This document shows positions 1 to 64,000 of a stretch of 64,000 nucleotides of DNA, piece after piece. A program made the translations under genes and the position numbers. Under the pieces are notes generated by a model. It saw only the letters and a program-made list of their open reading frames with translations. It did no database searches and was not told the DNA's origin. Positions within the stretch are counted from its first letter, which is position 1, and every line of letters starts with the position of its first letter. The stretch is taken from the NCBI RefSeq assembly GCF_053078305.1, contig NZ_CP166879.1. One strand, 5' to 3'.

Positions 1-222
1 CTGTGGGTCCCCAATTTCGGTGTCCAGGAATACATGGGTTATTCCGAACAAATGCTCGAAGTCTTCCCGCACAACTGGACTTTCGATAACGGCTATATGC
101 ATCCGGGAGACAAACCGGGTCTTGGCATCGAATTCGATGAAAAGCTGGCGGCGAAATATCCCTATGAACCTGCTTATCTGCCAGTCGCACGTCTGGAAGA
201 TGGCACGCTGTGGAACTGGTAA
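1..222 (+). CDS. rspA: RspA starvation-sensing protein (enolase-superfamily dehydratase), C-terminal part; 5' end outside window
   Basis: Frame open to window start; C-terminus ...[34 protein letters not shown]; immediately followed by rspB as in E. coli. Confidence 0.8.
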
Positions 223-233
223 GGAGTAAGATA

Positions 234-1253
234 ATGAAAAGCATATTAATTGAAAAACCGAATCAACTGGCGATTGTCGAACGTGAAATACCCACCCCGT
301 CAGCGGGTGAAGTTCGAGTAAAAGTAAAACTTGCCGGAATTTGTGGTTCAGATAGCCATATTTATCGTGGGCATAATCCTTTTGCGAAATATCCGCGCGT
401 CATTGGACATGAATTCTTTGGCGTCATTGATGCGGTGGGTGAAGGTGTGGCAAGCGCCAGAGTCGGTGAACGTGTTGCTGTCGATCCGGTGGTCAGCTGT
501 GGTCATTGCTATCCGTGCTCTATAGGTAAGCCGAACGTTTGTACGACACTGGCTGTATTAGGTGTGCACGCTGACGGTGGTTTCAGTGAATATGCCGTGG
601 TTCCGGCAAAAAATGCGTGGAAAATTCCTGAAGCAGTGGCCGATCAATATGCGGTGATGATCGAACCTTTTACCATTGCGGCTAACGTAACCGGTCATGG
701 TCAACCGACTGAAAATGATACCGTTCTGGTTTACGGTGCCGGTCCAATCGGCCTGACGATCGTTCAGGTATTAAAAGGCGTCTATAACGTTAAAAATGTG
801 ATTGTTGCCGATCGCATTGATGAACGACTGGAAAAAGCGAAAGAGAGCGGGGCTGACTGGGTGATTAATAACAGCCAGACACCGCTTGGCGAGATTTTCG
901 CTGAAAAAGGCATCAAGCCGACATTAATTATCGATGCGGCTTGTCATCCTTCTATCTTGAAAGAGGCCGTAACGCTGGCTTCTCCAGCGGCACGTATTGT
1001 ATTGATGGGGTTCTCCAGTGAACCGTCTGAAGTGATTCAGCAAGGAATTACCGGAAAAGAACTCTCTATTTTCTCTTCACGCTTAAATGCAAATAAATTT
1101 CCGGTCGTTATCGACTGGTTAAGTAAAGGGTTAATTAAACCAGAAAAATTAATTACCCATACGTTTGATTTTCAGCATGTTGCTGATGCCATTAGTTTAT
1201 TTGAACAGGATCAAAAACATTGCTGCAAAGTCTTACTCACTTTTTCTGAATAA
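234..1253 (+). CDS. rspB: RspB zinc-dependent alcohol dehydrogenase-family protein
   Basis: MKSILIEKP... with GxCGSD/GHE zinc-ADH motifs; AGGAG RBS before ATG at 234. Confidence 0.85.
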   Translation: MKSILIEKPNQLAIVEREIPTPSAGEVRVKVKLAGICGSDSHIYRGHNPFAKYPRVIGHEFFGVIDAVGEGVASARVGERVAVDPVVSCGHCYPCSIGKPNVCTTLAVLGVHADGGFSEYAVVPAKNAWKIPEAVADQYAVMIEPFTIAANVTGHGQPTENDTVLVYGAGPIGLTIVQVLKGVYNVKNVIVADRIDERLEKAKESGADWVINNSQTPLGEIFAEKGIKPTLIIDAACHPSILKEAVTLASPAARIVLMGFSSEPSEVIQQGITGKELSIFSSRLNANKFPVVIDWLSKGLIKPEKLITHTFDFQHVADAISLFEQDQKHCCKVLLTFSE

Positions 1254-1310
1254 TACCAATAACGGCGAGTAAGTAGTACGCATCTTACCTCTTTTTTAGA
1301 GATAACCATT

Positions 1311-1418
1311 ATGACAATAGAAAAACACGAAAGAAGCACTAAGGATTTGGTGAAAGCAGCGGTATCGGGATGGCTGGGCACTGCGCTTGAATTTATGGAT
1401 TTCAAGAGTCATGCATAG
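1311..1418 (+). pseudogene. 5' fragment of a host transporter-like gene (ydfJ-like) cut off by prophage integration
   Basis: 35-codon ORF MTIEKHERSTKDLVKAAVSGWLGTALEFMDFKSHA ends where prophage starts; identity to ydfJ is from memory. Confidence 0.35.
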
Positions 1419-1446
1419 TAACCATTTGATAAATATTAAATTAATT

Positions 1447-2721
1447 TTACCCCGCCTTGTTATGGGGCATGGTTGGGGCAAACTCGCTTAGCTGTGTATT
1501 TAACAGCGTTACCTGTGCATTATTATTTTCTGACATCCATTTTCCGTACACCTGAAACACCATTTGCGCATCGGCATGCCCCATCTGGTTTGCTATGAAT
1601 GCAGGATTAGCACCAGCTGTTAGCGACCAGCAGGCATAAGTATGTCTCGACTGATATGATTTTCGGTGGCGGAGTCCTGCTCGTTTTATTGCTGCGTCCC
1701 ACATCTGTCTTATTGAGTCAACAGTAAAATGGTCACCATAATTTTTTACTCTCGCTGACACTTCAGGTTGAAAAACAAAGGTGCATTTTTGTTTTTCTGT
1801 TCTGCCATACTCTCTGAGGTGAACATCAATGATATGCTCTTTGCTCAGTCTCGTTAGTGTCATCTGATTCTGGAGGGCCTCGATTGCTGGCTTAATAAGG
1901 TGAATTACACGATTAGTCCCCGCCTGTGTTTTTGGTACCGTAAAATGGTCTTTTGCTAAATTTCTCCTGATCATCATTGTTCCATTTTTCAGATCTATGT
2001 CCTCCCATCCAAGTGCACACAACTCACCAGGGCGAACGCCAGTATAAACAGAAACACACCACAAATTTTTGGCTTGCTGATTTCTGCACGCATCTATAAG
2101 GCGGATAAATTCCTCCCGCGAAAGAGGATCTGGAATGGTTCTTGATTCCTTTAATGGCGATATCCCCTTAAACGGATTATCTGCCAGGTAGCTGTTATCA
2201 ACACCAAACTGGAACACGGCGTTAAGATTTGTCATGTAATTATTTACGGTAACAGCCGATCTCCCGGGTTGTGTAACAATATAGTTACTTTTGGGGATCT
2301 GGTATCCAGTCAGTAACTCTTTACGAACCTCCAGTAATTTTTCTTTATTAATCGATGAGGCAAGATTTTTTTCACCGATTATGCTCAGGATATTTTTGAT
2401 GACGGCACGGTATGTATTGAGTGAACTTCTGGCAACTTCGGCCTCTTTTAGTGCCAGAAATTTTTCGGCCAGTTCACCTATAGTCAAATTTTGTCTGGCT
2501 TCCCCAAATTTTTCCAGATTGTGGGAGTAGGGGAACTGTTTTGCGTAGTCAAAAATCCCCGTTTTTATTGCGTAACAAACAGAAGCGCGTAGTTCACCAG
2601 CGATGCGTCTGTTTTTTACTGTGTCAGGGACACCGAGGTTTTCCCTGACTCTTACGCCTTTATAAACAAACCAGATGCGTAATGTCCCCCCGTGTTTTTC
2701 TACGCCTGTCGGATATTTCAT
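1447..2721 (-). CDS. int: Tyrosine-type phage integrase
   Basis: 424 aa with C-terminal catalytic region (...HTYACWSL...); sits at prophage/host junction. Confidence 0.8.
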   Translation of the reverse strand: MKYPTGVEKHGGTLRIWFVYKGVRVRENLGVPDTVKNRRIAGELRASVCYAIKTGIFDYAKQFPYSHNLEKFGEARQNLTIGELAEKFLALKEAEVARSSLNTYRAVIKNILSIIGEKNLASSINKEKLLEVRKELLTGYQIPKSNYIVTQPGRSAVTVNNYMTNLNAVFQFGVDNSYLADNPFKGISPLKESRTIPDPLSREEFIRLIDACRNQQAKNLWCVSVYTGVRPGELCALGWEDIDLKNGTMMIRRNLAKDHFTVPKTQAGTNRVIHLIKPAIEALQNQMTLTRLSKEHIIDVHLREYGRTEKQKCTFVFQPEVSARVKNYGDHFTVDSIRQMWDAAIKRAGLRHRKSYQSRHTYACWSLTAGANPAFIANQMGHADAQMVFQVYGKWMSENNNAQVTLLNTQLSEFAPTMPHNKAG

Positions 2722-2755
2722 GCCAGCTTCTCTCGTTGATTAGTGTTGTTTTGGA

Positions 2756-3007
2756 TTAAGCAAGGTGACGTCTTGGCCTTGCCGATGCCTGACGCTCGAT
2801 CCAGCGATCAATTTCTTCCAGATTGTAAAAACATGGGCTGTTATCCCACGGCATGCCGTCATGAGCGACATGTTTATACTCTCTCCCTTCCATAAATGAT
2901 TTTTCCCTGGCTTTTTTCAGTGTTCCTTTTTTTATTCCTTTCAGCGCAATTAACTGCTCTTCAGATACCCATTTGCCGGGAGAGACAATCATGATTACTT
3001 CACTCAT
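2756..3007 (-). CDS. Putative excisionase / small DNA-binding protein
   Basis: 83 aa ORF immediately upstream of int on same strand; position-based call. Confidence 0.45.
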   Translation of the reverse strand: MSEVIMIVSPGKWVSEEQLIALKGIKKGTLKKAREKSFMEGREYKHVAHDGMPWDNSPCFYNLEEIDRWIERQASARPRRHLA

Positions 3008-3077
3008 CGCTTTTTATCTCTTACATCAGATGAGCGCCGGTTGCAGAATACCAGTCACAACCGGCGACGGTTGAACA

Positions 3078-5597
3078 TTAAAAATCAGCCTGATTCGGGA
3101 ACAGTTTTTGCCAGATAACTGAAACGTATTTTGCCTGGTAACGCGCATCGTGCAGGGCATTATGGCGTTCACCCTCAAATGTGATGACGTTGCGGGCATC
3201 GAAATCCATCACCAGTCCCAGGGCAACAATCGTTCTTACATCACGATCGTTGTAGTGACGCCACGGGCAGGGGATTTCTTGTCGTTTATATGAACGGCTT
3301 AAAATTACGTTGTCGAAGTTGGCTCCATTTCCCCAGACCTGAACAAAAAACTCACCGGAGTTTTCGTCTATAAATTCCCGTAATTGTAAAAGCGCATCAT
3401 CAAGCGGTATTCGATCAGCTAAAATGGCGGCACGGGCTTCGCCAGAGCGTTGAAGCCACCATTCGATGGTGCTTATGTCTACAGTGCCACCACATGTATC
3501 CATATCAATTATTTTGCTGAATTCTGGCCCCAGTTCTCCGGTTTGCGGATCGAAAAAGACTGCGCCTATTGAGGCTATTGGTGCGTCAGGATTTTTGCCC
3601 ATCGTTTCAAGGTCAATCATCAGGTGATCCCACATTCTGCTGGTGGATGTGCTTTCACGATGACCGTTCACCTTAATTAAGGGATTTGCTGTCTCGCCTG
3701 TTTCATTATTGCCATTGGCATGTTGATCGCCTTCGGTGCACTCCTTGTTCGGGTGTCCGGCACTTTCCATTTCCTCCAGATCTTTTTCCCGGGCTTCATC
3801 CTGGCTTTCTTCGTTGAATGTCTCCTGGTATGTTGCGTCGCCCATCACCGCGCCACAGTCAGGACAGTTGCCGCCACCGCTCTGACCGCAGGCGGTGCAG
3901 ACTTTTTCCTCTTCCTGTTGCGCTACTGGTTCGGATTGTTTCGTTTCTGGCTCGTCTTGTAACGCATTTTGGCTGTTTTGTTCTGCTTTCTGGTCGTTCT
4001 GTTCCGTTTCTTGCTGGTTCTGGTTCACAGAATCGCAGGTTTCAATCCCCTTAACCCATTTCGAATCATTCGGGTCGCTAATCCCTTCAACAAACTCACC
4101 ACGGGAAGCGGCAAGCAATTTGTCGGCATCTGGTCGACTGATGTCTGCTGCCTCCATAATTTTATTTACTTCTTCAGCAGTAACTTTTACCTGTGACTTG
4201 TCATCCAGCGGCTGCGGGTCCTGATGATGTTCAACTGTATCCGCTGCCATTGTTTCAGCCGTTGCCTGTTCATCTGCCATTGCGCCAGATGGCTGCGGTT
4301 TTTCTTCATCATCCTGTTTTCCTTCTTTTGTTACACGCTGAGGGATAGGGGCAGAGGAGCGACCGCAGGCAATATCCACGATTTCCGGATCAGGGTTGGC
4401 ATGATCGGTTTCGGTCAGTACTTTGTTCAGATATTCGGTAACACGGTGGGGAGTAGCCTCGATACCAATTGGTGCTTCTTTCACGGACGCAACTACTATC
4501 GCGCGGGAATAATCCAGGTGACCAGGCATGGCGATGAATTTGTCACGAAAAACAGAAAAGGGCGGCTTATTCTCTGAAACGATTTCTTCAATGCGTTTGG
4601 CGTGTGCCGGATGTGGATTGTAAATATCGATGTCCATTGAACGGGCCAGAACGCCAGCGGCAACGTCACGTTCCACTGACGCATCATCGTGGACAAAACC
4701 TTCACCGCGATCGGTAAGAATTCCTCCGCCAGCATTAGCGCCGGACGGGGTGCGATTGATTTCAGATACGCAATTTCCCTTTGCCCACTCTTTTGTCAAC
4801 AGCCCCTGATCAAGGTAGTCAGTCTTCATCCAGGTGGAAATGAACTTGTCGAATTCTGCCGGGCTGATACGGCGTGTTGTTGCGTGAGTGAATGCCTTTT
4901 CCACCGAATGCGCCAGTCTTCCAAGATGATGGTTTGTCAGCTTATCCAGCTCAGGATGCGAACGTACTGCAGTAAGCAGGCTCTGTATGTTTCCATCTTC
5001 CATATCCATTTCGATGCGGATCACGTCCTTGCGTTGTTCTGGTGTGGCGTGATGTTTGTATTTCTCGTCGAACTCCTGACCAAAGAAGTAGAGGTGCAGG
5101 AAGCGATGGGTAAGACTCAGGGTGGAGACGGGGATTTCACATTCAGGGCAGTCATCGTTGCTGTCCGGGGATTCGCTTTTATCTGCGTTCTCTGTCTGAG
5201 AGTCACTTTGTTCATCGCAGTCACGGCTGACACCTGTAACAGCTTCGCCGCTGGTATTGTCAGTGCTGGCAGGTTTGTCCTGAGCTGAAGGGGAAGGAGC
5301 TATAAATATCATTGTGATACCATCTTCCCCGCCTTTTTCGTAACGGTTGCAGAATTCAGTATCAAACACGCCTTCTGGAGGAAGGTCATTCACAACGGGT
5401 AAATGGACGCGAACAGGTTTTTTAAAGTCGTCCTCGTCATAATCATTATCATCCATTGCGGTAATGCAGCGGGAGATGGCAACAGATAATTTTTTTGCTG
5501 TAGTCCAGTAAAAACCACCTTTAATCCCAAGGCGTTTTCTGACCTTGTCATTTTTTGCTTCGCAATATAGTGCAAAAGTTTCTTTATCAGTGCTCAT
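3078..5597 (-). CDS. Large phage exonuclease with C-terminal DnaQ-like 3'-5' exonuclease domain
   Basis: 839 aa; C-terminus MIDLETMG...FDNVIL...HNALHDARY (DEDDh-like); acidic low-complexity linker and a Cys4 motif CTACG..CPDCG. Confidence 0.6.
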   Translation of the reverse strand: MSTDKETFALYCEAKNDKVRKRLGIKGGFYWTTAKKLSVAISRCITAMDDNDYDEDDFKKPVRVHLPVVNDLPPEGVFDTEFCNRYEKGGEDGITMIFIAPSPSAQDKPASTDNTSGEAVTGVSRDCDEQSDSQTENADKSESPDSNDDCPECEIPVSTLSLTHRFLHLYFFGQEFDEKYKHHATPEQRKDVIRIEMDMEDGNIQSLLTAVRSHPELDKLTNHHLGRLAHSVEKAFTHATTRRISPAEFDKFISTWMKTDYLDQGLLTKEWAKGNCVSEINRTPSGANAGGGILTDRGEGFVHDDASVERDVAAGVLARSMDIDIYNPHPAHAKRIEEIVSENKPPFSVFRDKFIAMPGHLDYSRAIVVASVKEAPIGIEATPHRVTEYLNKVLTETDHANPDPEIVDIACGRSSAPIPQRVTKEGKQDDEEKPQPSGAMADEQATAETMAADTVEHHQDPQPLDDKSQVKVTAEEVNKIMEAADISRPDADKLLAASRGEFVEGISDPNDSKWVKGIETCDSVNQNQQETEQNDQKAEQNSQNALQDEPETKQSEPVAQQEEEKVCTACGQSGGGNCPDCGAVMGDATYQETFNEESQDEAREKDLEEMESAGHPNKECTEGDQHANGNNETGETANPLIKVNGHRESTSTSRMWDHLMIDLETMGKNPDAPIASIGAVFFDPQTGELGPEFSKIIDMDTCGGTVDISTIEWWLQRSGEARAAILADRIPLDDALLQLREFIDENSGEFFVQVWGNGANFDNVILSRSYKRQEIPCPWRHYNDRDVRTIVALGLVMDFDARNVITFEGERHNALHDARYQAKYVSVIWQKLFPNQADF

Positions 5598-5689
5598 TGA
5601 TAAACCTCATTACTATTTTAAGGTTGTGCGAATCCCTGCCATTGCTGGCATTTTTAATCCGTTTGTATGGCGTTAATATGGCTGGTGGG

Positions 5690-5878
5690 TTATCCAGCCG
5701 GTATTTCGTTATTCAGGTACAGCGATACTTTTTTTAACGGGAGGCATTCGCCAGAAATTTTTTGCTCGTCTCTTGCACGGAGGCATGATTCTTTACTGGC
5801 ATAAATTCCGGTAATCACATTCTGTGGCTCACCCGTTATAAGAAAAACAGTCATTACCAGTGCAAATGCAGAAGTCAC
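5690..5878 (-). CDS. ydfD: YdfD-like small membrane/lysis protein
   Basis: 62 aa, hydrophobic N-terminus, sits directly downstream of dicB as in Qin. Confidence 0.5.
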   Translation of the reverse strand: MTSAFALVMTVFLITGEPQNVITGIYASKESCLRARDEQKISGECLPLKKVSLYLNNEIPAG

Positions 5879-6063
5879 TGCTGCCCCCCGAAAATACCAA
5901 GTTTAAGAAGGGCAATTCTGGAGAGTATGGAATTATCATTGAGAAGATAAGGCTCATATTTTCTCATCTTAATGGCATCTTCAGTAAACTCCCGGTTACT
6001 GAGCAGAACACCAATATCAAAACACCCTTCAGACGTATTAACGTTTGGTAATAACGTTTCCAT
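5875..6063 (-). CDS. dicB: DicB-like cell division inhibitor
   Basis: 62 aa METLLPNVNTSEGCFDIGV... closely matches DicB as I recall it. Confidence 0.75.
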   Translation of the reverse strand: METLLPNVNTSEGCFDIGVLLSNREFTEDAIKMRKYEPYLLNDNSILSRIALLKLGIFGGQQ

Positions 6064-6073
6064 TATCGCGTCC

Positions 6074-6631
6074 TCAACAATGAATTTTTAGTAATTGCTC
6101 CACAGTCATATTTTTAATTGCGCTCCGGTTTACAAGAGTCCAGCCTTGTTTCTCCAGATAAAACTGGAAGGTATCCAGGGTGCAGACCATTGCGCCGTCC
6201 GGAACGGTTTCAGTGAATTTGATATTGCCGTGTTCGTCGAGACGGATAACCAGGGTACGTCCGTCCCCGTGAATCATTTTGTCGGGAGACGGGGCGTTAT
6301 TCTGGCGCAGTTCTTTCTCCATGCGATCGAACTCAGCGATGTAGGCTTCTTTAAATGCAGCGGCTTTTTTGCCGGTGAAGCCCATCACCAGGAAAACGAA
6401 GCCGTTTTTGGTGATTTGGTACATGGGGCGTTTTTCGCCTTTGGCATCGGTGTAGGTAACCGACACAAAATTGTGTTCGTTAAAATTTGATGAGCAGTCT
6501 AAATTGCGAATTTTATCCAGTACTCGCTCGTGACGCTTACCAAAGAACTCTGCAATTGCAACAGACGTAGTGACAGCGCGACCATTTTTGATGGTTACGT
6601 CAGGGTGAGAAAGGGTAGGGATAGTAGCCAT
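6074..6631 (-). CDS. rha: Rha-family phage regulatory protein
   Basis: Internal start MATIPTLSHPDV... with AGAGG RBS; the N-terminal extension of the tracked ORF overlaps a terminator hairpin and is rejected. Confidence 0.6.
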   Translation of the reverse strand: MATIPTLSHPDVTIKNGRAVTTSVAIAEFFGKRHERVLDKIRNLDCSSNFNEHNFVSVTYTDAKGEKRPMYQITKNGFVFLVMGFTGKKAAAFKEAYIAEFDRMEKELRQNNAPSPDKMIHGDGRTLVIRLDEHGNIKFTETVPDGAMVCTLDTFQFYLEKQGWTLVNRSAIKNMTVEQLLKIHC

Positions 6632-6930
6632 AATGGCAGCCTCTTGGTTGAGTATTAATAACTCACCACCAAGGTTTTCCACGACCATAAGGGTGGTGAG
6701 ACGTACAGGGGTGGAAATACCGGTCAACCAAGAATCCGGCCAGCCTTGCGGCTGCCCTGCACGCCCCACCATAATCTGAATGTGGCTGTGCATTACGCAT
6801 AAAAAAACCGCCTGAGCGCGGTTATGCGCTTGATTGAATTCCGGGTTTCCACGCCCGGCACCCGCTTTATGAGGTGCAGATGAACTATAATTCCACCCGT
6901 TCTGGTTTTCAATAGCTACATTCAACATTT
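6632..6930 (-). promoter_or_regulatory. Structured leader with intrinsic-terminator hairpin upstream of rha; homologous to satellite leader at 35684-36045
   Basis: Hairpin ACCGCgctcagGCGGT plus U7 near 6795-6825; conserved blocks shared with second copy. Confidence 0.45.
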
Positions 6931-7119
6931 TCTCTTACCCTTCATCACCGAAGTGAACTTTGTTGATGCAGTGCCTGGTGCCTCCAGGTGACGTTAACCA
7001 GTTAACAATTAACGCCGGAATACAGAAGTATGCCCGTTACGCCCCGTAAAAGACCACTTTACGGTTTTAACTGTTCCGCGTGCGCTTAGCCGCATTCACC
7101 GCATCACAAAATTCACTTT

Positions 7120-7178
7120 AAAAAGGGTGGCAGAGCAGTCACGGAGTAGAACTGATGCCACCAAAGACTACACATGGG
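7120..7178 (-). ncRNA. dicF: DicF-like small RNA
   Basis: Minus strand reads ...ggtggcatcagttctactccgtgactgctctgccaccctttttaaagtgaattttgtgatg, matching recalled DicF core and downstream flank. Confidence 0.6.
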
Positions 7179-7428
7179 TATTGTGGCGGGGCTGTCACTT
7201 AAGCGTATGGTCAACCTGACAACCCGGTGCATTTTCTGGAGCAATGGAGGAAACCCCAGCCATACTTACCGCCGCGCCATTTCGCGGAGTGCCACAACCG
7301 GAAGCGCACGTTCGAAGAAATCTAACGACAAGCCTTCTAAGGGAAAGAGCTTCGCCGTACGCTTTCGCGTTATGCCCTGACTTTTCAGGGTAAATTAACC
7401 AGTGGCAACCTGTTTTTACTGGTGCTAA

Positions 7429-7581
7429 TCAGTTAGTGTTTCTTGCTAACCAGCGACGCGCGCCAGCTTCGGTTTTAAACTTTTTACTTTTGGTATACGT
7501 CATCGCGGTAAACGTGCCGTCCTGGTTAGGGAACACACCGCATACCAGAGATTCGTTGTTGCCAAGATTGAGCGTATCCAT
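7429..7581 (-). CDS. Small ydfA-like protein
   Basis: 50 aa from internal Met (MDTLNLGNNESLV...); first gene of dicB-type operon; identity tentative. Confidence 0.4.
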   Translation of the reverse strand: MDTLNLGNNESLVCGVFPNQDGTFTAMTYTKSKKFKTEAGARRWLARNTN

Positions 7582-7771
7582 GTTGACCTCATTTCCCCTT
7601 AACGCCGGGGTAGCGGAACTGTTTGCTGAGAACACCGTGCGGTGTCTTGATGGATGGTAATTTAGTTTTCTCATTGCGCTTGGTCAAATGTTTTTGATGA
7701 GAAATCTCAATATTTAATACAAAACAAAGCCAATACATTGAAATGTAAGGCTTTAAATTTTGTGAAGGGGG

Positions 7772-8179
7772 TTATTGATGTTTGTTACGTTTGCGAGCTT
7801 CTAGTAGCTCGGTGAATAGGCGATTAAAATTCTCAACGCGGGCACGGAGTTCGCTGATCTGTGCTTGCTGCTCTGATTTTGGAAGTGCGCGATACAATCG
7901 CAACATCTCCAACTCATCTTCCGATAAGTCTAAGGCGCTGTTGAGTGCAACTGGTGGATCTGGTGTTTTATCCTCGTCACCAAACAGTATCCAAGTTGGT
8001 GAACATTGCAATACCTCAGCTAGGCGATGCAAATTTTGCCCGCGCGGGGCTGTATGGTCGCTTTCCCATAGTGAAATTGATGAGCCAGATACGCCAGCAG
8101 CTTTGCTTAAATCGTTTTGACTTAAACCAACCTGTTTGCGTCTTTCTCTAATTCGTTGACCTAAAGTTTTCTCGTTCAT
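7772..8179 (-). CDS. dicA: DicA-like HTH (XRE) repressor
   Basis: 135 aa, N-terminal HTH, ...LQCSPTWILFGDEDK... as in DicA. Confidence 0.8.
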   Translation of the reverse strand: MNEKTLGQRIRERRKQVGLSQNDLSKAAGVSGSSISLWESDHTAPRGQNLHRLAEVLQCSPTWILFGDEDKTPDPPVALNSALDLSEDELEMLRLYRALPKSEQQAQISELRARVENFNRLFTELLEARKRNKHQ

Positions 8180-8256
8180 ATTTAGATATCTTAATAACCC
8201 TTGACTTGAGATTCCTTGAGTGATTACTATTGAGAAAACTCAAGCCTGGAGGGGTG

Positions 8257-8484
8257 ATGTTTAAATCAGACGTAATTAATTTTTATGGGACGAAAGCCAA
8301 AGTAGCGAAAGCTGCTGGTGTTGATCCATCTGCTGTTTCTCAATGGGGGGAACTGGTCCCTGAAGGTCGCGCGATGCGCCTGCAAGAGGCATCCGGCGGG
8401 GAGCTTCAGTATGACCCCAAAGTTTATGACGAATATCGTAAGACGAAGCGGGCGGGGCGGGTGAACAATGAAAATCACTCCTGA
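8257..8484 (+). CDS. dicC: DicC-like Cro-type regulator
   Basis: Divergent from dicA; ...LVPEGRAMRLQEASGGELQYDPKVYDEY...; GGAGGGG RBS. Confidence 0.7.
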   Translation: MFKSDVINFYGTKAKVAKAAGVDPSAVSQWGELVPEGRAMRLQEASGGELQYDPKVYDEYRKTKRAGRVNNENHS

Positions 8485-8989
8485 ACAGGTTTGCGAGGCT
8501 CTGGATGCCTGGGTATGCAGACCAGGAATGACACAGGAGCAGGCGACGATATTAATCACCGAAGCATTCTGGGATCTGAAAGAGCGCCCGAACATCGATG
8601 TTCAGCGTGTCACGTTTGATGATGGCGCGGTTGATCAACGGGCGCTTGGCGTTAACCGGGTGAAGATATTCGAACGCTGGAAGGCTATCGACACCAGGGA
8701 TAAGCGTGAAAAATTCACGGCGCTGATTCCGGCAATTATGGAGGCTATCCGGATTAGTGATTTCAGGTTGTACCGCGAAATTACTGACGGAAAAAGCATT
8801 ACGTACATGATTGCCGGGTTAAACAAAGAATATGGCGATGTGGTGGAGTCCGGGCTGCTTTTTGCAGATCCAGCTGTTGTGGAACGTGAGACAGACGAGC
8901 TTATAGAAAAAGCAATCGCTTTCAAGCGTGCCTATCGTCACCAGTACCAACAAAAAGCCGGATGGAATTATGAGCCTTCTTTTTGCTGA
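8468..8989 (+). CDS. YdaT-like (CII-like) regulatory protein
   Basis: 173 aa directly after Cro-like gene; resemblance to YdaT is from memory. Confidence 0.4.
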   Translation: MKITPEQVCEALDAWVCRPGMTQEQATILITEAFWDLKERPNIDVQRVTFDDGAVDQRALGVNRVKIFERWKAIDTRDKREKFTALIPAIMEAIRISDFRLYREITDGKSITYMIAGLNKEYGDVVESGLLFADPAVVERETDELIEKAIAFKRAYRHQYQQKAGWNYEPSFC

Positions 8990-9935
8990 ACGCCCGCTGG
9001 TTATAAACACACAGCTGGCGATGAAGATTGGTTTAAACGAAGCCATTGTGTTGCAGCAACTGCATTACTGGTTAAGGGATACCAGTTCCGGCATGGAATG
9101 TGATGGCGTTCGCTGGATTTACAACACAACGGAACAATGGCTGGAACAGTTTCCGTTCTGGTCAGAGTCAACGTTAAAGCGTGCGTTTGCAAGTCTGAAA
9201 GCGCTGGGGCTTTTGCGTAGCGAAAAGCTCAATAAATCGAAGCGTGATATGACTAATTTTTACACAATTAACTACGATAGCGCGCTTTTAGATGATGGCA
9301 AAGTGAACGAATCCATCGGGGCAAAATGCGCCACTCCATCAGGTCAAAATGACACGATGGAAGAGGTCAAAATGAAACGTTCCATTGGTTCAAAACGGCC
9401 CAATGTCATCAGGTCAAAATGGCCCGATGATCCTACAGAGAATACAACAGAGAATACAACAGAGAATAAAAAACTCTCTTGTCCGGACGCTTCGCAACCG
9501 GACGAGTTGACGGCTGAACAGGCGTTTTTAACCCGCCATCCTGATGCAGTTGTGTTCAGCGTGAAAAAACGCCAGTGGGGAACCCGGGAGGATTTGACAT
9601 GTGCGCAGTGGATCTGGGGGCGGGTTGTAAACCTGTACGAACAGGCTGCCAGTGACGATGGTGAGATCACGCGACCGAAAGAGCCCAACTGGACGGCGTG
9701 GGCCAATGACGTGCGCACAATGCGGATGCTGGATGGAAGAAGTCACAGACAAATTTGCGAAATGTTCAGTCGGGCACAACGGGATCCGTTCTGGATAAAA
9801 AACATCAAGAGCCCGGAAAAACTCCGTGAGAAATGGGATGAACTGGTTATTCGACTGTGGCGTGGTCCCGCGCAGCGTTGCGTGAATCATATTTCTGAAC
9901 CGGATACCGAAATTCCGCCGGGTTTCAGGGGGTAG
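8970..9935 (+). CDS. Replication initiator (O-like / replisome organiser)
   Basis: Precedes DnaC-like gene; internal 15-bp tandem repeats typical of ori inside O; start may be 8928. Confidence 0.6.
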   Translation: MSLLFAERPLVINTQLAMKIGLNEAIVLQQLHYWLRDTSSGMECDGVRWIYNTTEQWLEQFPFWSESTLKRAFASLKALGLLRSEKLNKSKRDMTNFYTINYDSALLDDGKVNESIGAKCATPSGQNDTMEEVKMKRSIGSKRPNVIRSKWPDDPTENTTENTTENKKLSCPDASQPDELTAEQAFLTRHPDAVVFSVKKRQWGTREDLTCAQWIWGRVVNLYEQAASDDGEITRPKEPNWTAWANDVRTMRMLDGRSHRQICEMFSRAQRDPFWIKNIKSPEKLREKWDELVIRLWRGPAQRCVNHISEPDTEIPPGFRG

Positions 9936-9941
9936 CGCACC

Positions 9942-10682
9942 ATGAAAAACATTACGTCAGGTGGTGTTCTGGCAAGAGTCAGCAGATTTGTGCCGCAGGA
10001 TGCAATCCCTCCGTACCGTACGGTGGCGGAGTGGCGGGAATGGCAGCTTGCTGAAGGGCGTAAGCGAAGCGAGGAGGTTAATCGTCTGAATCATCAGACG
10101 CGGGTTGAAAAAATCATTAACCGCTCCGGTATCCAGCTGCTTCACCGGAAGTGTACGTTCGGTAACTACCGGGTGCAGAACGATGGTCAGCGCCATGCCC
10201 TGAGTCAGGCGAAATCCATTGTGGCAGAGCTGGAAGGCGGCTGTACGAATTTTGTTTTCAGTGGCAGGCCTGGCACAGGAAAAAACCACCTGGCGGCGGC
10301 TATTGGCAACCACCTTCTGGCGAAAGGTCGCAGTGTGATTGTGATAACAGTGGCGGATGTGATGCTGGCGTTACATGGCAGCTACGACAACAAAAACTCG
10401 GGCGAAAAATTTTTGCAGGGATTGTGTGGCGTTGACCTGCTGGTACTGGATGAAATTGGCATGCAACGGGATACGCGTAATGAGCAGGTCACGCTTAATC
10501 AGATTGTTGACCGCAGAACGGCATCGTTACTCAGTGTGGGGATGCTGACAAATCTTAATCATGCAGCGATGAATACACTTCTCGGCGAGCGGGTAATGGA
10601 CCGCATGTCCATGAACGGTGGTCGCTGGGTGACTTTTAACTGGGAGAGCTGGCGTCCGAACGTCAGCCAGCACAGGAACTGA
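9942..10682 (+). CDS. DnaC-like helicase loader (P-like, IstB-type ATPase)
   Basis: Walker [16 protein letters not shown] and LLVLDEIG box. Confidence 0.8.
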
Positions 10683-10711
10683 GAAGTAATTTTTATCCGG
10701 AGGAAATTTTA

Positions 10712-11473
10712 ATGGAAACCGTATTGCATGCACTGAAAGCGATGGGTAAAGCCAATTCTGTTGAACTGGCGGCGCGGCTTGATATCAGCCGTGAAGAAGT
10801 TCTCAACGAACTGTGGGAACTCAAAAAAAATGGCGTTGTTGATAAAACGGGTCACACCTGGTTTCTGGCTGGTGAAGGTGAATCCGGGGTAACCGAAGAG
10901 CAGCCAGCACAGTCTGAAGTACCGGATGTGCTGACCGGGGAGGTCGAACAAAAAGTTACCGCGGACATGATGATTGAGTTTATCTGTCAGGATGGGGCTA
11001 AAACGTGTGAGGAACTGGCGGATAAGTTCGGTGTTAGCATTCGCAAGGTTGCTTCCACGTTGGCGGTCGTAACAGCAACGGGGCGCCTGGCACGCGTAAA
11101 TCAGAACGGTAAATTTCGTTACTGCATACCGGGCGCTGATTTACCGGCAGAGCCGGAAGCTGCATCCGTAGCGGAAACCGATGGTAAAGCCTTTCCTCAG
11201 CCAGCAGGTGTTGCGTTACCAGTCCGGGAAGCTGCAACACAGGAAGAAATAAAAACGGAAAGTGTGGCGGTCACAGTGCAGTCACAGCCGTCGTTCACCA
11301 GAAAGCATCCGGATGGTCTGATTTTACCATCGCTGCATGTGGCTAACCGCGAGCTGCGCCGGGCAAAAGGTCAGGTTCAGAAGTGGGAGCGAGTCTGCGC
11401 CGCGCTGCGGGAGCTGAACAAGTGCCGGGATATTCTCCGGGATATTACCGCCACCAGAGAACACCAGCGGTGA
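10712..11473 (+). CDS. Hypothetical phage protein
   Basis: 253 aa ORF with RBS, codon usage consistent with neighbours. Confidence 0.5.
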
Positions 11474-11532
11474 GTGGGTGGAAGACGTGGTGCCGGGCTG
11501 AAATTCTGATACTCCGGCAGTGCGCGGGAACA

Positions 11533-11787
11533 ATGAAGGTAAAAAGCATTGGCGCACTTATCGGACGAACTGAAGCGGCAGTGAGAACGAAGGCACGGGA
11601 GTTGGGCATCAGCATGATGTTACGTGGTGATTTTCACCCGTCGGCAAAATATTCACAACGTGATATTGAGCTGGCGCGGCAACTGCATCAGCGCGGTGTA
11701 CCCCGACGGGAAATTGCCGAAAAGTTCGGAATGAAGTTGCGCACAGTGAATAACTACGTTTATTTCGACAGGAGGGTTCAGGCGTGA
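11533..11787 (+). CDS. Small HTH-domain protein
   Basis: Start uncertain (ATG 11533 or upstream GTG). Confidence 0.4.
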   Translation: MKVKSIGALIGRTEAAVRTKARELGISMMLRGDFHPSAKYSQRDIELARQLHQRGVPRREIAEKFGMKLRTVNNYVYFDRRVQA

Positions 11788-12080
11788 GGGTGAGAATTTA
11801 TATCGCCGGTCCGATGACGGGATATGAAAATTTCAACCGCGAGGCGTTTCACAGGGCGGAAGAAGCACTGAAACGGGAAGGGCATACCGTTTTAAACCCG
11901 GCAGTACTTCCGGACGGGCTGACTCAGCCGCAGTACATGGATATTTGCATGGCAATGATTCGTTGTGTGGATGCGGTTTATATGCTGAAAGGCTGGCAGC
12001 GGTCGGCAGGCGCTAAGGCAGAGCTGGCACTGGCGGAGAAACTGGGGCATGCGGTGATTTATCAGGAGGTGGCTCAATGA
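11784..12080 (+). CDS. DUF4406 / nucleoside 2-deoxyribosyltransferase-like protein
   Basis: 98 aa, N-terminal RIYIAGPMTG motif. Confidence 0.55.
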   Translation: MRVRIYIAGPMTGYENFNREAFHRAEEALKREGHTVLNPAVLPDGLTQPQYMDICMAMIRCVDAVYMLKGWQRSAGAKAELALAEKLGHAVIYQEVAQ

Positions 12081-12538
12081 GAGAGGTTAACTATGAGGCG
12101 CTTCGTGAGGCAGCACAAAACTATCAGTCGACGCTGGCGTGGTATCAGGCTATCCCGGACAGCCCAAATGCTGAACGGGATTGTGATGCGGCTCTTGCTG
12201 CGTTTAAGCGTCACATCCGTCATCGGGAAGCGGATATTATCGCTGATTTGCTGGATGGACTGGAAGAAGCAAAATCACAACTCAACGAGCAACGTGAGTA
12301 TTACGAAGGTGTTATCTCGGATGGGAGTAAGCGCATTGCTGAACTGGAAGCGCGGGAAGTTCAATTACCGACTCGCTACGACCTTCGATATGGACACCCG
12401 ATAAATGCAGATGAGCGACAAGTCATGATACCTAAAGAAAATGGCAGTTGGCTTTACCTGATTGACCTAGAACACGCATTACGCGTCGCTGGCATTCGCA
12501 TCAAAGGAGAGGAGCATGGAAATAAAACCAGAGGATGA
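12077..12538 (+). CDS. Hypothetical phage protein
   Basis: 153 aa, start overlaps previous stop. Confidence 0.45.
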   Translation: MREVNYEALREAAQNYQSTLAWYQAIPDSPNAERDCDAALAAFKRHIRHREADIIADLLDGLEEAKSQLNEQREYYEGVISDGSKRIAELEAREVQLPTRYDLRYGHPINADERQVMIPKENGSWLYLIDLEHALRVAGIRIKGEEHGNKTRG

Positions 12539-12872
12539 GTTAAGCAATATCGTTTTATTTCCGGTAAAAGAGGATGACCCTCGTAATCAGGTTAATTTTC
12601 TTTATGAGCCATCGGAAAGACCATATTGTCATCACGCCTCTGTTCGGGTTGACGAAAAAGAGCGTCAGGTCCGCTGTAAAATCTGCGGTGCAGTTGTGGA
12701 GCCGTTTGACTGGATGCTCTCTGTGGCGAAAAGAGAAACCAGACTGGCAGATGATGTAAGGCTATTGCACCAGGAGGAACAGGAAAGGCGGAAAAATATA
12801 GAAAAGTTAATTCAGATTGAGCGTAACGCGAAAGCGCGGATACGCAGGGCGACAAAATCCAGAACTGAATAA
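12516..12872 (+). CDS. Hypothetical protein with Cys/His zinc-ribbon-like motif
   Basis: 118 aa; CHH...CKICG. Confidence 0.45.
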   Translation: MEIKPEDELSNIVLFPVKEDDPRNQVNFLYEPSERPYCHHASVRVDEKERQVRCKICGAVVEPFDWMLSVAKRETRLADDVRLLHQEEQERRKNIEKLIQIERNAKARIRRATKSRTE

Positions 12873-12922
12873 ATAAATTTAGCGCTGTAAATAAAATCTA
12901 ATCCTTAACTGGAGGTATATTT

Positions 12923-13135
12923 ATGTTAAATACACAGAAATCCATTAATGCGGAAAAATATAACGAGTGGGCAAGAAAATTCTCTGAGCAGATTTTTAAA
13001 ATTACTGGCGATGAGAATGCGGCAAAAAATGAATTAGAACCGTGGACGCCTGAAGGAGCCGACCCAAATTATTGCTGGAGGGAGGTTGATCCAGTTGATG
13101 CTGCAAATGAAGCTATGAGTTATCACAACGATTAA
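12923..13135 (+). CDS. Hypothetical protein
   Basis: 70 aa, GGAGG RBS. Confidence 0.35.
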   Translation: MLNTQKSINAEKYNEWARKFSEQIFKITGDENAAKNELEPWTPEGADPNYCWREVDPVDAANEAMSYHND

Positions 13136-13167
13136 TGTCAGGAGGCCGCCCGAAAGGGCGGTAATGA

Positions 13168-13386
13168 ATGGTCACATTATTTAGAAAAAAATATCCGCGA
13201 AAGAGTAGAACAACAGAATTTCTGTTTCTCATTCTGTTTATCGTGTTGATGATACCGATATCCCCGTTAATCCTAGTCTGGATAATCGGAAAAATAATTG
13301 AGCCAGTTATTGAATTGTATAACGACGTGGTATGGGCGTCATTCAACACACTGCACAATAAAATTAATCCGTATAAGGAAAGCTGA
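13168..13386 (+). CDS. Small membrane protein
   Basis: 72 aa with hydrophobic core. Confidence 0.3.
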   Translation: MVTLFRKKYPRKSRTTEFLFLILFIVLMIPISPLILVWIIGKIIEPVIELYNDVVWASFNTLHNKINPYKES

Positions 13387-13387
13387 T

Positions 13388-13753
13388 ATGGCACTGACGA
13401 AAAAACAACGCGCAGAACTGCGCATGAAGTTCGGTGGTCGCTGTGCTTATTGCGGCTGCGAACTTGGCGAAAAGTGGCATGCAGACCATGTAAAACCGGT
13501 CATTCGTTTTGATGGAAATATGCTTCACCAGGAACGTGACGATATATCCAACATGGTTCCGGCATGCCACCCATGCAATCTGCACAAGCATTGCAGTAGT
13601 CTGGAAGATTATCGGCGAATTATCAGTGATGGTCGTCGTGAATTCCTTGCGTCCGGGAAAGGCAAAGCGCTGGTTCGTATGGGATTGGTTGAAATGAAAT
13701 CTGACCCGGTTGTGTTCTGGTTTGAAAAATATCAAGAAGGGGCTACGGCATGA
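13388..13753 (+). CDS. HNH endonuclease
   Basis: CAYCG...HADHVKP...CHPCNLHK; AAGGAAAG RBS. Confidence 0.7.
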
Positions 13754-14094
13754 CGACTTTTACCAGAGAGCAGTTAATAGCTCACGCAGAGGAGACTATT
13801 GAAGCACAGAGACTGTGCATACCGGGCACAATCGACCATGACATCATCCGCACATATAAGATGGATATTGCTGTTCTGGAAATCGCACTGGTATCGCTGG
13901 CAGCAGAGCCAGCCGGTAAATTGCATGAATACAAACCAGTGGGATATCAGCGTCTGGTCGATGAGTTAACCATGCTGGTAAAGCAGTTAACCTGGCAACT
14001 GAGGAAAGCGAAGCCAGACTGCAAATTACCGGATAAGGCGATGAGTTATCTGGAGCGGAACGGACTGATAAGCGTGGAGGATATTTTACGATGA
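13750..14094 (+). CDS. Hypothetical phage protein
   Basis: 114 aa, translationally coupled. Confidence 0.45.
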
Positions 14095-14385
14095 CCTGGC
14101 CTGAAGCATTAACAACGGTAGGAATTGCGATGGCGGTGGCGCTGGTGGTGTATTCGATTTGCCGCTGGGGATAAAAACGGTTTGCGGGAAAAGGAGAGTT
14201 AAGTAGAATTGCAGCGGGTGCTTGAGGCTATCTGTCTCAGGCATGAACACCAAAAGGCAGATAGAGAAAAGCCCCAGTTAACATTACGCGTCCGGCAAGA
14301 CGCTTAACATTAATCTGAGGCTCAATCTGTGAACGGCAAATCTAGGTTAGCCTCTTACGCGCCGAAAGGCAAGGAGAAGCAGGCT

Positions 14386-14541
14386 ATGAAGCAGCAAAAG
14401 GCGATGTTAGTCGCCCTGATCGTCATCTGTATTACCGTCATTGTGACGGCACTGGTAACGAGGAAAGACCTCTGCGAGGTACGAATCCGAACCGGCCAGA
14501 CGGAGGTCGCTGTCTTCACAGCTTACGAACCTGAGGAGTAA
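14386..14541 (+). CDS. hok: Hok/Gef-family type I toxin
   Basis: 51 aa MKQQKAMLVALIVICITVIVTALVTRKDLCEVRIRTGQTEVAVFTAYEPEE; upstream in-frame extension resembles mok. Confidence 0.7.
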   Translation: MKQQKAMLVALIVICITVIVTALVTRKDLCEVRIRTGQTEVAVFTAYEPEE

Positions 14542-14643
14542 GAGACCAGGCGGGGGAGAAATCCCTCGCCACCTCTGATGTGCCAGGCATCCTCAACGCA
14601 CCCGCACTTAACATGCTTCGGCGGGTTTTGTTGTATTAGAATA

Positions 14644-14961
14644 TCAGGATATTACCTGGATCCCGTTTTTCTCGACAACTGAAAGAAGCCGAAGAGCTGC
14701 ACCTCCCGGGCGTTTCACTCCTCGTTCCCAGTCTGATATCAGGTTTTTACTGACGTTGAGGTATCTGGCAAAAACAGGTTGAGACAGATGCTCTCGTTCT
14801 CGCAGTGCACGGATCCTTTCTGGAGACATTACCGGCGCAGGCTGAAGACAAGTTTCATCGAATTCGCGCATAGTTTGTTTTGTGATTGCACCGATATCAT
14901 GGAGTGACTCCATCATTTCATGTACAGATGCAAGTGCATCACTGCGGTAATTTTTACTCAT
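14644..14961 (-). CDS. HTH (XRE-type) antitoxin of type II TA pair
   Basis: 105 aa, C-terminal HTH; overlaps upstream toxin gene by 8 nt. Confidence 0.65.
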   Translation of the reverse strand: MSKNYRSDALASVHEMMESLHDIGAITKQTMREFDETCLQPAPVMSPERIRALREREHLSQPVFARYLNVSKNLISDWERGVKRPGGAALRLLSVVEKNGIQVIS

Positions 14962-15325
14962 TGGGTACCTCCGTGAACTGGCCTTGTTGAATCAATTGTG
15001 CCAGCTGTTCATCAGTAAGATTGAGGACATGGGGAGCGGCTTTTCGAAAAGCATTTTCCTCTATAGCAGTGATATTCTCTCGTTCATTCTTTGCGTATGC
15101 GTAGATGAAAAAGGCTTTTTCTGCAACGCGGTAAAAAATTATTGTCCGGTAACCGCCTGATTTTCCGCCACCACTTCGGGCTAATCTTTGTTTAATGACA
15201 CCACTACCCAAATTTGCGGATATGATCCCCTTATCGGCCAGCTCCACGATTTTGCGCAGCGATTTATCGGAAATCCGATGTTTTCGGGCGAAACGTTCAA
15301 ACCAGGCGTTTTTGAAAATTCGCAT
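14954..15325 (-). CDS. RelE/ParE-superfamily toxin (HigB-like)
   Basis: 123 aa; ...GGYRTIIFYR...FIYAYAKNEREN...; toxin-first gene order. Confidence 0.65.
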   Translation of the reverse strand: MRIFKNAWFERFARKHRISDKSLRKIVELADKGIISANLGSGVIKQRLARSGGGKSGGYRTIIFYRVAEKAFFIYAYAKNERENITAIEENAFRKAAPHVLNLTDEQLAQLIQQGQFTEVPNE

Positions 15326-15503
15326 ACCTGCCTCTGCATTTTATATAACACATAGTGTTACACCATGTGGACTATGGAGGCAATCTTTATTTGAGAATGC
15401 TTGCTGATTTATCGGTGTTCAAAAAACAGACGTAATTCAGATTGTATAAACGGCAGACAGAAAAAGTCATTGTTCTTGCGCATAAAATCCTCAGATTTAC
15501 TGA

Positions 15504-15776
15504 GTGAAATGCGTCTCTTTTCATGGTTATAGTCCGAGAGAAGCGATAATGCATTTCATTTCCTTTACGTCAGGAGGTGTTGTGAAAATCCCAGCCAGTT
15601 TGATCCCGGGGTTTTATGAGAGCACGCGCCCGGTTGTTGTTTACAGAAACAGTGATGGTTCTTTTCAATGTGGTTTTGTTATGCGAAGTAATGAGGTTGT
15701 TGTAAGCCTTTCTCTTCTTTCTGAGGTAAGAGAGTTGGCAGGATTACCTGTTGATGATATTCAGAAGCAGCTATAA
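15504..15776 (+). CDS. Hypothetical protein
   Basis: 90 aa ORF, weak support. Confidence 0.3.
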   Translation: MKCVSFHGYSPREAIMHFISFTSGGVVKIPASLIPGFYESTRPVVVYRNSDGSFQCGFVMRSNEVVVSLSLLSEVRELAGLPVDDIQKQL

Positions 15777-15811
15777 AATCAGGCTGACTTGAACCGTCGC
15801 TGAGAAACACC

Positions 15812-16102
15812 GTGCCACCGGAGATCCCGATGGCGCACGATATCAAACATCACAATTCTGATACCGGCCCTGCCAGCAGGCACGGGCGGCGTTCTCACAC
15901 ATTCAAATCTGACTGGTTCCTGCATGACCCATGCACTGAAGAACAGGCCGAATGGCTGATTCAGTGCTACCGCAGACGCGGGTATAAGTTTGAGAAAGCC
16001 CTCAGTCTTGACCGTCGCCACTGGATAATCTCCGTCAGGCTCCCTTATTCCGAACGCCCACCGCGTCCGTCCCGTACATTCCAGCAGCGCATCTGGAGGT
16101 AA
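15812..16102 (+). CDS. Hypothetical protein
   Basis: 96 aa preceding the DUF968 gene. Confidence 0.35.
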   Translation: MPPEIPMAHDIKHHNSDTGPASRHGRRSHTFKSDWFLHDPCTEEQAEWLIQCYRRRGYKFEKALSLDRRHWIISVRLPYSERPPRPSRTFQQRIWR

Positions 16103-16103
16103 C

Positions 16104-17153
16104 GTGCGGGTATTACTTCGACCTGTTCTGGTACCGGAACTCGGGATGGTGCTCCTAAAGCCGGGCCGTGAATCAATGTCAGCATTCCATAACGGCAGAA
16201 TATTGGTGGAGCCGGAACCGAAAAACATGCGCGGTCTGCCGTCCGGAGTCGTTCCTGCCGTTCGACAGCCGCTGGCAGAGGATAAAACATTACTGCCATT
16301 TTTCAGCAACGAACGGGTGATTCGTGCTGCGGGTGGCGCTGGTGCACTGTCTGACTGGTTATTACGTCACGTGAAATCCTGCCAGTGGCCACACGGTGAT
16401 TATCATCACAGCGAAACTGTCATTCACCGTTACGGTACCGGCGCGATGGTGTTGTGCTGGCACTGCGACAACCAGCTGCGCGACCAGACATCAGAATCAC
16501 TCGATCAACTTGCTCAGCAGAATCTGGTTGCCTGGATGATTGACGTTATCCGTCACGCAATAAGCAGTACGCAGGAGAGGGAGTTATCGCTGGCCGAATT
16601 ATCCTGGTGGGCGGCCTGCAATCAGGTGGTGGATGCACTACCTGAGGCAGTAGCGCGTCGTTCGCTGGGATTACCAGCGGAAAAAATCCGCTCCGTATAC
16701 CGTGAGAGTGACATCGTACCGGGAGAACAGACAGCCATCAGCATACTGAAGCAGCGCACAAAAAATATTGCGCTGCCACTTCACGTCCACCAGCAACAAA
16801 ATCCACCACAGAAAAAAACGGTTGTCAGTATCGCCGTTGATCCGGAGTCTCCTGAATCGTTCATGAGGCGGCCTAAACGTCGCCGTTGGGTTAATGAGAA
16901 ATACACGCGCTGGGTAAAGACACAGCCGTGTGCGTGTTGTGGTAAGCCTGCTGACGATCCGCATCACCTGATTGGTCATGGTCAGGGGGGAATGGGGACA
17001 AAGGCCCACGATATTTTCACGCTACCGTTGTGCCGGGAGCACCACAACGAACTTCATGCAGACCCGCTGGAGTTTGAGAAAAAGTACGGCTCTCAGATTG
17101 AGTTAATTTTTCGTTTTCTTGATCACGCCTTTGCGACTGGCGTGCTCGGGTAA
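16104..17153 (+). CDS. DUF968-like phage protein with C-terminal HNH-like Cys/His cluster
   Basis: C-terminus CACCGKP..DPHH...LCREHHNELH. Confidence 0.6.
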   Translation: MRVLLRPVLVPELGMVLLKPGRESMSAFHNGRILVEPEPKNMRGLPSGVVPAVRQPLAEDKTLLPFFSNERVIRAAGGAGALSDWLLRHVKSCQWPHGDYHHSETVIHRYGTGAMVLCWHCDNQLRDQTSESLDQLAQQNLVAWMIDVIRHAISSTQERELSLAELSWWAACNQVVDALPEAVARRSLGLPAEKIRSVYRESDIVPGEQTAISILKQRTKNIALPLHVHQQQNPPQKKTVVSIAVDPESPESFMRRPKRRRWVNEKYTRWVKTQPCACCGKPADDPHHLIGHGQGGMGTKAHDIFTLPLCREHHNELHADPLEFEKKYGSQIELIFRFLDHAFATGVLG

Positions 17154-17165
17154 AAGAGGTGACTG

Positions 17166-17525
17166 ATGCTCATAGATTTGGTTTTACCTTACCCGCCGAC
17201 GGTGAACACTTACTGGCGACGCCGTGGCAGCACATATTTTGTATCAAAAGCAGGGGAGCGTTATCGCCGGGCAGTGGCACTTATTGTTCGCCAGCAGCGG
17301 CTGAAATTAAGCCTGTCCGGACGGCTGGCAATAAAAATTATTGCAGAGCCACCGGATAAGCGTCGTCGTGACCTGGACAATATTCTGAAAGCACCGCTGG
17401 ATGCGCTGACGCATGCGGGAGTGCTCATTGATGACGAGCAGTTTGATGAAATCAATATTGTACGTGGTCAGCTTGTTCCTGGTGGTCGGTTGGGTGTGAA
17501 GATTTACAAAATTGAGAGTGAGTGA
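17166..17525 (+). CDS. rusA: RusA Holliday-junction resolvase
   Basis: 119 aa; ...DLDNILKAPLDALTHAGVLIDDEQ... Confidence 0.8.
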   Translation: MLIDLVLPYPPTVNTYWRRRGSTYFVSKAGERYRRAVALIVRQQRLKLSLSGRLAIKIIAEPPDKRRRDLDNILKAPLDALTHAGVLIDDEQFDEINIVRGQLVPGGRLGVKIYKIESE

Positions 17526-18094
17526 GCGTAAATATGATATATCCGGAAATTACAGGCAAAAGCGGCGAACATTTACGCCTGAACACGCTGGAAGCAGTCT
17601 GGATCCAGGGGAAATTACGGATGTGGGGGCGGTGGTCGTATATCGGTGGGGGTAAATCCGGAAATATGTTTAACCGGTTACTGGTTTCGAAGAAGCTGAC
17701 GAAAACAGCAGTTAATGAGGTTTTACGCAGAATGAAGAAATCCGGGCTGGAAAAACCGGAACTTGAGGCATTTTTTCGGGATATGACCAGAGGGAAGCAG
17801 AAGAGCTGGTTGTCACATTGTACAGACACAGAGGCGTTGATTATTGATCGCGTTATCAGTGAGGTGCTTGGGGAATATCCCGGGCTAATCAATATTCTCC
17901 GGCAAAGGTACGAAGGACGGGGAATGAGCAAACTGAAAATGGCCGAAAGGTTAAATGCAGATCATCCTGAGTGGACGTTGGTTACGTGCAGACGCCGAAT
18001 TGATCAGTGGTTGGGGATATCTGAATTTATGTTACATGCCCCCATGCGTATGGCTTTTGTTACAGAGAAAAAAATGTTGCAAACTGATCAATAA
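17522..18094 (+). CDS. Putative late antiterminator Q
   Basis: Position after rusA and before a strong terminator and the late genes; call is positional. Confidence 0.5.
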   Translation: MSVNMIYPEITGKSGEHLRLNTLEAVWIQGKLRMWGRWSYIGGGKSGNMFNRLLVSKKLTKTAVNEVLRRMKKSGLEKPELEAFFRDMTRGKQKSWLSHCTDTEALIIDRVISEVLGEYPGLINILRQRYEGRGMSKLKMAERLNADHPEWTLVTCRRRIDQWLGISEFMLHAPMRMAFVTEKKMLQTDQ

Positions 18095-18162
18095 ACTGCT
18101 TCAATCCGTATAAGCTTCGCAAGGCTGTATCGCGAGGCGAAACGCAAGTTTTTTCGCACAAG

Positions 18163-18188
18163 GAAGCCACCGGAAGGTGGTTTTTTTG
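18163..18188 (+). terminator. Intrinsic terminator (tR'-like) downstream of Q
   Basis: GCCACCggaaGGTGG followed by U8. Confidence 0.5.
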
Positions 18189-18310
18189 TGTCCGTAATAT
18201 ACAGCAGCGCAATAAATTCGCTGGTGGTTATTAATACCGTTCTTTCAGCTTGCTGGCTTGTTCGACAAGAGTTATTGGTGTGTCACGTTAACCGGAAAAA
18301 GGAAAAAGAC

Positions 18311-18508
18311 ATGCTGAAACAGCAGGATATGACCGAAACCGCCAGAGTGGTGTTTAATGAATTAAGCGTCACAGAACCGGCGACAGTCGGGGAGATTGCG
18401 CAGAATACTTACCTTTCACGCGAACGCTGTCAGTTAATACTGACCCAGCTGGTTATGGCGGGTCTGGCAGACTATCAGTTCGGTTGTTACAGACGCCTTC
18501 AGTCCTGA
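18311..18508 (+). CDS. Small hypothetical protein
   Basis: 65 aa from internal Met of tracked ORF. Confidence 0.3.
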   Translation: MLKQQDMTETARVVFNELSVTEPATVGEIAQNTYLSRERCQLILTQLVMAGLADYQFGCYRRLQS

Positions 18509-18658
18509 AGGCTTTTTTATTTGTGGTAAATGGGCGGCTGGTGGGTGTTAGGGGCACTCACCAGCCATCTGCTCATGCGTCCGGATCACAAGCAAACCTC
18601 AGGCCCACTGCTTTGCGCAAAAGCAGAATGAGCCTATCAGAGACAGGCTTAATGATCC

Positions 18659-28227: not shown

Positions 28228-28454
28228 GCGACCTTATTATCCATGCGCGGTATTGTCGCCGTATTCCTGCATTAACAGAGACCGCAGCCCGACAGGGAGA
28301 CTCCTCTGCGCGAGTGTGCGGGGATAATCAAAAACGATACACACCGGGGTTTACCGCGTTAACGGAGCGCGGCGTTGTCCCCTCATGGTCGCTGGTCCGG
28401 TGCGATGGTGGAAGAAACTGGATTTTGTTGCAACTGATAATCATTATCATTTTC

Positions 28455-28530
28455 TCGGGTCCTTTCCGGCATATGGACCCGTTACGGGGCGGCGACCTCG
28501 CGGATTTTCACTATTTATGAAAATTTTCCG
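28455..28530 (+). other. Lambdoid cos site (cosN GGGCGGCGACCT at 28487-28498 plus flanks)
   Basis: ACGGGGCGGCGACCTCGCGG..TTTATGAAAATTTTCC matches lambda cos; CCGGACATG repeats downstream. Confidence 0.65.
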
Positions 28531-28681
28531 GGATCCATGTCCGGTTTCTCTGCAAGTTAACCATATGAAAAATATAAAAACATGCTTTCCATGAACCGGA
28601 CATGCGCAAAAAATAGACACTAAAACCGGACATGACCGGTTTTGTTGTGATTGTGAGGTGAGAGTTTTTGCGAGGTGAGGA

Positions 28682-29191
28682 GTGGCTACGCAGACTGAAG
28701 TTGCCAGGCATTTAAGTCTGACCGATCGCCAGCTTCGCAGATTGCAGAAATTGCCGGGTGCCCCGATATCGAATAAGCGAGGGCAACTGGATCTGGATGC
28801 CTGGCGCGATTTTTACATATCGTATCTGAGAAGAAGTAAAAACGATGTGCCTGATGGCGATAGCGAAGACGACTATGAGGAGAAATTGCTTATTGCCAGA
28901 TGGGAACTGACAGCAGAACAGGCTGTTACACAGCAGTTAAAAAATGAGGTGTCAAAAGGAAAACTTATTGACACCGGGTTCTGTATTTTTGCCCTCAGCA
29001 AGCTGGCAATGGCGTTATCCAGTACGCTTGATTCCATCCCTTTATCCATGCAGCGACAGTTTCCTGATTTAACACCGCGCCATCTTGACCATCTGAAAAC
29101 CCTTATTGCGAAGGGGGCAAATCAGTGTGCGCGGGCGGGGGATAAATTACCGGATTTACTCGATGAATATATCAGAGCAACAACTGAATAA
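28682..29191 (+). CDS. Terminase small subunit (Nu1-like)
   Basis: ...FCIFALSKLAMALSSTLDSIPLSMQRQFPDL... resembles lambda Nu1. Confidence 0.8.
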   Translation: MATQTEVARHLSLTDRQLRRLQKLPGAPISNKRGQLDLDAWRDFYISYLRRSKNDVPDGDSEDDYEEKLLIARWELTAEQAVTQQLKNEVSKGKLIDTGFCIFALSKLAMALSSTLDSIPLSMQRQFPDLTPRHLDHLKTLIAKGANQCARAGDKLPDLLDEYIRATTE

Positions 29192-31091
29192 TATGATGAG
29201 CGCTGTCACAACAGCATTACAGCCCCTGATAAGGGCATTGCCGGTGACGCCAGTTGAATGGGCTGATCAAAATTATTATCTGCCTAAAGAATCTTCATAT
29301 GGTGAGGGAGAATGGAAAACGCTGCCGTTCCAGATCGCCATCATGAACAGCATGGGGAATGATCAGATCCGGACTGTTAATCTGATTAAATCTGCCCGTG
29401 TTGGCTATACAAAGATGTTGCTGGGAGTCGCCGGGTATTTTATTGAGCATAAATCCCGAAACAGTCTGCTTTTTCAGCCCACGGATTCTGCCGCTGAAGA
29501 TTTTATGAAGTCTCACGTGGAGGCGACGATTCGCGATGTTCCCTGCCTGAAAAAACTTTCTCCCTGGCTGGGACGTAAACATCGTGATAATACCATCACG
29601 CTGAAACGCTTTTCATCGGGTGTGGGTTTCTGGTGCCTGGGTGGTGCGGCAGCAAAAAACTACCGTGAAAAATCCGTGGATGTGGTCTGCTATGACGAGC
29701 TTTCCTCGTTCGAGCCGGATGTTGAAAAAGAGGGCTCGCCAACCCTGCTGGGGGATAAGCGTATTGAGGGCTCGGTATGGCCAAAATCCATTCGCGGCTC
29801 GACGCCAAAAATAAAAGGTTCCTGCCAGATCGAAAAAGCGGCCAACGAGTCGGCGCATTTTATGCGTTTTTATGTGCCCTGCCCACACTGCGGGGAGGAG
29901 CAGTATCTGAAATTTGGCGATGAGTCCACGCCTTTTGGCCTTAAATGGGAGAAGGACAGCCCCGAAAGCGTTTTCTACCTCTGTGAACATCATGGCTGCG
30001 TGATCCATCAGTCTGAGCTTGACCAGAGCAACGGGCGGTGGATCTGTGAAAACACGGGGATGTGGACCCGTGATGGTCTGACGTTTTTCAGCGCTGCGGG
30101 TAATGAAATTCCACCGCCGCGCTCCATCACGTTCCACATCTGGACGGCGTACAGTCCGTTCACCACCTGGGTACAGATAGTCTATGACTGGCTGGATGCA
30201 CTGAAAGATCCCAACGGCGTGAAAACCTTTGTGAACACCACGCTGGGCGAGACCTGGGAAGAGGCCGTGGGCGAAAAACTCGATCACCAGGTGCTGATGG
30301 ATAAGGTTGTGCGTTACACAGCGGCGGTGCCTGCCCGGGTGGTTTATCTGACGGCGGGTATTGACTCGCAGCGAAACCGTTTTGAGATGTATGTCTGGGG
30401 ATGGGCTCCGGGAGAGGAAGCCTTTCTGGTGGATAAAATCATCATTATGGGGCGTCCCGATGAGGAAGAGACGCTGTTACGTGTGGATGCGGCGATCAAC
30501 AAAAAATACCGCCATGCAGACGGAACCGAAATGACCATTTCCCGTGTCTGCTGGGACACAGGGGGGATCGATGGCGAAATTGTCTATCAGAGGTCAAAAA
30601 AACACGGTGTTTTCCGGGTGCTGCCGGTAAAAGGTGCATCTGTTTATGGCAAGCCGGTGATCACCATGCCAAAAACCCGCAATCAGCGGGGCGTGTATCT
30701 GTGCGAAGTGGGGACGGACACCGCAAAAGAAATTCTCTATGCCCGTATGAAAGCCGATCCCACGCCTGCGGATGAAGCCACGTCGTATGCCATCCGTTTT
30801 CCTGATGATCCGGAGATTTTTTCGCAGACAGAGGCGCAGCAACTGGTGGCGGAAGAGCTTGTGGAGAAGTGGGAAAAAGGAAAGATGCGTCTGCTGTGGG
30901 ATAACAAAAAGCGGCGTAACGAAGCGCTGGACTGCCTGGTGTATGCCTACGCGGCATTACGTGTGTCCGTGCAACGCTGGCAGCTTGATCTGGCTGTACT
31001 GGCAAAATCCCGGGAAGAAGAGACGACCCGGCCAACCCTTAAAGAACTGGCAGCGAAGCTGTCCGGAGGAGTGAATGGTTACAGTCGCTGA
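29163..31091 (+). CDS. Terminase large subunit (gpA-like)
   Basis: MNISEQQLN...VEWADQNYYLPKES... collinear with lambda gpA. Confidence 0.85.
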   Translation: MNISEQQLNNMMSAVTTALQPLIRALPVTPVEWADQNYYLPKESSYGEGEWKTLPFQIAIMNSMGNDQIRTVNLIKSARVGYTKMLLGVAGYFIEHKSRNSLLFQPTDSAAEDFMKSHVEATIRDVPCLKKLSPWLGRKHRDNTITLKRFSSGVGFWCLGGAAAKNYREKSVDVVCYDELSSFEPDVEKEGSPTLLGDKRIEGSVWPKSIRGSTPKIKGSCQIEKAANESAHFMRFYVPCPHCGEEQYLKFGDESTPFGLKWEKDSPESVFYLCEHHGCVIHQSELDQSNGRWICENTGMWTRDGLTFFSAAGNEIPPPRSITFHIWTAYSPFTTWVQIVYDWLDALKDPNGVKTFVNTTLGETWEEAVGEKLDHQVLMDKVVRYTAAVPARVVYLTAGIDSQRNRFEMYVWGWAPGEEAFLVDKIIIMGRPDEEETLLRVDAAINKKYRHADGTEMTISRVCWDTGGIDGEIVYQRSKKHGVFRVLPVKGASVYGKPVITMPKTRNQRGVYLCEVGTDTAKEILYARMKADPTPADEATSYAIRFPDDPEIFSQTEAQQLVAEELVEKWEKGKMRLLWDNKKRRNEALDCLVYAYAALRVSVQRWQLDLAVLAKSREEETTRPTLKELAAKLSGGVNGYSR

Positions 31092-31281
31092 ACTGCAGGC
31101 GCTGCGTCAGGCGCGCCTTGATTTATTAACCGGTAAACGGGTGGTGTCTGTCCAGAAAGATGGTCGCAGAATTGAATATACGGCGGCCTCTCTGGATGAG
31201 CTTAACCGTGCGATCAATGATGCTGAGTTGGTACTGGGGACAACCCGCCGTCGCCGTCGTCCGCTGGGAGTGAGGTTATGA
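31075..31281 (+). CDS. Head-tail joining protein (gpW-like)
   Basis: 68 aa; ...LTGKRVVSVQKDGRRIEYTAASL... Confidence 0.8.
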   Translation: MVTVAELQALRQARLDLLTGKRVVSVQKDGRRIEYTAASLDELNRAINDAELVLGTTRRRRRPLGVRL

Positions 31282-32150
31282 AACGAACGCCTGTCCTGAT
31301 TGATGTGAACGGCGTTCCGCTTCGGGAGAGCCTAAGCTACAACGGGGGCGGCGCAGGATTTGGCGGGCAAATGGCAGAGTGGTTGCCACCCTCGCAGAGT
31401 GCCGATGCGGCCCTGCTGCCCGCGTTGCGTCTGGGGAATGCCCGTGCAGATGATCTGGTGCGCAATAACGGAATAGCGGCCAATGCGGTGGCCCTGCATA
31501 AGGATCACATTGTCGGGCATATGTTTCTGATTAGCTACCGTCCGAACTGGCGCTGGCTGGGGATGCGGGAGACCGCGGCAAAAAGTTTTGTCGATGAGGT
31601 GGAGGCGGCCTGGTCAGAATACGCAGAAGGGATGTTTGGTGAGATCGACGTGGAAGGGAAACGCACGTTTACGGAATTTATCCGTGAAGGTGTGGGCGTT
31701 CATGCGTTTAACGGCGAAATCTTTGTGCAGCCGGTCTGGGATACGGAGAGCACGCAACTGTTTCGTACGCGTTTTAAAGCCGTGAGTCCGAAACGGGTGG
31801 ACACGCCAGGACACGGTATGGGGAACCGTTTTCTGCGGGCCGGTGTGGAGGTCGATCGATATGGTCGTGCCGTTGCGTACCATATCTGTGAGGATGATTT
31901 TCCTCACTCCGGGAGTGGACGATGGGAACGGATCCCGCGTGAACTTCTCACCGGGCGTCCGGCCATGCTGCATATTTTCGAGCCGGTGGAGGACGGGCAG
32001 ACCCGTGGGGCCAATCAGTTTTACAGCGTCATGGAACGGCTGAAGATGCTCGATTCCCTGCAGGCAACACAGCTTCAGTCGGCCATTGTTAAAGCCATTT
32101 ATGTCTATCATCTCCCCGTAGTTGTCCGCATCGTTCGCCAACTCCACTGA
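31278..32150 (+). pseudogene. Portal protein (gpB-like), N-terminal ~275 codons, interrupted near 32102
   Basis: Portal homology stops at ...QSAIVKAIY; the last 16 codons are read-through into inserted DNA. Confidence 0.75.
32091..32103 (+). repeat. Left att core AAAGCCATTTATG
   Basis: Direct repeat of 43930-43942 (one mismatch). Confidence 0.5.
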
Positions 32151-32225
32151 AACCCTTGCTGCGGCTGGAATGTCGTTTTCCATACTTTTGATGACCGTTC
32201 ATCACACTTCCAGGTTTTCGCGGTT

Positions 32226-32285
32226 TTGTGTATTGCAATGTGTATTGCAAATTGGCGATCGGGATGGGTGTGTATTGCAAATCTC
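32226..32285 (+). repeat. Three TGTGTATTGCAA repeats (putative integrase arm sites)
   Basis: Same motif occurs twice at 43838-43862 near the other junction. Confidence 0.4.
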
Positions 32286-32298
32286 TTGAGGGCTGTTA

Positions 32299-33540
32299 AT
32301 GGCTATTGAAAACAAACTCAGTGACAAACTGTTAAAGAGTCTTGTCGGAAAACGGCAGGACAAACAAAAAACAATAGCGGATGGGCGCGGGTTGTCTGTG
32401 CGTGTAAGCATGGTTGGGGGGATCAGCTTTGTTTTTTACTATCGTCTTGGTGGCAGGGAATCCCCTCCGGTATGGCTTACACTTGGGCGCTATCCTGATA
32501 TGTCTCTTGCAACAGCCAGGCGCATGCGTGATCAGTGCCGTGAGTGGCTGGCTGAAAATCTGGACCCCCGCAGGCAAATAAAACTTGCCGCCGAAAAAAC
32601 CATGCAACCAGTGACCGTAAGGGATGCGCTGTTTTACTGGTACGACAATCACGCCACAACAGCCAGAAAAGAGCATGAATATTTAATAAAACGATTTGAA
32701 AAGCATATCTTCCCCTATATCGGTGATATGGCTATAGAACAGTGCAAATTACACACATGGCTTGCCGTCTTTGACAGGATCAAAAAAAATGCGCCTGTTA
32801 TGTCTGGTGCAATTTTTCTTGATATCAAACAGGCGTTGCGTTTTTGTCGCGTCAGGCAATACATCGCGTGCGATCCCTTTGGCGATATTAACGTAAGTTA
32901 TGTCGGGCGCTCATCCGGTATAAGGGATCGCGTTCTTAATATCAATGAAACAGCGGATGTATGGTCTTATGCTTACGGTAATAATTTGCTGACACTGTCA
33001 TCAATACATAACAGAAGAATAATGGTTATCTGCCTGGTGTTTGGTTGCCGTCAGCAGGAGGCGAGGTTATCCACATGGGACGAATGGGATTTAAAAAACT
33101 GGGTATGGACAGTCCCAAAAGAGCACAGCAAAAACAAGGAGGCCATAGTAAGGCCTGTTCCTGACGGCATAAAACAATGGCTCGTTAATCTTTACGCAGA
33201 AACAAAAAATCGCGGTTATGTTGTCGGTTGTGCTTTGCAAAGGGCGACAATAACAGGGGCTGCAAACAGAATATGCAGGCGTCTTGGTCATGATATTAAT
33301 GGCTTGTGGTGCATACATGATTTCAGGCGCACATTTTCCACTGCGCTTAATGATATGGGGGCGGATCCTTATATTGTCGAACTTCTTTTAGGTCATAAAG
33401 TGAAAGGGGTTGCCGGTGTTTACAATAAAAGCAGGCATATAAAGAAAAAACTTGAGGTGCTTAATATGTGGGTTAATTACCTTAATACGATAGCAGGATT
33501 TAACAACAACGTTATCGAGCTTAATAAAGAGGTGGTGTGA
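32299..33540 (+). CDS. int: P4-type tyrosine integrase
   Basis: 413 aa; N-terminal LSDKLLKSL...GRGLSVRV arm-binding domain; C-terminal ...LLGHK...VYNKS. Confidence 0.85.
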   Translation: MAIENKLSDKLLKSLVGKRQDKQKTIADGRGLSVRVSMVGGISFVFYYRLGGRESPPVWLTLGRYPDMSLATARRMRDQCREWLAENLDPRRQIKLAAEKTMQPVTVRDALFYWYDNHATTARKEHEYLIKRFEKHIFPYIGDMAIEQCKLHTWLAVFDRIKKNAPVMSGAIFLDIKQALRFCRVRQYIACDPFGDINVSYVGRSSGIRDRVLNINETADVWSYAYGNNLLTLSSIHNRRIMVICLVFGCRQQEARLSTWDEWDLKNWVWTVPKEHSKNKEAIVRPVPDGIKQWLVNLYAETKNRGYVVGCALQRATITGAANRICRRLGHDINGLWCIHDFRRTFSTALNDMGADPYIVELLLGHKVKGVAGVYNKSRHIKKKLEVLNMWVNYLNTIAGFNNNVIELNKEVV

Positions 33541-33541
33541 T

Positions 33542-33799
33542 ATGGCAATTTATTCTCTTGTTGATGAAAACGATTTGCGCACAATGAAGGACATTGATCG
33601 GTTCATTCGTGAAAAAGAGTGCATAGCACTTACCACGCTGGCAAACTCAACACGCTGGAAAATGGAGCAGGCAGGTAAATTCCCGCGACGTATCAAGATC
33701 GGTGAACGTGCGGCAGGGTATCGACTTTCAGAGGTTCAGGCATGGATCCGTGGTGAGTGGCATCCTGGATGGAAACCTGGAAAAACAAAACAGCAATAA
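33542..33799 (+). CDS. alpA: AlpA-family regulator / excisionase
   Basis: 85 aa; directly after int. Confidence 0.7.
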   Translation: MAIYSLVDENDLRTMKDIDRFIREKECIALTTLANSTRWKMEQAGKFPRRIKIGERAAGYRLSEVQAWIRGEWHPGWKPGKTKQQ

Positions 33800-33853
33800 C
33801 CAGTAAATAACGCCCCTCATCAAGAGGGGTTTTTGTCTATAGGGTAAAACGCG

Positions 33854-34432
33854 ATGAATAAAAATATTGCCGTGACGGGCAAGGGGTACGCTCGTCCAGT
33901 GAAAAAATTCTGTGATATTCGTGATCTTGTCGTTCTGCGCTTTGATGGTGTGAGCGTTCGCGTGGTGTATGTGAACGGCGATCCGTGGTTTGTTGCCGTT
34001 GACGTGTGCGCTGCGCTGGAAATTGTTGATCACAAGGTTGCGTTACGCCGTCTCGATGATGATGAAAAGGGGGAGTGTTTAATACCCACCCCAGGTGGAA
34101 ATCAAACAATGCGAACGGTATGCGAGTCAGGGTTCTACAAACTAATCGCCAGAAGTCGGAAAGCTGTTACTCCTGGCACGTTCGCCCGTCGTTTCAGTAA
34201 CTGGGTATTCAGAAATGTGATACCAGGTATCAGAAAAACGGGGGCTTATGGTATCCCGTGGGGGGCATTACAGGATTTTTCCCGCCGTAAAGAGCAATAT
34301 CAAATAAGTGCCAGCGAGAAGGGGAGGGAGCTACAGGCATGTAAGCGCAAAAAACGTGAACTGGAGGAAGAAGAAAAAAGGCTGATACGTGAATATCAGC
34401 CTGAGTTTTACTTTGGTGAGCGTATTCAGTAA
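33854..34432 (+). CDS. Bro-N-domain protein (antirepressor-like)
   Basis: ...VVYVNGDPWFVAVDVCAALEI... Bro-N signature. Confidence 0.65.
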   Translation: MNKNIAVTGKGYARPVKKFCDIRDLVVLRFDGVSVRVVYVNGDPWFVAVDVCAALEIVDHKVALRRLDDDEKGECLIPTPGGNQTMRTVCESGFYKLIARSRKAVTPGTFARRFSNWVFRNVIPGIRKTGAYGIPWGALQDFSRRKEQYQISASEKGRELQACKRKKRELEEEEKRLIREYQPEFYFGERIQ

Positions 34433-34895
34433 CCACACGCGGTGCTGATTATACGGTACATCGTGTTAACCGAGAAGCTACCCACCAGCAAGGCAAAATC
34501 TTCTGCTAAAAAATGACATATGGCCAGTCGTCCGGAAAGCATGAAATTTTACAAAAATGGAAAATGAAGATTTTTATTGTGCTGGTGGGTAAAAACAAAA
34601 AGCGCCCCGTTGCCGGAGCGCCCTTGTGAACAATTAACCTGCTGCGAAAAAATTGGATCAGTGCAGGGAAATTATATCAACTGTGTGAAGAAGCGCCACA
34701 ATTGCCAGTTTAGCTTTGCGGCGAACGCGTCAATAAAGAATATTCTTTCTTTAAATTCTGTTTGTGTATTTTTTCGTAGTTTTTCGTAGTTTTTCGTAAG
34801 GAGAAAGAGCGGCGCGTATGCACCGCTAAGGAGTTTATTTTCATGACTTATGCAGCTTTCAATCTTAGCACCGCCGTAGCTGGTGGACAAGGCTA

Positions 34896-35123
34896 TCAGC
34901 CAGGCGGTCGGTTTTTAGTGGCTTTTAACCGCCGTGGGTATTTCTCGACAAAATCTTCAAGGGCAAATTTTTCTGGTGGCACTAAGCGCGGCGCTGGTGG
35001 TGGTATTTTTGTTCTGGTTAGTTCTTCCTCAAGTCTGGCGCAGGCTTCTAACTGCCTTTGCCGGATGATTTCATCATCTTGCGTTTGCGTGTCTTGTATT
35101 GGTGATAGTGTGTTGTTGGTCAT
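34896..35123 (-). CDS. Hypothetical protein
   Basis: 75 aa ORF downstream of putative repressor; weak. Confidence 0.3.
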   Translation of the reverse strand: MTNNTLSPIQDTQTQDDEIIRQRQLEACARLEEELTRTKIPPPAPRLVPPEKFALEDFVEKYPRRLKATKNRPPG

Positions 35124-35180
35124 GATACTGCCCTGTAAAGCAATGCGCCGGAGTACCTCACGCCACGGCGCTGATAGTGA

Positions 35181-35501
35181 TTATTCTGATTCTTGGGTCT
35201 TGCGACGCTGGAGTTCTTCGCGTGCAACGGTGACAAGTTGCCCGATTTCTTCCGCTGCTTTGATGCCGATTTGTTCGACCTTAGCCAGAGCATCCAGTGA
35301 AGACACAAGGGGATTTTCTCCGCTGCCTTCTGCCTGGCGGCGGGCGATTTCACCGCGCATGGCGGTTACTATGAATCCGGCGTTGCTTTCACCGTCCAGT
35401 TTTACGGATTCCATGCCTTCAATAACATCATGCGGGATCCGAGCTGTCAGTGATTGTGATTTTGCGTTTTTTGAACCTGTAGCCATCTGTAATCCTCTCA
35501 A
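35181..35501 (-). CDS. Putative satellite regulator/repressor
   Basis: 106 aa, divergent from operator-like region. Confidence 0.4.
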   Translation of the reverse strand: MRGLQMATGSKNAKSQSLTARIPHDVIEGMESVKLDGESNAGFIVTAMRGEIARRQAEGSGENPLVSSLDALAKVEQIGIKAAEEIGQLVTVAREELQRRKTQESE

Positions 35502-35683
35502 TGAAAGTGTAAGACAATATACACATAAAAAGTCTTACATAAAAGCATTGACATGTAAGCCACCTATAAATAAAGTTACTTACACCTTGTTAATGCAAGG
35601 TGCAGAAACGACGAAACCCGGCAGTGCGCTAACACTAACCGGGCTTCTAACCACCAACGATAGAAAGCGTATCGAGGTAGCTA
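35502..35683. promoter_or_regulatory. Divergent control region with palindromic TGTAAGAC/GTCTTACA operators
   Basis: tgtaagacaatatacacataaaaagtcttaca and ttgacatgtaagcc...agttacttacac. Confidence 0.4.
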
Positions 35684-36045
35684 TGAGAAATCATACCACA
35701 CACCCGCAAGGGCGGGACTCGCACAACCTGAATAAATACATCTGGCGTTTTCTGGCCCGAAAAAACCAGTTGATCGCCAGTGTCGAAAATAGCTATGATT
35801 CCCGCGCACCTCATAAAACGGGTGCCGGGATTGGCGTCCTGGGCAAAACTGAAGCGCATAACACGCGCCCCGCGTGTTTTTTTGTGCCGCATAGTCACAC
35901 CTTATCAATGGTGGGCTGTACGGGGGCGGAGCAATCCGCGCCGGTTTCTTCAGTGTCCGGTTACGCCAACCCTGTACAGTCCGCCACCAGCGAAATTGGC
36001 GTTTCCGGTGGCGGTTATCTTAACCACACTGAGGAGGCTGCCAAC
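35684..36045 (+). promoter_or_regulatory. Structured leader with terminator hairpin; homologue of rha leader at 6632-6930
   Basis: Conserved blocks plus hairpin ACACGCGccccGCGTGT followed by U7. Confidence 0.45.
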
Positions 36046-36237
36046 ATGGCTACTATCCCTACCCTTGTACATTCTCAAACCGCCTTTCTCTGGCGCTTTA
36101 TCATCTTTGGCGCGTCAGACCATCAAATCATCCACGTCACCGCCTGGACGGAACGCGAAGCGCGTAGCCGTTGCCCGTCCGGTTGTGTTGCTGTATTCGC
36201 CGCCCGTATTCGTCAGGAGGTGTGCCATGTGCAATAA
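36046..36237 (+). CDS. Small ORF sharing its first seven codons (MATIPTL) with rha
   Basis: GAGGAGG RBS; 63 aa; N-terminal nucleotides identical to rha start. Confidence 0.3.
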   Translation: MATIPTLVHSQTAFLWRFIIFGASDHQIIHVTAWTEREARSRCPSGCVAVFAARIRQEVCHVQ

Positions 36238-36484
36238 AACCACACCGGACGCAGCCGCCGCGCTCACTACACTGATGCACGCGCTGATTGATATTTCTGT
36301 TATTGCTGACAGGGCGCATAAGCACGCCACCAGTGAAACAGAATATGCCGGGGCTTTCGTTCCTCATTCGCTGGCGGTTATGCAACTTAGTGCTGATATG
36401 GCGCTGAATGAGGCCAAAGCTATCCTGATTTCTGATTGTGAAAATGGGGGGGGGTTATGCGTGATGATCGTTTTAATGCCCTGA
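36227..36484 (+). CDS. Hypothetical protein
   Basis: 85 aa, CAGGAGG RBS. Confidence 0.35.
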   Translation: MCNKTTPDAAAALTTLMHALIDISVIADRAHKHATSETEYAGAFVPHSLAVMQLSADMALNEAKAILISDCENGGGLCVMIVLMP

Positions 36485-36678
36485 AACAGGAGTTTGATGG
36501 TGCGCCTGATGATGCAGGTGATGCGCTTTCGTCAATATCCGAACTGATAAGAGTGGCCTTTTTCTTACTTGGCACGAAAGAATATAAATCAACTGGAATA
36601 GACGTACTGAATATTACTGCTGATTATGCGGAATATATGGCAGAAGTGGATTTAAGAAAGATAACGGACAGGGGGTAA
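36457..36678 (+). CDS. Hypothetical protein
   Basis: 73 aa, coupled. Confidence 0.35.
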   Translation: MRDDRFNALKQEFDGAPDDAGDALSSISELIRVAFFLLGTKEYKSTGIDVLNITADYAEYMAEVDLRKITDRG

Positions 36679-36679
36679 T

Positions 36680-36913
36680 ATGCGTGATATTTACCACGAA
36701 ACAATAGACCGCGCATTTAGTGCCCTTGCTTACGCTGAAGGTATGTACGAAATATTGCAAATGTGTCTGGAAACATTTGGCGATAATGAGCGTGATGTAA
36801 AGAAGGCGCGGATTATTAAATCACTGATAACTCTCCTTGAACCTGTAATAACAGAGTTGCAGGAAATAGACTTATTGCACGACAGATATAACGAACAGCA
36901 CACCGGAGAATAA
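36680..36913 (+). CDS. Hypothetical protein
   Basis: 77 aa, coupled. Confidence 0.4.
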   Translation: MRDIYHETIDRAFSALAYAEGMYEILQMCLETFGDNERDVKKARIIKSLITLLEPVITELQEIDLLHDRYNEQHTGE

Positions 36914-36918
36914 AAATA

Positions 36919-37218
36919 ATGAAACTTAAATATCCTGGCTTAACTGCCAGTGGCAACACTCACCCTAAATTTACGCGCGGTGATATTTACCGCGACCAGT
37001 ACGGCGGCACGGTAATGATTAAGGGCGTGGCGGGACGGTGCGTAACTTACCGCCGTGAAGGCTACGAATATGATTGCGTGATGCCTGTTTATCAGTTCCG
37101 GCGTGATTTTTCTCTGGTACAGACCGCGCCGCATAACGTGCCCACCAGCAACGCCAGGGCACGGGCAAACATCCAGAAGCTGAAAACCATGATTAACGGA
37201 TTCAGGGGTAAAAAATGA
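36919..37218 (+). CDS. Hypothetical protein
   Basis: 99 aa, stop overlaps helicase start. Confidence 0.4.
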   Translation: MKLKYPGLTASGNTHPKFTRGDIYRDQYGGTVMIKGVAGRCVTYRREGYEYDCVMPVYQFRRDFSLVQTAPHNVPTSNARARANIQKLKTMINGFRGKK

Positions 37219-38624
37219 AACTGGCACCGAACGTAAAACGATTACCGAAAGATAAATACACCGAAGCGGTTATTTTTGCGGGTATTGATGCTCACTCATT
37301 CGCAGAGCATTACATCATTGCACAGGCCAAAAAAGCAGGCGATCCAGTCCCTCCCGTTTATCTGGGGCGTTATCAGTTAAGCGAACTGGATAACCTCCAG
37401 ATTGTTGATGATGGGCGATACAGGGCGACGGTGATACGCGCCGGAAATATTGAAGAGCCGCAGCTGTTAACCATCGCCACGAAACTGGCGAGCGCCGGAG
37501 TCCAGGAGGCGCGGCTACTTTCTGAAAATTTCGAATTGCTGGAGGAATGGAGCGACCAGCTTCCACGGCTTAGGGAGGCATGGGAACGCGGGGAAAGCCT
37601 GGTCATGAAAAAAATTCCCCAGCGAAAAACCACGCTACCGATGAGCGTTGGATCTACCGGATACGACACACAGCTTGATTACGTGGTAAAGGGGATTATT
37701 CCGGCATCGTCGCTTTGCAGCATATACGGGGCGAGCGGTTCCTATAAATCATTCCTTGCCGGATCGTGGGCGTGTCACGTTTCCACGGGCCGCCAGTGGG
37801 GAGGCCGCAGGGTGGCGCATGGCGCTGTTCTCTATGTGGTTGGTGAAGGCGGTATCGGCGTTCCGCGTCGTGTAAAAGCCTGGGAGGTTGTGCACGGTGA
37901 GCAGGTGAAAAATCTGTATCTGGTAAACCGTCCCATCTTTCCGGCTGTCCCGCTTGATGTTGATGAACTGGTTATTGCTGCCAGTCAGGTGGAGAGGGAA
38001 ACGGGTAAACCTGTTCGCATGATTATTCTGGACACGCTGGCGCGTTGCTTTGGCGGCAATGATGAAAATGACTCCCGCGACATGGGGGCATTTATCCGTG
38101 GTTGTGACGAGCTTAAACGGCGCACAGGGGCTACGGTGCTGGTGGTTCACCATTCCGGCAAGGATGAAACAAAGGGGGCGCGTGGTTCCAGTGCATTTCG
38201 TGCATCACTGGACGCTGAATACCGGATACGCAGGGAGGACGCAGGAAGCGAAGCGCTGGTTATCTCATGCACCAAAATGAAGGACGCGGAGGAACTCAAA
38301 GAGGCTGCCTATGATTTGCGGGTGGTGGAGCTTTTTACCGACGCTGACGGGGAGTTAATTACGTCGCTGGTGGTGGTGGATAAGCCGCGCCCTCCCGTTG
38401 AACTGGAGCGCATCGAGGAGGCAGGCAACAAGACGGAAAACCATACCGCGCTATGGGGGTGCATCCGTTCACGCACACAGAACGGCGACAAGTGCACGAT
38501 CCCGCTGTTACGTGACGATATGAAAAAGCTGGGGTATGACACAAAACACCTTAAACGATGGTTAGCCAAACTGGAAAAAGACGACGTGATCTACATTGAC
38601 GGTGATGATGTAGGACCACTGTAA
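37215..38624 (+). CDS. Replicative ATPase/helicase (RecA/DnaB-like NTPase domain)
   Basis: 469 aa; Walker A GASGSYKS, Walker B ILDTL, ...VVHHSGKDETKGARGSSA... Confidence 0.75.
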   Translation: MKLAPNVKRLPKDKYTEAVIFAGIDAHSFAEHYIIAQAKKAGDPVPPVYLGRYQLSELDNLQIVDDGRYRATVIRAGNIEEPQLLTIATKLASAGVQEARLLSENFELLEEWSDQLPRLREAWERGESLVMKKIPQRKTTLPMSVGSTGYDTQLDYVVKGIIPASSLCSIYGASGSYKSFLAGSWACHVSTGRQWGGRRVAHGAVLYVVGEGGIGVPRRVKAWEVVHGEQVKNLYLVNRPIFPAVPLDVDELVIAASQVERETGKPVRMIILDTLARCFGGNDENDSRDMGAFIRGCDELKRRTGATVLVVHHSGKDETKGARGSSAFRASLDAEYRIRREDAGSEALVISCTKMKDAEELKEAAYDLRVVELFTDADGELITSLVVVDKPRPPVELERIEEAGNKTENHTALWGCIRSRTQNGDKCTIPLLRDDMKKLGYDTKHLKRWLAKLEKDDVIYIDGDDVGPL

Positions 38625-38826
38625 AAAGTGGGCATTAAAAGTGGGAAAGGTGGGCGATTTAACGTAATTTTAACAAAATCACCCACTTTCCCACGTGTAT
38701 ATATCCCAAAAAGTGGGCACTAAAAAAATACCTATGAAACAAGATGATATAAATCCCAAACTTCCCACGTTGGACGAAGTGGGAAAACGTAAAAAGTGGG
38801 CGAAAAAAGTGGGTAGAGGTGGGCGA
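38625..38826 (+). repeat. Iteron array (AAGTGGG-type repeats), putative satellite ori
   Basis: About nine AAGTGGG / CCCACTT copies immediately downstream of helicase gene. Confidence 0.5.
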
Positions 38827-39078
38827 ATGACTCAAAAACACAGAGACAGAACAGAGCCAAAATATAAAGCGTTAGACATGACAGAGCACGCTTTAAAGGT
38901 GGCAATCAGGGTAATAGACCGCCACACGCGGGAAGGATACGCGAAGGAACATCCCGACCTGATAAGCGCATTCATGACCACAGCGGCGGCAAACTTTGCC
39001 ACGCTGACAGAACGGGAGATAGCCGAAGCGGAACAGGTAACAACCATCAACGTTAAAACCGGAGAGGTGGAATCATGA
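38827..39078 (+). CDS. Hypothetical protein
   Basis: 83 aa from MTQKHRDR; upstream part of tracked ORF lies on iterons and is rejected. Confidence 0.35.
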   Translation: MTQKHRDRTEPKYKALDMTEHALKVAIRVIDRHTREGYAKEHPDLISAFMTTAAANFATLTEREIAEAEQVTTINVKTGEVES

Positions 39079-39485
39079 CAGCACAGATAGCCGCTTACGG
39101 GCGGCTGGTGGACGACCCGCAGGTAAAACAAACCAGCAAGGGCACACCGATGACGCTGGCGCGTATGGCGGTATCTCTGCCATGCAGCCAGGCACAGGAC
39201 GGGCAGGCTACGTTATGGCTATCAGTGATGGCATTTGGTAAGCAGGCCGACTTCCTGGCTAAACATCAAAAAGGCGATGTTGCCAGCGTATCCGGCACGA
39301 TGCAGGTAAGCCAGTGGACCAGACAGAACGGGGAAACGCGGCAGGGTTATCAGGTTATTGCAGACAGTGTAATCAGTGCCCGTGCTGCCCGTCCTGGCGG
39401 GAGCAGACGTACAACCACAGGCACACAGGGTAATCAGCCACCAGCGGGAGGCGATGACCCTTACGGTGACGGTATTCCGTTCTGA
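39075..39485 (+). CDS. SSB-like single-strand DNA-binding protein
   Basis: OB-fold-like N-terminus, Gly/Pro-rich tail ending DDPYGDGIPF. Confidence 0.55.
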   Translation: MTAQIAAYGRLVDDPQVKQTSKGTPMTLARMAVSLPCSQAQDGQATLWLSVMAFGKQADFLAKHQKGDVASVSGTMQVSQWTRQNGETRQGYQVIADSVISARAARPGGSRRTTTGTQGNQPPAGGDDPYGDGIPF

Positions 39486-39495
39486 GGGGGTGACG

Positions 39496-39768
39496 ATGGT
39501 ACATGACCGCATAGCGGAGGAACTCGAGGCAAAAGGCTTTTACCGGAGGGCGGCGGCGCGATGGGGTGAAGTTATGCAGCTGGTGGAGACAGACAAGGAA
39601 CGGCATCAGGTTACGATGCGACGGCTGGAATGTTCCAGGAAGGCACAGAGGCCACCGGAGCCGCCGGATAACTTCGGAGACCTGAAAAAAGCAGTAGATC
39701 GCACTTATGCCGAAATGGGTATGGATGGTGTAAGCGATGAAATATGGCGTAATTACCCAGACAGCTAA
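39496..39768 (+). CDS. Hypothetical protein
   Basis: 90 aa, GAGGGGG RBS. Confidence 0.35.
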   Translation: MVHDRIAEELEAKGFYRRAAARWGEVMQLVETDKERHQVTMRRLECSRKAQRPPEPPDNFGDLKKAVDRTYAEMGMDGVSDEIWRNYPDS

Positions 39769-39774
39769 TCAACA

Positions 39775-39846
39775 GCCGGAGAAATCCGGCTTTTTTGTAC
39801 CCAAAAAAAGCCCGATAAGTACAGGAGGCATCTTATCGGGCTTTTG
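39775..39846 (+). terminator. Two tandem intrinsic terminators ending the replication operon
   Basis: GCCGGAGAAATCCGGC+U6 and GCCCGATAAG...CTTATCGGGC+U4. Confidence 0.5.
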
Positions 39847-40007
39847 CATATGAGGTTTTTTTGGTGCACTGACACACATGATCGGGGTAATCATTTCATA
39901 ATTTGCAACACAACTCAACATCATTGCACAAAATGCAATCCTGATTATAATCAGAGCTGGATGAACATCCAGTTCTGATTTTTTAAGTCAAAGAGGAATT
40001 TCTTACT

Positions 40008-40214
40008 ATGGCTGAAGAGAAAAAAGGCGGTGTTTCGGTGTACATAAGCCCCGAAATCGTGGAGGTGCTCAAGCAGCGCCACAAAAAAAACTATGAGGCT
40101 GGCGTAGCGGCTGGACTGGATCCGCTGATGACGCCGGAGCCGTCGATAGGTTCACTTGTGCGCTCTTATTTACTTGCGGCGCTTGGGATGCATAAAAATT
40201 ATGGTGGTGAATAA
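40008..40214 (+). CDS. Hypothetical protein preceding capsid gene
   Basis: 68 aa, AGAGGAA RBS. Confidence 0.4.
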   Translation: MAEEKKGGVSVYISPEIVEVLKQRHKKNYEAGVAAGLDPLMTPEPSIGSLVRSYLLAALGMHKNYGGE

Positions 40215-41269
40215 TGACAGTAAAAGCAATGGCACTTACAACTAACCAGCTTTTCGCGTACCTGAATCGCGGGGATATTGCAGAATTTAAATTCAGTCCG
40301 CTGTTTACCACGCTGTTTTTCCCGAACGTGGCGACCTTCAACACCCAGAACATCATGCTGGACACCCTGGACATTGAAGAGGTTACGATGTCAGCGTTCT
40401 GTTCGCCTATGGTGGGTAGTCAGGTCCAGCGCGATAAAGGGTACGAAACCAGCACGATTAAACCAGGCTACATGAAACCCAAACACGAAATCGATCCAAC
40501 AAAAACCATCATGCGCATGGCTGGAGAAGATCCGGCACAGCTTAACGACCCTACCTACCGCCGTATGCGCCTGATTACTGGCAACATGCGCCGCCAGATA
40601 AACGCCATTAAAGCGCGCGTGGAATGGCTGGCGGTGAATGCGATAACGACCGGAAAAAACATCATTGAGGGCGAAGGCATAGAACGCTATGAAATCGACT
40701 GGAAAATACCGGAAAACTGCATCATAGAGCAGGCCAAGGGTAAAAAATGGTCCGAGCATGATAAAGATATTTACGATCCAATCTATGACATCGAACTATA
40801 CGCAGATCAGGCAGGTTGCCCCGCCAACGTCATGATTATGGGCGCTGAGGTATGGCGCACGTTACGCAGCTTTAAAAAATTCCGCGAACTGTACGATCTT
40901 TCCCGTGGTTCAGAATCCGCCGCAGAACTGGCCTGTAAAAACCTGGGTGAAGTAGTGAGCTTTAAAGGCTATCTGGGCGATATTGCCCTTATCGTCTATT
41001 CCGGCAAATACACTGACAGCGACGGTACCGAAAAATATTTCCTTGAGCCTGATTTGCTGGTCCTGGGTAACACCAACAATAAAGGGCTGGTGGCCTATGG
41101 TGCGATTATGGATCAGGAAGCGGTAAGAACGGGCGCAACGCAAAACATGTTCTACCCGAAAAACTGGATTGAAGACGGCGATCCGGCGATTGAGTACGTT
41201 CAGACGCACAGCGCACCGCAGCCGGTACCGGCAGATATTCGCAAATTTGTTACCGTCAAAATTGCTTAA
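40214..41269 (+). CDS. Major capsid protein paralog (gpE-like) encoded by satellite
   Basis: Shares blocks PGYMKPKHE, GEDPAQLNDP.YRR, VVSFKGY.GD.A.VV, DGTEKY with prophage E at 46646. Confidence 0.8.
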   Translation: MTVKAMALTTNQLFAYLNRGDIAEFKFSPLFTTLFFPNVATFNTQNIMLDTLDIEEVTMSAFCSPMVGSQVQRDKGYETSTIKPGYMKPKHEIDPTKTIMRMAGEDPAQLNDPTYRRMRLITGNMRRQINAIKARVEWLAVNAITTGKNIIEGEGIERYEIDWKIPENCIIEQAKGKKWSEHDKDIYDPIYDIELYADQAGCPANVMIMGAEVWRTLRSFKKFRELYDLSRGSESAAELACKNLGEVVSFKGYLGDIALIVYSGKYTDSDGTEKYFLEPDLLVLGNTNNKGLVAYGAIMDQEAVRTGATQNMFYPKNWIEDGDPAIEYVQTHSAPQPVPADIRKFVTVKIA

Positions 41270-41280
41270 CGGGGGATTCT

Positions 41281-41616
41281 ATGGACACTCCATACATTGA
41301 GTTATTTGCAGGCAGTCAGCAGGTATCCACGACGCTGGTACATTTTGCCGCTGATGCTGGCGTTATTCAGGAATTTACCCCGCTGATGCTGGCGGACAAT
41401 GGCGAGTTTAAGCCGTGGGATGGTCAGGAATCTGGCAAGGCTGTTTATCTGACCTCGTACCCCGTGGACACGTCAAAGCAGAAATCAGCACAGTGTTACA
41501 AGACGGGGATATTTAATATCGCCGCCGTAAACTGGCCTGAGAGCGCCGACACTGACGCGAAAAAATGCGCCGCCTTTGCGGGTTCTGGCGTATCCGTTCA
41601 GCCGCTGGCGCGATAA
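41281..41616 (+). CDS. Head decoration protein paralog (gpD-like)
   Basis: 111 aa; TPLMLADNG..KPWDGQ and YKTGIF motifs shared with prophage D. Confidence 0.7.
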   Translation: MDTPYIELFAGSQQVSTTLVHFAADAGVIQEFTPLMLADNGEFKPWDGQESGKAVYLTSYPVDTSKQKSAQCYKTGIFNIAAVNWPESADTDAKKCAAFAGSGVSVQPLAR

Positions 41617-41628
41617 GCAGGGGAAACG

Positions 41629-42042
41629 ATGGCAACGAATGAAAGCATCATGGCGCTACCGCTGGCGAGTAAATTTAAAGCAGAAGCGCGGGCAATGGCT
41701 GACAGAGGTTTATCAACCTACGAGGCCGTATATCAACTCAACAAACTGGAAGAGCAGGACAAGCCGCGCGCTGATGCGATTATGGCGCTTCATGAACATA
41801 ACGACTATCAGCCGCTGTTACGTGCAATGGCAAACGTGCCATGTATTAGCGTCGATAATGCTCGTGAAATCCTGAACATGACCATAGAGCAGGAGCGCCC
41901 AAAGGTTGCGCCGGAGCTTACCGCAGCCTTTGAAAACTTTATGGACATGCACAGCCCGAAAGCCGTATCACCCGGCATGGCATACGACGGCAGAAACCAG
42001 GGCGATGAAGGCGACGTCGATCGCATACTGAAAACCATCTGA
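41629..42042 (+). CDS. Scaffold-like protein (Nu3-like C-terminus)
   Basis: C-terminus ...AAFENFMDMHSPKAV... parallels prophage C/Nu3 tail ...ALFEHFMANHSPAAV... Confidence 0.5.
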   Translation: MATNESIMALPLASKFKAEARAMADRGLSTYEAVYQLNKLEEQDKPRADAIMALHEHNDYQPLLRAMANVPCISVDNAREILNMTIEQERPKVAPELTAAFENFMDMHSPKAVSPGMAYDGRNQGDEGDVDRILKTI

Positions 42043-42072
42043 CATAAGGCCGGAGAAATCCGGCTTTTTTTA

Positions 42073-42150
42073 CGGGTCCTTTCCGGCATATGGACCCGTT
42101 ACGGGGCGGCGACCTCGCGGTTTTTCGCTATTTATGAGCTTTTTTCGGGT
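42073..42150 (+). other. Satellite cos site (cosN 42104-42115)
   Basis: About 48 bp identical to prophage cos (GGGTCCTTTCCGGCATATGGACCCGTTACGGGGCGGCGACCTCGCGG), then divergent. Confidence 0.65.
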
Positions 42151-42236
42151 GCTGGTGGTGGTTTTGTTGTTCGCTCTATCTCTATGAATAAAAAGGGAAA
42201 GATAAAACCAATACACCAACCTGAAACATTACTTAA

Positions 42237-42791
42237 GTGGGGATATTGATGAAATCGCACCTGATGAACAAAAAAAACATGGCGCAAAGCTGCCGTGTAA
42301 GTGCGACAGCGTTCGACAAGTGGGGAGTGACTCCCGTTGAACGTAAAGGACGCGAGGCTTTTTACGATGTTGCCAGCGTGATAGACAATCGGGTAAGCAA
42401 TGCAATTAACCAGGTTACAAACGACAAAGGCGAGATTGATGATGATGAACTCTTACGAGTCAGGATCAGATTACTGACCGCCCAGGCTGAGGCGCAGGAA
42501 CTTAAAAACGAGCGCGATCGCGGTGACGTAATTGATACTGAGTTTTGCCTGTACGCGCTTTCAAAGCTGGCGAGTCAGATTTCTTCAATCATGGACAGTT
42601 TGCCGCTTACCATGCAAAGGCGCTTCCCGCAGATTACTCCCGCTATGCTGGATGGGCTTAAAAGGGAAGTGGTTAAAGCCTGTAATGCCAGTGCCACAGT
42701 TGCCGACAACCTCCCGAAGATACTGGCTGATTACCTGATGGAAACTACCGGAGACGTACCGGAGAAGTTGCTACAGAAGAAAGGCGAGTAA
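42237..42791 (+). CDS. Terminase small subunit homolog (Nu1-like; possible packaging redirector)
   Basis: ...FCLYALSKLASQISSIMDSLPLTMQRRFPQI... parallels Nu1. Confidence 0.65.
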   Translation: MGILMKSHLMNKKNMAQSCRVSATAFDKWGVTPVERKGREAFYDVASVIDNRVSNAINQVTNDKGEIDDDELLRVRIRLLTAQAEAQELKNERDRGDVIDTEFCLYALSKLASQISSIMDSLPLTMQRRFPQITPAMLDGLKREVVKACNASATVADNLPKILADYLMETTGDVPEKLLQKKGE

Positions 42792-42959
42792 CAGACGCGC
42801 AATTATTGAACAAAAGTAAGGCCCGACATGAAATCACCCAAAAATGCCTTTTTCATGCGTTTGTATGTCTGACCTTTTACGGTTTCGATATTATAAAAAA
42901 CAAATAGTTACGCTCGAGAGGTACCGACACGCATTTTTCAGGAAAATTTTCATAAACAG

Positions 42960-43020
42960 ATAAAAACCGCGAGGTCGCCGCCCCGTAACGGGCCATAATT
43001 CCAGGAAGGACCCGACGACA
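42960..43020 (-). other. Second, inverted cos-like site (cosN complement 42972-42983)
   Basis: Minus strand reads CCCGTTACGGGGCGGCGACCTCGCGG...TTTATGAAAATTTTCC. Confidence 0.5.
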
Positions 43021-43047
43021 CCAGGCTATCAGAACGATGAGGGCACA

Positions 43048-43329
43048 ATGACAGAAGCCGAACTACTGGGATTAATCCGCTACGTTACCGGAATCAGCCA
43101 GCAGCATGACGAACAGGCCACGCAGCCGGACAGCGTGACCGCTGAAAATTATGCGCGTGTTGTTGCTGAGGTGATGCGCCGTGATGGTATCCAGCTTAAT
43201 GATGCAGATATGCGCGACATACGGATCCGCGTTCTTGAAATGCTGGCCTACCGTCGCCGCGTGCAGACGTACAGGGAAAAAGCAAAAATAACGTACCAGT
43301 GGAAGAAGCCGGAGCGATTACGGCGGTAA
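43048..43329 (+). CDS. Hypothetical protein
   Basis: 93 aa. Confidence 0.35.
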   Translation: MTEAELLGLIRYVTGISQQHDEQATQPDSVTAENYARVVAEVMRRDGIQLNDADMRDIRIRVLEMLAYRRRVQTYREKAKITYQWKKPERLRR

Positions 43330-43929
43330 CTTGCTGATATTCCCGATAACGCAAAATTGCGCTCTGTCCTAACCCGTTGATATTTTCGGGAACAGCCAAC
43401 GGCTGAGGCCGGAACAACGATTATCTTTCAGATAGTCAGAGCTACGAAATTTTCGTAGTTTAATTACTCGCCAGTTTATCGTTAACTCGTTGATATTTTC
43501 GGTAACCTCAATTTGAGGAGATCGGAAACATAACCCTTCACATTCTGAATGGTTATAATGACCACTCAGACCATCAAGGCAACCATAACGAACATCGTTA
43601 CGGTTGGAGCTTTTACCCCACTGGGGGGAAGGTGCACATCTGGATCATCATTACCGTGATCAAGGGTATGTAAAACCCACCAGCCTGATTAACTGTTAAC
43701 CGGAAAAAAGCCAGGTAGCCAATCTCGATATGGGGATCCCCATATCGACATTAACGCCCCCTAGAACTGCGCATATCTGCATATAAAAACATCCACCAGC
43801 TTTATGACGGATGCCGCTCATCTGATAAATAATCGTGTATTGCAATGTGTATTGCGACTCCTTTAAACGATAGGTTTGAGCATTCGTAATGTACTGTTTT
43901 TAAATTTTATTTTTTCCTGTCTTTTCATA

Positions 43930-43942
43930 AAAGCCATGTATG
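43930..43942 (+). repeat. Right att core AAAGCCATGTATG
   Basis: Direct repeat of 32091-32103. Confidence 0.5.
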
Positions 43943-44709
43943 CAGCGACGATTGAAAGTGAACTTGATACCGAAAAGGCCTTTGAATATATCGCCGGTGC
44001 GCCGCAGGGGCAGAAGGATAATCCGCTTATTAATATTCTGGATAAGTTCTCCACCTGGTATGACACGAATATCGTGACGCTGGGCGGTGTCAAAATTCCG
44101 CACCTTTTCCCCGGTGATGATCTGAAACTTCAGACCGCGCAGGATTCAGACAATGGATTTTCGGCGCTTGAACAGGCGCTGCTGCGGTATATCGCCGCCG
44201 GTCTTGGCGTTTCCTACGAACAGTTGTCCCGTGATTACTCGAAGGTCAGTTATTCAAGTGCCCGCGCCTCCGCCAATGAGTCGTGGCGCTATTTTATGGG
44301 ACGACGAAAATTTATTGCAGCCCGGCTGGCCACGCAGATGTTTTCCTGCTGGCTGGAAGAGGCACTTCTTCGGGGGATTATCCGTCCGCCACGGGCACGT
44401 TTTGATTTTTATCAGGCGCGTTCAGCCTGGTCGCGGGCAGAGTGGATTGGCGCAGGAAGAATGGCCATTGACGGGCTCAAGGAGGTCCAGGAATCAGTGA
44501 TGCGCATTGAGGCCGGACTGAGCACGTATGAGAAAGAGCTGGCGCTGATGGGTGAGGATTATCAGGACATTTTCCGCCAGCAGGTCAGGGAATCCGCAGA
44601 GCGGGAAAAAGCCGGACTCTCACGTCCGGTGTGGATAGCGCAGGCGTATCAGCAGCAGATAGCAGAGAGCCGCAGGCCGGAAGAGGAGACAACACCACGT
44701 GAGACGTAA
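43930..44709 (+). pseudogene. Portal protein (gpB-like), C-terminal ~256 codons
   Basis: Resumes at ...AATIESELDTEKAFEYIAGAPQGQ...; the tracked ORF start at 43876 lies in inserted DNA. Confidence 0.75.
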
Positions 44710-46204
44710 TCTTTCACACATTATTGCCGCAGCATTCAATGAACCGCTGCTTCTGGAGCCCGCCTATGCGCGGGTTTTCTTTTGCGCGCTCGGGCGCGAG
44801 ATGGGGGCAGCAAGTCTTTCGTTACCACAACAGCAGGTACAGCTTGATGCTCCCGGGATGCTGGCTGAAACGGACGAGTACATGGCCGGAGGTAAACGAC
44901 CGGCCCGTGTTTACCGGGTGGTGAACGGTATTGCGGTACTGCCGGTGACCGGCACGCTGGTGCACCGGCTGGGTGGTATGCGGCCATTTTCCGGAATGAC
45001 AGGCTATGACGGCATTGTTGCCTGTCTTCAGCAGGCAATGGCGGACACCTCTGTCCGGGGCGTACTGCTGGATATTGACAGTCCGGGCGGGCAGGCCGCC
45101 GGTGCGTTTGACTGCGCTGACATGATTTACCGCCTCCGGCAGCAGAAGCCGGTCTGGGCACTGTGTAATGACACGGCCTGTTCTGCGGCCATGCTGCTGG
45201 CGTCGGCCTGCTCCCGACGGCTGGTTACCCAGACATCCCGTATCGGCTCCATTGGCGTGATGATGGGCCATGTCAGCTATGCCGGTCATCTGGCGCAGGC
45301 CGGAGTGGATATCACGCTGATTTATGCCGGGGCGCATAAGGTGGATGGCAATCAGTTTGAAGCGTTGCCGTCAGAGGTTCGCCAGGACATGCAGCAGCGG
45401 ATTGATGCGGCGCGCCGGATGTTTGCCGAAAAAGTGGCGATGTATACGGGGCTGTCTGTGGAAGCTGTCACGGGGACAGAGGCTGCCGTTTTTGAAGGTC
45501 AGTCCGGTATTGAAGCCGGGCTGGCGGATGAATTAATCAATGCGTCGGATGCCATCAGTGTGATGGCTGCGGCGTTGAACACACATGATACAGGAGGCAC
45601 TATGCCGCAATTAACTGCAACGGAAGCCGCCGCGCAGGAGAACCAGCGAGTGATGGGGATCCTGACGTGTCAGGAAGCGAAAGGACGTGAACAGCTTGCC
45701 ACGATGCTGGCAGGACAACAGGGCATGAGCGTTGAACAGGCCCGGGCGATTCTGGCCGCGGCGGCACCACAGCAGCCGGTGGCATCCGCGCAGAGTGAAG
45801 CCGATCGCATTATGGCGTGTGAAGAAGCTAAAGGTCGTGAACAACTGGCGGCAACGCTGGCGGCGATGCCGGATATGACGGTGGAAAAAGCCCGCCCGAT
45901 CCTGGCGGCTTCACCGCAGGTGGATGCCGGCCCCTCACTCCGTGATCAGATTATGGCTCTGGATGAGGCAAAAGGGGCTGAGGCGCAGGCTGAACAGCTG
46001 GCTGCCTGCCCGGGAATGACAGTGGAGAGCGCCCGGGCTGTGCTGGCTGCGGGATCAGGTAAGGCAGAACCGGTTTCTGCATCAACAACCGCCCTGTTTG
46101 AACATTTCATGGCGAACCATTCACCGGCAGCCGTGCAGGGTGGCGTGTCACAGACGTCGGCAGACGGTGATGCGGACGTGAAAATGCTCATGGCCATGCC
46201 ATGA
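44699..46204 (+). CDS. Head protease/scaffold (gpC with in-frame Nu3-like C-terminus)
   Basis: S49-type peptidase region ...DIDSPGGQAAG...; three ~36-aa tandem repeats near C-terminus. Confidence 0.8.
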   Translation: MRRNLSHIIAAAFNEPLLLEPAYARVFFCALGREMGAASLSLPQQQVQLDAPGMLAETDEYMAGGKRPARVYRVVNGIAVLPVTGTLVHRLGGMRPFSGMTGYDGIVACLQQAMADTSVRGVLLDIDSPGGQAAGAFDCADMIYRLRQQKPVWALCNDTACSAAMLLASACSRRLVTQTSRIGSIGVMMGHVSYAGHLAQAGVDITLIYAGAHKVDGNQFEALPSEVRQDMQQRIDAARRMFAEKVAMYTGLSVEAVTGTEAAVFEGQSGIEAGLADELINASDAISVMAAALNTHDTGGTMPQLTATEAAAQENQRVMGILTCQEAKGREQLATMLAGQQGMSVEQARAILAAAAPQQPVASAQSEADRIMACEEAKGREQLAATLAAMPDMTVEKARPILAASPQVDAGPSLRDQIMALDEAKGAEAQAEQLAACPGMTVESARAVLAAGSGKAEPVSASTTALFEHFMANHSPAAVQGGVSQTSADGDADVKMLMAMP

Positions 46205-46240
46205 AGTCAGTGCTGACCATCAATATGAGGTTTTTACAAT

Positions 46241-46588
46241 ATGGTAACGAAAACCATCACTGAACAACGTGCGGAAGTACGTATTTTTGCCGGTAATGAT
46301 CCGGCTCATACCGCCACAGGCAGCAGCGGGATTTCTCAGGCAACACCGGCACTGACGCCCCTGATGCTGGATGAAGCCAGCGGGAAACTGGTGGTCTGGG
46401 ACGGACAGAAAGCCGGTAATGCGGCTGGCATACTGGTACTGCCGCTTGAAGGCACAGAGACGGTGCTGACGTATTACAAGTCGGGGACCTTTGCGACGGA
46501 GGCAATCCGCTGGCCTGAAAGTGTGGATGAACACAAAAAGGCCAACGCCTTTGTCGGCACAGCCCTGAGTCACGCGGCGCTGCCGTAA
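46241..46588 (+). CDS. Head decoration protein (gpD-like)
   Basis: 115 aa; ...NDPAHTATGS...TPLMLDEASGKLVVWDGQ...YKSGTF... Confidence 0.8.
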   Translation: MVTKTITEQRAEVRIFAGNDPAHTATGSSGISQATPALTPLMLDEASGKLVVWDGQKAGNAAGILVLPLEGTETVLTYYKSGTFATEAIRWPESVDEHKKANAFVGTALSHAALP

Positions 46589-46645
46589 CACGTTATCAGG
46601 CCACCGCGTTGGCCTGACTGATTTCTGAATGAAAGGAACTGATTT

Positions 46646-47674
46646 ATGGGATTGTTTACGACCCGCCAGTTACTCGGTTATACCGAACAAAAAGTGAAAT
46701 TTCGTGCGCTGTTTCTGGAGCTGTTTTTCCGCCGTACGGTGAATTTCCACACCGAAGAGGTGATGCTGGATAAAATTACCGGAAAAACGCCGGTGGCAGC
46801 CTATGTCTCCCCGGTTGTTGAAGGAAAAGTGCTGCGTCATCGTGGTGGTGAAACCCGCGTGTTGCGTCCGGGCTACGTCAAGCCGAAACACGAATTTAAT
46901 TACCAGCAGGCGGTGGAGCGCCTTCCCGGTGAAGATCCGGCGCAACTGAACGACCCGGCCTACCGTCGTCTGCGTATCATCACTGATAACCTCAAACAGG
47001 AAGAGCATGCCATTGTCCAGGTGGAGGAAATGCAGGCGGTGAATGCCGTGCTGTATGGCAAATACACCATGGAAGGGGAGCAGTTTGATACTGTCGAGGT
47101 GGATTTCGGGCGCTCTGAAGGAAATAACATTGAGCAGGCTGACGGTAAAAAATGGTCTGAGCAGGACCGTGATACGTTTGATCCGACGCATGATATTGAC
47201 CTCTACTGCGATCAGGCCAGCGGTCTTGTGAATATCGCCATTATGGACGGTACGGTCTGGCGTCTGCTGAATGGCTTTAAGTTGTTCCGCGAAAAACTGG
47301 ATGCCCGTCGCGGCTCAAATTCACAACTCGAAACAGCAGTGAAAGACCTGGGGTCGGTGGTGTCCTTCAAGGGGTATTACGGCGATCTGGCCATTGTGGT
47401 GGCGAAAACGTCTTATGTGGCAGAGGACGGTACCGAAAAACGTTATCTGCCGGAGGGCACGCTGGTCCTGGGAAATACGTCAGCGGAGGGCATCCGTTGC
47501 TATGGTGCCATTCAGGATGCGCAGGCGTTGTCCGAAGGTGTGGTGGCCTCTTCCCGTTATCCGAAACACTGGATGACCGTGGGCGATCCGGCCCGTGAAT
47601 TCACCATGACGCAGTCCGCGCCGCTGATGGTGCTGCCGGATCCGGATGAGTTTGTGGTGGTACAGGTGAAATAA
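46646..47674 (+). CDS. Major capsid protein (gpE-like)
   Basis: 342 aa collinear with lambda gpE. Confidence 0.9.
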   Translation: MGLFTTRQLLGYTEQKVKFRALFLELFFRRTVNFHTEEVMLDKITGKTPVAAYVSPVVEGKVLRHRGGETRVLRPGYVKPKHEFNYQQAVERLPGEDPAQLNDPAYRRLRIITDNLKQEEHAIVQVEEMQAVNAVLYGKYTMEGEQFDTVEVDFGRSEGNNIEQADGKKWSEQDRDTFDPTHDIDLYCDQASGLVNIAIMDGTVWRLLNGFKLFREKLDARRGSNSQLETAVKDLGSVVSFKGYYGDLAIVVAKTSYVAEDGTEKRYLPEGTLVLGNTSAEGIRCYGAIQDAQALSEGVVASSRYPKHWMTVGDPAREFTMTQSAPLMVLPDPDEFVVVQVK

Positions 47675-47725
47675 TCCGGGAGCGGGGGCGAAATGCCCCC
47701 GTGTCTTTTTTCACAGGGGGCTGAG

Positions 47726-48109
47726 ATGGCAACAAAAGAAGAAAATCTGAATCGTCTTCGTCAACTGGCTGGTCTGCTGGGGCGCGAGGCGGATATGTCG
47801 GGGAGTGCTGCGGATATTGCTCTGCGTGTGTCTGAGTGGGAAGAGGAGCTTGCAGCTTCCCGGGAGGGCATTATGCACTCTGATGAGAGCGGGTCTGATC
47901 AAAATGACACAGACGATGGTGAGCAGTTGAACAACACGGATTCTCCGGATGATGTTAAAGCCGTCCGGGTACGGAAGTGCCTGCAAGTGATGGGGTATTG
48001 CCCGGAGACAGGTCGTCCCGTTGAGCTGGCGTTACGGGGTATGCGTGTTCTGGTGCCATCATCACTGGCAACGGCCATGATACAGCACGGAACGGCTGAA
48101 TATGCGTGA
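47726..48109 (+). CDS. gpFI-like DNA packaging protein
   Basis: Start at MATKEENLNRLRQLAG; upstream extension rejected. Confidence 0.7.
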   Translation: MATKEENLNRLRQLAGLLGREADMSGSAADIALRVSEWEEELAASREGIMHSDESGSDQNDTDDGEQLNNTDSPDDVKAVRVRKCLQVMGYCPETGRPVELALRGMRVLVPSSLATAMIQHGTAEYA

Positions 48110-48455
48110 TTTTCAGAATGCCTTTGATGCTGCCCTCGCCGGGGTGGACAGTACGATCGTTGAAGTGATGGGGATCCGTGCGCAGTTCACCTCCGGTGCA
48201 CAGCGTGGCGGCGAAGTTCAGGGGGTTTTTGACGATCCGGAGTCGCTGGGTTTTGCCGGTGGCGGGGTCCGTATTGAAGGAAGCAGCCCGTCATTATTTG
48301 TGCGGACGGATACGGTGCGTGCTGTGCGGCGTGGTGACACGCTGACCATTAACGGCGAGATGTTCTGGGTGGATCGTGTTTCTCCGGATGACGGGGGCAG
48401 CTGTTATCTCTGGCTCAACCGTGGGCAACCACCCGCTGTTAACCGGCGACGATAA
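48102..48455 (+). CDS. gpFII-like head-tail connector
   Basis: ...GSSPSLFVRTD.VR..RRGDTLTI....FWVDRVSPDDGGSC.LWL.RG.PPAVNRRR. Confidence 0.8.
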   Translation: MRDFQNAFDAALAGVDSTIVEVMGIRAQFTSGAQRGGEVQGVFDDPESLGFAGGGVRIEGSSPSLFVRTDTVRAVRRGDTLTINGEMFWVDRVSPDDGGSCYLWLNRGQPPAVNRRR

Positions 48456-48470
48456 ACGCAGGGTGAAATT

Positions 48471-48953
48471 ATGGCGATAAAAGGGCTTGATCAGGCGATT
48501 GATAATCTGAGCCGGGTTCGTAAAAACGCCATTCCTGCTGCTTCAGCAATGGCCATTAACCGCGTGGCCACAACGGCAATAAATCAGTCTGCGTCACAGG
48601 TTGCCCGTGAGACAAAGGTACGCCGGAAACTGGTAAAGGAAAGGGCCAGGCTGAAAAGGGCCACGGTAAAAAATCCGCAGGCCAGAATCAAAGTTAACCG
48701 GGGGGATTTGCCTGTAATCAGGCTGGGTAATGCGCGGGTTGTCCTGTCCCGACGCAGGCGACGTAAAAAGGGGCAGCGTTCATCCCTGAAAGGTGGCGGC
48801 AGTGTGCTTGTGGTGGGTAACCGTCGCATTCCCGGCGCGTTTATTCAGCAACTGAAAAATGGGCGGTGGCATGTCATGCAGCGTGTGGCCGGGAAAAACC
48901 GTTACCCCATTGATGTGGTAAAAATCCCGATGGCGGTGCCTGTAACCAGGTAA
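48471..48953 (+). pseudogene. Minor tail protein Z-like, truncated at codon ~157
   Basis: Near-identical to lambda gpZ up to ...VVKIPMAVP then diverges and stops; lambda gpZ is ~190 aa. Confidence 0.75.
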
Positions 48954-49245
48954 ATCATTTGATACCGACAAGGGTTTTAGTGAAAGGAGGTGAAATCACC
49001 TGTAAGATACTGAAATAAAACAGGTGATCGATGATTCTGGAGGTTGTTTAGTTTTGATACTGATTAAATAAAATCCGGTATAAAATTAAGGTATCGGCAA
49101 CAAATTTGATACTGCACATACTGCTTATGGACGTTTTTAAAAGTACTTAAAATGTCTTTTATGCTAAAAAGTTTATATCAATATCGATCTGGTCACAAAT
49201 CAAGTTGAAAGTGCTCGCTAAGTGCATAGCCTGGGCTTCATGGGG
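48941..49245 (+). repeat. Putative Mu-like left end (attL) with repeated TTTGATACYG motifs
   Basis: Motif at least four times in about 200 bp; begins 5'-TG where Z homology ends. Confidence 0.45.
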
Positions 49246-49764
49246 TTACGCTTTGGCTTCTTTATGGGTTAAATTGAAATGATGCTCCTTGGTTTCATCT
49301 CCCTCGAAAATCTCTCTAACCTTTTGATCTGATAAATTATTAAGGCTCAATGCTGCCAGGCGTCGAATACCTGTTAAAGCGATCAACTCTTGATTCTCTT
49401 GATTGCAGAATTCCAGCAATTTTTCTACCCCTTTCCTTCTCAAGGTGTAAATAACTAATTCTTGCTCTTCTTGGCTCAAAGTGTCGATGAGTTCGAGCAA
49501 CTCGCTATTGCCACCGTTCTTTTGAGGGGGCTGGTGTTTTATTTCTGCACTACCTGTAATGATGGAAACAACATGTGCAGGTAAGTCGCTTAAACGGTAG
49601 GCAAATGCTCTCCCTCTGATACCAGGTGTAGTTACCGAACGTTTTTCCCATCCTTCATTTTTTGCTCGTTTATGAAGCCCAGCCAGAGATGAAGGAAGAC
49701 CTCCAACCCCCAACAAGTCACTGGCAAGGATCCATTCTTGGTCAAGGATCATATCAAACTCCAT
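49246..49764 (-). CDS. Mu c-like repressor
   Basis: N-terminal ...LPSSLAGLHKRAK... domain shared with the transposase N-terminus. Confidence 0.7.
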   Translation of the reverse strand: MEFDMILDQEWILASDLLGVGGLPSSLAGLHKRAKNEGWEKRSVTTPGIRGRAFAYRLSDLPAHVVSIITGSAEIKHQPPQKNGGNSELLELIDTLSQEEQELVIYTLRRKGVEKLLEFCNQENQELIALTGIRRLAALSLNNLSDQKVREIFEGDETKEHHFNLTHKEAKA

Positions 49765-49981
49765 TTGATATTAACTTTTGTTTATATCTTTTATGCGGTT
49801 TATTTCAAAAATAACTCAATAAAAAACAAATAGATACAGAGCAAATTTAAAAATTTGAAATTAACCAGTTGATATTTACTAAGTTAATATCTAACATATC
49901 AAACATACACTAGTGAGTAACTCAATAGAGTAGCACACATGAGTAATAAAGTTTGCCATAGAAAGTACACAGGGGGCCATT

Positions 49982-50227
49982 GTGAGTCTTATTGAAGATT
50001 GGTCTTCCGCCGATATAAAGGCAGCCTTAGAAAAACGCGATACCAATTTGTCACGTTTATCAAGGGAAAATAATTTGCAGCCTAGGACTTTGGGTAATGC
50101 TTTGCGAGTTCCCTACCCTAAAGGTGAAAAGATAATTGCTAGGGCTATAGGTGTAGAGCCACAGGTTATTTGGCCTACTAGATATGAACGACGTGCGCGG
50201 AGGAAATATGTGGGTTGCAATGACTGA
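49982..50227 (+). CDS. ner: Ner-like DNA-binding regulator
   Basis: 81 aa; ...LSRLSRENNLQPRTLGNAL...KGEKIIARAIGVEPQVIWPTRY. Confidence 0.7.
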   Translation: MSLIEDWSSADIKAALEKRDTNLSRLSRENNLQPRTLGNALRVPYPKGEKIIARAIGVEPQVIWPTRYERRARRKYVGCND

Positions 50228-52292
50228 ATTGATTTCATTCAGTGACCTACCTAGTTCTTTGGCAGGTCTGCACAAAAAAGCAAAGAGGGAAGCGTGGAAA
50301 ACGCGGCTAAAACCAGGGGTAAAAGGGAAAGTTTTAGAGTGTGAAATAGGAGCTTTGCCTTTAACTGTTCAGCAGGCAGTACGCGAACGCCATGCCCTGC
50401 AACTGATGACGCAAAAAGCCGATGAATCACCGGCTCCGGTGGTGACAAAGGCCAGACGCTCACCTGCCGTGGTTGATGCGGTGGAGGCATATCGCGGATC
50501 ACCCCAACTGATGGTCGAACGCCTCAATGCCCTGACTGAAAATCAGCGCCAGGTGGCTGATGCACGAATCGCGATCGTCAGCGAAGTTCTGAAAGTCGCG
50601 CAACAACCTGGTTTCAGCTGTGCGAAGGCTATCCGGTTTATCGTTGACAACCTGGCACGTTCGCAGTTGGACGAGCGCATTGTGGCAATGGTTGAGACGG
50701 CGAACGCCAAAAAGGGAAACAGCCGCGCGTTAAGTGAAATCACGCTGAAACGCTGGATTGCGGCCTTTAACAAGGCGCAGAACGCCGCTGAACGCCTGCT
50801 TTTACTGGCACCGGGTAAGCGCCAGGAAATAAAAGCCGAAGATATTAACTGGCTGCCCGAATTTCTGGCGCAGTATCGCCAGTCAAACGGCCGACCAATG
50901 ACCGAGGCTTACGAGGATTTTGTCGCTGAATGGCAGCACCGGCACGCCGATGAGCCTTATATGCTCGATATCATGCCGTCTTATGACACCATTCGCCGCG
51001 CAATGAAGAAACTGCCGGAAGTGGTGAAACAAAAAGGCCGGGTGACCGGCAGTGAATACCGCCAGCTTGAGGGATTCACGCGCCGCGACTGGTCAAAAAT
51101 GCCGGTGAATTATGTCTGGATTGGTGACGGTCACGGCATGAAGCTGAAATGCGCACACCCGGTTCACGGTCGGCCATTTGCACCGGAAGTGACCTTTGTT
51201 ATCGACGGTGGCACGCGCTTTGTGGTGGGCTGGAGCCTTGACCTGGCTGAAAATGTTTTCGCCGTAGCCGGTGCCATACAGCACGGCATTCGCCATCACG
51301 GCAAACCGTTTCTGTATTACTCGGATAACGGCTCCGGGGAAACCGCCGACATCCTGGATAAGGAGGTTGTGGGGATACTGCCGCGACTGGGGATTAATCA
51401 CCCGACCGGGATTGCCGGTAATCCGCAGGGACGAGGCATTATCGAACGGCTTAACCGCACATTACCGATGCGCATAGCCCGTAAATACCGCACCTATTTC
51501 GGGAAAGGTGCAGATCGCGAGACGTTACGCAAAACCAACCGCGATTTACGCTCGGCATTTACTGCCCTGCAACAGGGCAAACGGCTGAACGCCCGGCAGC
51601 AGTCAGCGATGCGTGATTTACCGTCCTGGTCTGAACTGATTGATGCCATTCGTGACGGTGTTGAGTGGTACAACAACCGGCCGCACGATGAATTACCGGT
51701 GAAGCCGAACGGCAAGCATTACAGCCCGGCGGAGTTCAGAAAAAAACGCCTGGCGGAAGAGGACACGGAAATTGAATGGCTGTCCGATGTTGAGCTGCGG
51801 GATATGTTCCGGCCGATGGTGGAACGCCCTGTAAGACGCTGTGAAATACGCTGGCTGAATAATATTTACTACGCGCCCGAGCTGCGTGACGAGCATGGTC
51901 GTAAGGTGCTTATCAGCTATGACATTCATGATGCCGAACGAATTACCGTACGTCGCCTGGATGGCAGCGTGATTTGCGAGGCGGTATGGGACGGTAATAA
52001 ACGCGAAGCCTTCCCGGTTAGCGCGGAATACTACAAACAGCAGCAACGCCTTAAAGGCATGCGTAAACGCGCAGAGGAAAAAATCCGTGATGCCGAGGAT
52101 GAGGTTGTCAACGTGCTGGAGCACAAGCCGCAGGAGCCCTGGCTGGAAAACATATACCGCCCTGTGGGTAATACGGTGACCGTTCAGCAACCGGTCGCTG
52201 ACGATGAACCTGATGAAGAATACGAGCGTAATTTCCAGCGGGGATTGCAGTTGCTGGAAGCGAAATTAAAAGAAAATGACCCGCTGGCCTGA
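50208..52292 (+). CDS. MuA-like DDE transposase
   Basis: About 695 aa; repressor-like N-terminal domain; GGAGG RBS; start overlaps ner. Confidence 0.85.
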   Translation: MWVAMTELISFSDLPSSLAGLHKKAKREAWKTRLKPGVKGKVLECEIGALPLTVQQAVRERHALQLMTQKADESPAPVVTKARRSPAVVDAVEAYRGSPQLMVERLNALTENQRQVADARIAIVSEVLKVAQQPGFSCAKAIRFIVDNLARSQLDERIVAMVETANAKKGNSRALSEITLKRWIAAFNKAQNAAERLLLLAPGKRQEIKAEDINWLPEFLAQYRQSNGRPMTEAYEDFVAEWQHRHADEPYMLDIMPSYDTIRRAMKKLPEVVKQKGRVTGSEYRQLEGFTRRDWSKMPVNYVWIGDGHGMKLKCAHPVHGRPFAPEVTFVIDGGTRFVVGWSLDLAENVFAVAGAIQHGIRHHGKPFLYYSDNGSGETADILDKEVVGILPRLGINHPTGIAGNPQGRGIIERLNRTLPMRIARKYRTYFGKGADRETLRKTNRDLRSAFTALQQGKRLNARQQSAMRDLPSWSELIDAIRDGVEWYNNRPHDELPVKPNGKHYSPAEFRKKRLAEEDTEIEWLSDVELRDMFRPMVERPVRRCEIRWLNNIYYAPELRDEHGRKVLISYDIHDAERITVRRLDGSVICEAVWDGNKREAFPVSAEYYKQQQRLKGMRKRAEEKIRDAEDEVVNVLEHKPQEPWLENIYRPVGNTVTVQQPVADDEPDEEYERNFQRGLQLLEAKLKENDPLA

Positions 52293-52363
52293 AATAAAAA
52301 AATAACCCGAGCGGCGACTCAGGTTATTTGATTAAACAAGGTATCAAATGAAAGGTTAATAAT

Positions 52364-53296
52364 ATGACTGATATTAACGATGTAATCAAGACCATTGATG
52401 AACTTATTGATGGCGGCGTACTGACGCAGTATGCCATCGCCAGAGAGGCGGGAATTTCCGACGGCACATTATCGGCTTTCCGTAAGGGAAAATATAAAGG
52501 CGATAACGCTGCTGTGGCTGCTTCCCTGCGTTCCTGGTATGAGAACTGGAATAAACAAAGCGCACTGCCGGAACCGCCGCAGTTTGTGGAAACGCAGACA
52601 GTCCAGGAGCTGCGCACACTGTTTCAGGCGGTTCGTCTGATGGGCTGTATTAACGTTATTGTGGGCGTACCGGGTGTGGGTAAAACGGCCACTGCCCGTA
52701 ATTACTGCCAGGAGCAACCAAACACCTGGATGATCACCCTGTCACCCGCGCACTCCAGCGTCACGGAGTGTCTGCTGGAGCTGGCCGATGCGCTGGGGAT
52801 TGATTACACCCGCGCGAACAAAGGGGCATTATCCCGCGCCATCCGCCGTCGCCTGATGGGAACGCGTGGACTGGTGATTGTGGATGAGGCGGATCATCTT
52901 GGTATTGACGGTCTGGAGCAACTCCGGGCAATTCAGGACGCCACGGGGATCGGGATGGTGCTTATTGGTAACCCGCGCGGATTGTTTAAAGGTGGACGCC
53001 GCGCCTTTGATGATTTATCGCGCCTGTTCAGCCGTCTTGCCCGTACAAAACAACTTCGCAAGGCCAAAAAGGCGGATGTGCTGGCCATTGCCAGTGCGTG
53101 GGGGATCAGTGGTGAGGCCGAGCTGGCCGTCATGCAGGCTATCGCTGAAAAGCCGGGAGCGTTACGCGTTCTGACACATACGCTTAACCAGGCGTGGCTC
53201 ACCGCCAGCGGTGAAGGCGCGGCGCTGACAGAAAAACATATTAATGCGGCCTTTAAAGAGGTTTATACCAACCCTGAATTACTCTCACAGGTGTGA
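52364..53296 (+). CDS. MuB-like AAA+ ATPase
   Basis: Walker A VGVPGVGKT, Walker B VIVDEADHL. Confidence 0.85.
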   Translation: MTDINDVIKTIDELIDGGVLTQYAIAREAGISDGTLSAFRKGKYKGDNAAVAASLRSWYENWNKQSALPEPPQFVETQTVQELRTLFQAVRLMGCINVIVGVPGVGKTATARNYCQEQPNTWMITLSPAHSSVTECLLELADALGIDYTRANKGALSRAIRRRLMGTRGLVIVDEADHLGIDGLEQLRAIQDATGIGMVLIGNPRGLFKGGRRAFDDLSRLFSRLARTKQLRKAKKADVLAIASAWGISGEAELAVMQAIAEKPGALRVLTHTLNQAWLTASGEGAALTEKHINAAFKEVYTNPELLSQV

Positions 53297-53520
53297 TTAT
53301 GGCGGTATTTAATATTCCTGATATTTACGGACGCTTTTACCTGGTTAATTTCGATAACGTGAAGGTGATTTCACTGGCCGAAAATAAAGAATGTGGCGAT
53401 TTACTTTTTGAATTTAATGACCGCACACGAATGGTGATATCTGCCGGACTTGATCGCGAAGGTGCGACAGACGTTTACAGCGGAATATGCCGTTCTGTTG
53501 GTGCGAAACAAGTCAGCTAA
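53293..53520 (+). CDS. Small early protein (kil position)
   Basis: 75 aa immediately after B; positional. Confidence 0.35.
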   Translation: MIMAVFNIPDIYGRFYLVNFDNVKVISLAENKECGDLLFEFNDRTRMVISAGLDREGATDVYSGICRSVGAKQVS

Positions 53521-53787
53521 ATGAGGTGTTATATGAATATGCAATCCTGCGGTAACAAAATGAATTTATTCGACTCCCTGAACAGCGCGCGCCGTCTGAC
53601 CGAACTTGCCGGTGCGGTACTGGAACGCAGTAAGCGCTATCCGCAACGTTTTGCACTGAAAACCACGCCGCCGGTAGGCAACGTGCAGGGAACCGGTGAA
53701 ATTGAAATCACCATACAGACCAACGGCCTGCGCCGCCGTGTGAAGGCCACCCGCATCAGCGGCTGCACGGTTTACTGGGAGGTGTGA
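53521..53787 (+). CDS. Hypothetical early protein
   Basis: 88 aa. Confidence 0.3.
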   Translation: MRCYMNMQSCGNKMNLFDSLNSARRLTELAGAVLERSKRYPQRFALKTTPPVGNVQGTGEIEITIQTNGLRRRVKATRISGCTVYWEV

Positions 53788-53864
53788 GGTGAAAAAAAAA
53801 TCTCATTGCATGGGCGTGGTCGAGTGGTCTTATTGAGTTTGGTTACGTCCTGCCGGAAGGTGCA

Positions 53865-54071
53865 TTGCCGATAGTTGCCGGAAAGCCTGCCACGGTACGG
53901 CATGTGATTGAGGTTATGGCGCGTCATGGACGTGATGAACAGGAGCAGTTACTGGTTCCGGGGATACCGGAAGCGGTGACGGAGGAAGAAGCCTTTAATG
54001 CCATGATTCGGTTCTGCCGTGAGGTCAGACGCCGGGTCAGTTATCCAAACAGAACGAGGACCAGAGGATGA
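53865..54071 (+). CDS. Hypothetical early protein
   Basis: 68 aa. Confidence 0.3.
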   Translation: MPIVAGKPATVRHVIEVMARHGRDEQEQLLVPGIPEAVTEEEAFNAMIRFCREVRRRVSYPNRTRTRG

Positions 54072-54340
54072 GTAAAGTCGTACGCATTATTTTCGAATAC
54101 AAGGAGCACGTTATCCATAAAAACGCGGATGGAACAGTGCGCATGGGGATAAGTCTGGACATACGTTCAACCGGGATAAAGCAGAAAGGTGATGGACCTG
54201 CCATGATTTTTGGGGTGGTTATGCTCGCGGAAAGCAGAGACTTTGCTGAACTTGTGGCAATGAAAGCCAGTGCGCTCATGAAAGATATGAGCATGCGTTC
54301 CGGGGTTATTAAAGGTAATGAATTTAATCAGCAGGGGTAA
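54068..54340 (+). CDS. Hypothetical early protein (paralog A)
   Basis: MSKVVRIIFEYKEHV... Confidence 0.4.
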   Translation: MSKVVRIIFEYKEHVIHKNADGTVRMGISLDIRSTGIKQKGDGPAMIFGVVMLAESRDFAELVAMKASALMKDMSMRSGVIKGNEFNQQG

Positions 54341-54344
54341 TTCC

Positions 54345-54638
54345 ATGAGCAAAGTACGCGTTATTTTTGAATTTAAGCATGTTTCGCATGACGAAAAACC
54401 GGCAGGCAATGACTGTGTTGAAGTGCATGAAAAGATTGGTGTGGATGTAAAAACAGAACGTGATACGAATAACAGGCCGACGTCACTCTGTGACGTTTAT
54501 GTAAGTATTCTCCAGTATCACAGTCCTGAAATTATTCAGTTTCTCTCAGCGGAATTTCAGGCATCTGTACAGGCTTTTGGGGCGGATGCCATCATTAAAC
54601 GCCACCGCGTGCATAAAGCATCAGGCACACTGCAATAA
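54345..54638 (+). CDS. Hypothetical early protein (paralog B)
   Basis: MSKVRVIFEFKHVSH...; same N-terminal signature as previous gene. Confidence 0.4.
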   Translation: MSKVRVIFEFKHVSHDEKPAGNDCVEVHEKIGVDVKTERDTNNRPTSLCDVYVSILQYHSPEIIQFLSAEFQASVQAFGADAIIKRHRVHKASGTLQ

Positions 54639-54649
54639 GGAAAAACAAA

Positions 54650-55180
54650 ATGGCAAAACGCGTTACAAAATTAAAGGCCGCAGCAGAGGCGGCACCGCAG
54701 ACCCGTGAAGAGGTCAGCCGCGATATCCGCACCCTGGGCGATATTCAGCGAGAGGCGCTGCGCCTGGAAACAGCGATGAATGATGAAGTGGCAGAAATCA
54801 CCGCCCGTTATACGCCGCAGATTGAAAACCTTAAAAAAGAAATCAAAGTGCTTTTTAAGGGGATTCAGGACTGGTGCAAAACCAACCGTGATGAGCTGAC
54901 GAACGGCGGCAAAACCAAAACTGCCAATCTGACCACCGGAACAGTGTCATGGCGGCTGGGAAATCCATCATGCAGCGTCAGCCGTGATGTGGAAGGTGTG
55001 ATTGAAATGCTGCGCCGTATGGGGCTTGAGCGATTCATCCGCACGAAAGAGGAAGTGAACAAGGAAGCGGTCCTGGCGGAGCCGGATGCAGTGAAAGGCA
55101 TTGCCGGTATTAAGGTGAATAAAGGCGCTGAAAGTTTTTATGTCGAGCCTTTTGAACAGGACGCCGGACTGAATAAATAA
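54650..55180 (+). CDS. gam: Gam-like host-nuclease inhibitor
   Basis: ...IGDIQREALRLETAMNDEVAEI...ANRDELTNGGKTKTANL...RFIRTKEEVNKEA... matches Mu Gam. Confidence 0.85.
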   Translation: MAKRVTKLKAAAEAAPQTREEVSRDIRTLGDIQREALRLETAMNDEVAEITARYTPQIENLKKEIKVLFKGIQDWCKTNRDELTNGGKTKTANLTTGTVSWRLGNPSCSVSRDVEGVIEMLRRMGLERFIRTKEEVNKEAVLAEPDAVKGIAGIKVNKGAESFYVEPFEQDAGLNK

Positions 55181-55277
55181 CACCGCATTAAATCTTTAAA
55201 TATCACATCGTTTTAAGTATGGCGCTCGCGTCAGGGGACTGTCTGCGCCTGTAAACTGAAAATAAGGAACAGGATAT

Positions 55278-55820
55278 ATGGCATATTTTTATTTCAAATT
55301 AGACCGTGTGCAGACAAATAAATATTTCACCAAATATCAACAGACTGTTTTACCGCTACGCAACAGTATTCTTCGGGCATTACTGAAAAATACAGGCGCT
55401 GCCGGATTGCGCTTAAAGCCGTTTGCCATGGACGTAATCAGTGAGTTTTATTTTTCTGGTACTCTGCCTGCGGGCTGGCGTAAGCGCGATGATGTGGCTT
55501 TTATCGGGGACGGACCGTGCTTTATTGCCAGACCTGATGAGTCATGCCCTGAAGGACCGGCGATTGCCGCAATGATTGAAGCCGCTGAACGCGAGTTAAG
55601 AAAGCGTCCTGATTTCCTTGTCTGGCTCTGTGAAAAGCTGGGGGTAATGAGAATCCCCTCCATGTTTAACATGGACTCCTGGTGGACCCCGTCGCTCTCC
55701 CGTGATGCCCTGTGCGTGGTGTTTAAAGTAGGCGCTTATGGCAGGGAAATAAAAGGGGGTATTCCTGAAGAATGCCAGGAGATTAAACATTCTGAATATG
55801 TGGCGCTGACGGAGGAATAA
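55278..55820 (+). CDS. Hypothetical early protein
   Basis: 180 aa. Confidence 0.4.
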   Translation: MAYFYFKLDRVQTNKYFTKYQQTVLPLRNSILRALLKNTGAAGLRLKPFAMDVISEFYFSGTLPAGWRKRDDVAFIGDGPCFIARPDESCPEGPAIAAMIEAAERELRKRPDFLVWLCEKLGVMRIPSMFNMDSWWTPSLSRDALCVVFKVGAYGREIKGGIPEECQEIKHSEYVALTEE

Positions 55821-55823
55821 TTC

Positions 55824-56357
55824 ATGATTGATGCAAAAGTGCTTGAAGGGGTTAAAAACTGGCTGAGTATTTACGGGCGTCTGACCTGCGGAGTTCTGGC
55901 TGAAAAAATGAATATGCCGCCATCCTCGATGGTTTATTTTCTGCGTGATGCGGTTGATGCCGGGGTGCTGACGGAATGTAACGGTTTTTATGATATTCCG
56001 CGTCCCCGCCCGGTGCAGCCGGTTCGTCGCAAATGCAGCCAGGAGTCTGCGGCTGATGATGTTCAGTGGTGCAGCTTCAGAAAATCCCTGCCGTGGATTG
56101 AGGGGCATGATATTCCGTCGATGGCGTGGGAATTTGCTCAGGGCATACTGACCTGTGAAACCGTTTATGTGGTGGCTGAAGTTGATGAGCAGGCCATGAA
56201 AGAAGGCGTGCCCCAGTTTGTGATGGCGTATATCGACATACGCCTGGGTGTCATTATCTGCGGTTTAAGCGGCTGGAATATCACCTCGCGCGTTCTGCGT
56301 TACCTGATTGTTGACCGGACGGCCGCGCCTGCCGGGATATCTGCGGAGGTGGCGTAA
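55824..56357 (+). CDS. Hypothetical early protein
   Basis: 177 aa. Confidence 0.4.
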   Translation: MIDAKVLEGVKNWLSIYGRLTCGVLAEKMNMPPSSMVYFLRDAVDAGVLTECNGFYDIPRPRPVQPVRRKCSQESAADDVQWCSFRKSLPWIEGHDIPSMAWEFAQGILTCETVYVVAEVDEQAMKEGVPQFVMAYIDIRLGVIICGLSGWNITSRVLRYLIVDRTAAPAGISAEVA

Positions 56358-56872
56358 TGTTCTTTAAAACATCAAACCCTTCCGCGCTGGCCGCGTGGCA
56401 AAAATATCAGCAGGACTGCCAGAAAGTTAAGGATGAGGCAAAACGCCTTGAGGCCGTGCTGAATGTTGCGTGCCGGTCGGTATTTGTATCCGGTATCAGT
56501 GGCTTTTGTTTTAAAGGGCTGCGCTTTATGGATGACAAATATCCTTTTCATCGCGACTTATGGCGAAAACCGACTGCGTCGAATGGCTGGAGCTGCACAC
56601 CGCGCACATCACGTATTCCCAAAGCCCTGCGCGTTGCCTCTGACGAACTTAACAGTCTGTGGCGTGAATATTCGCCCGTCACGTATGCCAGAACCGATGC
56701 ACTGTTGTTCTGGCTGGGTATTGATTTCTCGGCAATCATGTTTGGCCCTGTGAAGTGGTTCTGCGTTGACGATGTGATTTACCTTGAGTGCGGCGTAAAA
56801 CCCGCAAATCAGAAAATGACCGAAATTCTGTCTGATGAGTTTTATGCTGCTGAAAAGCGAGTCAGGGGGTGA
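56357..56872 (+). CDS. Hypothetical early protein
   Basis: 171 aa, coupled. Confidence 0.4.
   Translation: MFFKTSNPSALAAWQKYQQDCQKVKDEAKRLEAVLNVACRSVFVSGISGFCFKGLRFMDDKYPFHRDLWRKPTASNGWSCTPRTSRIPKALRVASDELNSLWREYSPVTYARTDALLFWLGIDFSAIMFGPVKWFCVDDVIYLECGVKPANQKMTEILSDEFYAAEKRVRG

Positions 56873-64000: not shown

What the first reader, a model, noticed from the sequence alone, without database searches (positions are those of the whole stretch)
49246..50400. Repressor and transposase share an N-terminal DNA-binding domain across an AT-rich switch
The c-like repressor and the MuA-like transposase both carry ...LPSSLAGLHK(R/K)AK... near their N-termini, and the 49765-49981 intergenic region is AT-rich with repeated TGATAT/ATATCA elements. 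This is the classical Mu arrangement where repressor and transposase compete for related sites.
Basis: partly seen in the sequence, partly recalled or inferred. Interest (0 to 1): 0.3.

Follow-up and report, generated by a model that had tools for sequence, protein, structure and literature searches.

The report
Mu-type repressor/transposase immunity switch
The left end of a Mu-like prophage carries the textbook phage Mu control region, in which the lysogeny repressor and the transposase share a winged-helix DNA-binding domain on either side of an AT-rich operator region; this is ordinary for Mu-type phages, but here the whole unit is an exchangeable cassette.

Summary
The repressor (49246-49764, minus strand) and the MuA-like transposase (50184/50208-52292) share an N-terminal domain: 23/55 identical residues, BLASTP E=4e-12. 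That equals the phage Mu c/MuA control (41%, E=6e-15). Both match Pfam PF02316 and the solved Mu repressor and MuA I-alpha domains, and a model of the repressor is a winged helix whose best PDB matches are 1TNS and 1QPM.

The 217-bp spacer is 27% G+C. It holds 4 exact TGATAT where 0.33 are expected (0 of 2000 local shuffles reach 4). These belong to a longer motif, WTTGAWATWAAC. Six copies keep their positions in three diverged lineages, forming two clusters about 104 bp apart, and the right cluster covers the only early-promoter-like site.

A Ner homologue, a MuB homologue, a TG terminus and three left-end transposase sites complete the Mu layout.

New detail: 49029-50369 is a GC-poor cassette holding the repressor, operators, ner and the first ~54 transposase codons. 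Sibling prophages swap it at the same two junctions. Three sibling cassette types have CI/HTH_3-type repressors with no similarity to their own transposase N-terminus.

Competition of the two proteins for the same sites is inferred from Mu, not shown. This is a new member of a known kind, of low to moderate interest.

The parts
48941..49028 (+). Left terminus of the Mu-like prophage. It begins TGTAACC and contains an L1-like transposase site, TTTGATACCGA, at 48958-48968. All immunity types share this segment.
   Evidence: Homology with E. coli Z869 (L001) and with the annotated Mu-like insert of Stx1 phage LC727895 (L002) begins exactly at 48941.
49029..50369 (.). Exchangeable immunity cassette of 1341 bp, with G+C of 0.30-0.46. 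It holds the L2/L3-like sites, the repressor, the operators, ner and the first ~54 codons of the transposase.
   Evidence: Sibling prophages of types Y, C and F are 94-98% identical up to 49028 and again from 50370 (type C from 50382), but are unalignable in between. Only 12 of 249 E. coli records that match the transposase core carry this cassette.
49053..49114 (+). L2- and L3-like transposase end-binding sites, TTTGATACTG at 49053-49062 and 49105-49114, in the same orientation as L1.
   Evidence: Direct repeats D12 and D14. The same motif recurs at equivalent places in the otherwise unrelated type-Y cassette. It also occurs inverted three times at the right end in Z869.
49171..49181 (-). Isolated operator-like site, TTGATATAAAC, between the L3-like site and the 3' end of the repressor gene.
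   Evidence: It is one of only five exact matches to TTGAWATWWAC in the 64 kb window, all of them inside the cassette. It is 93% complementary to 49765-49779 (I7). It is absent from RM9088.
49246..49764 (-). Lysogeny repressor of the Mu c type. The ORF is 172 aa; the probable start is M5 at 49752, giving 168 aa. The winged-helix DNA-binding domain is about 49555-49752. The family-specific C-terminal domain is about 49279-49503.
   Evidence: PF02316 E=1.5e-6. phrog_7148 'transcriptional repressor' E=2e-46. Mu c similarity is 32% over 53 aa, E=1e-9, in the N-terminus only. The AlphaFold model has a DNA-binding domain at pLDDT 83-88 and its best PDB matches are 1TNS and 1QPM. The C-terminus is 38-40% identical to that of CI-type repressors of sibling cassettes. 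A GGAG sits 6 nt before M5, and RefSeq and the RM9088 homologue both start there.
49746..49810 (.). Left operator cluster. The conserved sites are a 49746-49759 (-), b 49763-49776 (+) and g 49797-49810 (-). Site c, 49779-49792 (-), is not conserved. The cluster overlaps the repressor ribosome-binding site and start codon.
   Evidence: Repeat families D6, D15, I9, I17 and I19. The site positions are kept in 5 sequences from 3 lineages.
49853..49904 (.). Right operator cluster. The conserved sites are h 49853-49866 (+), d 49867-49880 (+) and e 49882-49895 (-). Site f, 49891-49904 (-), is not conserved. Sites d and e form the 21-bp near-palindrome GATATTTACTAAGTTAATATC at 49871-49891.
   Evidence: The block 49852-49898 is invariant in RM9088, whose spacer otherwise diverges.
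49869..49897 (+). Candidate early promoter, Pe-like: TTGATA, 17 nt, TAACAT. Sites d and e cover it.
   Evidence: It is the only plus-strand sigma-70-like match in 48900-50300. Both hexamers are conserved in RM9088, L033 and L035. No experiment supports it.
49982..50227 (+). Ner-type early regulator (GTG start, 81 aa). Its 3' end overlaps the transposase start by 20 nt.
   Evidence: PF13693 HTH_35 E=6.7e-27. It is 53% identical to Mu Ner, E=3e-24.
50208..52292 (+). MuA-like DDE transposase, 694 aa from M9 (the ORF opens at 50184). The cassette-specific I-alpha-like winged helix spans 50208-50369.
   Evidence: PF02316 and PF09299 Mu-transpos_C. phrog_310 E=1.5e-205. MuA similarity is 21% over 394 aa, E=4e-9. 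1TNS matches at E=1.3e-5. GGAGG lies 4 nt before the ATG at 50208, and RefSeq uses the same start.
52364..53296 (+). MuB-like AAA+ transposition ATPase.
   Evidence: PF09077 Phage-MuB_C E=3.6e-25 and AAA_22.

Best explanation
This is the immunity and transposition control region of a Mu-like (Sp18-type) prophage, and it is built like that of phage Mu.

Proposed mechanism:
1. In the lysogen, the leftward-transcribed repressor binds through its N-terminal winged helix to repeated WTTGAWATWAAC sites. These lie in two clusters about 104 bp apart in the AT-rich spacer.
2. The right cluster covers the early promoter, so ner, the transposase and MuB stay silent.
3. The transposase carries a homologous winged helix as its first ~55 residues. 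By analogy with MuA domain I-alpha, it uses the same operator region as a transposition enhancer while its other domains hold the TTTGATAC end sites.
4. Repressor on the operators would therefore block both early transcription and transpososome assembly.

Shown here: the homology, the fold, the gene order, the motif enrichment and conservation, and the cassette structure.

Inferred: which protein binds which site, the promoter, and the competition itself.
For: Homology and fold
- The pair shares 42% identity over 55 aa, E=4e-12, equal to Mu's own pair.
- Both proteins match PF02316 and the PDB entries 1G4D and 1TNS.
- The AlphaFold model with Foldseek gives 1TNS and 1QPM as the only confident matches. 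The identical stretch SLAGLHK(R/K)AK falls on helix 23-33 of the winged helix.

Layout
- Gene order matches Mu: end sites, c, spacer, ner, A, B.
- Ner is 53% identical to Mu Ner.
- The terminus begins TG, with three same-orientation end sites at about 18, 113 and 165 bp from the end.

Operator motif
- TGATAT occurs 4 times against 0.33 expected, and TTGAWAT 6 times against 0.28; 0 of 2000 shuffles reach either count.
- Six sites keep their positions in three lineages with 57-79% identical repressors, while the spacer between the clusters diverges.
- A far relative, L068, whose repressor is 38% identical, again has a homologous pair (E=3e-10) and TTGATATAAAC-like repeats. Its helix residues change in parallel in both proteins.
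- The sole promoter-like site is overlapped by sites d and e.

Cassette
- The transposase N-terminus is inherited together with the repressor and operators as one cassette.

Literature
- Mu Rep shares homology with the transposase (PMC3820752, citing Harshey 1985 and Mizuuchi 1986).
- MuA I-alpha domains bind the enhancer O1-O2 (PMC3562280).
- The AT-rich segment to the right of c is the enhancer (PMC5977238).
Against: - There are no binding, transcription or transposition data for this phage.
- The d/e palindrome centre, ACTAAGT, resembles the Mu Ner half-site ANYTARCTAAGT. This could be a Ner operator instead, although the match is not above chance.
- No leftward promoter for the repressor was found.
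- The single IHF consensus match, 49862-49874, is a by-product of sites h and d and is not conserved in L033 and L035.
- Three sibling cassette types work with CI-type repressors unrelated to their transposase N-terminus. A shared domain is therefore not required in this phage family.
Confidence: 0.8

Rival explanations
1. The two proteins share ancestry but do not share sites. The domains are homologous, yet the transposase N-terminus recognises a different set of sequences (a separate enhancer) from the repressor. Repression would then act only on transcription.
For: - The wing regions differ between the two proteins: the repressor has a wing two residues longer, SVTTPGIRGR against LKPGVKGK.
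- Sibling cassettes pair an I-alpha-type transposase N-terminus with a CI-type repressor of a different fold. Repressor and transposase can therefore read the region with unrelated domains.
Against: - The predicted recognition helix is nearly identical in the two proteins (11 of 13 residues) despite different codons.
- It is conserved, or changes in parallel, across lineages.
- In Mu, I-alpha and Rep both bind O1-O2 (PMC3562280, PMC3820752).
Confidence: 0.12
2. The repeated TTGATAT-type elements are not repressor operators. They would instead be promoter hexamers (TTGATA resembles the -35 box TTGACA), Ner sites or host-factor (IHF, H-NS) sites in an AT-rich regulatory spacer.
For: - One copy is the -35 hexamer of the only promoter-like hit.
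- An IHF consensus overlaps sites h and d.
- The palindrome centre resembles a Mu Ner half-site.
Against: - Eight copies in both orientations within 160 bp are far more than promoters need.
- Six are positionally conserved, including those over the repressor start codon.
- All exact matches to the extended motif in 64 kb lie inside the cassette.
- Mu's own operators are likewise short motifs repeated in both orientations (sequence; the operator consensus is from the author's knowledge).
Confidence: 0.07
3. Both the peptide similarity and the hexamer repeats are chance or composition artefacts.
For: The region is AT-rich, and TGATAT is a common hexamer in the window as a whole: 78 copies against about 28 expected.
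Against: - The pairwise E-value is 4e-12.
- Both proteins independently pass the curated Pfam threshold for the same family.
- A structural match supports the fold.
- 0 of 2000 local shuffles reach the observed hexamer count.
Confidence: 0.01

Closest known systems
Phage Mu c repressor, MuA domain I-alpha, and the operator/enhancer O1-O2 (IAS)
   Same: - Same gene order and distances from the left end.
- Same winged-helix fold in both proteins (PF02316; 1QPM/1G4D and 1TNS).
- Same within-phage similarity, about 41-44%.
- An AT-rich spacer with short motifs repeated in both orientations.
- Ner and MuB homologues, and three left-end sites.
   Different: - Sequence is distant: the repressor is 32% identical in the DNA-binding domain only, and the transposase is 21% identical.
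- The operator motif differs: WTTGAWATWAAC here against Mu's CTTTT-type motif.
- The end sites differ: TTTGATAC.
- The repressor C-terminal domain is unrelated to Mu c and is shared instead with CI-type repressors of sibling phages.
- No conserved central IHF site was found.
Phage D108 compared with Mu (heteroimmune pair)
   Same: Immunity differences map to the repressor, ner and the N-terminus of the transposase. Each phage's repressor resembles its own transposase (title of Mizuuchi et al. 1986, as cited in PMC3820752; SfMu/D108 comparison in PMC4406740). The cassette 49029-50369 behaves the same way.
   Different: At least four cassette types circulate on one 92-99% identical transposase core. 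Three of them have repressors with a CI/HTH_3 domain that is not homologous to the transposase N-terminus. This is not the case for Mu and D108.
Sp18-type Mu-like prophages of E. coli O157 and the Mu-like inserts in Stx phages (LC727881, LC727895)
   Same: The transposase core, MuB and downstream genes are 97-99% identical, and the left terminus is the same.
   Different: The Stx-phage inserts examined carry a different immunity cassette (type Y). The window's cassette occurs in only 12 of 249 matching E. coli records. Whether Sakai Sp18 itself carries this cassette was not checked.
D3112-group Pseudomonas transposable phages
   Same: Mu-like order, with a leftmost divergent repressor (PMC5977238).
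   Different: From the author's knowledge, the repressor there is lambda-CI-like. It resembles the sibling cassettes Y, C and F, not the window's cassette.

Membership tests
Mu-type repressor/transposase pair sharing the I-alpha winged helix | Both proteins carry an N-terminal Mu DNA-binding domain (PF02316, winged helix-turn-helix). | tested here: met
   - Pfam gives 29.0 and 34.8 bits against a cut-off of 23.3.
- PDB sequence matches to 1G4D and 1TNS.
- The AlphaFold model's top Foldseek hits are 1TNS and 1QPM, both at probability 1.00.
Mu-type repressor/transposase pair sharing the I-alpha winged helix | Significant direct similarity between the repressor and its own transposase N-terminus. 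| tested here: met
   42% identity over 55 aa, E=4e-12. The Mu control gives 41% over 64 aa, E=6e-15. Relatives L003, L033 and L035 give E of about 1e-13, and L068 gives 3e-10.
Mu-type repressor/transposase pair sharing the I-alpha winged helix | Divergent layout near the left end: repressor leftward, then operator spacer, ner, A and B rightward. | tested here: met
   ORFs and domains, the end at 48941, and the side-by-side comparison with the annotated Mu record.
Mu-type repressor/transposase pair sharing the I-alpha winged helix | Repeated operator sites in the spacer that overlap the early promoter. | tested here: inconclusive
   Motif enrichment, positional conservation and overlap with a consensus promoter match all fit. 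However, neither the sites nor the promoter have been mapped experimentally.
Mu-type repressor/transposase pair sharing the I-alpha winged helix | The transposase N-terminal domain binds the operator region as a transposition enhancer, and the repressor competes with it. | not testable with these tools
   Known for Mu (PMC3562280, PMC3820752). Here there is only indirect support: a nearly identical predicted recognition helix, and co-inheritance of the domain with the operators.
Transposable (Mu-like) phage | A DDE transposase with the Mu C-terminal domain, together with a MuB-type ATPase. | tested here: met
   PF09299 E=1.5e-17, weak rve hits, similarity to MuA at E=4e-9, and PF09077 E=3.6e-25.
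Transposable (Mu-like) phage | TG...CA termini with multiple transposase sites, and insertion at unrelated host positions. | tested here: met
   - The left end begins TGTAACC at 48941, with three TTTGATAC sites.
- The right end in Z869 reads ...TCATTTACA, with three inverted GTATCAAA sites.
- The flanks differ in every genome: lambda Z here, and nrfA, meaB and others elsewhere.
- A target duplication is annotated in LC727895.
- The right end of this copy lies outside the window.
Lambda CI / S24-type SOS-cleavable repressor | A CI/HTH_3 DNA-binding domain plus a C-terminal S24 peptidase domain. | tested here: not met
   Neither an HTH_3 nor an S24 hit was found for the window's repressor. The sibling cassettes have HTH_3/Phage_CI_repr but also no S24 hit.

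The most novel reading that the evidence does not exclude
In this Sp18-type family, the enhancer-reading I-alpha domain of the transposase belongs to the exchangeable immunity cassette whatever fold the repressor uses. The window's repressor would then be a chimera: a transposase-type winged helix joined to the family's common C-terminal domain, which elsewhere carries a CI-type helix-turn-helix. If so, a shared DNA-binding domain is one of at least two interchangeable ways of coupling immunity to transposition. The four natural cassettes on one near-identical transposase core would form a ready-made domain-swap series. That series could test whether direct repressor/transposase competition at the enhancer matters.
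Probability: 0.45. Interest if true: 0.45.

Novelty: new member of a known kind. Interest (0 to 1): 0.3.

Why it matters
There is some modest value beyond that:

- It extends the shared-domain arrangement to a distant lineage (transposase about 21% identical to MuA) that is common in pathogenic E. coli, Shigella and Salmonella. There the repressor is annotated only as 'DNA-binding protein'.
- It gives a candidate operator motif and precise cassette junctions.
- Heteroimmune siblings replace the repressor's DNA-binding domain with an unrelated fold while still exchanging the transposase N-terminus. This offers a natural test of how tightly immunity and enhancer recognition are coupled.

The prophage also sits inside, and truncates, the tail gene Z of a lambdoid prophage. 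That bears on the inactivation of resident prophages.

Tried and rejected
- **Operator motif the same as the end-site motif?** In the window the operator core TTGATAT resembles the end site TTGATAC. I rejected a link for two reasons. The end motif is conserved in cassettes with unrelated operators. RM9088 keeps the operators but has different end sites, TTCAAGATAA.
- **IHF site between the clusters, as in Mu.** The only consensus match, 49862-49874, overlaps sites h and d and is not conserved. This is unsupported.
- **Ner operator by the Mu consensus ANYTARCTAAGT.** I verified the consensus in Mu at 1029-1040 and 1047-1058. The window matches have 2 mismatches and are fewer than chance expects (19 against 30). 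This stays unresolved.
- **Repressor promoter.** No minus-strand sigma-70-like hit lies in the spacer, and manual inspection found only weak candidates.
- **Terminators.** None were found.
- **Target duplication.** It cannot be checked here, because the right end lies beyond the window. In Z869 the two flanks do not match. I did not pursue this.
- **Original papers.** Harshey 1985, Mizuuchi 1986, and two items I looked up under remembered or cited PMC ids (PMC4486318, intended as a Harshey review of phage Mu, and PMC4213243, Choi 2014) are not held in the library. Harshey 1985 and Mizuuchi 1986 are cited only through PMC3820752.
- **Repressor C-terminal domain.** It has no confident structural match and no significant similarity to the Mu c C-terminus.
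Full report
**What is at the coordinates**

The span 49246-50400 lies at the left end of a Mu-like prophage. Homology with an E. coli O157:H7 chromosome (L001) begins at window position 48941 with TGTAACC. Homology with a Mu-like insert that its authors annotated inside an Stx1 phage (L002) begins at the same position.

To the left of 48941 are lambdoid head and tail genes: capsid protein E, a head-tail attachment protein, and tail protein Z. Gene Z matches only positions 1-157 of the 190-position Pfam model, so the Mu-like element has inserted into it.

Reading rightward from the end, the elements are:
- Three same-orientation TTTGATAC(C/T)G sites, at 48958, 49053 and 49105.
- A leftward ORF, 49246-49764.
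- A 217-bp spacer.
- A Ner-type gene, 49982-50227 (PF13693, E=6.7e-27).
- A transposase, 50184-52292 (PF02316 and PF09299).
- A MuB-type ATPase, 52364-53296 (PF09077).

The annotated phage Mu record has the same order and similar distances.

**Checking the observation**

BLASTP of the two ORFs gives 23/55 identities and E=4e-12. Mu's own c/MuA pair, run as a control, gives 41% over 64 residues and E=6e-15.

Several independent tests agree:
- Each protein passes Pfam's curated threshold for PF02316.
- Each matches the sequences of the solved Mu repressor domain (1G4D/1QPM) and MuA I-alpha domain (1TNS/1TNT).
- Each cross-hits the other's PHROG family.

An AlphaFold model of the repressor was built on 17 homologues. 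The DNA-binding domain has pLDDT of 83-88; the whole chain averages 68. The domain shows strand, helix, helix 23-33, strand, wing, strand. The only confident Foldseek matches in the PDB are 1TNS and 1QPM. The stretch that is identical in the two proteins, SLAGLHK(R/K)AK, falls on helix 23-33. I take this to be the recognition helix by analogy with the Mu structures; that assignment comes from knowledge, not from a test here.

Twelve of the 23 identical residues use different codons, and nucleotide identity is 55%. The similarity is therefore old and maintained at the protein level. It is not a recent duplication or gene conversion.

**The AT-rich switch**

G+C is 0.27-0.28 in the spacer and about 0.55 in the transposase core.

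TGATAT occurs four times in 49745-49981, against 0.33 in local dinucleotide-preserving shuffles; none of 2000 shuffles reaches four. The hexamer is the core of a longer element, roughly WTTGAWATWAAC, which has eight copies in the window.

I aligned the spacer with four relatives from three lineages whose repressors are 57-79% identical. Six sites keep their positions:
- Left cluster: a 49746-59 (-), b 49763-76 (+), g 49797-810 (-).
- Right cluster: h 49853-66 (+), d 49867-80 (+), e 49882-95 (-).

The roughly 45 bp between the two clusters diverges freely. The clusters are about 104 bp apart.

The left cluster overlaps the repressor's ribosome-binding site and start codon. Sites d and e form a 21-bp near-palindrome lying between the hexamers of the only early-promoter-like match, TTGATA-17-TAACAT at 49869-49897.

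All five exact matches to TTGAWATWWAC in the 64 kb lie inside the cassette, including an isolated one at 49171-49181. The extended motif was derived from these sites, so only the TGATAT count is an unbiased statistic.

**Separating operators from end sites**

The end sites (TTGATAC) look like the operator core (TTGATAT), but two controls separate them.
- The end motif recurs in a sibling cassette whose operators are unrelated, and inverted at the right end.
- RM9088 keeps the operator block unchanged but has different end sites, TTCAAGATAA.

**Start codons**

The repressor most likely starts at M5 (49752). A GGAG lies 6 nt upstream. RefSeq starts the E. coli orthologues there, and in RM9088 it is the first start of the ORF.

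The transposase most likely starts at M9 (50208), preceded by GGAGG. This makes it overlap ner by 20 nt.

**The region is an exchangeable cassette**

In E. coli complete genomes, 249 records match the transposase core but only 12 carry the whole query. I examined 61 related viral contigs. Sibling prophages are 94-98% identical up to 49028 and again from 50370 (type C from 50382), and unalignable in between.

The cassette 49029-50369 is GC-poor. It contains the L2/L3-like sites, the repressor, the operators, ner and the first ~54 codons of the transposase. That is exactly the I-alpha-like domain.

At least four cassette types exist. In the window's type, the pair is homologous in every lineage examined: E of about 1e-13, and 3e-10 in a far relative, L068. 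In L068, residues of the helix change in parallel in the two proteins and the spacer again holds TTGATATAAAC-like repeats.

The other three types differ:
- The transposase N-terminus is still PF02316.
- The repressor has an HTH_3/Phage_CI_repr domain.
- The repressor shows no similarity to its own transposase N-terminus; no hit appears even at E<=10.

The window's repressor shares its C-terminal domain (residues 88-162) with two of these CI-type repressors: 38-40% identity, E=2e-15 and 4e-11. It does not share it with Mu c. The window's repressor is therefore a mosaic of a Mu-type winged helix and a family-specific C-terminal domain.

The identity matrix points the same way. The window's transposase N-terminus is closer to its own repressor (40-47%) than to the N-termini of sibling transposases (27-35%), even though their cores are over 90% identical.

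**How it most likely works**

By homology with Mu:
1. The repressor occupies the two site clusters in the lysogen and shuts the early promoter.
2. The transposase uses its related N-terminal domain to engage the same region as a transposition enhancer, while its other domains hold the ends. Bound repressor would therefore also block transpososome assembly.
3. Ner then modulates early and repressor transcription.

The literature held here supports the Mu side of this analogy:
[quoted passage not shown] 1985 and Mizuuchi et al. 1986).
- Six MuA subunits bridge the ends to the enhancer O1-O2 through their I-alpha domains (PMC3562280).
- The AT-rich segment to the right of c holds the enhancer (PMC5977238).

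For this phage, the binding assignments, the promoter and the competition are all inferences.

**Uncertainties**

- The palindrome centre, ACTAAGT, resembles the Mu Ner half-site. I verified that half-site in Mu itself, but the window match is not above chance. Sites d and e might therefore belong to Ner.
- No repressor promoter and no conserved IHF site were found.
- The existence of working sibling cassettes with unrelated repressor domains shows that a shared domain is not obligatory in this family.

**Verdict**

The window's copy is a new member in a distant, poorly annotated lineage. Its homologues in E. coli, Shigella and Salmonella are named only 'DNA-binding protein'. Interest is low to moderate. 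It is raised slightly by the cassette structure and by the contrast with the heteroimmune siblings.

Noticed in passing
window 48471-48953 (junction at 48941): The Mu-like prophage is inserted into tail gene Z of a lambdoid prophage. Z matches only positions 1-157 of the 190-position PF06763 model. Capsid E and head-tail attachment genes lie just upstream. The insertion should inactivate tail assembly of the resident prophage. Viral contig L006 (IMGVR_UViG_2617271340_000001) shows the same junction at 100% identity.
   Followed up: partly
L002 2862-3467/3833-; L011 2940-3638/~3992-; L030 3038-3583/~3980-: Sibling prophages have a 92-99% identical transposase core but carry other immunity cassettes (types Y, C, F). 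Their repressors have an HTH_3/Phage_CI_repr domain and no detectable similarity to their own transposase N-terminus. That N-terminus is still a Mu I-alpha-type domain and still changes with the cassette.
   Followed up: partly
window 49279-49503 (-): The repressor's C-terminal domain is unrelated to Mu c. It is 38-40% identical to the C-termini of the type-Y and type-F CI-type sibling repressors, so the repressor family has swapped DNA-binding domains on a common C-terminal module. No S24 peptidase domain is present, so SOS autocleavage is unlikely.
   Followed up: partly
window 49171-49181 (-): An isolated exact operator-like site, TTGATATAAAC, lies between the L3-like end site and the 3' end of the repressor gene. 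It is absent from RM9088. It could be a repressor site near the left end; Mu Rep is reported to bind the ends.
   Followed up: no
window 48958-49114 compared with 49746-49904: The end-site motif TTTGATAC(C/T)G and the operator core TTGATAT differ by one base in this phage. RM9088 combines the same operators with different end sites (TTCAAGATAA), so the resemblance looks coincidental.
   Followed up: yes
window 49871-49891: The 21-bp near-palindrome in the promoter spacer has the centre ACTAAGT, as in the Mu Ner half-sites (Mu 1029-1040 and 1047-1058). The match is statistically weak, and whether the repressor or Ner binds here is open.
   Followed up: partly
L011 3177-3635 compared with L012: Two type-C prophages share the spacer, ner and transposase N-terminus at 98% identity. 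They differ only in the part of the repressor gene that encodes the N-terminal domain. This is a second, smaller exchange unit inside a cassette.
   Followed up: no
L001 5930-5941 and L067 1724-1735 (E. coli Z869): The sequences flanking the two ends of the Z869 copy (…ACATCA | … | GAATTT…) do not show a matching 5-bp duplication, and both flanking genes are annotated as partial. The genome holds three matching places, so a rearrangement between copies is possible.
   Followed up: no
window 49905-49966: Blocks conserved in all five aligned spacers lie downstream of the promoter-like site: ACACTAGTGAGTAACTC and GAGTTTGCCATAGAAAG. Their role is unassigned. Candidates are a leader element, the repressor promoter or Ner sites.
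   Followed up: no

Follow-up and report, generated by a model that had tools for sequence, protein, structure and literature searches.

Among the early genes of phage Mu, downstream of B and kil and upstream of gam, lies a small gene known as gp7 or Mup07 and 'previously called E6' (NP_050611.1; 4784-5047 in AF083977). The same gene, orf63 (NP_050611.1, NC_000929 4784..5047), was named gnarl2 by Silas et al. (Nat Commun 2025, PMC12373910; bioRxiv 10.1101/2023.04.06.535777). Its expression in ECOR1 and ECOR22 shifts the O-antigen bands downwards and increases infection by T5 by 1e5-1e6-fold, and knockouts of O-antigen genes phenocopy the effect (PMC12373910). The phenotype is strain-specific, AP-MS with C-terminal 3xFLAG tags gave no clear target, and the authors regard both name and mechanism as tentative (PMC12373910). 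Besides, gnarl2 was among the genes found to be lethal in some hosts and not in others (bioRxiv 10.1101/2023.04.06.535777).

Other phage genes produce comparable changes. Gnarl1 and Gnarl3 are small accessory proteins of lytic phages (40-90 aa), devoid of enzymatic features, that also cause an O-antigen downshift. Gnarl3, a functional analogue of Gnarl2 from a lytic phage, binds GalU (PMC12373910) and thereby illustrates the likely mode of action, the stoichiometric binding of a host sugar-nucleotide enzyme. What these two share with Gnarl2 is a name based on phenotype; nothing points to homology, and we liken them to it by phenotype and not by sequence. The Iap protein of Pseudomonas phage D3, which is small and inhibits the O-antigen polymerase of its host (cited in PMC12373910), and the classical seroconverting enzymes (glycosyl- and acetyltransferases) are further cases of phage-encoded O-antigen alteration.

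Here, we analysed two adjacent small genes, ORF1 and ORF2, of a Mu-like prophage of E. coli. Judged by profile comparison, they belong to a family that includes E6/Mup07, the one early gene of this type in Mu for which an effect on the host has been published. Their products resemble Mu E6 in size (about 87-97 aa), in superfamily, in the N-terminal strand motif M-x-K-V-x-I/F-E-F/I-K/N, in the loop that leads into helix 1, in the conserved Gly after helix 2 and in their slot in the early operon, between kil and gam. Yet, they are only about 15-20% identical to Mu E6, without a significant direct pairwise match. In Mu the gene is single and E7 and E8 lie between it and gam, whereas here two copies abut gam. 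Both proteins also depart from the family norm in lacking a terminal His, and ORF1 does so in being basic; the O-antigen phenotype is known for Mu E6 alone. Classical seroconversion relies on enzymes expressed from the prophage, whereas ORF1 and ORF2 belong to an early operon of lytic growth and do not resemble enzymes.

The tandem genes and their prophage setting

The window, i.e. the whole stretch of 64,000 nt that we analysed, contains from about 49.2 kb on the left end of a Mu-like transposable prophage of the Sp18 type in E. coli. A repressor-like gene on the minus strand (49246-49764) and a Ner-like gene (49982-50227) stand before the Mu A transposase (50184-52292, plus strand) and the B ATPase (52364-53296, plus strand). 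The presence of A and B (50184..53296) places ORF1 and ORF2 in the early operon of a transposable prophage. After B come a phrog_3375 gene (53293-53520), a Kil-like gene of uncertain start codon (53521..53787, plus strand; phrog_2679, E 8e-46), a frameshifted gene of the phrog_1518 family (53789..54071, plus strand), the two ORFs and a homologue of Mu Gam (54650..55180, plus strand; PF07352, E 1.5e-41; 58% identity to Mu Gam), with gp11- and gp12-like genes 3' of it. The Kil-like gene, for which PF26843 is found in syntenic loci, forms the left border of a variable accessory stretch, and Gam is its conserved right-hand anchor. The order A, B, phrog_3375, Kil, phrog_1518, ORF1, ORF2, Gam bears out the preliminary description, which had put the two small ORFs in a Mu-like semi-essential early region.

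ORF1 (54068..54340, plus strand) encodes 90 aa beginning MSKVVRIIFEYKEH and matches phrog_4107 (E 2e-61). ORF2 (54345..54638, plus strand) encodes 97 aa beginning MSKVRVIFEFKHV, matches phrog_2230 (E 2e-39) and lies directly upstream of gam, which is the slot of the single copy in related phages. The products have in common an N-terminus of the form MSKV..IFE[YF]K. At the DNA level this corresponds to a direct repeat on the plus strand between the 5' segment of ORF1 (54068..54103), which encodes the conserved first beta-strand MSKVVRIIFEYK, and that of ORF2 (54345..54377; MSKVRVIFEFK). After the ATG, 28 of the 33 aligned bases are identical, with an indel of one codon; the upstream flanks have nothing in common. 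Two adjacent small ORFs, alike at the start and then diverging, had been described beforehand; they are indeed present, on one strand and at the coordinates given. The start positions of both ORFs agree with those of RefSeq in identical E. coli DNA, where they are annotated as hypothetical proteins. A 106-aa version of ORF2 from an ATG at 54318 is a mechanical reading that we rejected, as the family alignments and an AGGGG ribosome-binding site favour 54345.

The junctions between these genes are tight. The ATG of ORF1 shares bases with the stop of the gene before it (ATGA), the ATG of ORF2 follows the ORF1 stop after four bases, and gam lies 11 bases beyond ORF2. A scan of the region between 49 and 58.5 kb gave no internal promoter or terminator signals above shuffle expectation. 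Hence, given the tight junctions and the absence of such signals, we would expect ORF1 and ORF2 to be co-transcribed from the early promoter upon infection or induction, with translational coupling.

Among 5426 complete E. coli genomes, 230 contain the 571-bp pair (222 with a coverage of at least 80%), and the pair is 99-100% identical to the DNA of many chromosomes of E. coli O157:H7 and other STEC. Our attempt to take the chromosomal context from NZ_CP034806 (strain 2010C-3347) was abandoned: this genome matches the window only between 50370 and 59170.

Two further observations concern the surroundings of the pair. The phrog_1518 gene, which is outside the E6 family and is labelled 'host nuclease inhibitor' in PHROGs, has a GTG start followed by a tract of nine A (A9, 53792-53800), against A8 in intact relatives (L035). 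Owing to the additional A the frame is lost after codon 4, and what remains is a 68-aa reading frame from a TTG at 53865. The homologue is unbroken in L035 and L122 and is 93 aa long in relatives. The A9 tract could be a sequencing error, the mark of a pseudogene or a case of homopolymer phase variation. The other observation is that the roughly 20 kb before the Mu-like element (about 28000-49200) carry lambda-type head genes, i.e. terminase, portal and a major capsid E-like protein (46646-47674). The Mu-like prophage thus appears to be inserted inside a lambdoid prophage, with a junction near 48953-49246. The Stx phages LC727881 and LC727895, annotated 'inserted Bacteriophage Mu-like phage', have a comparable arrangement.

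Homology past the common N-terminus

When ORF1 and ORF2 are compared directly by BLASTP, 12 of 17 N-terminal residues are aligned (E 0.001 in this single comparison) and there is no further match. More distant relatives were sought at the locus itself. From 80 IMG/VR contigs we took the DNA that precedes gam and searched its ORFs for alleles. The position of Mu gp7 holds a series of alleles of 85-89 aa that begin MAKVIFEF or MAKVIIEIK, and ORF2 matches them over 74 columns (hhalign 97%, E 8e-11). With a profile built from ORF2, these alleles and Mu gp7 we then searched 1.84 billion representative proteins. Only 41 proteins were found at E <=1e-3, and those retrieved are 32-100 aa long and have the same pattern. 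The resulting superfamily alignment of 40 sequences, called A6, contains no ORF1-family sequence.

Against these profiles the similarity of ORF1 extends well beyond the first residues. Shallow profiles of the ORF1 and ORF2 families match over 33 columns (hhalign 84%); with the 60%-identical ORF2 alleles included on the ORF2 side the match covers 74 columns (E 1.5e-4), and the ORF1 family matches A6 over 77 collinear columns (hhalign 96.4%, E 1.4e-9). The A6 HMM gives ORF1 23.1 bits, and residues 14-90 alone 15.0 bits, which none of 2000 shuffles reaches (maximum 9.9). With the N-terminal 12-13 residues cut on both sides, the match still covers 59 columns (hhalign 86%, E 5e-6), and in a search free of the N-terminus the ORF1 variants are the top non-member matches among 1636 local ORFs. 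The preliminary description had suggested a pairwise alignment and had taken similarity confined to the N-terminus as a sign against paralogy; in fact, the similarity persists once the motif is removed.

The groups also recognise one another when each is left out in turn. ORF2 matches the rest of the family at 98.8% (E 5e-17) and Mu gp7 does so at 96.8% (E 2.7e-10), or at 97.7% when compared with the central allele group. ORF2 against gp7 plus that central group gives 98.0% (E 2e-13), and ORF1 against the family minus the ORF2 group gives 94.0% (E 1.4e-7). Mu gp7 itself matches over its full length phrog_2230, the PHROG of ORF2 (E 0.009), its own being phrog_10252 (E 8e-57). The direct pairwise comparisons of ORF1 with gp7 and of ORF2 with gp7 are not significant, and the link of both to gp7, although robust, is transitive through intermediate alleles, at about 15-25% identity. 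By these profile alignments, both proteins are shown to be homologous to the family over about 77 residues that span the predicted hairpin and both helices. ORF1 and ORF2 are thus very probably paralogues, and that both belong to the E6/Gnarl2 family is nearly as firm a conclusion.

Beyond this family we found little. Searches of Pfam, NCBIfam and PDB sequences gave no significant match for it, neither Pfam nor NCBIfam having a model of this family, and the curated family and PDB sequence searches gave none to defence or anti-defence families. A Pfam match to RraB in two of the 40 members (E 0.005) is weak and was judged to be noise. A tblastn search against 50,697 phage records returned only two Stx phages with an inserted Mu-like element, and word-indexed protein searches returned close E. 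coli relatives only.

Structure prediction had been proposed as a check as well, and it points to a common beta-beta-alpha-alpha topology, predicted confidently for ORF2 and with modest confidence for ORF1. The AlphaFold2 model of ORF2, with A6 as alignment (pLDDT 86.8, pTM 0.72), has a long beta-hairpin (residues 4-21 and 24-39), helices at 48-58 and 60-77 and a disordered tail. ORF1 was modelled in an ORF1-(G4S)6-ORF2 construct with a block-diagonal alignment, such that the ORF1 half sees ORF1-family rows only. This half is predicted to have strands at 4-18 and 24-36 and helices at 45-54 and 57-73, in the same order of elements, with modest confidence (block means of pLDDT about 50-76); the mean pLDDT of the linked construct is 62.8, and its 30-residue linker forces the halves into proximity. 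Both models show the scaffold common to the family, i.e. about 80-100 aa with an N-terminal strand, a long hairpin and two helices.

Within the family, ORF2 is a typical member and ORF1 the most atypical one. The family is acidic (median pI 5.4), whereas ORF1 is a divergent, basic copy (pI 9.4); the charges are +2.7 for ORF1 and -1.0 for ORF2. ORF1 lacks the PEII motif, with 'SRDFAELV' where the family has 'aPEIIk'. In 31 of the 40 aligned members the last residue is a His, which comes after an otherwise variable tail predicted to be disordered. It is absent from both proteins here, ORF1 ending in ...NQQG and ORF2 in ...GTLQ. The terminal His is a frequent feature of the family rather than an established hallmark of its function.

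Copy number, alleles and selection

We judged copy number over 111 loci. The Sp18-type loci complete enough to judge have the tandem pair in all cases except L040 (with its duplicate L060), which has ORF2 alone, and a few frameshifted or truncated contigs, and the Mu-type loci have one copy each. A single copy after Kil and before Gam or DUF3164 is the arrangement in Mu and in at least ten other lineages (including L080-L132). Among the sampled lineages, the tandem pair is thus confined to the Sp18 type. In the other lineages there is no second family member upstream of the single copy, and the genes of 90-100 aa found there are unrelated. The closest relatives of ORF2 outside the Sp18-type phages of E. 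coli are the 'MSNKAQVIFTFE' proteins (93-98 aa), which are single-copy in the contigs examined. Their P0081, P0085, P0087 and P0088 types are 97-98 aa long, much like ORF2, and lie directly upstream of gam or DUF3164, and where a 90-aa gene precedes them it is a homologue of phrog_1518 and not of ORF1. Another group among the nearest relatives of ORF2, the alleles of the form 'MAKVIFEF...GPHD...PEII...H' (L091, P0063), is single-copy too, and the more distant members have the same arrangement. Since every other sampled lineage has one copy, we take ORF1 to be the additional one.

The distance of ORF1 to the group of ORF2 and the MSN proteins (hhalign E 1.7e-6) is about the same as that to the remaining alleles (E 4.7e-6). 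This would fit a duplication long ago, e.g. by unequal crossover, after which ORF1 diverged strongly, and equally well an allele captured from elsewhere. The 'local duplication' of the preliminary description stands as far as tandem homologues are concerned; the equal distances do not favour an origin in situ over capture, nor do they point to a recent event.

Recombination at the conserved 5' end is plausible from the sequences of several loci. ORF2 occurs in two allele classes of about 60% protein identity (L034-L042 compared with 54345-54638 of the window). They lie between flanks of 94-100% identity, or of about 90% for ORF1 and 97-100% for Gam in the comparison with L034-L042, and the exchange is bounded by the conserved 5' end of ORF2 on one side and by the vicinity of its stop on the other. 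At the Mu gp7 locus (4764-4797 in L002, and its equivalents in L091, L097 and L098) very different alleles have a near-identical ribosome-binding region and first 14 nt (…aataaggtgaaacaaaATGGCAAAAGTAAT) and diverge afterwards. This common flank with its 14 nt resembles a recombination boundary on the left side of an accessory locus that is hypervariable. In L040 (3796-4188; IMGVR_UViG_2654587996_000001), some 75 nt from the 3' end of phrog_1518 come after Kil and lead directly into an ORF2-type gene; ORF1 and most of phrog_1518 are missing, so that an upstream flank of the ORF1 type is joined to a body of the ORF2 type exactly at the start codon. L040 could represent the ancestor with a single copy, or it could have lost ORF1 by a deletion between the 5' repeats of the two genes.

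Rearranged variants are also found in E. coli. The 67-aa protein P0036 is a chimera of residues 1-49 of ORF1 and the last 18-20 residues of ORF2, corresponding to 54068-54214 of the window joined to 54579-54638. Apparently, it goes back to a deletion that joined two short 'FG' codon microhomologies at non-homologous positions. Further truncated or frameshifted variants of ORF1 and ORF2 are P0038-P0041, P0053, P0061 and P0062. As for the right-hand side of the locus, in L124-L127, L129, L130 and L132 a DUF3164 protein (206-216 aa) takes the place of Gam after the E6-like gene, which suggests that DUF3164 and Gam are interchangeable modules for the role of Gam at that position.

Nei-Gojobori estimates over 19 distinct DNA variants of ORF1 and 24 of ORF2 gave dN/dS values of 0.28 and 0.35, respectively. 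Such values indicate purifying selection and thus that both genes are maintained as proteins. ORF1 is intact at 90 aa in these 19 variants and keeps its frame despite up to 28% protein divergence. Selection is uneven along this gene. In codons 1-13 dN/dS is 0.03 with a dS of 0.34 (0.22 for the whole gene), and the fastest-evolving part is the hairpin (codons 14-45; dN/dS 0.55). The low dN/dS of the first codons together with their normal dS points to constraint on the protein and not on the DNA; a DNA element or a recent gene conversion behind the common 5' end is ruled out by the normal synonymous divergence there.

Candidate functions and what they mean for the family

In Mu-like transposable phages, the place of the family is in the early operon between kil and gam (or DUF3164), at an accessory locus that is hypervariable. 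By analogy with Gnarl2, ORF1 and ORF2 are most likely small effectors that bind host proteins and have diverged in specificity. Being small, without catalytic motifs and without a match to an enzyme fold, they would be expected to bind a host protein instead of catalysing a reaction. As for Mu E6, this would probably perturb O-antigen or LPS assembly. The conserved base of the hairpin and the helices might serve as a scaffold, possibly dimeric, and the fast-evolving distal hairpin might set the specificity for target or strain. Two diverged copies could then cover a wider range of host serotypes or targets, with ORF1, basic and without the PEII motif, as the neofunctionalised copy. The explanation as a whole, i.e. 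that an anciently diverged pair of the Mu E6/Mup07/Gnarl2 kind acts as Gnarl2-type effectors, is in our view a serious possibility that stops a little short of being probable, and the more specific proposal that the two proteins modulate the O-antigen is somewhat more tentative. One reason for caution is that different alleles at one accessory locus often differ in function. The early operon is repressed in lysogens. A role in prophage-mediated exclusion is thus doubtful, and a benefit during lytic development seems more likely than lysogenic seroconversion. One such benefit suggested by Silas et al. is that progeny are kept from sticking to debris (PMC12373910).

The same family might of course do another job. 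ORF1, ORF2 or both might bind other host or phage targets, e.g. a defence system, a nuclease in concert with the adjacent Gam or, like Kil, a factor of cell division or the envelope, the O-antigen change being specific to Mu E6 or indirect. We find this rather unlikely, though deserving attention. In its favour, the two proteins have very little identity to Mu E6 and are tied to it only transitively, the hairpin and the C-terminal tail are hypervariable, neither protein has the terminal His of the family, and the charge of ORF1 is the opposite one. Furthermore, Gnarl2 is without an identified target and conditionally lethal in some hosts (PMC12373910; bioRxiv 10.1101/2023.04.06.535777), and the neighbours here are Kil, a PHROG labelled 'nuclease inhibitor' and Gam. 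But the sole experimental phenotype of any member of the family is O-antigen alteration, the conserved scaffold and the fixed genomic position favour a common mode of action, and no defence or anti-defence family was matched. Less probable again is that the two products work as an obligate heterodimer through paired beta-hairpins and not as independent effectors. In the Sp18-type lineage they are always co-inherited and would be translationally coupled, their charges are complementary (+2.7 and -1.0), and the modelled hairpin on two helices, half of a two-layer alpha/beta sandwich, looks made to dimerise. Yet, every other lineage manages with one copy, such that homodimers or monomers suffice, L040 has ORF2 alone, and ORF2 alleles only 60% identical accompany nearly identical ORF1. 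The linked model, of mean pLDDT 62.8, adds little, as its 30-residue linker forces the proximity.

Two other readings concern the origin and fate of ORF1. It might be a decaying, redundant duplicate without function, as the most atypical member of the family, devoid of the conserved motifs and occasionally truncated, fused or lost (P0036, P0038-P0041, L043, L040). This is very improbable for a gene that is intact in 19 DNA variants with a dN/dS of 0.28, that keeps its frame through a protein divergence of up to 28% and that occurs together with ORF2 in at least 222 complete genomes. One might also argue that the two genes are unrelated and have in common only a short 5' module, such as a recombination linker or a translation-initiation element. 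The BLASTP similarity does end at residue 17, the Mu-type alleles that are identical in the 5' flank and the first 14 nt before they diverge have the pattern of a recombination boundary, and L040 joins an ORF1-type flank to an ORF2-type body at the ATG. Nevertheless, the collinear profile similarity survives removal of the N-terminus, the predicted topology is alike in both proteins, and codons 1-13 combine a dS of 0.34 (0.22 over the gene) with a dN/dS of 0.03. This reading is thus largely refuted and we give it hardly any credit.

With ORF1 and ORF2 taken as diverged paralogues of the E6/Gnarl2 family, what had been noticed beforehand was essentially right, i.e. true tandem homologues in a Mu-like early region, duplication in place being a separate matter as discussed above. 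The family already has a published member, and what we describe is a duplicated, divergent pair and its re-annotation, not a new kind of system. Yet, PHROGs holds phrog_4107, phrog_2230 and phrog_10252 as three separate families of 'unknown function'. Here they are joined, with Mu E6, into a single superfamily that accounts for only about 40 clusters (at 50% identity) in a set of 1.8 billion representative proteins. The contrast between its variable parts (distal hairpin and tail) and its fixed parts (first strand, helices and, in most members, the terminal His) may guide mutagenesis of Gnarl2 and the search for its target, and the C-terminal tags of the published AP-MS mask the terminal residue that the family conserves. 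For two 'hypothetical proteins' found in hundreds of E. coli genomes, including O157:H7, this provides a label open to experimental test, Gnarl2-like and probably concerned with the O-antigen or the envelope.
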